From Hyaloraphidium curvatum SAG 235-1 (lineage: Eukaryota; Fungi; Monoblepharomycota), in contig JAIVFI010000009.1 of assembly GCA_025558095.1 (NCBI GenBank), positions 620,001 through 684,000 on the forward strand: 64,000 nt of DNA. The letters are read 5' to 3'. How positions within the stretch are numbered: position 1 is the stretch's first letter; each line of letters starts with the position of its first letter. The notes below the pieces were generated by a model, which saw only the letters and a program-made list of their open reading frames with translations, was not told the DNA's origin and ran no database searches. The translations under genes and the position numbers were made by a program. This document shows, piece by piece, positions 1 to 64,000 of this stretch.

Positions 1-401
1 CGTCGGAGGGCGATTGGCGAGACGAGAGTCCAGGAGACGCGCGTCGTGCAAGGGCAGCTCGATCAAACGAGATTTAGCCGCGATCTTTGCGCGCGAGAGC
101 TTCAATGACCGCATACAAGACTGCCGACCTCAAAGCCTCTCCGGTCCTTTATCAACGTTGCGGATTGTCCCGTCCTTGGAGGAGAAGGGGGTAGGCGCTG
201 CACAGCGATCGCGGGAGTGAAACGAGGTGTAGACCACGATCCTGGGGCTCCTGCTGTCGGCGATGCTGCGGCCAGTAGCATCCATTCAACAAAGAGCGCG
301 TTCGATATGCAGATCAGATCTTCGAAGTTTCACTTCCTACTTCGCAGGCCTCTCCCCATCACTCGTTTGTCGCTCACTCTCACTCGCACCGAAAACCAGA
401 A

Positions 402-1403
402 ATGGACTTCGCCCGCCACCCCGCCGCCTGGCGCGGCCGGGAACTTGCAAAAGATCACTCGTGGGAATACCGCTTCGGCGCTGCCGAGCTCTCGGAGCTC
501 CATGCCGCAGCCCTCGCACTCGTCTCCCGCACACCGTCTCCCAACCTCGCGCACCTCCGGCCCTCCGACGCGCCCCTACCGCTCCTCGAGCCCCGGTTGG
601 CCGAATGGAGGTCGACGCTCCTGTCGGGCCGCGGCTTCGTGCTCCTCAGAGGGGTCCCCGTGGATTCCTGGCCGCGCAAAGTGGTCGAGTCGGCCTACCT
701 CGCCCTAGGCGCCCACCTGGGCTCCTTTGTCCCGCAGAACTCCAACGGGGACCTGCTCGGACACGTCAAGGACGACGGGTCGGACCCGAACGATCCGACG
801 GTCAGGAGATACAGAACGAGGGAGCCGCAGCCGTACCACGTCGACGGATCGGATGCTGTGGGGCTCCTGTGCCTCGTTCCTGCAAAGTCCGGCGGCAAGT
901 CCAGCATCGTTTCGTCGGTCGAGATCTACAACGAAGTCGCGAGGAAGAGGCCGGATCTGATGGACTTGCTCCGCGTTCCGTACTACTTTGATTCCTACGG
1001 GCAGAATGCGCCCGGCACCGATCCATGGTTCACCACGCCGCTTTTCGTCGGCACAAAGGACGCATTCCGGTTCTTTTACGTGAGGTGGTACATCGACAAG
1101 GCGCAGGGAAACCCACGCGTGCCGAGGCTGAGCAAGAAGCAGGTCGAGCTTTTGGACCTCATCGATGCGCTGGCTGCGAGCGATGAGCTGCGGCTGGACA
1201 TGGATTTCGCACCGGGGGACATTCAGCTGGTTTCAAACAGGGTCGTTCTGCATGCGAGGGAGGGCTACGAGGATTGGGAAGAGCCCGAGAGGAAGAGGCA
1301 CCTGCTGAGGCTGTGGCTGGCGATGGATGATAAGAATGCGGCGCCAGAGAGTTTCGACGACGTGATTCCGGGAGCTCCCGAGCCCACAAAGAGTAAAATG
1401 TGA
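402..1403 (+). CDS. TauD/TfdA-family Fe(II)/2-oxoglutarate dioxygenase, intronless
   Basis: 333 aa ORF with GRGFVLLRG, HxD motif (PYHVDGSD), distal His (VLHAR) and C-terminal RHLLRLWL typical of TauD-like enzymes. Confidence 0.9.
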   Translation: MDFARHPAAWRGRELAKDHSWEYRFGAAELSELHAAALALVSRTPSPNLAHLRPSDAPLPLLEPRLAEWRSTLLSGRGFVLLRGVPVDSWPRKVVESAYLALGAHLGSFVPQNSNGDLLGHVKDDGSDPNDPTVRRYRTREPQPYHVDGSDAVGLLCLVPAKSGGKSSIVSSVEIYNEVARKRPDLMDLLRVPYYFDSYGQNAPGTDPWFTTPLFVGTKDAFRFFYVRWYIDKAQGNPRVPRLSKKQVELLDLIDALAASDELRLDMDFAPGDIQLVSNRVVLHAREGYEDWEEPERKRHLLRLWLAMDDKNAAPESFDDVIPGAPEPTKSKM

Positions 1404-1563
1404 CGGGCAAAAGTGCAGCAGAATGCAAACAGCGAAGTCTAGATCTATATTTCTTAGCCACCAGCTTTGCATCCGGGATCCAACTGATGAGTACGTCGAG
1501 CGGCCAACGCAGCAGAACAACGATGCCCCTGACGACAAGTCGGCCTCGGGCGACAACGATGGG

Positions 1564-1608
1564 GCGTTCGACGACGAGGCGTTCGACGACGAGGCGTTCG
1601 ACGATGAG
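1564..1608 (+). repeat. 15-bp tandem repeat x3 (GCGTTCGACGAYGAG)
   Basis: Three adjacent copies read directly; would encode AFDDE x3 in ORF 1423..1719 and is followed by a GTGAGC donor-like site. Confidence 0.85.
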
Positions 1609-2067
1609 GTGAGCAGACCTGCTGCTGGGGCTGGCTTGGCATCGCCATTCATTCGCCGCTCCAATTCCATCACTTGCCCGACGTTGACCAGTCCATCAAT
1701 CAAGACGCTGGGTCCCTGAACAGCGATGGACAGGTGGAAGCCGGCCCTGGTGCAGTTGCGCCGCGCCGGAGCCAACGGCTTTCGAGCGTCACCGTGCGTT
1801 ACAACTTTGACGAGGGCGAAGATTTCGAAGACGGTTGGTTTTGAAGCGTTGGTCTTTTGCTGCCTGCTGACCTGGTCAATTCGGCAGACTGATAGCATCA
1901 TACATTTGGCTAGACTGCGGCACCGAAATGATACACCTTATTGCTTAGACGATGCCATTGCTTAGACGACCCTTTAGTAGCCATATATAGCATGTCATTC
2001 TCATCTCGGAAAGCCGACCGAGTGTTCCAGGCACAAGGTGCTCCACTACAGTAGTTTGTTCTTCCAC

Positions 2068-3114
2068 CTAACCTTCTCGCTCGGCCTTGGCGCCGTTCAC
2101 GGCCGTCCCAGCCTTGGCCAACTTTTCCGCCTGCGTCAGCAGCTTGCCCTCGTTCTCCCTTTTCTCCTCCCGCTCGCTCCATCGGTCGACAAGCAGCGCC
2201 GAATGCGATCTCGTCAGCAGAGTAAACTTCACTAGCTCTTCTGCCACATCCACGACCCGCCCCCTGAGCTCCGACTTCTTCATGCGATCGTCGTCATCGA
2301 ATTCCGTGAACGCCTTTGGCACCGAGCTCTGATTCGGAATCGTGATCATTCGCATCCACCGTCCAAGCAGCCTCAGCGTGTTGACCGCGTTGAAAGACTG
2401 CGACCCGCCCGACACTTCCGCGACAGCGAGTGTCCTGGACTGCGTCGGCCGAACGCTCCCCCTGGCGAGCGGGATCCAATCGATCTGCCCCTTCATCAGA
2501 CCCGTAATCGCCCCGTGCTGCTCCGGCGTGACCCAGACTTGGCCCTCGCTCCATTCGGAGAGGTACCGCAGCTCGAGCACCTTGTCGTGGGTCTCGTCCC
2601 GCGCGACGTCGTGCGGCGGAAGGCCGAGAGGGTCGTAGACGCGGCAATCGCAGCCGAGCTTCTCGAGGAGGCGCGCGAATTCGAAGCACAAGAGACGGGA
2701 GAAGGAGCGGGGCCGGAGGGAGCCGTAGAGAAGTAGGATGCGGGGCGGTAGAGGAGTGTCGTTGGATTGGCCGATCTTGGGGAAGAGGGAAGTCACCGTG
2801 GACTGTTCGAGGTCCAACTGGGCGACCCAGTCCGCCGCAGGATCAGGGTTCTTCAAGATCCGGTAAGGCCTGTGCCTCGCATTGAGTTCGTCCTCGCTCA
2901 TTGCCGCCAGGAATGCCGGCAGCGGCGTCAGAATCCGCGCGGGTGGCGCGGGCACGAGGGGGTGCCCGGGGGCCGCCTGAGCTGCGGCGCCAGTCATCTT
3001 TCGGATCGGCAGAAGAGCTGTAGTCGAAGGCCGGTTGAAGCCGCGGAAGATTGCCAGCATGCAACTAACCACTCCGACAAGGATGCTCGTGAAGAGCATG
3101 AGCGTGGGCTGCAT
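2068..3114 (-). CDS. arsH: Arsenical-resistance protein ArsH (NADPH-dependent FMN oxidoreductase) with N-terminal hydrophobic extension
   Basis: [76 protein letters not shown] are hallmark ArsH motifs; ATG at 3114 in GCCGCCATG context; no intron. Confidence 0.95.
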
Positions 3115-3292
3115 GGCGGCTGGTGTGCAGCAGATTCCAAAGCAGAAACCTGGACTGGACCTGGTCAACTGGTCAGCTCCTTGGCGGCCCGCTTGAATCG
3201 CCTCGCGCGCAGCTCTACGTCCCGCCTTTCGTTTCGGGCGACCTCAAGTGGTACTGGACTGGACAACCGCGCGTGGAGCTCTTTCGACCGAC
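3115..3292. promoter_or_regulatory. Bidirectional promoter region arsH/ACR3
   Basis: 178 bp between divergent ATGs; contains CTGGACTGGAC at 3150-3160 and 3254-3264. Confidence 0.6.
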
Positions 3293-4628
3293 ATGGCTTC
3301 AGAAACCAGCGCGCTCGACCAGACCACGCCCTCCGAACCCCGCGACGCCGACGCCGACACCATGGGCGGCGCCGCCACGAAGAGCCCCCCCGACGTCCCA
3401 GTTCCCGTTCCCGCCCACACCCCGAAACCCCCTGCGCAGCTGAGCCTACTCGACAAGCTCCTTCCCGTCCTCATCATCGGGGCCATGATCGTCGGCGTGC
3501 TCCTGGGTGTCTACGTGCCGGGCGTCCAGGAGGCGCTCGGCGGCCCCGGCACGCCGCACATTGCCGACGTCTCGCTGCCAATCGCCCTGGGACTGTGGCT
3601 CATGATGCTCCCCGTGCTCACAAAAGTGCGGTACGAGCTCCTCGGGCTCATCCTGAAGGAGAAGCAGGTGGCCAAGGAGCTTGCCATCTCGACCTTTCTG
3701 AACTGGGTCATCGGACCCGCGCTCATGACGGGCCTGGCATGGGCGTGCCTGCCGGATCTGCCAAACTACCGCGCGGGCGTCATCATGGTCGGCCTGGCGC
3801 GCTGCATCGCCATGGTGCTGATCTGGAATCAACTAGCCGACGGCGACCCGGAACTCTGCGCCGTGACCGTGGCCCTGAACTCGATCCTGCAGATCCTTCT
3901 CTACGCACCGCTGGCCATGCTGTACGTTCGCCGTGGGACCCGTTGCAGGAGACTCCTGACCGTTTTTCGCCCTTTCCAGCTACCTCGGTCCCTCGTACCT
4001 CGCCGGCGCTTCGGGGTTCTGGCTCGTCGCCAAGTCCGTCCTCATCTTTCTCGGCGTCCCCCTCGTCCTCGGCGTGATCCTCCGCTACTCCCTCATCCTC
4101 ATCTTCTCCCGCTCCTGGCTCGACAAGAAGTTCCTCCCGTACTTTGGCCCCGTGGCCCTGCTCGCCCTCGTCTACACGGTCATCGTGCTCTTTGCCTCCC
4201 AGGGCCCGCAGATCGTCTCGCAGATCGGCGCGGTGGCGCGGACCGCCGTCCCCATGCTCATCTACTTCTGCCTCATGTGGGCCGCTTCGTTTGCCATCGC
4301 GTGGTACACCTACGCGCCCTACGCCTACGCCGTCACGCAGGCCTTCACCGCCTCGTCCAACAACTTCGAGCTCGCGATCGCGGTCGCCGTGAGCACGTTC
4401 GGGTACCAGTCCGAGCAGGCGCTCGCGGCCACCGTGGGGCCGCTGATCGAGGTGCCGGTCCTGCTGGCGCTCGTGTACGTGGCGAGGTGGGCGAGGACCA
4501 AGTGGTACGCGGACAGGGACAGGTGGCTGTACGAGTCGGGGAAGGTCAAGGTGCTCGAGCACCACAAGGAGTATGACCTGGGGGAGACGGAGGACACGGA
4601 TGGGAAGGCGGCGCAGGGGCAGGCATGA
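3293..4628 (+). CDS. ACR3: ACR3-family arsenite efflux permease (one intron, 3922..3979)
   Basis: LSLLDKLLP, GLWLMMLPVLTKVRYE, NWVIGPALM, GLARCIAMVLIWNQLA.GD, ASSNNFELAIAVA, VGPLIEVPVL; the GTACGT..CTGAC..CAG intron joins ORFs 3248 and 4074 in frame. Confidence 0.96.
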
Positions 4629-4806
4629 TTGGCGGCTCCGGATATTGCCTCGTCCGCGCATGAAATCGATGCCCTCCTGGGTGAAAGCGGTGTAGAGAGC
4701 GGATTTTGCGGAACAAATGCAACGCCGCATCGAACAGCCTACGCAAAGATCAGCCATCGATTCCGCAAATGTGGAAAAACAGTCCGCGTCCGTGCGCACA
4801 TCCGCA

Positions 4807-5832
4807 TCACCGCTCCCCCAGCGGAATCGCCCTCAGCACCGGCCACCTGTCGAACGCCTCCCTCGGCAACGTCCACTTGCCGATGTCCGCGGGATCTCCC
4901 CCGCACCTGGCGTTGGTCTTGAGCTCTGCGCAGAGCGCGTACGTCCCGCCGAACCCCGCGGATTCGAGCGCGTGCAGGAGCGACCGCATGGTGATGTGCG
5001 GCAGCGAATCGAAGCACCGCCGCAGCCTCTGTTCGTCCCATCCGGCGGGGTTCGAGGGGCACGAAGGGTCGCAGCAGGCGTCGGCCTCCTCGCCGCGTTC
5101 CTCCTCCAACGGGGGCAGGCCCAGGTCCCGCAGCAGGCCGTCAAAGTCCGGTGGGTTCGACGAGGAGGGAAGCGAGAGCAGAGTGTCGCGCAGCGCCGGG
5201 AAGAGCTCGGCGGCGAGCGGGAAGGAGGCGGCAAAGAGGTCCGAGTCGAGGTCCAGGGCGAGGGCCGGGTCCGCGGACTCGAAGAACACGGAGGTCGGTT
5301 CCATAGGAGGCGAAGCGGTTGGAGGCGTGATTGGAGGTGCGTGAACGGCCTGCTGGTACGGCGCGAGCGGCGAAGAGAGGGAAAGGAGCGCGGCGGCCTC
5401 GGCAAACTCGGCCGATTCGTCCGACGAGCGCGGCGGGGAGACCGGCAGCCGGAGAGAGCTGCGGTCATTGCGATCTGCATCGCGATCGATCGGAACGAGT
5501 TCGGGGTGGCCCGGCAGCGGAGCCGCCGCGAGCGCCCACAGCGCCTGGAGGTCCGCGTCCGAACGCCCCGCGGAGCCCCGCAGCACGGCCAGCAGGGCGC
5601 CCTGCAGCTCCTCCGCGCGCCGCCTGAGTTCCGCACTGTGCGCCTCCAGCCGCCGCGCGTTCTCTGCGGCGGCCGCGGCGTTCCTCAGCGCGGCCTCCTG
5701 GCGCGCCCGGAAGCCGAGCTGCGCGCGCCTGTTCTGCTCCAGCCGCCGCTGCTTGCGCTCCTCGTCGCCCAGCGGCAGCGGCTTGCGGCCGGGCTTGCGC
5801 CGGGGCTTGGGGGCGTCCGCGGAGCCGTCCAT
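4807..5832 (-). CDS. Yap1/Pap1(AP-1)-like bZIP transcription factor with C-terminal cysteine-rich region
   Basis: KPGRKP...RRLEQNRRAQLGFRARQ basic region plus leucine zipper; C-terminal CCDPSC and LCAELKTNARC (resembles the Yap1 c-CRD LCSELMAKAKC). Confidence 0.88.
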   Translation of the reverse strand: MDGSADAPKPRRKPGRKPLPLGDEERKQRRLEQNRRAQLGFRARQEAALRNAAAAAENARRLEAHSAELRRRAEELQGALLAVLRGSAGRSDADLQALWALAAAPLPGHPELVPIDRDADRNDRSSLRLPVSPPRSSDESAEFAEAAALLSLSSPLAPYQQAVHAPPITPPTASPPMEPTSVFFESADPALALDLDSDLFAASFPLAAELFPALRDTLLSLPSSSNPPDFDGLLRDLGLPPLEEERGEEADACCDPSCPSNPAGWDEQRLRRCFDSLPHITMRSLLHALESAGFGGTYALCAELKTNARCGGDPADIGKWTLPREAFDRWPVLRAIPLGER

Positions 5833-5966
5833 CGTCGATCGTTGGTGGTGGCCGGGCCGGTGGGTGCGTGGCGGCGGCGGCGACTCCGATTTTGCTAGGA
5901 AATCACAAATCCAAGAGCGGCAGCGGCAGAGCAGCAGAGCGGCAGCAGCACAAGCAGGAGGCAGCG
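5833..5966. promoter_or_regulatory. Bidirectional promoter region bZIP/arsC-like
   Basis: 134 bp between divergent ATGs; inverted repeat GATTT-N7-AAATC at 5888-5904. Confidence 0.55.
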
Positions 5967-6647
5967 ATGGACATCTTCCCGTCCCTCGAGGCTTCGCTGG
6001 ACGCGATCCCCGCCTCGCGCCTCGGGGCGCTCAAGGAGCTCGCCTCCCACGCCGCCTCGCGCCTCTCGGCGGACCAGCCGGCCCACCTGGTCTTCATCTC
6101 CACGCACAACTCGCGCCGCTCGCACATCGGCCAGGTGATGGCTGCTGCTGCCGCCGAGCACGCCGGGCTGGCAAACGTGCGCACCTATTCGGCCGGCACC
6201 GAAGTCACGGCTTTCAACGCCAATGCCGTGGACGCCCTGCGCGCCCACGGGTGCACCATCGACGTCTGCACCGACCAGGAGCTTCTCTCATCCATCTTGG
6301 GCTCCCCCGTGGAATCCTCGGGGATCGATCTGGAGGACCCGACCAACCCCGTCTACCTCGTCCGACCCAGGCCCTCCTCCTCGCCATCCATCTGCTTCTC
6401 CAAGACTCTCGCACACCCCTGGCTGCCCAAGTCCGGCTTCGCGGCCGTCATGACCTGCACCTCGGCCGACGCGGCCTGCCCCGTCGTGGCGGGCGCGAAG
6501 GTTCGGATCGCGCTGCCGTACGAGGACCCGAAGAAATCCGACGGGACGGGCCAAGAGGCGAATGTGTACGGGGAGAAGTGCAGGGAGGTGGGCCGGGAGA
6601 TGCTGTGGGTGATGATGGAAGCCAAGAAGGAGATGGTCGGATATTGA
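5967..6647 (+). CDS. arsC: LMW-PTP-fold (thioredoxin-type) arsenate reductase ArsC-like protein; P-loop Cys replaced by Ser
   Basis: FISTHNSRRSH (canonical FICTHNSRRSH), YSAGTE, FSKT, AVMTCTSADAACP, LPYEDPK; intronless; Ser codon TCC at 6099-6101. Confidence 0.88.
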   Translation: MDIFPSLEASLDAIPASRLGALKELASHAASRLSADQPAHLVFISTHNSRRSHIGQVMAAAAAEHAGLANVRTYSAGTEVTAFNANAVDALRAHGCTIDVCTDQELLSSILGSPVESSGIDLEDPTNPVYLVRPRPSSSPSICFSKTLAHPWLPKSGFAAVMTCTSADAACPVVAGAKVRIALPYEDPKKSDGTGQEANVYGEKCREVGREMLWVMMEAKKEMVGY

Positions 6648-6706
6648 ATACATTGACCGTCTTGCAGCGCTGCCCGTACCGCCAAAGCCTGATGCCAAAA
6701 GCAATC

Positions 6707-8287
6707 TCAAAGCCTTTCCGACCCCTTTTCCGCCCTGCGCATCGCCTCCTCCACCACCCACATCCGATCCTGCCCCCACCACGTCTCCATCTCACCCCCG
6801 CGCCCCCCGACCTCCACCGAAACCGACGGCACCCCCCACACGCCCCTGGCGTTCATCTCCCCCGTGTTCCCCCGCATCTCGGCCCTCCACGTCTCGTGGT
6901 CCTGCGCCATCGCCGCCGCCAGCCCGTCCGCGCCGACCCCGGCCGCGGCGGCGATCGCCGCGAGCCCGGCATCGCTGCCGTATTCTTTGCCCTCGAGGAA
7001 GGCGGCGCGGGTGATGCGGACGAACCAGAGCATCGATTGCTCCTTGGCAGCGGCCCGGTCGGGGGTCGTGCGGAGGATGTGGTAGTAGACGGCTGCGGCC
7101 CGGCCCCACCTGCGGGCGCGATCGAACGCCAAAGCATCAGCAACGGCGCATCGAACAAGCAAAACAGGGAGTTCCACCCACCAAGGCAAGGGATCGGAGA
7201 CGGACAGCCCCGACCCGTCCCCCGACGCCCGCTGGACGCGGCCCGAATCGAGGGTGATGTAGATGCGCTTGGCCGCCGACAGCGGGACCCCCCTCGTGAT
7301 CATCGGGGGCACGGGCTTCAGCTCCCACTCCCAGTCGGGGTGCGCGGCGAAGAAAGCGGGGAGCCGCTGCGCGAGGATGGCCGAGTACGGGGAGCGGAAC
7401 GAGGCGTAGACGACGATCTTGCGGGTGCGGGAGGCGGGGAGCGCGGGGAGGGCCAGGCGCGCGGGGTCCGGGGTGTACAATGAGGGCGATGGCATGGCGA
7501 CGCCGGTGATGCGGGCGAGGTCCGACAGTAGGAAGGCGAGGCGGTCCGGGCCTCCGTACCAGGTGCCCAGAGTCTTGACGAACAGGCCATCATAGCCGCC
7601 GCCGGCAAATCGAAGAGCACAGTTGGCAGCGATCCTTGCGTCGGCTTCTTCCTGGTTGGGCAGCGCGTGGTTGGGCCCGGGGATGGCGCCGAGCGCGGTC
7701 ACCCGATCGGAGGCGGGCGCGTGGCTCCACAGCTCGTTGCCCACACGAGCAGCGAGATCGAACGCTTCCGCAACCGAAATCACTTTTGCCTCGAGCCTGT
7801 TTTCGGCCCAGGCCATCACTCGCGCAGCCGCGTTCAGCACTTCGGCGGGCGGCTGCTCCAGCGCCTTGCCCGACTTGGGGTCCTCGAAGGGCGGGAACGC
7901 CGCGCGCCAGGCCGGCGCGATGCACGCCGCATCGCGACGGAAGTAGCGCCGCTCCATGTCGCCCAGCCCCGGCGCATCGGGGCTGACGACGGCGCGCAGG
8001 GCGACCGCCACGTGGCCGCCGAACGCCGCCAGCGCCTTCGGCAGCGTCTGCACCGCGAGGAGCGCGAGCGGGTCGTCGAGCTGGAAGAACACCGCGATCG
8101 GCAGCGGGAAGCCCGTGCGAAGCCGCGACGCGAACTGCAGCCCTCTGGCAAATCGGTCCGACGTTATCACGGTGGTGATTGCGGGGGACACCACGCGGTC
8201 GCGCAGCGCGACCGCGTGCGGCTTGACGGACGCCGTGAGCGCCGATGCCGGCGGCACGTCCAGCGTGGGCTTGGTGCCGGAGGCCAT
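6707..8287 (-). CDS. DsbA-like 2-hydroxychromene-2-carboxylate isomerase / GST-kappa family protein, two-domain
   Basis: VYASFRSPYS, GVWGVPSV, WWGQDRM motifs; ATG 8287; probable in-frame intron 7110..7181. Confidence 0.8.
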   Translation of the reverse strand: MASGTKPTLDVPPASALTASVKPHAVALRDRVVSPAITTVITSDRFARGLQFASRLRTGFPLPIAVFFQLDDPLALLAVQTLPKALAAFGGHVAVALRAVVSPDAPGLGDMERRYFRRDAACIAPAWRAAFPPFEDPKSGKALEQPPAEVLNAAARVMAWAENRLEAKVISVAEAFDLAARVGNELWSHAPASDRVTALGAIPGPNHALPNQEEADARIAANCALRFAGGGYDGLFVKTLGTWYGGPDRLAFLLSDLARITGVAMPSPSLYTPDPARLALPALPASRTRKIVVYASFRSPYSAILAQRLPAFFAAHPDWEWELKPVPPMITRGVPLSAAKRIYITLDSGRVQRASGDGSGLSVSDPLPWWVELPVLLVRCAVADALAFDRARRWGRAAAVYYHILRTTPDRAAAKEQSMLWFVRITRAAFLEGKEYGSDAGLAAIAAAAGVGADGLAAAMAQDHETWRAEMRGNTGEMNARGVWGVPSVSVEVGGRGGEMETWWGQDRMWVVEEAMRRAEKGSERL

Positions 8288-8454
8288 GGCGCCGGCGGGG
8301 GATGGGGGGGTGGGGACAGTTGAGGGACACGCCGCAAGGCACGGCTGGGCGGGCGGTTTTCCTCGGCAAATCGGCGGAACTGCCTCCACGACAACCCCAT
8401 GCCCCGGGGCGAGACTCTGAATCTGTTCGCAGTTTACCACTCTGCAGCCAGTTC

Positions 8455-9934
8455 CTACAGCGAGCTCCGCGCATCTCCGGCCTTGGCCAGGAGCGCCTTG
8501 AGGCTTTTGATCTCCTCTTCGTACCTGGACCGTAAGACGTTCCACAGGGCGTTCCGCTTGCCCTCGTCCTTCGGCATCCTGGCCGCCTGGGCCACGACGT
8601 TCAGTCGGCAGCCCCAGAGCCAGTCCGCCACTTTCGGATCCTGGAGCCAGCTGATCTCGTTGCCGTACGTCGCAATCTTGCAAACGATGTAGTGCAGCGG
8701 CAGATCGGGATGCGGCACCGGCACGGTCAGCTTGTTCTTGTATCCGTCGTCGGCAAAGGTGAGCTCGATGAAGGCGATCAGGGCAGCGCTGAAGACTTGC
8801 TGGCACGTGCGAACCGGCTGCAGGGTCAGCCGGTCGCCGTTGAAGACGGGCGTCGCGGGCCGGCGCGGGATGCTGTTCGCCGTGCAATCGACGTAGAGCG
8901 TGCCCTCGGGCATGCTCTTGGTGCCGCCCGTCAGCTGGATGCCCGTCGCCGAGATCGACACCACCCTGCCCATCCGCACGACGTCCTTGATGGTTCTGAG
9001 GCTGGCGAGCTCGGCTGCGGTGACGGTCGCGCAATGGAACACGCTCGGTTCCACAGCAGGATCGAGCCTCATGAGCTCGCCCCCGCGCTCGATGGCCAGC
9101 AGCAGCTCCTGCGGCGACCCGATCGCGGGATCGACGACGGCACGGTGCGTCGCGGCGGCCATTGCAGCAGCGGCGGCGCCCGGCTTGCCGGCGGTCTGCG
9201 AGGCCACCCGGTCGAACATCCAGTGGTCCCGTGGCATGACCCAGGTGATCCTCGCGGGATCCACGCCGCGGTCGAGCAGCCAGAGGCACGCATCGATGCC
9301 CGTCTTGCCGGCGCCCAGCACGGCAAAGTGCCTGCGGCCCGGAGCGGCTTCCGCGAGGGCGTTGGGAGGGAGGCATGCGACGCCGGACGCCACGGGGAAC
9401 GGGGTGGGCCGCATGGAGGGCACACGGACCTCAGAATAGGTGGCGTCGACGATCTTGCGGGCCTTGATGGCGGTAACGGTTCCCGAGACGAGGGAGCGCG
9501 CCGTCCCGCTCGCGAAATCGTACTGCACGCGGTGGGCGGCATTCAGCACAGAAGCAAGGAAACCGGCAATACGAGCCCACCTCGTGCATGGCAAGGTACT
9601 TGACCCTCCCGCTCGGCAGCAGCGTCCCCTCGACGACCTCCTGGAAGTAATGCAGCACCTCACTCCAGGCCGCCAACTCCATGAGCCCCGCGTTCCCGCC
9701 CCCAGTGTCCACCCTCCCCTTCCCGAGCTCCCTGCTGCACACCCCGTAGCACACGCTCGGCTGGTGCAGACGAACGTGCGGATAGGCGGCGGTCCAGTGC
9801 CCCCCGGGACGTTCCAGGCGGTCGACGAGGACGACGATGGCGGAGGAGGAATGCGAGACGAGGACGTCGGCGAAGGCGAGGCCCATGGCGCCGGCACCGA
9901 CGATGGCATAGTCCGCTTCGATGGTGGTGGCCAT
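8455..9934 (-). CDS. FAD/NAD(P)-dependent oxidoreductase (flavin monooxygenase-like), one intron 9523..9580
   Basis: IVGAGAMG FAD motif, GGHW..AYP.VRLHQPS, second Rossmann motif VLGAGKTG, LYVDCTA. Confidence 0.88.
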
Positions 9935-10117
9935 CTTGCAGGCGTCCACGACGTGCTTTGGGGTGCGGGAGACAGGGAGCGTCCACGGAATGTTCCGTCT
10001 GAAGAGTCGACGCTGCATGCGATTTCCACACGAATCCCGGCCCGGATCCATCAGGGGTATAGATCATAGCAACTGACGATTCTTTCTTCATGAATAGCAT
10101 GATTCAGCTTCCGCACC

Positions 10118-10155
10118 GAGGATTCGAGGGAGCATAGAGGATTCGAGTGAGCATT
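10118..10155 (+). repeat. 19-bp tandem direct repeat x2 in divergent promoter
   Basis: GAGGATTCGAGGGAGCATA / GAGGATTCGAGTGAGCATT. Confidence 0.75.
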
Positions 10156-10201
10156 ATTGACACGCGGACTCAACAAACCGACGCGTCCAATCCCGCGATC
10201 C

Positions 10202-10915
10202 ATGCTGGTGCTCTACTCGCACGCGAACCCGTATGCGGACCACCGTCACCTCGCGTCGCGTCACTTTGTCCTGCGCCCACCCACTGGGCCGCCCGTCACG
10301 CTGCGCGTGGACCAGCGCCCTGACGCGGAGATTTCCCTCCACTCAAACACGGGCAGCGTGACTTGGGACGCGGCGGGGGTGCTGGCCGGGTATCTTGTCG
10401 CGCATCCGGAATTGGTGCCTCCTGGTGCGAGGGTGCTGGAGCTCGGGGCTGGAACCGGCTTGGGCGCGCTCGGGGCGGCGGTCGCGTCAAAGGGGACCGC
10501 CGAAGTTCTCGCGACGGACCTTGAGGAGTGCATGGAATTGTTGAGGAGCAATCTGGAAGCGAATGCCGCGAAGCTGCGGGAAGAGGCCGGCTGGGAGCTC
10601 CGTCTGCGGGCGGAACCGCTGGACTGGCTACAGGATGCGCCTCCATGGGAGCCGTTCGACCTGGTCATCGCCGCGGACGTGCAGCATATCCCTTCCTTGC
10701 ACCGGCCGCTCCTTCGGACAATAGCGGCGCTGTCGAAGGCGGACACGGGCATCGTCGTGTGCTACAAACCGCGCGGGTTGGGCGAAGAGGGCTTCTTGGA
10801 GATCGCTCGGGCGGATGGATGGCGGACGGAAGTCATCCTGTGGGAGCAGCGGGAGACCTGGATGTCGGAATACGTTCTCTTCCGAATGAAGAGGCCGCGG
10901 CCGGGAGGGGTCTGA
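10202..10915 (+). CDS. METTL21/family-16 protein-lysine methyltransferase
   Basis: TGSVTWDAA, VLELGAGTG, LATDL, LDW, DLVIAADV motifs. Confidence 0.9.
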   Translation: MLVLYSHANPYADHRHLASRHFVLRPPTGPPVTLRVDQRPDAEISLHSNTGSVTWDAAGVLAGYLVAHPELVPPGARVLELGAGTGLGALGAAVASKGTAEVLATDLEECMELLRSNLEANAAKLREEAGWELRLRAEPLDWLQDAPPWEPFDLVIAADVQHIPSLHRPLLRTIAALSKADTGIVVCYKPRGLGEEGFLEIARADGWRTEVILWEQRETWMSEYVLFRMKRPRPGGV

Positions 10916-10984
10916 CAACAGCTTGGCAGCTGATGATCGCCTGGGTGCGACTAAACTTGGAAGAGGCGCTATGTTTCGCGACAT

Positions 10985-11997
10985 TCATACCCTTCTCCAC
11001 TCCCACCACTCGTCGCCGGGCAGCCGCCTCCACCTTCCTTCAATGATCTCGCCACCGACCTTCTCGAACAGCGTCCCCACGTTCTCGTCTGCCACATCGT
11101 CGTGGCGTACCACTCGCAGTGAGACAAACAGGGGATCGGCGAGGAGCTGCCTGCACAAGTCGCGGAGCTGGGCCACGTCGTTCTCGCCTGTCCAATAGTC
11201 CCAATCGAAGGCCAGCGACAGCTCGCACAAGGTAGCTGAGAATCCGGGGAGGATGCGATGCTCTTCGATCAGGGTCCTCTCGCCGCCCGGAGAGTGCCGG
11301 ACCTGGAGCATCTCCAGGTTCGGCATCACTTTGCCAGGCACGTTGCGCCCCACGTCGATCAGGGTCGAGCAGTCGTTCAGCCGTCTCACGCTGGGAAAAC
11401 ACGGCAGAGTTTTGCCCGAGCCGTAGCAATTGCTCAGCAGGTTGACCAGGTCTGGGAACGCACTGGCGAGATCCAACGCGGTCGGGATTTTGCCACTGTA
11501 GAAGGGCGCCTCCAGCGACAAGATGCCGCGCTGATTCTTGGTGATGCGCTTGATAAGGTCCGCCCGCGGGATAGACCACAGCCTCAGTACGCGCAGCGCA
11601 CCCTTGGCGAAGCACGACAGGAGGAGTCCGCGAGTCCGCGCGACGTTCTCCGCTCCGTCGTACCACGGTCCCGTGAACTCCCCCGTTTCCCTCCACTCCC
11701 GGGCGAAGGCCTTGAGCTTCTTCTTGACGCCCGCCGGGATCCCTTCCTTTGGCCCTGGTACGGCGGGGAGGGGGAATGCGGGACCGCGGGCCCAGACGGC
11801 GCGGTTGGTCGTCGCGTGGAGCGCCTTCGTGACCCTGCGCGGACGGCTCCGTCAGCGAAGGAATGACCGCAAAAGACGCGTCAATCTGACCCGTTGAGCG
11901 ACTTCAGGGTGGGGCCGTCGCAGAAGTCCGCAACCATGGCCGCGAGTTCGGGAACGTCGAGCGGGTGCCGCGGGCCGTTCGGTGCCGCGGCGGCCAT
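10985..11997 (-). CDS. F-box-like lineage-specific protein (paralog of 17344..18359), intron 11835..11890
   Basis: N-terminal HPLDVPELAAMVADFCD..TLKSLN F-box-like segment; collinear similarity with the + strand copy at 17344. Confidence 0.7.
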
Positions 11998-12172
11998 GGT
12001 GACGCGTGCTGGAAGGAACTAAGAGTTCTGCTCGAACGTCCTGGACCGGCCAGAGCGCAAGCTGCGGGAACGTGATGAATGAGGAGGATTGTCGTCGCAG
12101 TCTGCGGACGCGCGTGCGCGGTGGCGCCGAAGCGGCGTCAACCCACTCTCCTGCGGAGGGCCAGGCGATGCC

Positions 12173-13296
12173 ATGACCTCGATTCTAAGGTAATCTTCAT
12201 CGTTGCTCACAGCTCACGGAGCTCTGAGGTCGATTCTCCGCGATTCGCCCTCCCGTTGTCAGCGTCGCCGCGGCTTTGACGCTCGCGCTCCTCTTCACTT
12301 TCGGAGCCCTCGCCATCGTCCAAGGCGCGTTGATCCTCGTCAATTCATCTGCACTGATTCCAGGAGCAATGTGGAGTGCCTTTGGCGGCGGCGCTGTACT
12401 GGCGGCCGCTGTCGTATTCGTGAACAGGCGATGGTCCTCGAGGGGCATGTCGCGGGCAGCGACTGCTGCTGCGGTTGTCGGACTGCTTTGTGCCATTGTC
12501 GCGGCTTCCTACAGTACCTCCACATATGTGAACTGTGGCAGAGACCGACAAGAGTGCGCAGAGACCTGGTGGAACTCCTTGACGACATCGGCGAGGGAGA
12601 GATATCAGTCCTCAGTAAGTCCGCTTCTCCATCGGCAGCATTCATGCCCCTCACTCTCCCGTGATCCATTTTTAGTTCGTCTGCTCCGGCTTCGATTCCT
12701 GCTCGAGTTCGTTGCGAACGCTCGTCTCTTCGGTTACCTTGGCCAGCATGATCGTTGCTTGGATTTCGGTCTGTCTCCTCGGGTTCTTGCTCGCGCTTTC
12801 GATTCTGGAGGCCCGTAGCGCTGCTGGATCGGACCTCGAGCTGGGCTCCCACTTCCGCTTCGTCGCCGCAAACCACCTCGTCGGCACCACGGGCCATGAT
12901 GCACCGGACGGCTCATGGCTCGGCTTCTACGAGTCGCTCGGCGGGAGCTTGCCGGACCTGTGCCCGTGCCTGGACCACTCGCTCGACCCCAGCGGGCGCC
13001 ACCATCTTGCTCATGACGTGCACGGGGCGCACGTCTTTGCCGAGCTGGAAGGGGGTCGGGGTTTCATCTACGGCATCACCCCGACGTGCGCCAAGTGCAA
13101 CTACCCGGGACCGCGGCGCCGTGCTTTGAAGATCGACAAGACTCGGCCCTTCACATGCGCCACCATATACGTGGAGCGGCAAGCGGCCTCGGATCCACAT
13201 GCTCGGTTCAAGGAGCTGAGGGACAGGGATCCGGAGCCGCAGAATCCGAGGCTCGTCAGGCTCATTCCGGTCCACGGGATCGGGGACGGCGGATGA
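12173..13296 (+). CDS. Tetraspanin-like 4-TM protein with C-terminal His/Cys-rich domain (introns 12190..12262, 12615..12675)
   Basis: Four hydrophobic segments; EC2-like W..L....R..YQ..F.C.GF..C; C-terminal CPC..GAHV..PTCAKCN. Confidence 0.6.
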
Positions 13297-13711
13297 AGGA
13301 TGCAACGTTGTTTCGCGCCTTTTCGTCTTTCCCTAAAGCCACGGGCCAGCGTTTCCGTGGATCACGAGTGCCGCTTTCGGAGCTGCCTACACCCAATCCT
13401 AGCACCTCTCGGGCCCATCGCCGACGTTGGTCTGACAAGTCATCGTGGCATGTTGCCTTCTCGGACCGATCACGTCAGCATAGCTATCAGGTTCGGCCCT
13501 TCGGGGCAACTACCTATCTACCATGCTTATGCTCAATATGTAGAGCCATTTCTCTGTCTTGAAATCACATGTTCAAGCCATTCGCCGGGGGATTTGGGGT
13601 TGCTTCCTTGGCGCTGATCGGAGACATCCTGTTTAGCCGACGGTCCTGTTACGACTTCCTGGCCGCCCCTTCCCGTCTCCTTCTCCGCAGGCTACTTCGG
13701 AATCGTCGAGA

Positions 13712-14715
13712 ATGGCCTCTCCCGAGAAGTCTTTCGTCGTGCGGCGCTCGCCGCTCCTCTCGGCGCTGGAAACCGTGGTCCGCACTGTCTTCGGCCGGAT
13801 ACGCGTCCCCACCCTCGCCGTGATCCTTGTCCTCCTCAACTGGGAGAACTTCCCGTTCGTCTACACCCTCCGGACGGCCTTCTCCATCTACAAGGCCATC
13901 TTCAAGTACGTCTACCTGAAGCGTGGGTCTTTGTCCGTTCTGCTCCCCGGGCCATCCTGAGAGGTCGGGGCGCGCCAGAGCGGCTGCGGTGGTTCTCCGG
14001 CGCGGAGCCGGGCCAGGTCACAAGGCGGGACGAGTCGGAGCTGTCGATGAGGAACACCTTTGCCCATTCCGATTACAACTTCCACGCGAACAACGGCTCA
14101 TATGTGAGGCCATGCCGGCGAGCCACGCGGGCGGGAGCTGATCATTTCGCCGTGCAGAACCTTGCCGCGGATCTTTCCCGCTGCGATTTGATGGTCCGAA
14201 GCGGCCTCGGACCGTACAGTGGGTGTCCGCCACTCTCGACAGCGCCCCGGCTCACCACCCCTCCAGCCCACCGCAACAAGCTCAAGATGGCCAACGGCGG
14301 CGTCGTCTTTGCGTACATCAAGGAGATCCCCGTCCTCAGCCCCTTCACGATCCGCTCCTCCTTCCGGACCTACGACAGGAAGTGGTTCGTCCTCGAGCAC
14401 CGCGTCGAGTCGGCCGACGGCCGCAAGGTGTACGCGATCGGGCACTCCCGGATCGTGGTCAAGGAGCGCTCTGGCAAGACGGTGCCCCCGCAGGAGGTCC
14501 TGGAGGGCATGCGGAAACTGGGCCTGCTCCATGGGTGGGGCGAGGCGGGGCAGGACGGGGTCAAGGACGTGGAGATCCGCGCGCCGCCGATCCAGGAGTG
14601 CTGCCGGGCGGTGCTGGCCGCGGAGAAGGCGCTAGAGATGCACGCGCTGGAGGAGGAGCTCGAGCACAAGGGCAAAGGATGGGAAGTGGGCACCGTGGAC
14701 GGAGGCGCGCTCTGA
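13712..14715 (+). CDS. Hotdog-fold thioesterase-like protein (THEM6/4HBT-like), several introns
   Basis: SDYNFHANNGSY motif, YIKEIP..F.I....YDRKWFVLEH, VVKERSGKTVPP; exon boundaries approximate. Confidence 0.75.
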
Positions 14716-14779
14716 GCCGGTTCCGTTCTTTGCTTGATTTATGGTGGAGAAAGGCCACCCATGTACAGAGACCCTAGAT

Positions 14780-17195
14780 TTAGACGAGTATAGACTCCAG
14801 CGTCTCCTCGGAGACGGTCTCGGGCGCCTTGTCGGCCGGCACCGGCTCCCTCTTCCTCAGGTTGAACCTGCCCACCCCACCGAGGTTGATCACTAGCTCC
14901 CGCATCTCCATCTTCGAATGGTCCATCCCCTGCGCATCAGCCAGCCCGCGCAGCTGCGCGAGCACGGCCTCGACGTGCTCCGCCGGGCCGTGGTAGTGCA
15001 CAGCCGACACGGCGACCACCATGATCCCCGGCGTCAGGCTGGGCGGCCTGACCCCGGCGAACGGCAGCCTTTCCCTGAACTCCTCAGGCATCCCCGCCTC
15101 CTCCATCGGCTTCCGGTCCAGCACCGCGTCCCACATCCCCTTGAGCATCGCGTAATGAGGGTCCTCGGGCCGCCCCGCGGCCACGATCCCCATCGAGTCA
15201 AGCTTCTTCGCAAGCCCGATGGCTACCGCCGTCCACACCCCACCGTCTCCCCTCTCCGCCGTGCCCGCCAGCAAGCCGGCCAGCTGCATCACGGCCTCCA
15301 TGTCGCCCCTGATTGCGTAGAACTTGGCCAGCGTGGCGACCATCCTCGCGTCGAGGGCGATGGAGCGGTCCGACATGTCCTGCCACACGCCCTCGACGGC
15401 GTCGGGCTCTCGGCGATCCGCGTGCAGCAGCAGGGCCTTGGCGTACAGCCGGGGGGAGACGGGGAGCTGCTGCGCGCGGAGCTTGTCGAAGTGCGCCAGG
15501 GCCGGGGAGGCAGGCGCCGGTGCGCCCTCAGGAAGGGAGGGGGGATTCTGCACGACGGCCTCGAGGTACGCGAGCTCGAGCATGTCGCTGCGGCCGAGGT
15601 TCAGGTTGGGCACCGAGTTGTAGATCTGGTTCGCCCGCTCGAAGTTGCGCAGGTCGATCGACACCTGGAGCAACGCCGTGAGGAGGGGCAAGTCGGGGGG
15701 CCGGTTGCGCGCGGCGAGCTTCTGCGTGACCTGGCGCAGCGCCGCGGCGTCGCTGCGGCGGCCGGCGTCGCGGAGAAGGCGGGTGTAGAGGTAGGAGGAG
15801 GATTCGGCGCCGTCGCCGACGAAGTGGGGGGCGCCGGTGTAGATGTCGACGAGGGCAAAGGCTGCGCGGGGCGCACGCGCGCGAAGTAGCACCTCGACGG
15901 CCGACGCGAGGACGTAGACGTCCATGGTGCCGCCCGCGGCGAAGAAGGAGGTGAGAATCTCGATCACCTTGTCGACCACGGTGCCCGACCCTTTGGGTTT
16001 GCCGGGCGCGCAGATGTCGGTCGGGGAGGGGGCTGAGTCAAGCTTGGCCAGGGCCTCCCTGAGCGGCACCGTCGGATCCGGGGCCATCTCGAAGGGGTGC
16101 TTGTTGGGCAGCCACCTGCGGTTCTGCGACCGCCGCGACCACATGAAGTAGCTCAGCGGGAGGACGAGGTCGGCAAAGACGCCGGCGTTGGCGTTGAGCT
16201 CGTAACCGGGGACCTCCTCGCACGCCGCGGGCTCCATGAGGTCGAGCGCCTTGAGCAGAGAGGTCGCCAGGTTGCCCGACATGCCGTATCCGGGGTTGAG
16301 GCCGAGGCCGTAATGCACGGTAGCTAGCGTGCCGGTGTAGTTGCCCGAGCGCGACATGTTGTAGACAACCTCGTCGAAGATGGCGGGCGACAGCTTGAGG
16401 CCGATGCTGGTGATCCAGTCGAAGTAGTCGCGGCAGACCTCGAAGCGGCTGACGAAAAAGATGACAGAGCGGTGGGAAAAGAAAAACAAATCAGTTGCGA
16501 TTCGGAGTGAAACCCGAGAAACCCCACCGGAAACGGTGTCCCATGGCATTCGTCAAAATCTCGACCGACTTTCTCGGGATCCGGGCGCCGGCGTTGCCGA
16601 GATCACGGAGCATGGCGCCCAGCTTGTCCGCGGCCTCCTCGCACATGGCATCGGTCCCACTGTCCTCCTCCTCCCCCATCCGCTGGCGGTTCTGTCGGCG
16701 CTCCAGCCGCTGCGAGAGCGCGACGCCTGCCAGCGACATGGCCGCATAGCCGATCGTCATGGGGTCCAGCCGGGCCAGCTCCTTGTCGCCGCTGTCGCGG
16801 AACCGCAGCCACGCGTCCCACGCGACGGCCTGCTCGTTGCTGTGCAGACCGACGCGCGCCGAGATGATGCGCTTGCGGAAGTCACCGGCCGGGCCGTCCT
16901 CGGGGGCGGCGATCCGCGTGCGCCGCGGCGCCTTCGTTGGTTTCGCAGCATCGCCCGCGGCCGCCTCGGCGCTCTCAGCATCGGAGACGCCCTCGGCGGG
17001 GGTTTCGGCCCTTGGCGCGACGCCTTCGGGCTGCGACACGTCCGCCGCACCGTTCGCCGCCACGGACTGCCACCGCCGCCCCGCGCCGATTCCGACCGCC
17101 GTGGGCCGCGGGCGCGCCGCTGCTGACAATACTGAGAGCGCAGACGCCGCGGCCGCGAGGCGCGGTGCCGCCTGGCGCGCGAGGACGCGGAGCAT
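14780..17195 (-). CDS. Mitochondrial pentatricopeptide-repeat-like protein (intron 16449..16527)
   Basis: Arg/Ala/Ser-rich presequence MLRVLARQAAPRL..RRWQS; ~35-aa helical repeats (LYTRLL, LLTALL, LYAKAL, MVATLA). Confidence 0.7.
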
Positions 17196-17343
17196 CGTTG
17201 TGTTTACTTTGGGGGGGGAACTTGATTCAATTGCAATTCAATTGGCTTGTTGACGCGTCGCGGGCATGCACGCTCCTTTCCCCGCACGAAGCAGCAATTG
17301 ACATTGCCGTCGCAGTATCGATTTTATTGAAATTGCTGTGACG

Positions 17344-18359
17344 ATGGGTGACGGGCCCACGGCCGCGCCCCGGCACCCGCTGGACGTGCCCGAGCTCGCG
17401 GCCATGGTCTTCGACCTCTGCGACAGCCCGACACTCAAGGCGCTCAACAGGTGACGCGTTTCGAGTGCTGCCGGCAGATGTCTTGCTGACCGACGTCCGA
17501 TAGGGTCAGCAAATCCTTTCACGCCGCGACGAACCCTGCCGTCTGGCGCCGCGGGCCGGCATGCCCCCTCCCGGCCGAACCCGGGCCGCAGGAAGGCATT
17601 CCCGCCGGCGTCAAGAAGAAGCTCAAAGCGTGGGCCCGAGAGTGGAGGGAAAAGGGGGAGCTTACGGGGCCGTGGCACGCCAACGGGGAGACGGTCGCCC
17701 GTACCAGGAACCTTCTCCTGTCGTGCTTCGCCAAGGACGCACTACGCGTTCTGGAGCTCACTTCCATCCCGCGAACGGATCTGGTCAAGAGGATCACCAA
17801 CAACCAGCGCGGCATCGTGTCATTGGAAGCGCCCTTCTTGGCCACCGCCAGAGCTTCGGCCTTGACGAAGCTGGCGAGCGCGCTCCCCGGCCTGGCCAGC
17901 CTGCACATCAGGTGGGACCGCTGGCTGGGCCTCGCACTGCCGTCTTTTCCGGGCGTCAGGCGCCTGTGGGACCGCGACTCCCTGGTCCAGGCCGGCGAAC
18001 CCGGGAAGGTCTTTCCAAACCTGGAGACGCTCCGGGTCACGCACTGGCCGAGCCGCGGGACGCCTCTCTGCGAGCAGTACGGCTCCCTGGTTGATCTGGC
18101 GGCCACCCTGCGCGAGCTCTCGCTGGCCCCGGACAGCGACTTCGTCGCGTTTGTTGCCGAGGAAGAGTGGTCGGCTCTTCCCGCCGCTTGCCGGGAAGTT
18201 CTCGCTGATCCGCGATTCGTCTCGTTGCGCTGCGTGCGCCACGTGGACAGGGACGATCCCAACGCGGGGGCTCTGTACGAGAAGGTCGGCGGGCAGATCG
18301 TTGAGAGACGGTGGAAGCGGCTGGCTGCCGACGAGTGGTGGGAGTGGAGGCGTGCGTAG
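17344..18359 (+). CDS. F-box-like lineage-specific protein (paralog of 10985..11997), intron 17451..17503
   Basis: HPLDVPELAAMVFDLCD..TLKALNR; same intron position and shared C-terminus EWWEWRR as the other copy. Confidence 0.7.
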
Positions 18360-18533
18360 GCGGAGATACTCAAGACGCGAAGATCGCGGAGAACGAGATT
18401 CAACAAGAATCAACGGGAAGACACTGCGGCCTTGGCGGAGGGCGGGCTCGATCGCCTGATATCGCCTGAATCATCAGTGTGGATCGAAAACGGGTCCAGT
18501 CCCGTTCGATTTTCTGGGGGCCCTGACCGCATC

Positions 18534-21486
18534 ATGGCCGCGATGCGCGCCCTCTGCGCGTTGCTGCTGCTGCAGCTCGTCGCCGGCGCGTCGTGCGTGA
18601 CGTGGGTCGCGTGGTCCCCGTCGGGGTACATGGGGAACTCGCCGTATCTCGTCTCCGGGCGCGCGTTCGGCCCGGAGCCGTGCACGGTCACGAGCGGCGC
18701 GCAGCGGAATCTCCTCGACCACACACGGCTGCCGAATCAGAAGGGTGGCGACACTTCGGGCGCCGACTACCTCACCAAGTCGAAGCCGCTGGGGCAGCCG
18801 GTCACGGCGGAGCTCCAAATCGTCATCTCCAACACCCAAAAGGCCCACATGGTCTACCATCCGGCCCAGGGGCCCACCCAGCCGCTGCGCGCGATCGTCT
18901 TCTCCGCTTCGAGCATCTGGACCATGGCCGTGAACCCCAGGCTGCCCTGGGCGGAGAAACTGGCCAAGGACTTCCGCAAACAGCACGGCCTACCCGTGAC
19001 CTGCTACATGTTCGAGCTGCGCGCCGACCCGCGCACGAGCCCGGGGCCCTTCCACATTTTCACCGTGTGCACCACCTCCAAGAACGTGGACGACGAGATG
19101 AAGTACCTTTCGGACCTAATCGTCGAGCAGTCGCAGCCGCAGAAGCAGCGCCTCATGGCCGGAAAGAACAAGGCCGCAAACACCCTCGACTACACCTTCA
19201 CGGGCGACGACGGCCCCATGTCGGACTTTACCGGAGACGGCTTCCTCATAGCCTGCATCGCCCCGACGTATGGCAAGCCCAAACCCAAGCCCGTTGCGAT
19301 CCTCGGCCGCTCTTACCGCGCCAGGACCGGGCCGCGGCTACCTCTCGCGCCGCTGGACGATAAGCCGCAGCAGGTCCAGTGGACCGGTTACGAAAAGGGG
19401 TCGGACGTGATCGCGGTGGCCAAGGTGTACGACGACGCGGACGCGGAGGACCCGGGCGCCATCATGATCTCGTTCCGCGGCACGGCTAATTGGAATGACG
19501 TCAAGCTGGACCTGAACTTAATGCAGCGCACCTTCTTCGAGCGCCTGTCCACCTACATGCAGGGCAAGCCGATGCTGTCGCTCTTTTCGATCGCGCTGCT
19601 CAAGTTGGCGCAGAGGAAGAACCTGGCAGCGGACGGCAACAGTTTCATCAATTTCTTCCGCGAGTGAGTGTCTTCACCCGCCGTCCCGATGGCACGCAGC
19701 CTCTGATCCGACCCCGCAGGTGGTACCAGTTCTCTCTCAAGCCCCTTTTGGACGACGTCGATCCCAACACCCCGGTGTACCTCTGCGGTGCCTCGCTCGG
19801 TGGCTACCTCGCCCAGCTCCTGTCGATGCAGCTGACCCTGAGCGGCCGCCCCGGCCTGGTGGCTTGCCGCACCATGGCCGCCCCCGGCGCCGTGCGGGCT
19901 TACATCGAACGCGGCCGCGAGTTTTTCGGGAACGACGTGGTGCCCCCGCTCCGATGGGCACGAGCCATGGGGCGCTCAGTGTTCGTCAATCATGTCTCCC
20001 TGTTCGATTGGATCCCCAAAATCGGCGTGCAGCCCGGCAAGGTGTGCATATACGCCGACGAACCCGAGAGGCCCAAGTGCGGTGGGATGGCTGTCTTCAA
20101 CATCGAGGGGATTACCGACATCTACTCGTGCTGGTGGGTGCCCCGCGTCGCGTTGCCGTCGGACCGTGCCGACAGCCGTCCGTCCACAGGGACCAGCACA
20201 TCAAGGCCATCAGTGGGCTTTCGAGGCGCAAGGGTTCCAAGTGCTGCCCGCTCAAGGTCCCCAACGAAAGGGTCTGCGGCTTCGTGGACCGGCCCAAGCT
20301 GTGGGCCGGGCCGCAGGGCAAATACAGCCCTTACTGGTTCAGTGACTTGCTGGGCCGGAAAACGGCTGCGAACGCCGTTGGGCAAGCGACGGACACGGGG
20401 AAGAGGCTCGGGCTGTGGACGGACGGTGGGGGCGGGGCCGGGGAGGGATCCGGTGGGGACGGCGAATGGACGGACAGCGAGGAGGAGGGAGCGGAAGAGT
20501 CCGCGGAGCAGGGAGCGGGGGCGGGGGCGGGGGACCGCGATGCTTCAAACATCGTGGTCCTGCTCGACGACTACGCTTCAAGGCAGTGGGCCTTAATGAC
20601 TGCGGACGACGGCGACTTCGGGGACCTGTTTGGCGGAGGGAACGGCAACGGCAAGGGCACGAAACTGGGCAAGCCGCCAAACAGGGAGGATGGCTTCTCG
20701 AACCGGCAGGGCGGTGGCCCGAACCGGCAGGGCGGTGGCCCGAACCGGCAGGGCGGTAAACAAGGCGGTTCCCCTAACAAATGGAAAGTGGACACGGATG
20801 AGGAGGGCGGCGAAGGAAACGAGGGGCCCGACGACGACGGCAATGCAGTGCCGGTGCGTGGCGACACAAGCGAGGGTCCCGACAACGACGGCGATCTGTT
20901 CGAGTACGTGTTCAGGACCCTGCCCCCACCTCGGGAGATCCCGGTCCCGGTTCCCGGCCAGGGGCTGGGTGACATGACGGATGCCGAAGCGAATCGGATG
21001 CTGACCCAATCGGTGTTGCCCGGGCTCGGGCAGAACGGAGGCGGGCCGGGCAACGGCGGAAACAACGGCGGGCAAGACGGCGGGAATCAGGGAACCGGCG
21101 GGCAGAACAACCAGAATAACGGCGGGCGCGGGGGCGGCGGCGGCGGAACGGGAGGACGGTCCCGATCGGACGCTCGGACGAAGCCCAAGCCCGACGCGAA
21201 CACGGGAGGCCGCTCCCAGTCCACGGGGGGACGGCCCAACAACAACCAGCCACTGGCTCCCACGCAGCAAGATGATGGCGGCAATGGGGATGCGCCGGGA
21301 GACGACAACCCGCCTCCGCGGACGGGGGGCTCCGGCGGCGGGCGGTCGCGCGCGAGCGGCATGTCAGGCGGCTCGGGCCGATCGGCGTCGGATGCAGGCC
21401 AGGGAACGGGAAACAGGCCCCAGGGAGGCCAGCGCAATCGGGGTGGATCCGCACCGGGACCGGTGCGCGGCGGCGACGATGAATAG
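18534..21486 (+). CDS. Secreted class-3 lipase-like alpha/beta hydrolase with long Gly/Asn/Asp-rich tail (introns 19664..19719, 20134..20189)
   Basis: Signal peptide MAAMRALCALLLLQLVAG; ISFRGT, CGASLGG nucleophile elbow, FDWIPKI, DQHIK. Confidence 0.75.
20701..20757 (+). repeat. 21-bp coding tandem repeat (NRQGGGP) x~2.7
   Basis: AACCGGCAGGGCGGTGGCCCG units read directly. Confidence 0.9.
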
Positions 21487-21499
21487 CCGGCCGAGCCGG

Positions 21500-21999
21500 C
21501 AGGGAGCCCTGCGCAGCCTTTGTGAGGGCTGCAGGGCGATCCGTTCGGATCCCTACCTCCCCTTGCTGCAGTACCCGGCTAGGCGGATCGGAAGCCGGGA
21601 CGCTTTATTCGAGGAGGTCGGCGAGATCGCGGAACGCCAGCGCTGGTATTGGAGGCATTTGTAGGACGCGCGTCGCGCCCGAAAATGTTAAGGAGAATGA
21701 GGATGCCAAGACCTAGAATTAGCCTTCTTCGGTTGATCGTCAAGAGCGACTCACAGTTCGATCCCGAGATCGTAGGGTAGATGGCCGGGCTACGTGATGG
21801 CAGTGGAGGAGAGCGTACCGCGCCAGGATTGGGCCGCGGCAACTTCTCGCACCGCTGGACAACAAGCCGCAGGAAGTCCAGTGGAGGGGTTACGAAACGG
21901 GGCCGAACTCGGTCGCGGCGGGGAACGGGGCGCAGGGGAGGGCAGAACAACCGGGGCGGCTCCGCGCCGGGGCCGGCGCGCGGCGACGACAGCGAGTAG
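21500..21999 (+). pseudogene. Collapsed relic of a duplicated F-box-like + lipase gene pair
   Basis: 21500-21664 resembles the F-box-like C-terminus; 21816-21910 matches 19315-19408; 21935-21999 matches 21422-21486. Confidence 0.7.
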
Positions 22000-22335
22000 G
22001 AGCGGAATCTCGCTTGGGGAATGGGCATGCAGGGTTAAGTTACGTGGACGAGAAGGGGGCCGCCGTCCGCTGGAAGTGTTATTGTGTTGATCTTCTGAAT
22101 AAGTAGAGAAGCCGCTTTCCCATCTGCTATGAATCGACATCGCCTCGGTTACGCGAGACGACGAGAGAGAATGCCATTAGCCAGAGAAACTACTAAGCAA
22201 GACACAGATCGATCGAGTTCCACCGCGAACCAAGCAGCCGCCATCTGCCCGCGCCCAAGAAAAGAGTCCGCCGTGCCGTCCACCTCCTATGCCACCTTGC
22301 CTCCCAGCTTCCGATCCGCGATCCAAGCCGACCCC

Positions 22336-23579
22336 TCAGGCTCCACCCTCCCCGAACTTTCTCCCCCACATGATCATCTGCCCCCGCCACCGCATCAGCC
22401 ACCGCATCCCGCACCGCGGCGAAGCGAAGACGCACCTGCAGCTGGTCGTACCCCGCCAGCACGCCCGCCCCCGCGACGGCGCGGAGGATGTTGGCCCCCG
22501 CGCCCTTGAACAGCGACGAGGCGCCCTCGTTGCGGACCACCTGGGTCAGGCAGTCCCACGAGGAACGGTACTTGACCGCCTCGCCCGAGGTCATCATCAT
22601 CCGCCTGTGCGGTGTGCATCAGGCATTGGCCATGTGAGCCACACGGCCGGGCCAGGGGAACCGCACCTCCTGACCGTGTCGAGCGGGTAGCTCGCCAGCC
22701 CCGCGCCGATGGTCACGCTCCACCCCAGCATGAACGCCGCGAGGAAGCTCCCCTCCAGGTTCCCCGTCAGCAGTGCCGGCTTGAGCGAGTCGTACGCGCC
22801 AAAGTACAGCCCGCGGTAGATCACGATCCCCACGCAGCTGACGGCGAACCCCCTGTAGAGCCCCGCGAGGCCGTCCGAGGCGAGGGTCTTCTTGTACACG
22901 TCGAACAGCCCCGAGAACTGCCTGTCGCCGCCGCCCTTTTTGGCGGATTTGGCGTCGTTGGCCAGCCGCGTGCGCGCGTAGTCGAGCGAGTAGACGAAGA
23001 GCAGGGAGGTGGCGCCCGCGGCGCCGCCAGAGGCGAGGTTGCCGGCGAACCACTTCCAGTAGCCGTCGCGGTCCTTGTTGAAGCCGAACATGCGCTTGTA
23101 CTTGTCCTTGAAGGCGAAGTTGAGGGCCTGTCAAAAGCCGGTGAGGTGGCTTCCGGCGGAGCGGCGCCGGGGGGCCTGCCTGCGTGGGGAAGTAGCGGAT
23201 CACGTTGGCGAGGTTGCCGCGCCAGAGCGACGGGAAGCCTGTGGGCCAAAAGGACGAGGTCGAGGTCAGTGCCCGAATGGCGTGATCTCGCCTGCCCCCT
23301 GACGCACCCTCGTTCCTGATCGTCCGCGTGAAGCACTCCGTGATCCCCTTGTACGGCCTGTCCAGCCTCCCCTGCTTGATCATCTCGTCCTGTCGGACAC
23401 CAGCCACAGGGAGTCGGCATGCTGCATCCCAGCAGCCGAGTCCAACGCGCGCCGACCTGGTTCTGTATCAGCAGCTTCACCCTCTCGATGGGGGCTGCGG
23501 CGGTCTTGGAGACGGCCGCCGACACGCCGCCCATGAGGAAGTCCACGGCAAAGCTGGTCGCCGAGTCGTTCTTGGACAT
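22336..23579 (-). CDS. AAC: Mitochondrial ADP/ATP carrier (5 introns: 23390..23456, 23239..23307, 23128..23179 GC-AG, 22605..22666, 22378..22435)
   Basis: [48 protein letters not shown], signature RRRMMM after splicing. Confidence 0.97.
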
Positions 23580-24000
23580 CTGGGTGCGGGACGGGGGTCT
23601 GCCGGGGGTCGGACGGGGTGGGTGGGGGCAGCCTGCGGGCGGAGCGGTCGTGTCAGCAGTTTTCCCATGCAGTGCGGAGCAAATTGTGCCCCAGGAGCCC
23701 GCGATGGCCGTCCGGGACCAACGCTGGCGTGGCGGGGCGTCTCACTCCAGACGCGTCGCGGGCGGCCGAAAAGGGGCCGGCAGCGAGGCAGGCGCGTTCT
23801 ACGTGCCTGCCGCAACTCGCGGAACGTGCCGACGCCTACCGGAAGCAAGCTGGAAGCGCGTCGGCGAAACCCGAGTTGCGTGGGATCGGCGCGCTGATTT
23901 TTGCGCTATCTGCGATCGGCTCTAACCGCCGCGAATAGCTTTTCCCCCGAACCGTCGACACCAATAACAACGCGGCGAATTCGCGAGCCTGCACCGCACC

Positions 24001-27000
24001 ATGGAGGGCTGGGCGGGGTCGCCCGCGTCGCCCGACGCGCCGCTCGCGCCGTTCTTTTCCGCGCTCGCTGCGCAGTTTGCGGCGAAGGAGAGCGAGGCCG
24101 ACTGGGACGCGCGCGACGCGGCGCTGAAAGCGCTCGGCGGGCTGGCGGCGGGCGGCGCCCCGCGGCAGAAACCAAAGGAATGGGCCGAAGGAATGCGGGT
24201 CGCGGCCGACGCCGTGTGCTCGGCCGCCGTGTCGCTGCGCACGGCGCTCGCACTCACCGCGCTGGCCACCGTGCCGGCGCTGGCCGCGGGGGGGCACCTC
24301 TCCGCCTACGTCGAAGCCGTGCTGCCCACGCTGCTCAAGCTGACGGCCACAACAAAGAAGCTGGTTGCGTCCGCGGCAGAGGCGGCCGCCGAGGCGCTGC
24401 TCAAGGAGTCGGCCCCGCAGCACACACTTAGGGCGCTGCCGATGCTCGAGCAGCGGCTGGCCGAAAAGAACGCCGCGGCACGCTCGGCCGCCGCCCACCT
24501 GCTGCGCGTGGTGCTGGATGTCGGCATGGCGGCACCGCACGCGAGGGCGGAGCTGGAGCGGTCGGGCATGCTGGACGTCGCCGAGCGGTGCATCCGCAAG
24601 GCCCTGACGGACGCCAGCCCCGTCGCGAGGGACTACGCCAGGGCGTGCTACGCGCTGCTGGGCGACGGTTGGCCGGAGCGGTCCGAGAGGTAAGCCCGTT
24701 TGGAGGTTCGACGATTCCACTGTTGCTGACGGTCGATTCAGGCTCCTCGACTCGCTCGACGCGCCGACCCGCAAAGCCGTCCTGCGCGGCATGTCCGGCG
24801 CCTCGTTGCCCTCGGTGCCTTCCAGGGCGGGCACGGAAAGCGAGCTGCTTTCGCCGACGACACCTCGCACCGCCCCCGCGGCCCTTGCCACTGAGCCCAG
24901 CGCCGGCGACGTCGGGGAGGCCGAGCCCTCGATCACCGCCCTCCTCTCGTCGGCGAGCCCGTCGTCCCGCGCCCGCGGCGTCGACGCCTTCCTCGCGCAG
25001 GGCCTGCGCGATCCGACACCGGCCTTCCCTTCCGCGTTCCTCGCCCTGCTGCGTGCTCCGGACGCCAAGAACAAGTGCCTGGAAGCCCTGCCTGCCCTCG
25101 TCGAAGCCGGCTCCATCCAAGCCGGTGTGGTGCTCGCCGAAGCCGCCACGGACACGGACATGCTCGTGGACGTCGCCGCATCGCTCGGCCCTTCCGACAC
25201 GATCGCTGCGATCCCGGCCGCCCTCCCCGGATCCCCAGACCCCTCCTTCCTCATCTCGCTGCTGCTCTCCCTGCTCCCGACCCTGGGTCCCAACGCCCTC
25301 TCGGGCCCAGACTCCCCGCTGGACGCGCTGCTGGCCTCCCTTGCCCCGCTCGCATCCGACCCGGGCGCCGCCGACGCCCTGCGCGCGCTCCGCGCCGCGG
25401 ACCGCTGGGGCTTCGAGCGCGCCCTCCGCGCCTCCGTGCCCGCCGACCTGTTCCCCGCCGTCCGCGCGGCAGTCGAAGAACCCGCCTCGGAACCGGGCAG
25501 CGCGAGGAGCACCCCCCTGCACCGCCCCTCGCACGTCCTCGCGGCGGCGTCCCCCTCCCCCTCCGGATCCCCCGCCAACGCGGCCTCCCCGGCAGCGGGA
25601 ACCGCCTCGTCGGGTGCCACGCCGGACTTCCTCTCCCGGATCCGGTCGCTCGCCCCCCGCGCGTCGCTCCCGCCGCTCCCATCGACCTCCGCCACCCCCG
25701 CGCGGCCCGCGGCGGAGCCGAGCCCGTTCGGGGTGCGGATTGACGAGCGCAAGTTCAGGCTGTCGCTTTCGTTTTCGGGGGAGCCGGAGACGCCCGGCGT
25801 GCAGGGCGGGGAGGAGCAGGAGGAGGTTGGGGACGGGGAGGGGCAGCCGGGGTGGAGCCTGGCGGACGAGCTGGGGGAGGGTTGGGAGGTGCGTCGTCCG
25901 CATTGACCGCATTGAATGCCGTGCAATCTGCGTGCTGATCTGTGCGTGATGCCGACAGATGGATCCCGAGCCGTGGAGCAGGAGGGCGTCGGCGGTGACC
26001 CTGCACGCGGCGGTGAACCCCGAGACGCCGCGGGGCAGCAACGCTGTGGGATCGGCGGGGAGCACGCCGCGGCAGGCGGAAGCCACGCCCCGCGCCGCTG
26101 TCCCCGGATCCGTAGGCTCCACTCCGCGCCGAGCCGACGGCACCCCCCGGGCAGCGCAGCGCACCCCCGCATCCGCCGCCTCGACCCCCCGCGCGCCGGC
26201 TGTCGCGGTCTCGGTGACCCCCGCCCCGCCCGGCGGCATGGTATCCGCCGCCGCATCGCCCGAGCGCAGCCCGGCGGTGCCGGCGACCCCCGAACCCGCG
26301 ACGCCCGGGCTGGTTCCGAAGAGCCCGGCGGTGCCGACGACACCGGCGACGCCGTACATGCGCGAGGAGAGCGAGAGGGTGCGCCAGGGCGCGGGATACA
26401 GGGATGCGGAGAGGAGGAAGGCGATGCGTGGGTCCCGCTCGTGCATGCGGGTGTGTGCGGCCGCTCATTGCTTCCCGCCCCGAAGTGTTCGCGCAGGCCA
26501 CCCCCGACCCCCGGTCGGCCGATGCGGACCTCGACGACGTGCTGATGATGCTCCGCGCCGCGGGGCCCGGGCCGAGGCTGCTGGGCACCGGCTGGAGGAA
26601 GGTGCTCAGGCTGTCCGAGGCTGCGAGGGGCAAGGGCAAGGGGGTGTTCGGCGGGCACGGGGCGGAGATCGTCGAGGGGGTGGTGAGGGAGTGGGAGGAT
26701 CTGAAGGAGGAGGGCGGCGAGGTGGGTTTGCCCCGCATGACGCCCGTTGCACGGAGCTGATCCTGCGTCTCTGTTGCAGGCCGCGGCGTGGCCGGTGTTT
26801 GCGCTCTCGGTGCTCGCCGCGAACCAGAACCCGCTGGTGCGGTCCGAGCCCGGCCTGCTCGGCGCCGTGCTGGGCTGCTTCTTCTCGGCCTTTTCCGCCG
26901 ACGACCCCGGCGTGCAGGCCTCTGCCTACTCCGGGCTGCTGGCGTGCCTGAGGCGCACCGATGCCGCGGCGCTGGCATCCGTCTGCGCGTCGTGGCTGGA

Positions 27001-27382
27001 AGCGCCCGGGTGGGACGCCGAGCCGGGCTCGGACAGTCCCGCCGGCCGCGCGTGCCCCGCCTGGGCCTGCCTCAAGGTTCTCGCCCTCGCGCTAGACCGG
27101 TTCCGCACCGCGCGGGAGCGCGACCCCTCTGCCGGCCCCGCTCCGGGCCTTGTTTCGCGCGCGGCAATGCTGATGGCCCGCGCGCTGCGGAGCCCCGATC
27201 CCCTGGTGCGCATGGCGGGGACGGACGTCGCGGTTGCCGTGGTGGCGCTGGCGGGGGAGGAGGCGATCGGGGTTCTGGGCAAGGGGGCGCAGGGGGAAGC
27301 CAGGAAGTGGGTTGTGAGGTGCGCGGTGGAGCTGTGGGAGAGGGGGGAGTGGAGGCTCGGGTTCGCCGGGTCGGGGAGGTAG
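24001..27382 (+). CDS. CLASP/Stu1-like TOG/HEAT-repeat microtubule regulator, multi-exon
   Basis: N-terminal E..WDARDAAL, SLRTALALTA, TTKKLVA, DASPVARDYAR (CLASP_N-like); Ser/Pro-rich middle; C-terminal HEAT repeats. Confidence 0.75.
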
Positions 27383-27475
27383 ACGTGCGCATAGCTAGCT
27401 TGAACCGGGTTGCCAGCGCACACAGTTTGTTGCAGAGATCGGGCAGTTTACACACCATCGAACTGCGATTACGCC

Positions 27476-29070
27476 TCACAGGCCGCTGTGGCAGGCAAAG
27501 TCGATGCTGATCGCAATCCCGAGGCCCCTGAAGATGCTCCACAGGCCCACGACCAGCGTGACCACGGTGACGAGCACCGTGCGCACGACACCGTAATCCA
27601 CTGCGAACCCCATGAACCGCCCGCGGAACCTGGCCACCTCGGCGTAGGATGACAGGACGGCGTCGTGGCGGCGGATGTCGGCGGCCAGTTCCGAGTTCGG
27701 GATCACGGGGAGCTCCCGGATCTCCCGTTGGGCTTCCAGGTAGAGGTCGCGGATGGAAATCACCTGCGCGTTCGATGCTGCGAGGGATAGCAGATCGAAT
27801 AGAGCCGTCGTCAGCAAGGTGTAGCAGAAGAAGATGATATAAACCGCTGGAATGCAGGATCCTACGATCTGGAGAGCAAGGTCAGAGCGGATGGCTCATG
27901 GACAGACATCTCCTCTCCGGCCTACCATGTTGACTAGTGCCCCAAGGGCTGCTATTCCGAGGGTCAAGAGGGTTACTGCGGAGAAGTTCAAGTTGGAGAC
28001 CCTGGTCTTCCAGACGGCCGTGAAAACGGCGTGAAGCTCCGCGTACGGCTCGTCGGACACCGGAGAGCTGAGGTGCGAAACACCGGAACGAAGTCGGCCG
28101 AGCAAGTCCGCGAGAGCGAGCTTCATCGCGCGATAGGCCACGCGCTCCGAAAGGCGGAAGATGGCGACGTTCCCCGTGAAGCGGCAGATTGTGTTTGGGA
28201 TGTTGTGGCATGCCATCGCGACCACTGAAGGAAGTCAAGGCCGGGCTAACACCGATTCCAAAAGAGCCCACCAGTGAATGCTGCGAGCACGGCAGCCCAC
28301 GGTGTCGTCCACACGGCGCCAGCAAAAGTGACGAAGGGCGTCCAGAAGGTAAAGAGGGAGAAGGTGAGTACAAAGGCCGTCCTGAAAGCTGCTTCGAGGA
28401 TCCTCAGAACAGCTATGCCGCGGACCAGGCCACCAGCACATTCCGACAAGCTGCAGGGACACAGGCTGTCCCGCGGAGCATGATCCAGAAGCGAGTGGTC
28501 CGTGGTTTTTGTGCCTTCCGCGGCCACGACCTGGGTCCAACGTACTAGGCCGGCGAGGGGAAACGGGTCCAGATTCCGGGGCCCGGATCGCACCCACGCA
28601 CCCAGGGGTCTACGGTAGATGGTGAAGCTAGGAGCTACAATTGCCCCCTGCGCGAAGAAGAGAACCAACGTAACGAACCCGACCGCAAACTGCTTCGTCG
28701 CGAAGAGGTCCCCACGAAAAGCCCAACATGCCGACAGGAGTGCCGTACCGACGAGCCAAAAGAGAACCCCGCGTTCGAGGGCCCGAGCCGCCGCCGGGGT
28801 CAACCATAGCTGTAGGGCCGTAAACCAGCGCAGCGCCGGTTGCGCAGCCAATCCCGCCAGGAGTTCCTGCTTGTCCAAAGGCCGAGCCACTCGCAGCTGT
28901 TCCGCGCGGTCGGGCGGCGCAGGGGCCCCAGAGAAAGAGGGACCGACGGCCGGGAACGCGGGGACCGCGGCTAGGTATTCGGCCGGGGTCACAATGAAGT
29001 TCCGCTCGTCAACATCGCTCGACGCGTCCGGAACGGTTATGGTCACGGCTTTAGTCTCCATAGGACCCAT
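27476..29070 (-). CDS. 7-TM membrane protein with gustatory-receptor-like (7TMIC) topology (introns 28225..28271, 27869..27925)
   Basis: Spliced product has 7 hydrophobic helices with long loops after TM2, TM4 and TM6; C-terminal GRFMGFAVDYGVVRTVLVTVVTLVVGLW. Confidence 0.6.
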
Positions 29071-29424
29071 TGTAGAAGAGTCGGGAGAAAGTCTGCTTTC
29101 GTGAATGAGGGATCGGGGGATCGACGCTCCGCGGCCACCTGGGCTATTGCGGCCGGAAACGCCGAATGTGCCGCCAATATTTCCACGTTTTCCTAATGCA
29201 GAATCTTGGGATTTCTTGGACGAGAAGTGACGAACGACCCGAAGGAAGTTCGAAGCTTCTAAAGAAGTCAGCGAACCTGGCTGACGCGCCCACTTCAAGA
29301 CCCTTGATCGCATTCACGCGACGCCAACACCTCGCCCGCCGTTGCCAGCTCCAAGCGACGAGCGGAGAACACTCTCTTTAACTGCCCTTCCCCGCCGGAC
29401 GCGTCCGGCCTCCCGCAAGGCGCG

Positions 29425-30495
29425 ATGGTGCAGGCCGCCGAGGCCTTCGACCTCGAGGAGTACCTCGAGCGGATCGGCTTCGAAGACGAGCCCGTGCCCG
29501 ACATGGACACGCTGCAGAACGTCGTCCTCCGCCATGCGCTCGCCATCCCCTTCGAGAACGTCGACGCCGTGCTCGGCCGCACGCCCGACCTCTCCCCCGC
29601 CGGCCTGATGGCGAAGCTCGTGCGCTCGCGCCGCGGCGGGTGGTGCCACGAGCACGTCGTGCTGCTCAGGCTGGTCCTGGACGATATCGGCTTCCGCACG
29701 CGGCTGGCGCTGGCACGCGCACGCTGGAACCTGCCCCAGAACGCCGATGTGTTCCGCGGCCACTCGGTCTTGTTTGTTGGCCTGCCCGAGAGCGACGAGG
29801 AGTACCTGCTCGAGGTCGCTTACGGCTCGCTTCGGCTGTCGGCACCCATCCTCCTCAAAGAGGGGCTGGTGCAGGAGACGCTGCACGGCACCTGCCGCCT
29901 CCTGCGCGAGTCCGCCGGGTGGCTGCTCCAGGTGCAGCGCGGCAGCGATTGGGCCGACGTGGTGCTGATCGAGGATGCGCCCGTGACGGCCGCGGACCTG
30001 GACATGGTCAATTGGGCCCTGGCCAACCGCAGGGGTAACCCGATCAACGAAGAGGCCACGCTAGCCATGGCGCTCGAGGGCGGCGGGAGGATGGTGCTCG
30101 CCAAGGGCAAGCTTACCGTGACCGAGAACGGCAAGAAGGTCGAGCAAACTGTCACCGGGCCCGAGGACCTGCAGAAGGCGCTCGAAAAGATCGGCGTTCA
30201 GCTCGCCGACTCGGACCTCGCCAGGCGCACACTGCGCCGCGCGTTCTCGGTGCCCTCGCTCCCGCGCCCGTCGACGCTCGCACGCAGCATGCCGCGCAGC
30301 GCCGCGAGGAGCCGCACCATGGGCGGCACGCTGAGGCGCAAGCGCAACCCGGAGGAGCTCACGCCCGAGGGATCGTGGCTCGGCGGCGAGGCCCAGCAGG
30401 CTGTCGACGGCCTGGAGGAGGCCAAGGACGTGATCGAAGAAGCGAGGGAGGCGGTGGAGCTGCTGGACATTGGGCACCAAGTGCACGTCAAGTGA
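29425..30495 (+). CDS. Arylamine N-acetyltransferase with C-terminal extension
   Basis: YLERIG, HALAIPFENVD, RRGGWCHEH (Cys), RGHSVL (His), YLLEVAYG (Glu at the Asp position); intronless. Confidence 0.92.
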   Translation: MVQAAEAFDLEEYLERIGFEDEPVPDMDTLQNVVLRHALAIPFENVDAVLGRTPDLSPAGLMAKLVRSRRGGWCHEHVVLLRLVLDDIGFRTRLALARARWNLPQNADVFRGHSVLFVGLPESDEEYLLEVAYGSLRLSAPILLKEGLVQETLHGTCRLLRESAGWLLQVQRGSDWADVVLIEDAPVTAADLDMVNWALANRRGNPINEEATLAMALEGGGRMVLAKGKLTVTENGKKVEQTVTGPEDLQKALEKIGVQLADSDLARRTLRRAFSVPSLPRPSTLARSMPRSAARSRTMGGTLRRKRNPEELTPEGSWLGGEAQQAVDGLEEAKDVIEEAREAVELLDIGHQVHVK

Positions 30496-30644
30496 AGTTT
30501 TGAGGGGAGTGGGAGTCCGTGAAGCAATTCAGTTTCTGATCATCGTGTGCTATTCGTCGGGGTCTTGGAGTGCATTGTACATACGAGTTCTGTGCGATGT
30601 ACAATATCTTGATTGAACAGTTATGCCCCCTAAAGCTTTGGCCT

Positions 30645-32096
30645 TCAGATCGTCAGATAAAGATCGATTTCTGGTTCAGCAGACGACGGCACGGCCTCCG
30701 TCAGGTCCGCTAGCAGCTCCCAATCGTCCCGCGGCTCCTCCGCATGCACAAACCGCATCGAGTACGACGCCGGCCCGCCGTAGATCGTCCCCATCCGCGC
30801 TCCGCCCGCCTCCGCATCGCGTTCCAGCTCGCCGTCCCCGTCCGCGTCCCGCTCAAACCCGAGCGCCAGCCACGCCCCCTTCCCGCCCCTCCACGCCGCC
30901 ACCTCCGCCGCCACCCCCCTCAGCGCCTCCACCAGCACGGGGTACTTGTGCGCCCCCGCCGTCGCCCCGCCCGCCAGCAGCTTGGCCGCCCTCGCGGCGT
31001 ACGCGACCCCCGCCTCGGGCCCGAACCCCACCCTATCCGCGAACGACCCCGTGCGCACGCCCAGCCGCGCGCGGGCGAGGCGGTACTGCGCCGCGAACAG
31101 CACGAGGGAGGAGAGCAGGCCGCCCTCTGCAGGCGGGGGTGCCCGGGGCGGAGCCGAGGCGGGCGAGGCCGTGTTCGAGGAGGGCCGGGGAGGGGGAGGG
31201 GTGGAAGCGTGAGGCGCCGCGGATGTAGCGGCCCGGATCGCCGCCGAGGGAGAGCTGCGCGCCCGCGCGGGAGTGCAGGGCGAGGAGGACGGCGCCGTTC
31301 AGGAGCTTCTCCTGCATGAAGGTCCGGGGAGAATGGGGTAGCGAGGAAACGACGGCGTGGAGGAGAGAAACATGTGCGGCCACGGCCGGGCCGACGGGGA
31401 GGGAGGCATCGGGGTCCCGATAGCCCGAAGCGCGGCTCAAGAGGTTGAAAATGACGACCACACGGAGATCGTGGTGTGTCCGGAGCCACAACACGCGAAG
31501 GTGCTCGGCGTCATTCGCAGCCAGGGCTTCAAATATCTCCGAGTAGCGGGGGCCGTCGATGCCCAACGCTTTAAGGAGGGTATCAGGCTCGCAGCACCGG
31601 TCGTGCGGGATGGCGAGGACCGGCGCCCGGTTGCAGTCCATCGATTCGGCGCGGTACAGGCAATGGAGCATGCCCCACAGACGGCGCCAGCCGCGGACGC
31701 CCACGGGATCCCACCCGGCGTAGCCCTCCACGGGTTGCGCCGCGAGAACGGCGAGTGCCATGTAGAGGATCCGTTCCAGCTCCGCCTGGAGGTACACCGA
31801 GACGCCGTTGACGAGGAGCTCGGCCTCGAGGGACGGCACCCGGCCCGTGGCCCGCAGCACTTCGCCCCGGGGACCGCGCTGGGCAGTGCGCCCGCCGCCG
31901 GCGCCGGTGCGGGCGCGGCCCATGAGGAGTCTAGTGGCGGCCGCTGCTTGGGCCCCCGTTGGCAGGGAATGCCGCGGCGGACGCACAGGCTGCACGGCGC
32001 CCCCAGGGCGCGTCTGGCGTCGCATCGCTCCCGGCTGCGGCGGCACGCGTCGCAGGCCGTGCGGAGCTCCCCGCCGGAGGCGCCCGAGGGTGCCAT
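30645..32096 (-). CDS. Zn(II)2Cys6 transcription factor, apparently frame-disrupted
   Basis: ACDACRRSRERCD......CSLCVRRGIPC zinc cluster; coding-like signal switches frame near 31870 and near 31130-31215 without clean GT-AG introns. Confidence 0.7.
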
Positions 32097-32499
32097 CGCG
32101 GTCGCGGGGGGCGGTTCAACGTGTGCCTGTCGGGAGTTCTGTGTTGAGGTCTGGACCACCAGGCGGCCGATCGTGACGCCGAATGCGAAAGCCACGTTGG
32201 AACCGCACATGCATGTTGCCTACTCGGGAACCGGGCCCAGCAGATGGATTCACCGTGCCGCTGGGAAACGAAAGCGCTCCCGGGTGGGGTGCCTTCTGAG
32301 CGCTTCCGGCGGATCTTCTCCCGGCTGCCCGCGACGCCGCACGGTACGAAGATTCGGCGTTGCGGGCAGATGCTTCCCGCGCTGCAGTGTCCGCGAATTA
32401 GTGCCGAGGCAGAACCTTCCCGTTGGAGCCCTTGTAGAGGGTTCCGTCCGCTGCTGCACCCAGCACTTCGCCGCTCCCGCCCACATCCGCCCATTAACT

Positions 32500-33170
32500 C
32501 CCGCCTGCGGCGATCCGTTGCCATGGTCCTCGTGCGTGTGATTGGTGCTTGGTGAATGAGGCGCACTGGCGCCGACTCTGCGTGTTGAAGCCATCGCAGA
32601 GGCATCGGGGAAGGATTCCAGCACCGCGTCCGAGCCGGCGCCTCCGTCCGTCCGCGTCGACCTCGAGGGCTCACGGCGGCGTCGAAGGTCGCGACTCATC
32701 CAGTGGAGCCGAGAAGATCGAATCCGTGAGCTGGGCACTCTCCCGAGCGCCGCCGCACAGACGTCCGCATCGGCACCCCCGGGGCCGGAGGCCATCTCGC
32801 TCTCCGTCGCCGCCCCGCCCGCAGTTGGTCCGCTCCTGTGGCGCCGGAAATACTCCCGCGCTACTGGAGCGCTCCACCGAGCGCTCCGCGCGGACAGCCA
32901 GCACCGGCGCCCCGGAAGCCCCGCCCGCGTCCTGGTCCGTTCCCCATCCGGCGGTGTCGTTTAGTGCTTGCAGATCCTCGCAACCATTCAGGGAATGCTT
33001 GACGAACAGCCCGCCGGGGTTGTTCGTCCTACCCATGCGGCCGCGAGTGCCCGAGCTGGTGATGACGTGGTGGTGCGCGTTGCAGATGCTGAGGCGGGAG
33101 TTACTCCCGTCCAAAACAGTTTCGGTGTATGAATGCACGCCCTCGCGGGAATGGAACAGCCGGCAAACAG
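32500..33170. repeat. Copy 1 of diverged direct repeat (period about 1365 bp)
   Basis: Anchors at 32510, 32881 and 33059 match 33873, 34246 and 34428. Confidence 0.85.
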
Positions 33171-33864
33171 CCCTTCGGGCTGCTTTCGGCGGCCGACACC
33201 GCGAGTGCCGAAAGCTGGCCGATCGGCCGGAGTTGCACAACACGGAGCATGATCCCGGTGGCGCTGACGAGCTCGTGGAGCAAGATTCCTCGTCAGAGAA
33301 TGTATACTTAGGGAGCAGAGCCCGTCGGCGCCTCCACCTGGCTCCGGTCCAGTCTGGTCCTCGCGGTGGGCGACCACACAGCGAGCTAGATGGGAGGCGC
33401 CGGGCTCGCCTTGCCAGAACTGCACAGTGTCATTAGACACATGCCGCGCAGATGCCCTCCCGGGGCCTCCCCGATCCCGTCCTTGAGGTCGATTCGGCGT
33501 TGCTTCCCGCGCGCGGAAATTTCGCCGGTGATGCCGAGCCCTATGGACGCTTGATCGGAGCCCTTTGCGTGGTGCTCCGTCAAGCACAGTGCCCGGCACC
33601 TCCCCGCTTCCCGATCCACGTCCCCTCGCGCTTGCGGTCCGTGGATGCCTGCGCAGACGCGATGATGTGATGGCGCCCGGCTTGCAACCACAGCCCCGCG
33701 ATTCCCGCCTCGGCGATCTCGTCCGTGGCACGTGCAGCCCGGCACCTTCCTAGCTCCCCATCCGAAGGCTGCTTTCGCTGTTCGCTCTGGGACGGCGCCG
33801 GACACTGCACCTAAGGGGTCCTTCCCGAAGGCAGGACCACCCATGCCCGCGTCCGGCGCCTCCC

Positions 33865-34525
33865 CGCCTTCTGCGATCCGTTGCCACGGTCCTCGTCCGC
33901 GTGCATGGTGCTTGATGAATAAGGCACAGTGGCGCCGACTCTTGGCGTAGTCGACAACTCGGAGTCCTTGGGGAAGGATTCCACCCGCGTCCGAGCCGGC
34001 GCCTCCGTCCGCCCGCGTCGTCCTCGTCCGAAATAGTCGCCGTTGAAAAGTCTCGACTCCCGGTGGCGCCGACAATGACAAGGTTGCCGCCACGGGGCGC
34101 TCTCACAAGCGCTCCGCGCGGACGTCCTCATCGGCGCCTCCGGGCCGGGAGCGAGCCTTGCTCCGCCGTTGCCCGCCACGTCCGCGGGTCGGTCCTGTTC
34201 CTGCGGCGCCGGCGCCTCGTCGATGCGTACGGGGCGCTCGACGGAGCGCTCCGCTCGGACCGCCAGCACCGGCGCCCCGGAAGCCCCGCCCGCGTCCCGT
34301 CCGTCCTCCGTCCGCCGGTGCGTGCCTCGTCCCGTGCTTAAGGGCCCTCGCAGCCAAGCAATCTACAGGAAGGAACAGCCCGCTGGAGCTGCTCCTCCGT
34401 CCCACGCGGCCGCGAGTGCCCGAGCGAGTGATGACGTGGTGTTCCGCGGCTCCTTTGCCGAGGGGCGAGCGGCTCCATCCAAACACAAGCACATCCCTCA
34501 GGCTGCGAAATGGAAGACCGTGGAA
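33865..34525. repeat. Copy 2 of diverged direct repeat
   Basis: Shared blocks such as GGGGAAGGATTCCA..CCGCGTCCGAGCCGGCGCCTCCGTCCG and GCGGCCGCGAGTGCCCGAGC..GTGATGACGTGGTG. Confidence 0.85.
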
Positions 34526-34981
34526 GTCAACTGCACCAAATGAAGGCCCGAGGGACGGGATCGGAGCGGGATCGGCCGCGATTCGCCAAACCGGAGCGGG
34601 ATTCCTTGGGCGGGGCGACGCGGAGCGGGTTGCGAGCACTGCGATTCCGGCCTCTCGCCATCCGAAGCAAGCACTTCAGCTCATTTCTTCTAGGCCAATG
34701 TCTTCTCGTTTCGTTTTTTTGCGCTGACTTCGGGTAGTGACCGGAGAAGGCGGCGAGGGACGGAGGGGGGACGGAAGCTGCTGCGGCACCGGACCTCCAC
34801 CTGGAAAGAAGCACGGGATCGGGGATCCGTCAAATCGGATCGGTGGTTGCTCTTGCTTGGAGGCCCATCGGACTCCGACCGCACCGGTTCGCGTTTGGCG
34901 GGCGGGAGGCCCGTGCGTGCGGGCGGCGCAGCGGCATTTCGGTCCCCCGCCGCCTCCACCTCCTTCCGGCCGCCGGGGACG

Positions 34982-37666
34982 ATGGACGGCGCATCGCAGG
35001 GCGCCGCTGTGCCCAAGACACCGCTGCCGCGGAAGCCGACGCGGGCGGGCGCGACGCCGTCGCCGGGCGGGGGCGTGCCCGCCGCGGCCACGCCGCCGCC
35101 GGGGGTCCCTCCCGCCGCCCCCTCTCCGATGCCGATGGTGTCTCAGCAGCCTTCCGCGGCGACGTCTGCGCCCAGCAGCCGCACGGTGTCGCCGCCGTCG
35201 GTGCTCTCCGGCTCGCTCAGCGACCCCGCCTCGGCGCTGCAGCCGTCGGCCTTCTCGGCGTCGCTGCCCGCCGCGCCCGCGCCCGCCGACGCGGCCCCCG
35301 CGCCGCCCGGCGTCGTGCCGTTCCACATGCTCGCCGACCCGTCGGCCGCGGAGCTCAAGATCCGCGCGCTGGAGGCGTCACTAAAATCCAAGGAGGGCGA
35401 ACTGACCGCGCTGCCGGCCATGGCGCCGCCCAGCCTGCTGGCAAACTCGGACGGCGTCGGCGAGCTGTACGGCTCGGCGCTCGACGTCGACCTCGCCGCG
35501 AACGAGTCGGCGCTGTCGCCGCCGGCGCAGATCCCGTCGGCCGCCCGCATCTCGGTCAACTACACCACGCCCGCCTACCCTGCCCCGCCGGCCTACGCGA
35601 CCCCGGCCCCGGCTCCCCCGATCGCGGACTCCCGGGCGCTGGCGGACGCCCCGGCGCAGGTGCAGGCACGGCCGGCCGTCGAGGTGCTGCAGATGCCCGT
35701 GGTCGAGCTCCCGGAGATGCCGCTGCAGATGCCGGTCGTCGAGCTCCCCGAGATGCCCACCCAGCCGGCGCCGGCCGTGCCAATCCCCGCCCCCGCCATG
35801 GCCGCCGCGTCGGTGCCCACCCCCGCGCCCGCACCCACCTCCCAGCCCCGCCAATCGCCCCCCCTGCAGCAGCCCCCGCCGGTGCAGCAGCCCCCCAAGC
35901 TCCCCTTCGCCGCGGACCCCTCTGCCCTCCCCCCCGCCGCCGCCTCCCCCCCGCCCCCCAAGTTCGACGCCGCCTCGGACGTCTCGGCCGCCAGCAACGC
36001 CTCGGCGACCAACTGGGAGCGCCTCGTCTCGTCGCTCAAGGCGCAGCTCGGCTCGCGCGACGACCGGCTCGCGCGCACCGTCGGCCTGATCGAGTCGCTG
36101 GCGAGGGAGATGGAGGACCTGAACGCGCGGCTGGTTGCCGGGAGGGAGAACGAGGACCGGCTGGTGCGGAGCCACAGGGTGCTCAGGAGCGTGTACCAGG
36201 CGCGGATCGAGGGGCTCAAGGGGCAGGTGGCCAAGCTGCAGGCCGAGGCGGAGCAGGCGCGCGCGGAGCTCGCGAGGGCGGTCGCCGAGGCCGAGGCGGG
36301 GGGGGCAGCGGCCGCGGGGCTGGGGGCCGCGGGGGCGGTCGAGGTGGCGCGGCTCAGGGGGGAGCTGGAGCGCGCAGAGGCCGAGAACGAGGCGCTGGGC
36401 GGCAAGGTCGCCGCGCTGGAGCAGGCGCTCGAGAGGGCGGCGGGGGGGATGGAGAAGGCGGTGCAGGAGACGCAGGCGGCCAGGCTGGGGATGGAGGAGG
36501 CGAGGAAGGAGGCGGTGGCCGCGCGGGCCGAGGCCGAGGCGGCGCGGAGGGAGGCGGCGGCGGCTGTGGCCATGGCCGCCGCCGCGTCGGCCAACGGGCC
36601 GACCCTCGTGCAGGGCCCGCCGGTGGCCGAGTCGCCGAACCAGCGGCCCTTCCCGTCGCAGGAGTCGGGCTTGGCGTCGGCCGTCGGGGAGCCCAAGGAC
36701 GCCGCGACGAGAGGAACCCTCGTGCCCAACCAGCCCGGGGCGTCGAGCATGGCCGCCGACGCCGAGCCCGAGGAGGACGAGATGATGGACCTCGCCTTCT
36801 GGCGGGAGCAGGCCAAGCTCGCGGAAAAGGGCCTGGCCGGGCCCGAGGACCCCGTGCCCCCTTCGCAACTGCACCAGCAGCAGCAGATGGCCTCGGACTC
36901 GGCGGCCACCGCCGCGTCGACCCCGGCGCCGGCCGCGCTGCCGTTTGCCAGCAGCTCCGCGCGGGCATCGCTCTCCTCCTTTGCCGCGCCCCGCGGCCCG
37001 GCCTCCCTCGAGGACCCCAACGCATCCATCTCGCAGGCGTCTGCCGCCCCCGCCGCCGCCGCTGCCGCATCGAGCGCCTACGTCTCACGCGCCGAACCGC
37101 CCCCGCCTCTCCCCTCGGGCCCCGCCAACCCCGCTTCGGACCCGCTCGCGGACCTCCGCGCGCTCGCGACGGTCGGGACCAAGATGCTGCTCGTCAAGCC
37201 CGGCTCGTCCAAGAAGGAGCTGCACACGGTCAGGCTGGTGCCGAGGGAGGGGCAGCCGCCCGTGGTGGCGTGGAGCAAGGCCGAGGGCGGGTTCCTCGGG
37301 ATCGGGAAACCAAAGGAGGAGGCCGGTGCGTTCATCCCCAAGCAAAACCCCGGCACCCCGCTCACCCCCCCTTCTTCAGAACCCCTCGTCGGCGTCTCGG
37401 CCACCCGCGACCCAAAGACCATGTCCCTGCAGCTCCTCCTCCGCACGCCCTCGCGCGACCTCGTCTTCCAGCCGGCCTCGCCGCGCGACCTCGGCGCGTG
37501 GGTGCGCACCGCGCGCGAGGTGCTCCGCCGCGCGGCGCCGCCCGAGGCGGCCGAGGACGGGTTCAGGACCGGGCTGGCGAGGTACGAGGGCGCCGCGGGG
37601 GGGATGGTGGGCGCGTTCAGGCCCGAGTACGGGCAGGTGAAGAGCTGGGCGCTGACGCTGGCGTGA
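34982..37666 (+). CDS. Pro-rich / coiled-coil protein with C-terminal PH-like domain (5' end uncertain)
   Basis: Long ORF with GC3 bias; heptad region LERAEAENEALGGKVAALEQ; C-terminal LLLRTPSRDLVFQPAS..DL.AWV typical of a PH-domain end. Confidence 0.7.
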   Translation: MDGASQGAAVPKTPLPRKPTRAGATPSPGGGVPAAATPPPGVPPAAPSPMPMVSQQPSAATSAPSSRTVSPPSVLSGSLSDPASALQPSAFSASLPAAPAPADAAPAPPGVVPFHMLADPSAAELKIRALEASLKSKEGELTALPAMAPPSLLANSDGVGELYGSALDVDLAANESALSPPAQIPSAARISVNYTTPAYPAPPAYATPAPAPPIADSRALADAPAQVQARPAVEVLQMPVVELPEMPLQMPVVELPEMPTQPAPAVPIPAPAMAAASVPTPAPAPTSQPRQSPPLQQPPPVQQPPKLPFAADPSALPPAAASPPPPKFDAASDVSAASNASATNWERLVSSLKAQLGSRDDRLARTVGLIESLAREMEDLNARLVAGRENEDRLVRSHRVLRSVYQARIEGLKGQVAKLQAEAEQARAELARAVAEAEAGGAAAAGLGAAGAVEVARLRGELERAEAENEALGGKVAALEQALERAAGGMEKAVQETQAARLGMEEARKEAVAARAEAEAARREAAAAVAMAAAASANGPTLVQGPPVAESPNQRPFPSQESGLASAVGEPKDAATRGTLVPNQPGASSMAADAEPEEDEMMDLAFWREQAKLAEKGLAGPEDPVPPSQLHQQQQMASDSAATAASTPAPAALPFASSSARASLSSFAAPRGPASLEDPNASISQASAAPAAAAAASSAYVSRAEPPPPLPSGPANPASDPLADLRALATVGTKMLLVKPGSSKKELHTVRLVPREGQPPVVAWSKAEGGFLGIGKPKEEAGAFIPKQNPGTPLTPPSSEPLVGVSATRDPKTMSLQLLLRTPSRDLVFQPASPRDLGAWVRTAREVLRRAAPPEAAEDGFRTGLARYEGAAGGMVGAFRPEYGQVKSWALTLA

Positions 37667-37897
37667 TCGGGGTGTGGGAGGGAGGGGAGCTGCGTCGTTT
37701 ATGCCGTGTATCTATGTCGATCGTCATCGAAGCCTTCTACTAGTAGCGTAAGCAGCGAGTCAAAGGTGAACGCAATGTCTTCGATCCAGGTACAACAACT
37801 TTCCCCTGCAACTCCACGATGATCTACAATATCCATCGCCGATCGAATGCACCTTTCCCGCACCGAACCCGCCCAAATCGCCGTCCGGCACACCGGC

Positions 37898-40479
37898 TCA
37901 GCGCTTGCGGTAGTTGCGCGAGAACATGAGACCCGTGAGACCCCTGCAGCCGAGCGCGGTCAGCATCCGGGCGATCGTCGAACCGCAAGCGAAAACGCAC
38001 ATGAACGCAAAGAAGACAAACAAGGCCGCGTTGACGGCGTAGCTGACGTTCGTCGTTGCAATATCGTTGGGCTTGACGCCGTTGATGTAGGTGATGAAGT
38101 CCGCGCCCTGGCCGATGGGACAGTACGATCCGGCGGGGAAGATGTCTGGCTGCCGCGCGGCCGTCTGCGATGCGGTCGTCCCGGCGTCGTACACAGAGTA
38201 GCCGCCGAGCACCAGCGAGGTCTGGCCGGGGGTGGTGAAGTTGCCCGGGGTCGTCGAGGCCGGCGCGAGGCGGTTCTGGATGGCGAGGGAGTTGGCGGCG
38301 AGCGCGGCCTGCGTCGCGGGGGTGATGGACTGGAGCTTGGCGGTCTCGGTGTTGGCGTTGACGATGTCTATGCCGGCCCTGCAACAGGGTCAGCGCGCAT
38401 GCCCGTTGCGGGTTCCCGGAGGCAAACACACCAGAAGGTCGTGACGGCGACAGCGTTGGCCTTGTCAGCGACGAAGCTGGCGTTCTGAGCGTGCGCAAAG
38501 CCACTAGCCACGGCCTCGGAGATGCCGGCCGAAGGCAGAGGCCCGCAGGGCACCTTGAGGTCGTAGAAGATCTGCCAGCACACGTACATGAGGCACCAGC
38601 GCCAGTAGTTGACGTCTGCAATCCAGCGCAGGCCGGGGGACATGGTGTCGAGCGGGGCCTGCACGCCGCAGAAAATCCAGAAGATGAGGCCGGCGGCCCA
38701 GAGCGCGGTGTAGGCCTGCACGAGGGTCTTGGACCATGCCGACCAGGCCTGGGCGACGGCAGTGGCGAGCCAGAACTGCAAGAACATCATGGGGTAGATC
38801 CGGCCAAAGGCGTAGGACAGCCAGGGGTTAGCCATGTAGAAAATGATGACCATGATGATGGTGGTGATGACGGTGACGAAGCAGCCCTCGAGGACGAGGT
38901 ATGTGAGCCAGAATGGCGGGGTCGTGTAGAAGGCGCCGTCCATCTCCTGCAGGTACAGCTCGCGGTCCTCGAGGAATTGGGGCACCGAGGCAATGGCGAC
39001 GAAGATGGAGAAGAAGGTGTAGGTCGTCGTGATTTGCCGCAGAGTGCCGAGGTCCACGGGGGAGATCTGGTGCGGAAAGGTAATGGGTGAACAGGGACCA
39101 TCCACGAAACCGGGCGTCTAGCGTGTGCGCTTGCACTCACGCCGTAGAAAATGCCGCCCATGAAGAGCGCCAAGACCAAAAAAAGGAACAGCCGTCCCCA
39201 CGAGGTCGATGGGTTGCGCCAGTAGCGCATGAGGCAGCGCCAGCCCAGCAGCCGCATGAGGTCCCACCACTGTCTCTCGACAATGTGCTCGGAGTACCTC
39301 ACTGCGCTGTAGGTCTGCGACTTGAGCCTGTTGAGCTCGGCGAGGTTCGCGCCGGCGAGGGGCGACTTCTCGTAGTAGGTCGCGGCGGCCTGGGTATTGG
39401 CGCTGATGACGTCGAGGTAATGCTCGATGGGGTTCTGCAGCTTCGGCGTCGGGTAACCCATCGTGCTGAAGTACGGCTCGGCCGCGGCAACGGGGCCAAA
39501 GTAGCACGTGCGGCCCTCGGAGAGCAGCATGGTGTTGTCGAACAGGTTGAAGACGGCCTCGGAAGGCTGGTGAATGACTGGAAATGCGAGCCGTTCGGCG
39601 TGAGCTGGTGAAAAGGTGCACGACGGAGCGGCTCGAACGCACCAATGACGACGCACACGTTCTCCGACTTGACGTACTTGAGCACCAGCTCCATGGTGAA
39701 GCGGGCACCGAAGTCGTCGAGACCCCTGCGCAGGCGTCGGGTCAGATGCATGGTCAGGCCGAGTGAAGCCTTGCAACTCACGAGGTGGGCTCGTCGAGGA
39801 AAAGCATGCGCGGGCGGGCAATCATCTCCGTGGCGACTTCGGTGCGCTTCTTCTCGCCCGACGAGACGCCGCGGATGAGCTCGTCGCCAACGGGCGTGTT
39901 CTGGGCGTTGGTGAGCTTGAGCCCGGCGATGACCTCGTCGACGCGGGCGACGCGCTCCTCGTGGGTCGAGTTGCGGGGCATGCGGCACTCGGCGGCGAAC
40001 ATCAGCGTCTCGCGCACGGTCATGGTGGGGATGTGCGCCATCATGGTGGTGATCTGCCCAAGGCGCCTCTTGAAGAAGACGTCGGGCTTGGTGCCGTTGA
40101 CGAGGACTTCGCCGGTGATCTCGCCGAGCGACTTGCGCTGCGAAAGGATGTCTGACGGGGCACGGGCGGTCAGCACGGTGGTACGGCAGTAACGACAGCA
40201 ACGCACCGAGCAGCGTGGTCTTCCCCGCGCCCGAGGGCCCGATGATGGCCAGGGACTCTCCGGGGCGTGCGAAGCCAGTGTTGTCGATGAGGGAGTGCAC
40301 CACCTTGGGCTTGCTAAAGATGCCGCCCGACTTGAGCTTGCAGTTGACATTCTCCCACGTCACGGTGTCTGTCCCGGAAGTACTGGTGAGCGAGATTCTG
40401 CGGCGGCGACTCAGCGGCGATCCGTACAGCCGGCGTGGTCGTCCGCCGTGGCGGCGCGGGCAGCCGAATTCGCTTCCAT
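37898..40479 (-). CDS. ABCG (white-type) half transporter, multi-intron; exact start uncertain
   Basis: Walker A GPSGAGKTTLL, signature VSSGEKKR, Walker B LFLDEPTSGLD, IHQPS, NPIEH, then ABC2 membrane domain (YWRNP, DRELYLQE, NYWRW). Confidence 0.92.
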
Positions 40480-40888
40480 GTCTGAACGTGCGAGCTCGGA
40501 ACGAATGTGTGCGTTCCCTGACTGCGGCAGGGCGAAGTGCCTGTTGACCAAAGCTAGGGCACCTAAGGTGGGAGACAATCAGAAACCAGGGTTTACGCTG
40601 TGGCAACTCCGGCGGCGAAACGGAGGGTGCCGCACTGGTCGACCCATTAAAACTGCATAGAAAGACTCAAGGCCTTCCCGAATAGTTCAGCATAAGCATC
40701 GGAATCAGCCCTGAAGAGGGAAAACGGCATCGGTGCAAACGGAAGTCAAGGGGCTCGACTTCCGGTCTCCAAGGAGTCTAATGTTGCGCAACGCCCAGTT
40801 GTCTCCCAACCCCGGCCGTTCGCAAAGCCGCTCAGCTACCGAAGGCATCGGAAACGAACTGCTTTGTCGACCGAGGGCTACTCTAGCC
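40480..40888. promoter_or_regulatory. Shared bidirectional promoter of the two ABCG genes
   Basis: About 0.4 kb between divergently oriented ABCG 5' ends; less GC-rich than the exons. Confidence 0.55.
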
Positions 40889-43751
40889 ATGTCGGGAGCA
40901 CCCGAGACCGTCGCAATGCAGACCGTCGTGGCCGACGCCGCCGCCCTGGTGCCGGACGCGGCCGCCACGCCTGCCGAGCAGAAGGTCGCCACAGGCCAGG
41001 CGTCCATCGCCCTGCCCAAGGCTGGCGACAAGATCGCGAGGCTGGCTTCCTGGTGAGTTCCAGCTGCCGCATACGGCACGCTCCTTTGACCCGCGACTGC
41101 AGGGCCGTGACGGACCCGAACCAGCTCAACCCCGCCTTCTTCTCGTTCAAGGACATCTCATGCGTGCTCAAGTCGGACGGCAAGCCCAAGGTCCTGCTCG
41201 ACATGGTCTCGGGCTACTGCAAGGTGCGCCTCGCTGCGCCGGTGCCGCAACTCGCCTGACCGTTCCCCGCCGCAGCCCGGCGAGACGCTCGCCATCATGG
41301 GCCCCTCGGGCGCCGGCAAGTCGACGCTGCTCGACATTCTGGCCTTCCGCAAGACCACCGGCAAGTGGACGCAGGACATCCGCCTCAACGGCGCCCTGCT
41401 CTCCAAGCGCACCTTCGTCAAGGAGTCCGGCTACGTCACCTCGGACGACCTGCTCACGCCCGAGCTCACCTGCAAGGAGATGCTCCAGTTCGGCGCCGCG
41501 CTGCGGCTGCCGCCCAACTGGACCACCGCGCAGCGCGAGCAGCGCATCTCCGACGTGCTCGAGGTCATGCGCCTCGGGTACTGCTCGGATCGGCGCATCG
41601 GCGGCGCCCTCCAGCGCGGCCTCTCCACCGGCGAGCGCAAGCGCCTCAACGTCGCCATGGAGCTGCTCCCCGTCGCCTCGGTGCTCTTCCTCGACGAGCC
41701 CACGACCGGCCTCGACTCCAACACCGGCCGCGAGATCATCGCCAACGTCGTCGAGGTCACGCGCCTGCGTATGCTGGCCTGTGTCGCCACCATCCACCAG
41801 CCGTCCTACACCATCCTTGCCCAGTTCGACTACCTGCTCATGCTCGCCAAGGGCAAGCTCTGCTACTACGGTCGCGTCGTCGACGCCATCCTGTACTTCG
41901 AGTCCCTCGGCATCCCCGTCGCCGGCAACCCCGGTGAGTTCTGGCGGGCGGGCCGCGGCGGATCACTCTGACGATCGTCGCGTTCCAGCCGAGATCTACG
42001 CCGACGCCCTCGCGGCCCAGCCCGACCGCCTTATCGAGGCCTGGGAGGGTTCGGCCGAGAGGACCATCCTCTCCAAGAAGGTCGAGGCCATCCACTCGGG
42101 CCAAGGCTCCATCAACGACGTCGTGTCCAAGGCCGACCAGATGCCGACACTCGCCGACAAGCTCGGATTCTACCAGGTGGCGCCCGTCTGGCAGCAGTTC
42201 TTCCAGCTCCTCAAGCGCCAGGTGCTTGTCTACGCCCGCAACCCCGTCATGTCGACCTCGCGCATCATCTCGGCCATTATCGTCGCGCTCTTCTTCGGCG
42301 GCGCCTTTTTCAACCTGCCCCGCACGCTCACCGGCATGATATCGCGCATGAACGAGATCTTTGCCTACGCGGTCATGATTCCCGGATGGGGCTCTTCTGT
42401 AATCGCGTACTGGGTCGAGAAGCGCAAGGCCTACTACCACGAGGAAGCCGCAGGGTACTACCACCGATTCGGTCACCTGCTTGTCATGTTTTGGGTCGAG
42501 TTTATCTTTTTGGCTTGCATTATGCTCGTCCAGGTAGGTTGGGATACCGGCCGCTTTCGCGAGCGATCTGACCTCGGTGGTCACGGTCTCCAGGGAGCCA
42601 TCATGTTCACCATGTCCGGGTGGATCCAGCGCAACGTGGGCATGTACCTAGGCTTTGGCGTCGCCGTCACCTTTGGCTCGACCGGGATGAATCTGCTCTG
42701 CGCTTACTGTTCGTTTCTCGCGCGCGGTCGTCGGTGCGCGGACCTCTAACGTCACACCATCACAGGCGCCGCCTCGATCCCCTACGCCAACGCGGCCTTC
42801 ACACTCAACTTCTTCTACAGTCTTGCTCTTAGCTCGGTCTGCATCGACGGCCTCTCGCTCGCTCGCTCGTGGCTCACACCCGTTCCACCTACATCAGATC
42901 TACTGCACGGACGCCTTCCTCTTCCCGCGCTCGCCTTCGGCCCGCGAGTTCTGGTCGTGGTTCTCGTACGCCCGCAGCTTCATTGTTCCCGTTGTGCGGC
43001 ACGAGGCCCTCGACGAACCCCTCTCGTGCACCCAGACCGATGACCCGCAGACCAGCCTCATCAAGCCCATCGACTTGGGGGGCACCGCTCTCACGGGGTA
43101 CTACGGCGCGGCCAAGAATCTCACGGCCCAAGCAGCAGCTGCCAACCCCACCATCGTGCAAACGCTCAACTCATTCGGGTCCTTCCCGCAGGCCACGGCG
43201 GAGCAAAACGCAACCATAAACAGCTTTTGGAACTCCGGGACGACGCTCAAGAATGCGCAGACATCGCTCGCCACCGCTCAGGCAGCCAATAACCCCACCG
43301 ACGTGATCTCGAACCTGCAGAGCATCGTCGCCGCAGCGACGGCCGTCTTTGCCGCCGCCGCCAACATCCCCGCCAGCAACACGGCCGCGATCCAACAGGC
43401 GCTCAACCAGACGGTGACGGCCAAGAGCATCATGAACATGGCCACCGTGCTCGTCGAAAACCCGCTGCCCGGCTTCACGCCGTGCGTCTTTGACACCGGG
43501 GAGGGGTTCCTCGACGCCATCAGTGGCCTCGAGTGGTACGTCCGTAACTCGTCGGGTGCCATTGTCGGTCCCGGGAAGGACAACTTTGCCGCGACCTCCG
43601 ATGGGTTCTACGTGGTGAGTTGGGACAGGCGTCGGCGTAGGTTCGGAGCTCACGCTGTTCTCGTCATTAGGCCGTGGCGTTCATTACGGGCACGGGCTGG
43701 TTTATCCTGGCGTACTTGTGCCTCTGGTTCTGCAACTTCAGGCAGAAGTAG
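40889..43751 (+). CDS. ABCG (white-type) half transporter, multi-intron
   Basis: Walker A GPSGAGKSTLL, signature LSTGERKR, Walker B LFLDEPTTGLD, TIHQPS, NPAE, YARNP, large extracellular loop before the last TM; stop at 43749-43751. Confidence 0.93.
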
Positions 43752-43849
43752 GCCGGGGGACGACGAGGGCGCTGCGATTGGATAGGACGACAGAGATAGG
43801 TCTTTGCATTGCACGAGCTACAATAGGAAAGCCGTTGGAATCGCTGATG

Positions 43850-44790
43850 ACTGTGGATGATCTTCCTGTCCATGCATTGGATGCGGAGGAGGAAGAAGGC
43901 GGAGCTGGGCGGCGGGTTGATTGTCGGCGCGCAGGTTCAAGAAGTGCTGTGACACGCGCGTCTCCCACATCTCCTCCGTGATCGGGACCCGCACCGGAAG
44001 GTCCCGAGCCGGTCGTAGACCGCCTTTGCTTTTGGCTCCATGCACCCTGCCGACAGGTCGAAGTCGGAATCGATGTTGACTTGCCGGATGCGGTCGCGCG
44101 ACCTCAGGGCGGCAGGTAGTCGAGCTGCCAGCACAGCGAGGCGGCTTCGGGGTCGCCGAAGGAGAGATCGAGCACCTGTGCGGCGCGGGGCACGCTTCGA
44201 ACACGAAATCGCGGTTGTACTTCTGCACGTCGACGTCCATCATGTGGCGGCACTGGGCCCAGAGTTCTTCCGTCGGTTGGTCGCTCCCGCCGGGCGCGGC
44301 TTCCCTGGCCTGGATCGTCAGAGCAATGGTGAGAACTGAAAGTCTTCCTTCTCGAGCTTAGAGGCCTGGAGCAGAAAACTTCGCAAAGAAACCTCGTCGC
44401 CGACCAGCTGCAGCTTTTGCGCGTTGCGGAGGAAGGGCGAAGTTGCGACTCCGACGAAGCTCCCCGCGCTCTGGTCCAGGACGAGCTCGAGCACCTCCGT
44501 CGGCCCGGCTTCCACGCTCTTGGCGTTCACATAGCGCAGAACGGCGTCGACGCTGCGCGGCGTGGCACGGATCCGGCGCGCGATCTCGCGGCTGGCCAGC
44601 ACCGCCGCTGACTTCGACGCGCGCGCACGAACGCCGTCAGCGTGCCCGCATGTCCGCGAGACGCCAGGAGCGACATGATCTGGAGCAGGATCTCCGGCGG
44701 GCGGCGGGGCTTTGTTGGACTGTGTGTTCGCACGACGGGTTGTCGGGTGACTCCGACGCCCGCCTCGGAACAATCGCTTTCAACCTCGCG
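43850..44790 (-). pseudogene. Decayed F-box/LRR-like gene
   Basis: F-box-like PPEILLQIMSLLASRGH..TL..F.RA in one frame with downstream similarity in others; homologous to 51943..52377. Confidence 0.55.
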
Positions 44791-44979
44791 GGATGAATTT
44801 AAGGATTGATTAAAGTGACAACAAACCCACTCGACTGTAAGGCGGTTTCCGATTCCCTCTCGCCCGTCCGAGAGGTCCGATCGCTGACGCTACCGACTCG
44901 TCCGACTCGGTGGCAAATTCGCGAGCGAACAACGAACTTCACATCGCGCCCGTTTCGCCCCCATTCCCCTCATAACGCG

Positions 44980-46046
44980 ATGAAGATTGAACCCGGCTCG
45001 TGGCTCGTCGTGACGGGCGGTTCGTCTGGCCTCGGTGCCGCGACCGTGCGCGCCCTCGTCGCGAAAGGTGCCAAAGTTCTTCTTATGGACTTGAAGGAGA
45101 ACCACGACCTCGTCAAGGAGCTGGGCGAGGACAAGGCGTTCTCGGCCGGCCCGGTGGACGTCGCGAACGAGGGGCAGGTTGGTTCCTCGACCCGCAAAGG
45201 CGCGGGAGACGCGCTGATTCCCCAGCAGGTCGCGGCGTCGCTCGCGCAGGGCGTGCAGAAGTTCGGCACACAGCTCATCGGCGCCATCAACTGCGCGGGC
45301 ATCGGCAGCGCGCAGAAGCTCGTCGACCGCGAGGGCAAGCCCGCGTCGCTCTCCTACTTTGAGTTCGTCGTCCGGGGTTGGTTACCGGCCTCGCAACTTC
45401 CTGGCGCCGGGCCTTACGACATCTCTCTCGCTAGTCAACCTTACGGGGTCGTTCAACGTCGACCGCCTCGTCGCCGCCCAGATGGTCAAGGGCACCAAGC
45501 CCAACGCCGACGGGGAGCGCGGCGTGCTGGTCCACACAGCGTCCGGCGCCGCCTTCGAGGGCCAGGCGGGGCAGAGCGCCTACTCGGCCGCCAAGAGCGG
45601 TCTCGTCGGCATGGTGGGCTTCCCCATGTGGCGTTCTCTATTGAGTTGGCGGATATCTGATCGTCGGCATGGTCGCAGATGATTCCTTTGGCCCGCGACC
45701 TGGCGCCCGTCGGCATCCGGGTTGTCACCATCGCCCCCGGCCTCTTTGAGACGGTGAGGTTCACCGTACGCACCCAAGGAACCGTTCCTGAACCTCCATT
45801 CTTGCAGCCCCTCATGTCCGGCGCCCCCGACAAGCTCAAGGACAGCCTCCTCCGCACGACCGAGTTCCCCAAGCGCATGGGTGTCCCCGACGAGTTTGCC
45901 CACATGGCCGTGGCCTGCGTCGAGAACGCGATGCTGAACGGGACCACGATTCGGCTGGACGGCGCGCTGCGGTTGGGCAAGATCGTGGGTGCCAGACGGC
46001 GAGATTGCGATGGGGAGGCACTAATTTTTGTGCCCGACGACAGTAA
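44980..46046 (+). CDS. 3-hydroxyacyl-CoA dehydrogenase type 2 (HSD17B10-like SDR), multi-intron; last exon is only the stop codon
   Basis: [51 protein letters not shown]; last intron 45985..46043 followed by TAA. Confidence 0.93.
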
Positions 46047-46272
46047 TCTGGCTTTGTCGCCAGAAGAGAGCAGGGGGCATGAGTTGGACGGGACGAGACG
46101 GGCGATCGTGGACCGTGTCGAAATGACCGAACAAGCTTTCCCGTCTCGATTCCCCGTAGAAACCTTCGTCGCCATTGACGCTGCATCTCTCTGCCCCTTT
46201 TTGTTCGTCCCTTGCGAGGAGTCTTGGGACACGAGTCCCACACCCGCGTCGCGCAACTTCAACCCCCTCCAA

Positions 46273-47226
46273 ATGTCATATGGGATCAGGCCATGGCTCG
46301 CGGCGCGGCTCACGAGTGAGCTGGCGGCGCTCTCTGAACTCCTGCTCGCCGCGGAGCCCGACGCGGTGCGGCCCGACGGCACGGCGTGCTCCGCGGTCTT
46401 CCGGGGCCGGCGCGTTCAGATTGCGCGCTTCAAGAGCGTGGGGCCCGACGGAGCCGTGGTCATCGTGTCGGACAAGAAAGCGTACGTCGAGGCGGAGGTC
46501 CCGAAGTGCTGCATCGAGGCCGTGGAGAGGTGGGCAGGATTCCTTGCCAGACAACGCGTGCCATTCTCAACCTTCCCTCGAAACAGAATTTCGCAGCAGC
46601 GATTCACCCTCGCCCGCGGCTCGGTCGTCGCCATCCCGAAGCTACGCCTCCTTGTCCCGCCGGACGGCTTGCTCCGCGTAGAGGTACTCGAAATCAACTG
46701 GATGGGCGGCAACCTCAACGGACTCTTTGGCGAACCCGCTTGGGTCGGCTCTGACCGCAGGCTCGCAGCTGCGGCGGACAGCGTGAAAGCGCTGGCGTGG
46801 AGGACCTCGCAGGTGGCGTCCTGGGGCGCCGTCAAGGGCAAGAGGGAGGGGACCAAATCCGAGGAGGCCCGGCATCCGGGCTGGGGATCCTACGTCTTCC
46901 CCAATTCCCCTCCCAAACCTTCACCGGCGGACGAAAAGCGGCTCGAGGACCTGGAAAGCTGGGGCAAGAACTGGCGACGAGCCGTGCCGGACAGGACGGA
47001 TCCGCGAAGCATGACAGCTCCGACGCGGCAGCCAAAAGCCGTTCCGTCTCCTGCACCCCCGCCGGCGCCAGATCTGTCAAGCGACTATGGGGGGTTGGAC
47101 ATCGACGACGGCGCGGAGCTGGAGCGGCTGTTTTCATTGGTGGACGGCGCGGGCGAGTCGCATCAGTGGAGCTTCGGCCGAACGAAGAACGTGGTAGGGC
47201 ATCAATCTCCCAGAAGTTCTTGTTGA
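46273..47226 (+). CDS. TPP1/Est3/Tpz1-like OB-fold telomere protein (in-frame intron 46530..46586)
   Basis: IRPWL, VQIARF, IVSD...V.A, GSVVAI, LRVEV..GG...LFGEP pattern matches the TPP1 OB fold as I recall it. Confidence 0.6.
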   Translation: MSYGIRPWLAARLTSELAALSELLLAAEPDAVRPDGTACSAVFRGRRVQIARFKSVGPDGAVVIVSDKKAYVEAEVPKCCIEAVERWAGFLARQRVPFSTFPRNRISQQRFTLARGSVVAIPKLRLLVPPDGLLRVEVLEINWMGGNLNGLFGEPAWVGSDRRLAAAADSVKALAWRTSQVASWGAVKGKREGTKSEEARHPGWGSYVFPNSPPKPSPADEKRLEDLESWGKNWRRAVPDRTDPRSMTAPTRQPKAVPSPAPPPAPDLSSDYGGLDIDDGAELERLFSLVDGAGESHQWSFGRTKNVVGHQSPRSSC

Positions 47227-47367
47227 TGATCAATTAGATGCTCTTTCAGTCTAGCTTTTGATAGAGTTGCGGCATTTGCAGTGCACGGCCGACTTCGTCG
47301 CCACATCATCGTTCGAGGCGAGGCATCACTCCACCACTCTCCCACCCGACCAACCATCGAGCCCGCC

Positions 47368-48232
47368 ATGCCCGCAGCGCCCTCCCGCCCCCTCCCCGAC
47401 GACGACAACGCCACCGTCATCCTGACCGGCGACGCGTTCGGCCAGCCCACGCTGTACCATCCCTTCCGCGCAGGCTACGTTCGCAAGTTCATCAAGGCCA
47501 TGGCGGAGCAGAGAGCGCATGCGCTGGCACACGTCCGGGTGGAGTACAGCACGGATGCTGAGGCCCAGGAAGAGGTCGCGAGGCAGGCTCGGAACCAAGT
47601 CGCGAGCGACGAGAAGGAGCTGCAGGCGGCCAACGTGTCTGAGGCTTTCCACACCAGTGGGTGGCACGTTTCGGGTCAACCCCACGTGACCATCCGTGCC
47701 CACCGCCACTCAGGTCGCGAGCGCTTCCACTACCTCATCGAGATCCTGCTCAACCTCCACGTCGCCAGGCACATCTTCTTCGGCGAACCCCTCGCCTGGC
47801 TCACCCAAGCCGAGCTCGAAGAAGCCCACAAGGGGCGCCCCATTTTCCAGCAGCGGAACCCCGGCAACCGCATCCCTCCGGGCGCGCTGACGATCCGCAT
47901 GGCGGACGGAAGCTCCAACGTCTTGATCCCCCCCAAGGGCTCACTCCGTGATCGCCGAGGTCAGCATGCGGGACGGGACTCGGGTCTTTCTGGCCGTGTG
48001 GCCGGACGGAAGGTCTGAGGTGGTGGTGGCGACGGGGCCGGTGGATTCGTCGGAGCTGGTGGAGCTGGTGAAGAGCGCGGCACCGGGGAGGCCGTTCGCG
48101 GCGGTAGTGCCCGAGGCGGATGGGAGCATGTCCTGGAGGGGCTCTAAGTGCTCTTCGTCGGACGGAAGGTCGTGCAAGTCTAGAGGATCTTTTTCCTGGC
48201 GTCAGGTGCTGTCCAACAGTCTTCTTCAATGA
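47368..48232 (+). CDS. Unknown protein, tandem paralog A (intron 47657..47713; apparent +1 frameshift near 47946)
   Basis: Aligns end to end with 48448..49209; the C-terminal match continues only in the 47948 frame. Confidence 0.65.
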
Positions 48233-48447
48233 TGACCGATCGCAAGCGAGGCGGAAGTGCGGCTCCGGCCGGCATACAACTTAAAAGATCCCACGTTCGT
48301 CCGTACAGGAACAAACTATAGAAGAGAGAAGACCCTTCAGCTGCTAGTATTGCGCTGCGTTTCAGTTGTAGCTGAAAAGATGGTGCTCGGAAGCATTTGA
48401 TCGATCGCATTTCGACGCTTCACCTGCTTTTCTTCACCGCCCGAACG

Positions 48448-49209
48448 ATGCTCTCCCGCCCGCTTCCCGAGGACGACGACGCCCTCATCTGCCTCAGCGG
48501 CGAAGCTTTCGGACAGGACAAGCTCGTGGGGACCTTCCGCGCCGGCGCCGTCCGCCGCCTCGCGGACGAGTACTTATCTGAAAAATGGGAGAATCTGGCG
48601 AGCCTCGTCGAGGAACTCGGCAGCCCGGGACCCGAGGTGGAGGGGACGTTCAGGAAGGACGCGAGACGGAGGCTCAGGAAGGAGGAGGCGAGCCTGCGGG
48701 CGGCCAATGTCTCGGAGGCTTTCCACCGTGGTGCGTCCGGGAATCGGCCGCCCGGGCCGCCGTCTGACGCGACCAAATCAGGACCTGGGCATTTTGACGA
48801 GCTACTCAACCAACTGCTGATCCTCCACGCGGCGCACAACGGGTTCTTCGGCGTGCCAATCCCGTGGCTCACGCTAGAGGAACACCAGGCCGCGCACCGA
48901 GGCGCCAAGCTCGCCGAAGGCGTTCCCGGCGTCCCTCCTCCTCCGGGCTCCATCACCTTGCACATGCCCGACGGAAGCAGCAAGATCCTCACGCCCCCGA
49001 AAAACGCGGTCCTGGTGCACGCGGACATGCGTCACGGCAAGGTGTTCGGGGCCGTGTGGGCGAACGGGAGGACGGAGGTGCTGGCAGCCATGGGGCCGGT
49101 GGAAACGTCGGAGGACTTGATCGGGATGATCAAGCTCGCGGTGCAGGGCCAGAAGTTCATGGCGGTGACGCCCCAGGAGGACGGGACCACGGCCGTCTCG
49201 GAAACATGA
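48448..49209 (+). CDS. Unknown protein, tandem paralog B (intron 48731..48781)
   Basis: SRPLP.DD, GEAFGQ, FRAG, L.AANVSEAFH, FFG.P..WLT, PPG, M.DGSS..L.PPK shared with paralog A; same intron position. Confidence 0.75.
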   Translation: MLSRPLPEDDDALICLSGEAFGQDKLVGTFRAGAVRRLADEYLSEKWENLASLVEELGSPGPEVEGTFRKDARRRLRKEEASLRAANVSEAFHRGASGNRPPGPPSDATKSGPGHFDELLNQLLILHAAHNGFFGVPIPWLTLEEHQAAHRGAKLAEGVPGVPPPPGSITLHMPDGSSKILTPPKNAVLVHADMRHGKVFGAVWANGRTEVLAAMGPVETSEDLIGMIKLAVQGQKFMAVTPQEDGTTAVSET

Positions 49210-49277
49210 ACGAACGATGACTCAGCGCGCAACAGCGCAAATGAATGGAATGCATCATGAAAATGCCCACCTTGCCG

Positions 49278-51823
49278 TCAGTTGGCACGGGAGCAAGCAG
49301 CCGTGGCCCTGATTGCCTCCTCCAGCGCCCGCTCCTCGTCCTCCTCGAACTTGCGCTTCCTCGGTCTGCCACTCGCGGCCTCTTCGCCCGACGACGTGCC
49401 CCGGATCTGGTCCTCGGCAGGCTGCAACCCGCCCTCCGCGTCGTCGTCTGGGGCTCCGTCGCTCCATCCGGCCTCCTCCTCGTCCTCACCGTCCAGCATC
49501 CAGTCCACGAGATCGGCATCGGACCCCGCCGCCTCGGCCGAGGTTTCGAGAGCTTCCTCCGCCCCCTCTTCGCCTTCCCAACCCTCTCCCTCGTCCTCCC
49601 ATTCCTCCTCCGCAGCCGGTGCCGTCCCGCCCTCCGCCCCGTCCTCCCCGCCCTCCAACTCCGCCTCCTCCTCCTGCATGTCCAGCAGCTTCAGCTGCGC
49701 CGCCGCCTCCTGCGCATCCGGGAAGTAGTCCCCGATCCCCCTGGCCTCGAGCCACCTCCTCCGCTTGGCCATGAAGCCCGCCACGCTGCCCCTGTGCCCG
49801 CCCTGCAGCGTCGAGCCGAAGGTGTACGGGATGGTGTTTGGCCCGTACTTTTCCCCGGGGACGAGCGGCATGGCGCCCTCCAGCGCCTCGGCCTCCGCGG
49901 GCGTGCGAGCGACGAGCAGCACGCCGATCTCGAACGAATTGAGGGAGTACGAGGGCGGCTTGCGGCGCTTGCCCTTGTTGCCCTCGGCCTGCCCGGCTTC
50001 CTCGCGCTTGCGGCCCGCGCGCGCGGGATTCCACGTCCACTCCCCGTCGCTCGGCCCGCCGAAGGTGCCCCACGCGTTCTCGCTCAGGTTGTGGCTGCCC
50101 GCGTAGGCCCACCCCGCCGCGTATCCGTCCGGCACCCCGCCGCCGGGCTCGATCGCCGCGCGCCGCCAGATGTTCTTGGAGTGCGCCAGCGGTTCCAGCA
50201 GCATCCGGCCCTTGATCTCGATCCCGGCCCGGAAGGCGGGGTTGGCGGGCCCGTCCTCGAACAGCTCGCGCGGGAAGGCGTCGGCGTGGTAGAAGGACTT
50301 GTGCATGTTGACGCTGTCGGGGTAGTTCATCGACGAGACCATGGCGCGGGCCTCGGTGGGGAAGAGGATGCGGATGTCGGGGAAGGTGGAGGGGATGGTA
50401 TAGCTGCCCTTCTTGGGGACCGCCAAGCCCTTGTCCTCCTTGTCCTCGGGGGTGTCGACCGAGGTGAACCTCAGCCCGGGGAAGCGGCCAAGAGGGTGGC
50501 GCCGGTCGCCTGTGAGCGTGGTCGCCATCTCAACAAGGAAACGGGGCTTGAGGTTGCCGACCGAGCCCGTGATGACGCGCACGGGTTCGCGGCCGGGAGT
50601 GGGCCAGGCGACGGCAGAGAGGAGCGAGCGCAGGCGGAAGTGGCCGGCCGTCTGCCTCACGTCCGGGTCGCGCGTGCGCAGCGGGACGGAGCAGATCAGG
50701 GAGGCGCGGGCAGAGGTGAAGTCGGCGCCGTCGAGCAGGCGGCGGAGCCTGTCCGCGGGAACTCGAAGGTGCACGAGGTAGGAGACGAGGTGGTGCGCAA
50801 ACTCGCGGCCCACGGGCGAGGCGGCGTAGACGAGCGGCAGCCCCGGCGGCGGTTCCTCGCCGCCCTCCCCTGCGCCCTCAATGACCGGAAAGTCCTGGAC
50901 CCACACGCTCTCCCGAATCCTCTCCCACTCGCCGCTCATGTTGGAGCTCGTGATGCAGACCCGCAGGCACGCCGGCGAGCGCAGTACGACGATCTTGCCG
51001 TGCACGCTGCCGAACCCAGAGGGCGCAAACATCTGCCACAGCCAGTCCATGCGGTCCTCTTCCACGGAGCGGTCGGCGACCTTGGAAAAGGTCGGCAGAC
51101 GGCCGCTGTCGCTCGGGTACGGGGCCGCGCCGCGGATCTGCACGGGGCGGTCGGCGGTGGCGCGCTCGAACAGGGCTTTGTCCTTGATCCCGGGGGGTTC
51201 GGGGCGGTTGTTGGGCGCCTGGATCCTGGAGGGTTTCCAGTGGCGCTGGTGCGACACGAAGGTGGCCTGCACCCCCTCGCGCATGGGAAAGTAGCGCTAA
51301 CAAGGTAGACAATGTCATTAACAGGTAAAGTTGGGTGCTGGTGCTCTCGCCAACCCACGTGGATCATTCTCGGGTCGACTACCATCGACGTGACGAAAAA
51401 GGCAGACCAGACGCCCTTGTCCCCGACCACGTCCTGCAACGCCACGTACGGCCGGTCCTCATCAATGGGTTCGCCGGCCAGGCGGTTGCAGAACAGCCGG
51501 GAGCCGTCAAACGTGAGCTGGGCCGTGTCCTTGTTGTTGTCCCCGCTGGCGTCCCACTGCCGGTTCTGGAAGGCCTCGAGGGCAGCCCTGGCAGCCACCG
51601 CCGCCGGTCCGGGTGGCAGCACGAATTTCTCCGGGAACGCGACCAGGAACCGGTCCGCCGGGAGCGGCCCCGCTTGGCGTTCGTCGGCCTCGTCGTCCGT
51701 CGAGTCCGCGGCCGCCGCCCGCCGCCGCGCCCGCGGGCCCGGCTTGTTCAGCACGATGCGCGGGCGGAAGCCGACGAGCTTCTTCTTCCGCGACGGCGCA
51801 TCGTGCTCGTCGTCGCTTTCCAT
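49278..51823 (-). CDS. TDP1: Tyrosyl-DNA phosphodiesterase 1 (PLD family), intron 51297..51358
   Basis: Two HxK motifs (VHGK, AHSK), ITSSN, VWVQDFP, WAYAGSHNLSENAWG, NSFEIGVL; acidic tail with NLS RPRKRK. Confidence 0.93.
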
Positions 51824-51942
51824 CGTCGCGAGTGAGTGAAGTGGGACGGCCGTCACGCGAGTTCGCGCGGATGTTCTGCCTCTTCAAAAGGCTGCCTGCG
51901 CGGTTTCGGCCAGCGTCAACTTAAAGGTTCTGGAGCAAAGAG

Positions 51943-52377
51943 ATGCCTCGCCGCCCTCGCCGCCTCGCGGCACGGTCCAAATGGTGCCTCCCTCCGAAAA
52001 TCCTGGTCAGGCGCATCGGGGCTACACCGAGCAACAACATCGATGCCTTGCGGCGCTTTGTCGAGACGAAAGGGGACAATGTCGGGCCGACCGAAGTCCT
52101 GGAGGTGGCACCGGACCACCAGCGACACCTTTTCGTGGAGCTCGCCCTCCCGCCGGTCTTCAAAAACGTCCGCAGGCTGGAACTCCGCGGACAAACCTTT
52201 GATGTCTACATCGTGGGCGGCACACGCACGCCGGCGGAAGCGAATGCCCGACGAGAGGGGAGGACAATCTCTGTCAACCTGCTGCGGAACTGTCGTACAC
52301 CGTTTCCGCGGACGATAGAGACCGCCAAAGGGCCTTTACCACGGCGCGCCCAACTACGAAACCTTTGGATGAATTGA
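51943..52377 (+). pseudogene. Fragment homologous to the decayed gene at 43850..44790
   Basis: RRIGATP..IDAL.RFV..K....GPTEVLE..F...A..P..KN..RLEL versus RRIRATP.SVDAVLRYV.AK....GPTEVLE..F...A..P..RN..KLQL. Confidence 0.6.
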
Positions 52378-52531
52378 GGACTGATTGAGCTACTGATGAC
52401 GATGTGGAAGAATTGCTGACCTTTCTGCTATTGATGACGGCGTTACACTTCCGAGAGTCTCGCCTGCCCACGTCCCCTCCCGTTTCGCTTTCGAGCGCAA
52501 TCGTACGTGCCTGCAAACGCCGGGGCTCCTT

Positions 52532-53119
52532 CTAGGAGACGCACGTGGAGGTCGGGCACGCGGCAGGGTCGCGCGCCCTTAGAGACGTTTGGGGCTGGTT
52601 GGAGTACTTGGTGCAGGAGGTGTAGCTTGTGCAGGTGGTGAACGAAAGAACCCAGTGCGTGCACCCGGTGCGCGCCGTGCAGGCGGCCGCGCACGACGTT
52701 TGGTCGGTGGCCGAGCCCGCGACCTGGCTGCCGGTGGACTGGCAGCACACTTGGTTGCCCGCGCACTCGGTGTAGGTGACGGGGGCGTCGTAGCGCTTGC
52801 ACAGGGAGCGGGCGCCGGCATGCTGCACGCAGGCGACGTGGTCCTCGGGGGTGCCGGGGAAACCGAATTCGCTTGAGTACGGGGGCGGGCGGGTTTCGTC
52901 AGCGGGGCACTGGGGTGGGGGAGAGGCGGGCGCCAACCAGAAGGCGGTCTCGGAGCAGTCGGAGCACGAGCGGGCGTACACGACGTGGGGCTGCGGGGCT
53001 GCCGAAGCAACCGTTGCCGCCGTCCCTCGTCCGCTAACCGGCGCATGCACCTTGCCTCCACCGGCGCGGTGACTCTCACAGCGCCGCCTCGTGGAAGATA
53101 TCTCCCGACAGCCCTGCAT
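52532..53119 (-). CDS. Small Cys-rich protein with PAN/Apple-like domain (N-terminus uncertain)
   Basis: CAAACTARTGCTHWVL..TC pattern and many Cys; no clear signal peptide found. Confidence 0.5.
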   Translation of the reverse strand: MQGCREISSTRRRCESHRAGGGKVHAPVSGRGTAATVASAAPQPHVVYARSCSDCSETAFWLAPASPPPQCPADETRPPPYSSEFGFPGTPEDHVACVQHAGARSLCKRYDAPVTYTECAGNQVCCQSTGSQVAGSATDQTSCAAACTARTGCTHWVLSFTTCTSYTSCTKYSNQPQTSLRARDPAACPTSTCVS

Positions 53120-53584
53120 GCTGGCAATGCACGTCCTTAATTCAAGGGATCGATTCCCAGAGCCGATCAGGCCAGCTCAGCGCCTTTTATCCGAGACATC
53201 CACCCCCATCCGGACACAGTCTCCCTGCATCCCGTCGCGTGTACGTGCCAGATCGAGTGCTTCACTGCGATCAGTGGCTGATGGGTGACGCTGGTAACTC
53301 GCTGCAGCGGAGCGAACGGAATGCATCCAGTGGCAGATATGGCGTGGTTGTCGCGGGGGAGGTGGCGCGCTCTTCACTGGCAAGTGAGCCCGCGGAAGGG
53401 CCCTGACCCCGGGGCCATGGCAATCCTGCCTTCCTGACTGATTTTCTTGGCGATTGGAGGTCGGGTAGGTCTCATGGCGCTCGTCCGGGCGTGCACCGTC
53501 GGGCGAGGCTAAATGCTCTTTCACGCTGCCCGTCTTACCTTCCCATTTCCGCTGCCTACCGCCTCCCGCCTCCCACCCCGCGGA

Positions 53585-55415
53585 ATGGGCCGCAACGCTC
53601 GATTATCGACGCTTGCGGGCGGCGCAAAGGCCGAGCGGGCAGGGGCGCCACCGCGGCCGGACTCGGGCGTCAAGCCGGACGCGCGCACGCCCGAGGCCGG
53701 GCGGATCGCGCTGCGGGCCGAGCCGCCGAAGGCGCCCGCCGCCGCCGCCTCCCCGCAACACCATCGCCGGTCGTCGTCGCGCGTGCCGCCCCCGCCGCCG
53801 GCGCCCGAACCGCCCGCCGCGACCGACGCGGCGCCGCTGTTCGTGCTCGTCACCACATACCTCTCGTACCTGGTGCTCATCCTGTTCGGGCACCTGCGGG
53901 ACTTCTTCGGCAAGATCTTCCGCGCCGGCGAGTACGCCTACCTGAAGACGCAGAACGTGGGTCGTTCCCGGAAGGGGAACAACTGCTCGATCTCATTCGC
54001 GGTCAACCTGCAGGGATATGCCCCGCTGAGCGCCGACTTTGAAAGCTTCTTCACGCGGCGGATGTACGCACGCATCCGCGACGTGTTCAACCGGCCCATC
54101 ACCGGCGTCCCCGGCCGCACCGTGAACCTGCTGGACCGCGTGCCCGCCGACCGGCACAAGCGGCACTTCAAGCGGGTCCCCTGCACCTCCCGCCGCCGCA
54201 TTTCCTGACCTCTGTTCCAGGCTCACGGGCAAGTCGACGGAATGCCTCAACCTCTCCTCCTACAACTACCTCGGCTTCGCGCAGTCCTCGGGCCCCTGCG
54301 CCGACGACGTCGAGGCGGCCATCCGCAGCCACGGCGTGGGCAACTGCTCCACGCTCCTCGAGACGGGCACGATGGAGCTCCACGGGGAGCTGGAGGAGGT
54401 GGTGGCGCGCTTCGTGGGGACCGAGGCCGCCGCGTGCTTCAACATGGGGTTCGCGGTCAACAGCACCACCATCCCGGCGCTCGTCGGCAAAGGGTGCCTC
54501 ATCGTCTCGGACGAGCTCAACCACGCCTCCATCGTCTTTGGCGCCCGCATCAGCGGTGCCTCGGTCCGCGTCTTCAGGCACAACTCCCCCGCGGACCTCG
54601 AGGCCGTCGTCCGCGCCGCCATCGCGCAGGGCCAGCCGCGCACGCACCGCCCCTGGAAAAAGATCCTGATCGTCGTCGAGGGGCTCAACTCGATGGAGGG
54701 CACCGTCTGCCGGCTGCCCGAGGTCGTGGAGATCAAGAAGAAGTACGGGTGCTACCTCTACGTGGACGAGGCGCACTCGATCGGCGCGCTGGGGGCAAAC
54801 GGACGGGGGGTGTGCGACTACTGGGGCGTGGACCCGCACGACGTCGACATCCTCATGGGGACCTTCACCAAGAGCTTTGGCGCCGCCGGCGGGTACATTT
54901 CCGGCAGGAAGGTGGGATTCGCGGGCCGCTGCTGCCGGAGCGACGCTCACCCGGTGTTTCGACAGGAAATTGTCGACTACCTGCGCCTGCGCTCGCATTC
55001 GCCTGTCTACGCCGAGCCGATGCCGCCCTTCGTGGTGCAGCAGATTATCTCCTCCATGAAGATCATCATGGGCGACGACGGCACCGACGTCGGCCGCCGC
55101 CTCGTGGCCCGGCTGGCCCGCAACGCCGCCTTCCTCGCCACCGAGCTCAAGAAGCGCGGCTTCCTCGTCCTCGGCGACCCCGGCAGCCCCATCGTCCCCG
55201 TGCTCCTGTTCCGCCCCGCGAGCAACGCGGCGTTCTCGCGGATGTGCCGGGACCGGGGGATCGCGTGCGTGGTGGTGGGGTACCCGGCGGTGCCGCTGAT
55301 CATGAGCCGTGCGAGGCTGTGCGTGTCGGCGTCGCACACGATGGGGGATCTGAAGTACCTGGTGGCGCAGATGGAGGCGATCGGGGACGAGATGGGGCTG
55401 CGGTTCCCGTCGTGA
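53585..55415 (+). CDS. LCB2: Serine palmitoyltransferase subunit 2, 3 introns (including GC-AG 54172..54220)
   Basis: FESFFTRRMY.RIRD.FNRPI, CLNLSSYNYLGFA, SDELNHASI, DEAHSIGA, GTFTKSFG (PLP Lys). Confidence 0.96.
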
Positions 55416-55793
55416 GGCGGGGGCGGGGCAGGGGACGGGGGGCGGGGGACGGCACCGCGGGCGGTGCCACTATTGGATCTGACTCGTACGGGGGCGGCTT
55501 GGGCTCGAGTTCAGAGGGACCTTTAGAGCTAGATGTGTTATGGTGGACAATTAATGGAGCCCCGTCGGCCCCCGACTACTTGGGAGTGCATCGGTGCATC
55601 GGCCACGATGGACCGAGGACCAGCCAACCCCTGTCTACGACGCATCCAGCAATCGGAGACGAAGTTGGTGCCTGAGATGGAGAAACCAGCAACGAACACC
55701 GGCAACGACTTGGCACGTGCCGGCCCGGCCAGGTTGAGACATGGTCGACCCAAGCGCGCCGCGGCTCCCTCCGTCATTCCCGCTCCGTCCGCC

Positions 55794-56900
55794 ATGCCGC
55801 CGACCACCGTCGCCCTCCTCTCCACCGGCTCGCTGAACCCGCCCACCCGCGCGCACGTGCTCGTGCTCGCCGAGGCGCGGCGGCACCTCGAGTCCCTCGG
55901 TTACGAGGTGGTCCGCGGATACCTCTCCCCGTCGCACGACGCGTACGTCGCTTCCAAGGCCCGCGCGCTGAAGACGAACGCGGCGGACGCGGCGCAGAGG
56001 GCGGAGATGTGCCGGATCGCGGTAAGGGACCTGGGGCAGGGGGAATGGATAAGGGTGTCCGAATGGGAAACGGAGCAGGACGAGTTCCTGGACTTCCCCG
56101 AGGTGGCCGAGCACTTTCGCCAAACGGAGGACGCCGACCTGCTCGTCTACGTGTGCGGCTCGGACCACGCGCGCACGTGCGGGCTCCAGAACGGCCTGCC
56201 GACCGGCATGCCCGGCATCGGCCTGCTCGTGCTGGAGCGCCCGGGGCACGCCTTCGTCCCCGCGCGGGGGCGGCCGCACGTGTTCCTCGCCCGCTCCGAG
56301 GTCGAGTTGGGGGAGGTCAGCAGCACCCGCGCAAGGGCGCTGCTGACCTCGGGCAAGGACGCGTCGGACCTCCTGACGCCCGGCTGCGTCGAGTACCTGG
56401 CCAGCGGGGAGGGGGCGGGGCTGTATGCCCGCCCGGTGTTCATTTCGCTGAGCTCCATCATCGCCCGGTTCGTCCGCCTCGACACGCATGCGGTCGGGGA
56501 GCTGGAGAAGGGGCTGTTCTTCTTCGGCTCGAAGCGGTGCTGGGTGTTTCCGGAAACCGACTGGCAGAGGGCGGAAGCACGCGTGCAGCCGGGGGGATAC
56601 GCGGGGATGCCGCCGGCGCTGAGGGAGATGGTGGCGCGCAAGGAAGCCCGGGGCGAGGTGTGCTTTTTGAAGCCGGACGTGCCCGGAATCGCGGACATCG
56701 AGGTGTTTGGGGACTACAAGAGGGCGAGCGACTGGTTGGTGGGGCTGGGGTACGTGCCGCTGAAGCTGGATCCGGCAGAGTGGGAGGAGGACGAGGCGTG
56801 GGTGGTGGAGAACTTCCGGGATGGCCTGCACGACTACGACGCGGTGGTCGAGCTACTCGAGGCCAGCGAGCCCAGGCTCAAGTGCGTCCTTCGAATCTGA
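55794..56900 (+). CDS. Nicotinamide/nicotinate mononucleotide adenylyltransferase-like protein with extra C-terminal domain
   Basis: GSLNPPTRAH, SPSHDAY, R.EMC, WE..Q, VCGSDH, VSSTRAR. Confidence 0.85.
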   Translation: MPPTTVALLSTGSLNPPTRAHVLVLAEARRHLESLGYEVVRGYLSPSHDAYVASKARALKTNAADAAQRAEMCRIAVRDLGQGEWIRVSEWETEQDEFLDFPEVAEHFRQTEDADLLVYVCGSDHARTCGLQNGLPTGMPGIGLLVLERPGHAFVPARGRPHVFLARSEVELGEVSSTRARALLTSGKDASDLLTPGCVEYLASGEGAGLYARPVFISLSSIIARFVRLDTHAVGELEKGLFFFGSKRCWVFPETDWQRAEARVQPGGYAGMPPALREMVARKEARGEVCFLKPDVPGIADIEVFGDYKRASDWLVGLGYVPLKLDPAEWEEDEAWVVENFRDGLHDYDAVVELLEASEPRLKCVLRI

Positions 56901-57075
56901 TCTGCCCGCGGGCCTCCATATGATACAGCAAGCTATCTACATCGCGGCGAATAGACTGGATATATACCCCCGAACAGCGCGGCGAAACGCCCCGTTCACT
57001 CCCTGCCTCGCACCGACCCATGCTTCCAGCACCCCTCTCCTACCGCACGCACCCCACGTCCCTCCCCTCCCAAAC

Positions 57076-57437
57076 TCAATCCTCCACCTTCGCATCCGCC
57101 CACTCCACCTCCCCCTCCCCGCCATCGCCCGCCCCCTCGACCGCCAGCGCCGCGGCGCGGGGAAAGTCTTCAGTTGGCATAAACTCGTTTGCGGCCGAGG
57201 GCTCGAAGAGCGGCTGCTCGTCCACCGGGTCCCGCGCTTCTTCCGCAGCGCCGGCGGAAACGTCCGAAGGGGGCCCGGTGCCGTCGGGCGGGCCCGCGTC
57301 GTCCTGCGCGAAAGCGGGGGACAGGGACGCCAGCGAGAGGGCGAGGAGGAGGGCGAGGGCTGCGGCGGCGGGCGTCAGCGGAAGGAACAGGAGCGCGGAG
57401 GGAGGAAGGAGAACGCACCGGCGCGGCGGAAGCGCAT
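57076..57437 (-). CDS. Small secreted acidic protein (intron 57360..57418)
   Basis: Splicing GTGCGT..CTGAC..CAG gives signal peptide MRFRRAALALLLALSLASLSPAFA/QDD followed by an Asp/Glu-rich mature region. Confidence 0.65.
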
Positions 57438-57537
57438 CGCGGGTTGCACGGCAGACGGTGCGGTCGGGTTTCGGAAAGTCCCTTGTCACAGACGCGAGGT
57501 GCCCCCGTGTGGAGTTGCGTCCGACGCGTTGCCGGCC

Positions 57538-60500
57538 ATGTCGGAAAGCTTTCCGCAGTATCCTGACGCGGACGACGCCGAGGACGGCTCGGACCGGTCC
57601 GCGGAATCGCCCGTCGACGAGGCGTACCAGGACTACCTCGAGGGCCTCGCCAACCCCGCAAAGATACGCCTGCTGGACTCGGACGGCTCCGTCATCAACG
57701 CATCGGACGATTCGCCCTCGGAAGCGGCCGAAGACGAGGGTCGCCCGCCCAAGGAGGAGGGACCGACGCGTCCCTTGCGGCTGGAGCCCGGGGACGCCTG
57801 GGACGTCGGCGAGGACTTCTGGGAGTTCGATCCCAGGAAGCATGCCGCCGCGCGGGAGCATCGTCTGGAAGTGCTGCGTGCCACGACCGGCACGGCGGTG
57901 GAGCTGGGCGGCGCGGGGATCGGCCGCACCAGCGCGAAGCACCTGGCCCTCGAGCTCGCCATGAGCCGCAACATCGGCAAGGTGGACATCTCGAGTTGCA
58001 ACATCAGGACGGCGGGCTGCCTCCTGCTGGCCGAGGCCATCAAATCCAACCCGTCTCTTCCGCTCAGGATGCTGGACATCCGCGACAACGACATCACCGA
58101 CGAGGGATCCAAGGCCCTCTGCGATGCTCTGGCCGGGAGAGCCACCCTGCGGGAGATCCGTTTCGGCAACAACGGCATCTCGGTCGCGGGCCTCCACGAC
58201 TTTGCGGAGCTTGCCATCACCATCCCGAACCTCGAGGTCTTTGATGCCGACTCGACCGAGCTCCCAGTCTGGGACGAGAACGGGGACCCGCATATCGTCG
58301 AACCGGAAGAGGGGGAATGGCTCGAGCCGAGACCGGCGGCCGTTGCGGTGGCGAGATTGCTCGCTTCCAACCCGGGCCTGCGCGAGCTCGGGCTTGATTC
58401 CTGCGAGCTCATCTGGGGCGAGACCGCCGCCATCTTGGAAGCCGCGCTCGTCCACCGTTCGCTCCGTGGCCTGAGGCTGGGGAAGAACAGGATCAGCTCC
58501 GGAGGTGCGCGGTCGCTCGCGGAGCTCTTCGCCGCGCCCGACTGCCGCCTGGTCTCGCTCGCGCTCAACAGCACCAGGCTTGGAGGCTGTGCGGCTCGGA
58601 TCATCGCCAAAGCAGCATTGGCGAACGAATCGTTGACGTCTCTGGATCTAGGGTCGGCGAATATCGGGATGCGCGGGGCCAAGGCTGTTGCACGGCTCGT
58701 TGAGTGCAACCAGAGACTGAATAAGCTCTGCTTGGAAGGCTACAAGGAAGGGGGATCCGACGGTCTCTCTCCGGATGCCGTCAGGAAGCTTTCGAGGGCA
58801 TTGCAGCTCGGCGCAACTGCGCTGGAAGAGCTGCGGGTGGGCTGGAACCAGCTGCGTGACGAGGGAGCGGAGAGCATCGCGTTGGCTTTGGAGCACTGCC
58901 CGAAGCTAAAGGTGCTGAATCTGAATCAGGCTCGAATCGGCGACCGCGGTGCAAAGGCATTGGCTACTGTCCTGTCTGGGAGAGACGACCGCCGTATGTT
59001 GTCTGGCAGCCACCTTGAGTCCCTGGCATTGAGGGACAACGAGATCGGCTCCACAGGAGGAGAAGCACTCGCCGATGCGCTCCCTCGGAATCGAACTTTA
59101 TTGGAGCTCGACCTCGCGGCAACCGCATTCGCTCGCAGGGAGCTCTCCGGTTTGGCCCTGCACTCAGGCGCAATGCCGTCCTCCGCAAGCTCTTTCTGGA
59201 CGGAAACGGCATTGGTGCCCGCGGGGCAGCCGCGCTGGCGTCCGCATTGGCCGTCAACGCAGGCCTCGAGACCCTCACCCTCAGCGGGAACCCGATCAGC
59301 GCCGACGGCGCGGAGGCCCTCGCGGAGGGGCTGGCCCGCAACCGCGGCTTGCTGACGCTCAACGTTGCCGACTGTCAGCTCGAAGCAGAAGGAGAGGCGG
59401 CGCTTTATGCTGCGGTGGAGGAGAACGACACGCTCCGAACCCTCGACATGGGCCGCCTCTCGGGCCGCTGGGTCGAGCTTCGCACTCCGGAGGAGCGGGC
59501 CCCGAATGCGCAGCGAAGGCGGAGGGAGAGGGAGGAGAAGGATCGCCCGCCACCCAGCTTCGCCCTGCCTCTCCGGAAGTGGCTTCGTGTGGCCGACCTC
59601 GATATTGACAGGTCTCGGAAGCTCGGCGAAGGCGGTTTTGGCACCGTCTATGCCGGAAGGTACCTCAGCGCGGACGTCGCAGTGAAAGAACCTCTTCTCT
59701 TTGGTGACGGGGAAGCTGTTTTGGAGGACGAGATCGGCGTTTCAGTCGACATGCCTGGGCACGACAACGTCGCCGAAAGCATAGGCTATCACATCCAGCC
59801 GACTTACCTTGTTTCCAAGCTGTATCGGGGCGGCGATCTCGGTGGTTTTCTGCAGCGAACAGGTTGGCAGCGAGCCCTCACGCTGCAGCTCCTGCACGGC
59901 GCTGCGACGGGCATGTGGTTCCTGCACAGCCGGGGAATCGTGCACGCGTACCTCAAGCCGGGCAACGTACTGGTCGACACGTTGCCGGACGGCAGCCATC
60001 CCGTGGCCAAGATCGCCGACTTTGGCCTGGCACGGGCTCGGACGCAGATTCGCGGTGCTTCCGGCACGCAGTACGAGTACATCGGCGCCCGCGGCTTCTC
60101 GCTCCGGTACGCGTCGCCTGAGCAGGTCCGTGCGGAGCCTCCCGGTCGGGCCTCGGACGTCTGGTCCTTTGGGATGCTGTGCTACGAGATCCTGTCGCGG
60201 GGCACGAAGCCGTACGAAGGGCTTCATCCTGCCGGGGTGGGTCCTACTCGGCCCGTTGCTTCTGGCCCACAGCTAACGAACGCTTTCCTGCCGCAGACAT
60301 TGTTCGCAATCTCGGAGGGCACGTTGCCTCAACGGGCGTTCGACATCTCCGACAGCGATTGGGAGCTGTTGACGTGGATTTGCCAGCGGCGCGCATCGGA
60401 CCGGCCGTCTATGGAGGCTGTTGCTGGAAAACTGAATGATCCCCTTGCGGATCATTCGTCGCGCGGCTCCGGGGTGTCGGATGAGCTTCCCGCCACGCGT

Positions 60501-60560
60501 CAGCCCGAGGACTCGAGCAGCTACAGCGCGGTGCGCTGCGCAAGTCGGACGAAGATCTGA
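57538..60560 (+). CDS. RNI-type LRR protein fused to a TKL-like kinase; frameshift near 59116 and HAY in place of H.D (possible pseudogene)
   Basis: Many LxxLxLxxNxIxxxG repeats; kinase GEGGFG, VAVK, HAYLKPGN, DFGLA, YASPE; in-frame intron 60237..60296. Confidence 0.85.
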
Positions 60561-60905
60561 TGTGCCTTTTAGTGCGTCAAATGGAAACGCACTACTCGAC
60601 TGGCGGCGAAAGGCAGAAACGCGCCCCGTTATTTGGTAGCCACAGAAGCTGGTACGGCTATGCTAGCCGGGCGCCTGAGGGCCGACTCTCTCCTCCAGAG
60701 GCGGGAGCGACCCCGGTTGCAGCAGATGTTGGGCGGGCACACTTCTATGCCGAGGAGATTCGGGGCGGAGATGCAGCGACCGACAGCCTATGGCGGGCTG
60801 ACTCGCCTCAGCCGCCAGCCGCGCGCCGCATGTCAACCATGCCGCAGTGCGCTTCTGCAGAGGTCCCCGCTCGGCTCTCTCCGTCGGCCCAGCCCTTCGT
60901 TTCCG

Positions 60906-61625
60906 ATGCGCTCTGCGAGACACGTTTCCCTCGTGCTCGCCTTGGTCCTGGCCGTCGGTGCCGGTGCGGCCGCCCAGCAGCCCGTTGCGGCAACGACCGC
61001 CCCCGTTCCGACGCCGACCGCAACTCCGCCCGCCCTCGCCGCCACCACCACCGCCCCCGTCCCGACCGCCGTAATCGGCAACGAGCAGGCCGTCTTCGAC
61101 CGCATCTGCGCCATCGGCGCCAACCCGGCGTGCACCGACACCCTGCCGTGCGCCGAGACGTGGGACGCCGTGATGGCCTCCTTCGTCGAGTACGACCGCG
61201 GGATCATCACCGTCACGAACGGCACCGCGACGTTCAACTTCCGGGACTACTTCGTCACCGAGTTCTGCGGCTTCCAGAACCCGGGCGGGCTGCTTGGGTG
61301 CGAGGCGGTGCGCTGCGCCGTGCCCAGGAACTACTCGTGGGTCCCGTGGAACGACCCGCGGTACGTGGACTGGTGCAAGGGCAAAGAGAACTTTGCCACG
61401 GCGTTCAAAGTGACCGTCTGTAAGGGGATGCCGACGTCGATCGTGGGCTTTGCGACGCGGGTGCCGGCGACGACGACGGGGTTGGGTGCTCCGGCGCCGA
61501 CGACCGCCACGGCGGGAGCAGCGGCGACGCCGACGACCAGGCCGAGCTCAGCTGGGGCGTGCCGGGCGGGACGGCTTTGGGGGGCTGCGGCTGCGGCCGC
61601 GCTCGTCTTCTCCTTTGGGGCGTAG
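60906..61625 (+). CDS. Secreted, probably GPI-anchored Cys-rich cell-surface protein
   Basis: Signal peptide, Thr/Pro/Ala stalks flanking a Cys-rich domain, C-terminal SSA + hydrophobic tail. Confidence 0.75.
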   Translation: MRSARHVSLVLALVLAVGAGAAAQQPVAATTAPVPTPTATPPALAATTTAPVPTAVIGNEQAVFDRICAIGANPACTDTLPCAETWDAVMASFVEYDRGIITVTNGTATFNFRDYFVTEFCGFQNPGGLLGCEAVRCAVPRNYSWVPWNDPRYVDWCKGKENFATAFKVTVCKGMPTSIVGFATRVPATTTGLGAPAPTTATAGAAATPTTRPSSAGACRAGRLWGAAAAAALVFSFGA

Positions 61626-61969
61626 AACGACAAACAAGTGGTTTAATCTCTTCTTCTGGTAGTGTCCCAACCTCCCAAAGTCGGTTTCAAGAGAAGCTTC
61701 ACGCTCTTGCGATCCCCTTCGCCTGCCGTGCATCATCCCCGCCTCCGCCTCCCCATCCGCCGCCTCCCCCAACGACCCGTCCGGAACACCCTCCCCGCCT
61801 TCTTCGTCGGCCATTCCTGAAAGGCGAAGGAGGAGTGCTAGAATTAAGCCGCTAACGGGCTGTTCAACGGGAAAGAAAGGGACTGTTCGACTGCCTTCGT
61901 GACTGCGAAGCGCGTTGCAGGCTGTTTGTGCCGCCGCTCCATCTGCGCAGCCGAAAACTCCGTTCCGCG

Positions 61970-63175
61970 ATGCAGCTTGCAAACGCGCCTCCCCCGCCGC
62001 TGCGCCGCGTCTCGGCGCTGCTGAGCCACCTCTCTCCCGCCGCGGCGTCCCCGGCGCCAGCCTCGTTCGCGGACGCGCTCGCGCTGGTCGCCGACAACGT
62101 CGCCAAGTTCGACATCCAGTACCGCCCGTCGCTCAACTCGAACCACCTCTCGCAGCACCTGTTGACGCTGTACCAGCTCGGTGCGTCGCGGGAGAGGCTG
62201 GGGAAGGCGTTCGGCGTGCACGCCAAGAAGCTCGACCCGAGGCCGACGGAAGAACCTGCTGTGCACGTGCAGCTCGAAAGCCTGCCCGCTCTCTTGGGCA
62301 AGCGCGAGCACTTTGCCCCCCTCGCCGCCTTCTTCCGTTCCGAGATCGCGCGCCTGGGCGGCATCGGGCCAGCCGTCGCCTTGCACTACCCGAAACTGTC
62401 ATCGGGCTGCGCAGGCGCCGCCTTCCACGCGGTGATCCTGCTGGGCTTCGGCTGCGAGTTCAGTGACCCCGCGACCGCCGCCGACGGGCTTGCGTACCTC
62501 GCCTACGCGCACGCCAACCTCGGCAAGGTGCCACGCCTTGACTGGCCGCCCGCGCCAGTCAGAGACTCCCTCCTGTCCCTCGCCCGCGCCGTTGATGCCG
62601 ACCCCAAGCCCCTCACCCCCGCAAGGCCCGAGTTTATGCCAAAGGTGGCCTCCCTCCACGCCGCTCACGACGACAAGATCGCCCGCGCCGCCGCCTCCTT
62701 CCTGCCCCCCGGCACCGAGGCCTCGCTCCCCGCACGCATCCGCGAGCTGCAGCTCTGCGCCGCGTCGCTGTTCGCCACCCCGGGCGCGCAGGAAAGACTG
62801 GATTTCTTCCTGCTGCACGGGATGACCTCGCTCCACGCGCTGCGGCGCGTCATGCAGCACCTCCGCGCCGAAGATCGCGCCGAAGTGGCGAGGGACTACT
62901 TCCGCGGGTTCTGCTGCCTCTTCCTCGCCCAGCGCCCAGCGGGCTTCCCGACGCCGGAGGAGCTGGCGTCGCGCGATCCCGGGCCGGACGTCTGGCGCAA
63001 CGCGCTGCAGGTCGCTCTGGAGACGGACGACGAGCACGTGGCCAAGGGGATCAGGACACTGCTCGCGTGGGAGCAGGACGGGGAGGGGGACGCGGAGCTG
63101 GGAGGGGTGTGCAGGGCGGCGGCGGGGGTGGTGGTGCGGTGGGTGCGGGAGACGGGCGGGGCGTGGATGTTTTGA
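61970..63175 (+). CDS. Questin-oxidase-like (DUF4243/HypA-like) oxidoreductase
   Basis: NHLSQHLL.LY.LGA, GAAFHAVI.LGFG, DFFLLHGMTS, DDEHVAK motifs. Confidence 0.85.
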   Translation: MQLANAPPPPLRRVSALLSHLSPAAASPAPASFADALALVADNVAKFDIQYRPSLNSNHLSQHLLTLYQLGASRERLGKAFGVHAKKLDPRPTEEPAVHVQLESLPALLGKREHFAPLAAFFRSEIARLGGIGPAVALHYPKLSSGCAGAAFHAVILLGFGCEFSDPATAADGLAYLAYAHANLGKVPRLDWPPAPVRDSLLSLARAVDADPKPLTPARPEFMPKVASLHAAHDDKIARAAASFLPPGTEASLPARIRELQLCAASLFATPGAQERLDFFLLHGMTSLHALRRVMQHLRAEDRAEVARDYFRGFCCLFLAQRPAGFPTPEELASRDPGPDVWRNALQVALETDDEHVAKGIRTLLAWEQDGEGDAELGGVCRAAAGVVVRWVRETGGAWMF

Positions 63176-63232
63176 GGGGCGTTCTTTCTTCCTTTGCAGG
63201 TCTTGGCGTTGCATAGCCGGATCGAGAACGGA

Positions 63233-64000
63233 TCACCTGTAACCCTCGGGCTGCTCGTCCCAAACCATCTCCACATCCGTCCCCGCTATGCACCACCACC
63301 GCGCGAGCTTCCCGTCCGCCCGGCGGTGCTTCGCGCAAGTGGGTGAGGCCCAGCTGCGCGACCACTCCGCCGCGCACTTCAACCTGCTGTCGAGGAGCGC
63401 GTCGCAGGAGCGCGGATTGTAGAAGAGGGGGGATGAGGAAGGGGGGGGGGGGCGCCAACAGGACCTCAGCTTTCTGTTTGTTGTCGCCACCATAGAAGCT
63501 GTACCGTTCTTTGCGACAAATCTGCTGCATGAGCGCTGTAGATCCAGTTGCGTTCACGGCATTGACGTTGAGGCGGTGCGAGGAGTTGGGCCCGCTAGTC
63601 GTCGCAGCCAGCAGCAGCTTGATCACCTCCAGGTTCCCGTCAGCGGAGCAAGCAGTGTGCAGGGCCTTATATCGGTCACCCCCGACGTCGAATTGGTAGG
63701 ATCCGTCCGGCTTCTTGGCTGCGAGAAGGAGCTTGACCGCCTCCAGGTAGCCTCCATCAGGGCTGCGACCATAACGCTCGGTTGAGCACGCAGCACGAAG
63801 GGCAGTTTTAAGGGCAGATTTGTCCGAATCCCTGGCAGCAGTGAAACTCAGTTTGCCGCAATAATCCGCCCAGCAGCACGTGTAGGATGGGCAGCAGCTT
63901 TTTTTGGTGTGCCACAACCATGAGACCAGGCCAGCCTGTACTCTCGATATGGACCACGTTAGGGTCTACGCGTGGGTCGTCGAGCAGGGCGCGTACAACA
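63233..64000 (-). CDS. Ankyrin-repeat protein, 5' end outside the window; frame switch at the G-run near 63441-63452
   Basis: TALRAAC..GYLEAVKLLLAA, KALHTAC..GNLEVIKLLLAA, VNAVNATGSTAL. Confidence 0.7.

Follow-up and report, generated by a model that had tools for sequence, protein, structure and literature searches.

The window analysed here, a stretch of 64,000 nucleotides from Hyaloraphidium curvatum, carries at positions 2068-6647 the genes for ArsH, ACR3, a Yap/Pap1-type bZIP protein and an ArsC-like protein, arranged as two divergent pairs (Table 1). That four adjoining genes lie here in an early-diverging fungus, as an earlier note had claimed, was confirmed by the ORF list and the sequence, which place all four at the coordinates given, and by the organism itself, a monoblepharid. 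The 134 bp counted between the start codons of the bZIP and ArsC-like genes (5832/5967) is exact. The 178 bp given for ArsH and ACR3 (3114/3293) holds if ArsH begins at M1 (3114) but fails for the other two start candidates, the gap being 232 bp for M19 (ATG 3060-3058), which we adopted, and 295 bp for the annotated M40 (2997). Alignment with relatives, in which the L010 ORF reads 'MFRPFSR..' against 'IFRGFNR..' in the window, favours M19 over both M1 and M40. The term 'operon-like' can stand only as a figure of speech, as these are separate eukaryotic genes transcribed divergently or convergently.

Table 1. Features of the arsenic gene cluster of H. curvatum, in window coordinates.
Feature	Position	Strand	Evidence or remarks
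ArsH, NADPH-dependent FMN reductase, organoarsenical oxidase family	2068..3060	-	TIGR02690, Pfam FMN_red
17-bp element GATTCCAAAGCAGAAAC, candidate shared cis-regulatory site	3133..3149	+	ArsH/ACR3 divergent promoter
Two copies of CTGGACTGGAC	3150-3160 and 3254-3264	+	ArsH/ACR3 promoter; first copy abuts the 17-bp element
ACR3 exon 1	3293..3921	+	TIGR00832 positions 1-156, 187 bits; Pfam SBF; includes GLARCIAMVLIWN
ACR3 intron, 58 nt, GTACGT...CTGAC...CAG	3922..3979	+	RNA contig skips exactly this segment
ACR3 exon 2, including stop codon	3980..4628	+	TIGR00832 positions 192-327, 156 bits
AP-1-like (Yap/Pap1-type) bZIP, 341 aa	4807..5832	-	Basic region, family profile, C-terminal Cys domain
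Inverted repeat GATTTTGCTAGGAAATC	5888..5904	+	bZIP/ArsC-like divergent promoter; pattern scan
ArsC-like, LMW-phosphatase fold, 226 aa	5967..6647	+	Pfam LMWPc 23.7 bits (cut-off 23.2)

A single RNA-derived contig from run X1 spans ArsH, ACR3 and the bZIP gene, joining 3921 to 3980 with a GT..AG intron removed from ACR3, and ends at 5847, 15 nt upstream of the bZIP start codon, where adapter sequence follows. All three genes are transcribed in this run, for which no arsenic exposure is on record. Coverage of the ArsC-like gene in the same run consists of one low-depth contig of 436 nt (6188-6623).

ArsH scored 334.5 bits against the TIGR02690 (resist_ArsH) equivalog profile, above the cut-off of 292.25, and was the sole match above that cut-off in a genome-wide profile search, so the gene is single-copy. 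The Pfam FMN_red match (1.4e-26) assigns the protein the fold of NADPH-dependent FMN reductases. About 90 residues extend it at the N-terminus; this extension resembles a targeting presequence and is conserved in the related loci L009 and L010 from 'HPLV..LTP.P.FL..MS..EL..RH.PYR' onward. Our tree groups ArsH with eukaryotes, namely a chytrid, Mucoromycota and a stramenopile, in a clade split from the named bacteria with an SH-aLRT of 97. This placement and the eukaryote-style extension contradict the claim that ArsH is bacterial-type in the sense of a recent import. Roughly 48% of fungi are reported to have ArsH (PMC11370035).

The two halves of ACR3 each score under the TIGR00832 cut-off of 282.8 solely owing to the intron, and the gene encodes a full-length ACR3 whose frame without the intron continues as ...LAMLYLGPSYLAG... 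The translation contains GLARCIAMVLIWN, with the Cys of R-C-I-A-M, and VGPLIEVPVLL, with the Glu of G-P-L-I-E-V-P. Both residues are needed for As(III)/H+ antiport by ACR3. The gene is single-copy by profile search. When the intron-removed protein was used as a tblastn query on the loci of relatives, it was 81% identical to an intronless ortholog in L011. Identity to the ACR3 of a Flavobacteriaceae operon is just 44% and the closest Atlas clusters are eukaryotic, and by these comparisons ACR3 looks eukaryotic in origin.

The assignment of the regulator to the Yap type, which the earlier note had also made, is supported by its basic-region signature and by the matches of its family profile to PDB bZIP structures that include Pap1. 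The basic region (about 5698-5790) reads QNRRAQLGFR, and QNR(R/K)AQL(G/N)YR in relatives, in agreement with the Pap1/Yap signature N-x2-A-Q-x2-F/Y-R. The window protein alone matches Pfam bZIP_1 at E = 7.3, for which Pfam makes no call. The family profile matched the HapX bZIP (7aw7, 5e-8) and Pap1 (1gd2, 3.5e-6, aligned on QNRAAQRAFR) in the PDB; distant relatives sharing the C-terminal domain carry Pfam bZIP_1 matches, and three more distant members match Pfam PAP1 weakly (best 0.0047, under cut-off). The C-terminal Cys domain (about 4810-5060) holds C273, C301, C310 and a CCDPSC patch. Its RRC273FDSLP...LC301AELKTNARC310 arrangement is conserved across the family and may correspond to the Yap/Pap1 c-CRD type C...LCxELxxKAxC, that of Yap1 included. 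Only four full-length members of the family were found among 1.84 billion representatives, and all four adjoin arsenic genes. Away from arsenic genes, the genome also encodes a 490-aa paralog that is longer but has the same domains, and this local paralog and its kin are the nearest relatives of the cluster protein. Because the cluster bZIP is a paralog of the local AP-1-like factor, common descent with Yap8 is unlikely, a judgement drawn from local paralogy.

The ArsC-like protein has the P-loop STHNSRRS, in which Ser45 (codon TCC, 6099-6101) occupies the position of the family's nucleophilic Cys. That column holds Cys in 12 of 12 homologs in alignment A1 and also in the L015 and L011 cluster copies. 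The window copy consequently lacks the CX5R cysteine of LMWP arsenate reductases (S45-THNSR-R51), and the proposal that the cluster has a modified As(V) arm is upheld by this change. The downstream pair of cysteines is retained, as TC164TSADAAC171P is invariant in the alignment (equivalents of Cys82 and Cys89). Since TCC is one base from a Cys codon and the RNA contig starts 3' of it, Ser45, read from the assembly, may be an assembly error. Foldseek placed an AlphaFold model of the protein (pLDDT 93.3) closest in the PDB to the LMWP arsenate reductases ArsC2 of D. indicus, B. subtilis ArsC and pI258 ArsC (TM-scores by target 0.72-0.77). The score against TIGR02691 (pI258/B. subtilis ArsC) was 33 bits, far from the cut-off of 174, and by sequence the protein belongs to a separate Bacteroidota/Planctomycetota subfamily named 'protein-tyrosine-phosphatase' in the sources.

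The eukaryote copies of this family group together in a single clade (SH-aLRT 99), whose sister clade, of Flavobacteriaceae type, has an insertion in common with them, and ArsC is thus of bacterial type as had been proposed. The best 120 matches to the family (P-loop CTHNSRRS, about 200-250 aa) contain no named eukaryote except H. curvatum. Judged by these trees and identities, the ArsC-like gene is the sole clearly bacterial-origin gene of the cluster, and represents one clear bacteria-to-fungus transfer of a little-studied Bacteroidota-type ArsC family.

Three related organisms hold the cluster genes together in shuffled order, with the bZIP gene always by arsenic genes. Divergent ArsH and bZIP genes lie in L009 and, following TauD, in L010; L015 has divergent ACR3 and ArsC-like genes followed by the bZIP gene, and L011 has the divergent ACR3 and ArsC-like pair. 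The L011 and L009 contigs are probably adjacent because the 3' end of the former and the 5' end of the latter both stop in poly-G, these matching ends being the sole basis for the join. Chance juxtaposition of ArsH, ACR3 and their neighbours is ruled out because ArsH and ACR3 are single-copy and linkage of the cluster genes recurs in three other organisms. As these relatives carry a rearranged form, the cluster is, judged from gene order, older than H. curvatum.

A second copy of the ArsC-like gene, bearing the Cys, lies head-to-head with an aquaglyceroporin-type MIP gene on contig C42 (139 bp between start codons). A search of the 31.9-Mb genome for the pattern GATTNNNAAGCARAAAC gave two matches and no more, one in the ArsH/ACR3 promoter and one in this MIP/ArsC-like promoter, and the reversed-pattern control gave none. 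The ArsH/ACR3 and MIP/ArsC-like loci probably form one regulon, because the 17-bp element is common to both and otherwise absent from the genome. With one mismatch allowed, the core AAGCAGAAAC also occurs in arsenic-gene promoters of L009, L010 and L011, and it is absent from L015. When reverse-complemented, GATTTTGCTAGGAAATC shares 12 of its 17 positions with the 17-bp element, a weak resemblance. In none of the eight promoters scanned was there a canonical Yap site (TTAnTAA, TTACGTAA or the Yap8 element TGATTAATAATCA). The absence of this last response element and the local nearest kin both speak against orthology of the bZIP protein with Yap8/Arr1. The 17-bp element is unlike a bZIP site, and another factor may bind it.

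The whole is best explained, in our view with high probability, as a eukaryotic arsenic-detoxification cluster with an AP-1-like regulator, a probably inactive Ser45 reductase and a probable two-locus regulon. ACR3 would act as the As(III) efflux carrier, and ArsH is a flavoprotein of a family that oxidises trivalent organoarsenicals. The ArsC-like gene would have been acquired once, by an ancestor of the H. curvatum lineage from a Bacteroidota-type bacterium. The bZIP protein, the shorter paralog of an AP-1-like factor of H. curvatum, would have arisen from a duplication separate from Yap8, and we infer that it responds to As(III) by way of its conserved C-terminal cysteines and switches on the divergent promoters in the manner of yeast Yap8, with arsenic induction of the genes as the expected outcome. 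Having lost its nucleophilic Cys, the cluster ArsC-like protein is probably inactive as a reductase, and if so As(V) reduction would fall to the Cys-bearing paralog beside the aquaglyceroporin. The candidate cis-element, confined in the genome to the two loci, gives this proposed regulon a concrete and testable form, and the natural Cys-to-Ser variant and the intact paralog that the genome also encodes make a ready pair for probing the function of this ArsC family.

The regulator could instead be an AP-1-like factor that serves oxidative or xenobiotic stress in general and is linked to the arsenic genes by position only. These would then be under other control, for example by a protein binding the 17-bp element, a sequence similar to a gapped nTTCn-5-nGAAn unit. 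The promoters lack Yap-type sites, their shared element is unlike known bZIP sites, and the three genes were transcribed in a run without known arsenic treatment, all of which agrees with such a role. However, a general role would more naturally belong to the longer paralog, which has the same domains, and the short one lies by arsenic genes in all four organisms found to have it, despite the rearranged order; we regard this possibility as unlikely. Also unlikely, if slightly less so, is a changed job for the Ser45 protein, for example as an arsenate- or phosphate-binding sensor or chaperone, or as a hydrolase of phosphatase-like kind in which Ser is the nucleophile. The intact ORF, the remaining P-loop (THNSRRS), both downstream cysteines, a model that folds (pLDDT 93) and transcription seen in the RNA contig are consistent with retained function, whereas the Ser occurs in one sequence only, so that selection for a Ser-bearing lineage is not indicated, the gene is thinly covered in the single RNA run, and all characterised LMWP arsenate reductases rely on the P-loop Cys (PMC6514093), the PDB entries matched here among them. 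In a combined form that we consider improbable and advance tentatively, an arsenic regulon would have evolved in early-diverging fungi independently of Yap8. Its dedicated short AP-1-like paralog would sense As(III) by means of C-terminal cysteines and use the 17-bp element, directly or with a partner, to connect the ArsH/ACR3 pair with the aquaglyceroporin/ArsC pair, and the Ser45 protein would be retained as a non-catalytic arsenate-binding component.

Bacterial contamination, mis-assembly or the import of an entire bacterial ars operon in very recent times would account for an ArsC-like family that is otherwise bacterial and whose bacterial members adjoin acr3. The spliced RNA contig led us to reject this explanation, which we consider extremely improbable: the ACR3 intron is spliceosomal and removed in RNA, the cluster sits on an 849-kb contig with eukaryotic neighbours, its regulator is a bZIP protein, ArsH groups with eukaryotes, and ACR3 is nearest to eukaryotic clusters and distant from its Flavobacteriaceae counterpart.

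Among the closest known systems is the ARR1(YAP8)-ARR2(ACR2)-ARR3(ACR3) cluster of S. cerevisiae, where an AP-1-like bZIP gene likewise lies by ACR3 and an arsenate-reductase gene, a short divergent promoter drives the effectors and the regulator has conserved cysteines that are potential As(III) ligands (PMC6545440). In contrast to yeast, the H. curvatum reductase-like protein has an LMW-phosphatase fold and a bacterial origin rather than being of the Cdc25/rhodanese type, ArsH is present, and the promoters contain neither TGATTAATAATCA nor any other TTAnTAA site. Assembly independent of yeast ARR1-3 is plausible, as judged from these features. The novelty implied by the earlier note was overstated, as comparable clusters are known from Ascomycota Starships, with an arsH-arsC-arsB core and an accessory bZIP gene (PMC12256816) and as an arsenic cargo cluster in Hephaestus of Paecilomyces variotii (bioRxiv 10.1101/2020.03.06.981548). 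These too unite ArsH with ArsC and an As(III) exporter, and in many cases with a bZIP gene, in an order that varies between genomes (PMC12256816; bioRxiv 10.1101/2020.03.06.981548), but they belong to a different fungal phylum, and H. curvatum has the CTHNSRRS-type ArsC-like family of about 200-250 aa. With the present cluster, the grouping of fungal arsenic-defence genes with their own AP-1-like regulator reaches beyond Dikarya into a deep branch of the fungi. The regulator, seemingly recruited separately, would add a second example, reached by convergence, of an arsenic-dedicated bZIP paralog.

Bacteroidota members of the ArsC-like family sit in arsR-LMWP-acr3 operons and are 41-49% identical to the H. 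curvatum protein, with which the Flavobacteriaceae-type subgroup also has an insertion of about 22 aa in common. Unlike these operons, the fungal cluster has a bZIP regulator in place of ArsR and monocistronic, divergent genes; the fungal ArsC-like copies lack a signal peptide, and the cluster copy has Ser for the nucleophilic Cys. The aqpS-arsC genes of Sinorhizobium meliloti combine an aquaglyceroporin with an arsenate reductase. Similarly, in the second locus of H. curvatum a MIP gene of aquaglyceroporin type adjoins that of the Cys-bearing ArsC-like protein, here in a eukaryote and with divergent transcription, and at this locus As(III) made from As(V) would putatively exit down its gradient.

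The four genes that the earlier note had assigned to an arsenic-resistance cluster at 2068-6647 were all found, and we conclude that the cluster is real, transcribed and evolutionarily maintained. The window (G000:C9:620001-684000) has a G+C content of 60-74% per 2 kb and the host assembly comprises 31.9 Mb in 55 contigs. Removal of the ACR3 intron restores the reading frame (...LAMLYLGPSYLAG...). A 5,280-nt contig from X1, a public sequencing run, spans the window from before 1900 to 5847 and omits exactly this intron (GT..AG). Hence X1 contains RNA, and the contig confirms the ACR3 intron and demonstrates transcription of ArsH, ACR3 and the bZIP gene. Bacterial contamination was considered and ruled out, since the intron is spliced in RNA. 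The contig breaks off at 5847, which is 15 nt before the bZIP start codon, and Illumina adapter follows there. For the ArsC-like gene there is only a low-depth contig of 436 nt (6188-6623). X1 was kept as contigs only, which give no expression levels or ranking, and the adapter-flanked 5847 is the sole transcript end. As for the host, H. curvatum is a monoblepharid, in line with the earlier placement of the cluster in an early-diverging fungus.

Features of the arsenic cluster, of a second host locus on contig C42 of the host assembly (G000) and of loci from relatives
Feature	Location or source	Strand	Description
ArsH	window 2068 onward	minus	TIGR02690, 334.5 bits (cut-off 292)
ACR3	window, ATG 3293	plus	TIGR00832 match split into two halves
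ACR3 intron	window 3922-3979	plus	58 nt, GTACGT...CTGAC...CAG, between the two TIGR00832 halves
bZIP ORF	window 4807-5832	minus	341 aa; basic region, then coiled coil
ArsC-like ORF	window 5967-6647	plus	226 aa, LMWPc domain
MIP-family channel	G000:C42:367652-368725	minus	Pfam MIP 2e-39; aquaglyceroporin-like, NPA motifs
Cys-bearing ArsC-like paralog	G000:C42:368865-369545	plus	head-to-head with MIP, 139 bp between ATGs
L009	SRR26194948		ArsH(-)<->bZIP(+)
L010	a metagenome		TauD(+), ArsH(-)<->bZIP(+); TauD-ArsH neighbourhood as in window
L011	SRR26194948		ACR3(-)<->ArsC-like(+), at contig end
L015	SRR23967301		ACR3(-)<->ArsC-like(+), then bZIP(+)

Evidence that the cluster has been maintained came from the relatives, which are distinct from H. 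curvatum (loci of 52-55% G+C; protein identity from 42% for bZIP to 87% for the ArsH core). All four full-length members of the bZIP family (4/4) adjoin arsenic genes. L011 ends in poly-G and L009 starts with poly-G in the same orientation, and on these matching ends the two contigs are probably adjacent. A single inversion, of the two genes in the middle, separates the window order, ArsH(-) ACR3(+) bZIP(-) ArsC-like(+), from ArsH(-) bZIP(+) ACR3(-) ArsC-like(+), and it would recreate both gene pairs found in the relatives. The cluster is therefore older than H. curvatum and has been kept together through rearrangements. Synteny in related genomes, a check proposed in the earlier note, was retained as linkage between arsenic genes and bZIP but not as gene order. 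Just upstream of ArsH, a TauD/TfdA-family Fe(II)/2-oxoglutarate dioxygenase gene lies at window 402-1403 (+), as it does in L010 (2097-2909), and the RNA-derived X1 contig reaches over it too; this neighbourhood may reflect synteny alone, or the dioxygenase gene may belong to the cluster.

The regulator had been called a Yap-type bZIP, and this assignment was upheld, even though the window protein alone gave no call against Pfam bZIP_1 (E = 7.3). Its basic region, QNRRAQLGFR, carries the Pap1/Yap-group signature N-x2-AQ-x2-F/Y-R, and a profile built from eight proteins of the bZIP family matched the bZIP domains of HapX (7aw7, 5e-8) and Pap1 (1gd2, 3.5e-6), aligned on QNRAAQRAFR. The C-terminal domain is conserved and Cys-bearing (RRC273FDSLPHITMRSLLHAL...LC301AELKTNARC310...W..P...F..WPVLR), and it also occurs in longer proteins that match Pfam bZIP_1 (at up to 34 bits) and, weakly, PAP1. 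Only four full-length family members, along with about 20 partial matches, came out of an exhaustive profile search covering 1.84 billion representatives. H. curvatum itself encodes a longer paralog of 490 aa that has this basic region and this C-terminal domain too; it lies on the cluster's contig, some 70 kb upstream (G000:C9:550530-551972), among unrelated flanking genes. The cluster bZIP is thus a shorter and specialised paralog of an AP-1-like factor encoded in the same genome. Yap8 and Yap1 of yeast (PMC6545440) form a parallel; the cluster bZIP presumably arose separately from Yap8. An identical-scoring copy of the 490-aa paralog at G000:C46:179770-181212 points to a segmental duplication or to haplotypes left uncollapsed. 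In L015, the cluster bZIP is followed after about 140 nt by a second stretch that encodes a bZIP basic region (L015:11147-11290) and matches residues 11-58 of the window bZIP at 65% identity. This stretch lies close to the contig end and could represent a tandem duplication.

The proposal that ArsC is of bacterial type was confirmed. Among the top 120 of 531 matches, H. curvatum was the only named eukaryote, and the others were Bacteroidota/Planctomycetota 'protein-tyrosine-phosphatases' of 41-49% identity. In a tree of 121 rows, four eukaryote copies and one short protein formed one clade (SH-aLRT 99), sister (87) to a clade including a Flavobacteriaceae MAG protein, and an insertion of about 22 residues is common to the eukaryote copies and the Flavobacteriaceae-type clade. 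Bacterial members of the family lie within arsR-LMWP-acr3 or DUF6428-arsR-LMWP operons. This pattern is consistent with one transfer from bacteria to fungi and subsequent duplication. Co-transfer of ACR3 from a Flavobacteriaceae-type operon was unsupported, as the window ACR3 shares 44% identity with the ACR3 of the Flavobacteriaceae operon and its nearest Atlas clusters are eukaryotic, the latter being a lead only. Database comparisons of ACR3 drew on its exons and on the L011 ortholog, which has no intron, and the joined protein was compared locally with the retrieved loci. ArsH, also taken to be a bacterial-type effector, proved otherwise: a branch with support 97 places the window protein with the chytrid Nowakowskiella, Mucoromycota and Ochromonas, opposite the named Proteobacteria; it is no recent import from bacteria. 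Five close eukaryote-type ArsH relatives of 403-480 aa (P0126, P0134, P0141, P0143 and P0146) carry fused phosphatase-like domains (PF22784), three of the five with PF00782 DSPc as well; such proteins could be naturally occurring fusions between ArsH and a reductase or phosphatase.

A modified As(V) arm had also been anticipated, and the active site of the window ArsC-like protein agrees with this. The P-loop reads CTHNSRRS in the bacterial family versus STHNSRRS in the window copy, whereas Cys occupies the Ser45 column in 12/12 aligned homologs, in the cluster copies of L011 and L015 and in the C42 paralog. The equivalents of the resolving pair, C164 and C171, are kept, and the predicted structure (pLDDT 93.3) has LMWP arsenate reductases as its best structural matches. 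Since all characterised LMWP reductases use the P-loop Cys (PMC6514093), reductase chemistry is predicted to be lost in the Ser45 copy. Alternatively, Ser45 may be an assembly error: its codon in the assembly, TCC at 6099-6101, is one base from TGC and lies without read coverage. The mycothiol-type ArsC of Corynebacterium was rejected as a precedent for a missing P-loop Cys, as its C8 is within the active-site loop (PMC6514093).

The Cys-bearing paralog, listed in NCBI as 'protein-tyrosine-phosphatase' of Hyaloraphidium curvatum, forms with the MIP-family channel a putative second arsenic-type locus (G000:C42:367652-369545, equal to L008:3653-5546). Comparison of the promoters identified a candidate 17-bp element, which reads GATTCCAAAGCAGAAAC in the window (3133-3149) and GATTCTCAAGCAGAAAC on C42 (368799-368815). 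Genome-wide, the pattern GATTNNNAAGCARAAAC matches at exactly two places, in the ArsH/ACR3 and MIP/ArsC-like promoters, and its reversed control at none; by a rough base-composition estimate about 0.05 matches would be expected genome-wide, and about 2e-7 within the 139-bp promoter. With one mismatch, the element gave 7 genome matches versus 4 for the reversed control, near background, and Pfam searches of ORFs around three of the matching loci (L021, L023, L025) found unrelated domains only (protein kinase, NTPase) and no wider regulon. Allowing at most one mismatch, its core, AAGCAGAAAC, is present in one or two copies in each of the 10-kb loci L009, L010 and L011, one of which falls in the arsenic-gene promoter every time; the core is absent from the L015 locus. 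A pattern scan of the window promoters found no canonical Yap, AP-1 or CRE sites; no promoter examined held a Yap-type site, and the 17-bp element itself is not Yap-type. Short ACGT cores are present in the window promoters and are too short to assess.

The classic arsenic cluster is yeast ARR1-3 (PMC6545440). In Ascomycota, Starships bear core arsH-arsC-arsB clusters whose accessory genes vary and include a bZIP, for which Yap8-like action was proposed (PMC12256816), and deletion of the Hephaestus arsenic region made Paecilomyces more sensitive to arsenate (bioRxiv 10.1101/2020.03.06.981548). ArsH has been reported from 47.6% of fungi (PMC11370035). Both the gene set and the underlying idea were thus already known. 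The earlier interpretation is supported in part: the Yap-type bZIP, the bacterial ArsC-like protein and the modified As(V) arm stand, and the bacterial-type reading of ArsH does not. What is new is the fungal phylum of the cluster, an ArsC family of Bacteroidota type together with its transfer, the apparently separate recruitment of a bZIP paralog, the Cys-to-Ser ArsC-like copy, a second locus pairing an aquaglyceroporin with ArsC, and the 17-bp element common to both loci.

The annotated ArsH start is M40, and conservation among relatives extends from about residue 22. In L010, the ArsH ORF start, MFRPFSRLFSASPISKM, aligns with the (ML)-led segment of the window protein. These N-terminal segments are basic, lack acidic residues and have a high Ser/Thr content, and the extension (window 2900-3114), conserved in two relatives, looks like a mitochondrial presequence or organelle-targeting signal; the longest ArsH ORF has an extra hydrophobic stretch, which is not conserved. 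The window also contains a CTGGACTGGAC repeat. Downstream of the ArsC-like gene, a long ORF at 6707-9376 (-) encodes a C-terminal DSBA-like thioredoxin-fold domain (Pfam 1e-10), followed by a flavoprotein-like ORF at 8455-10029.
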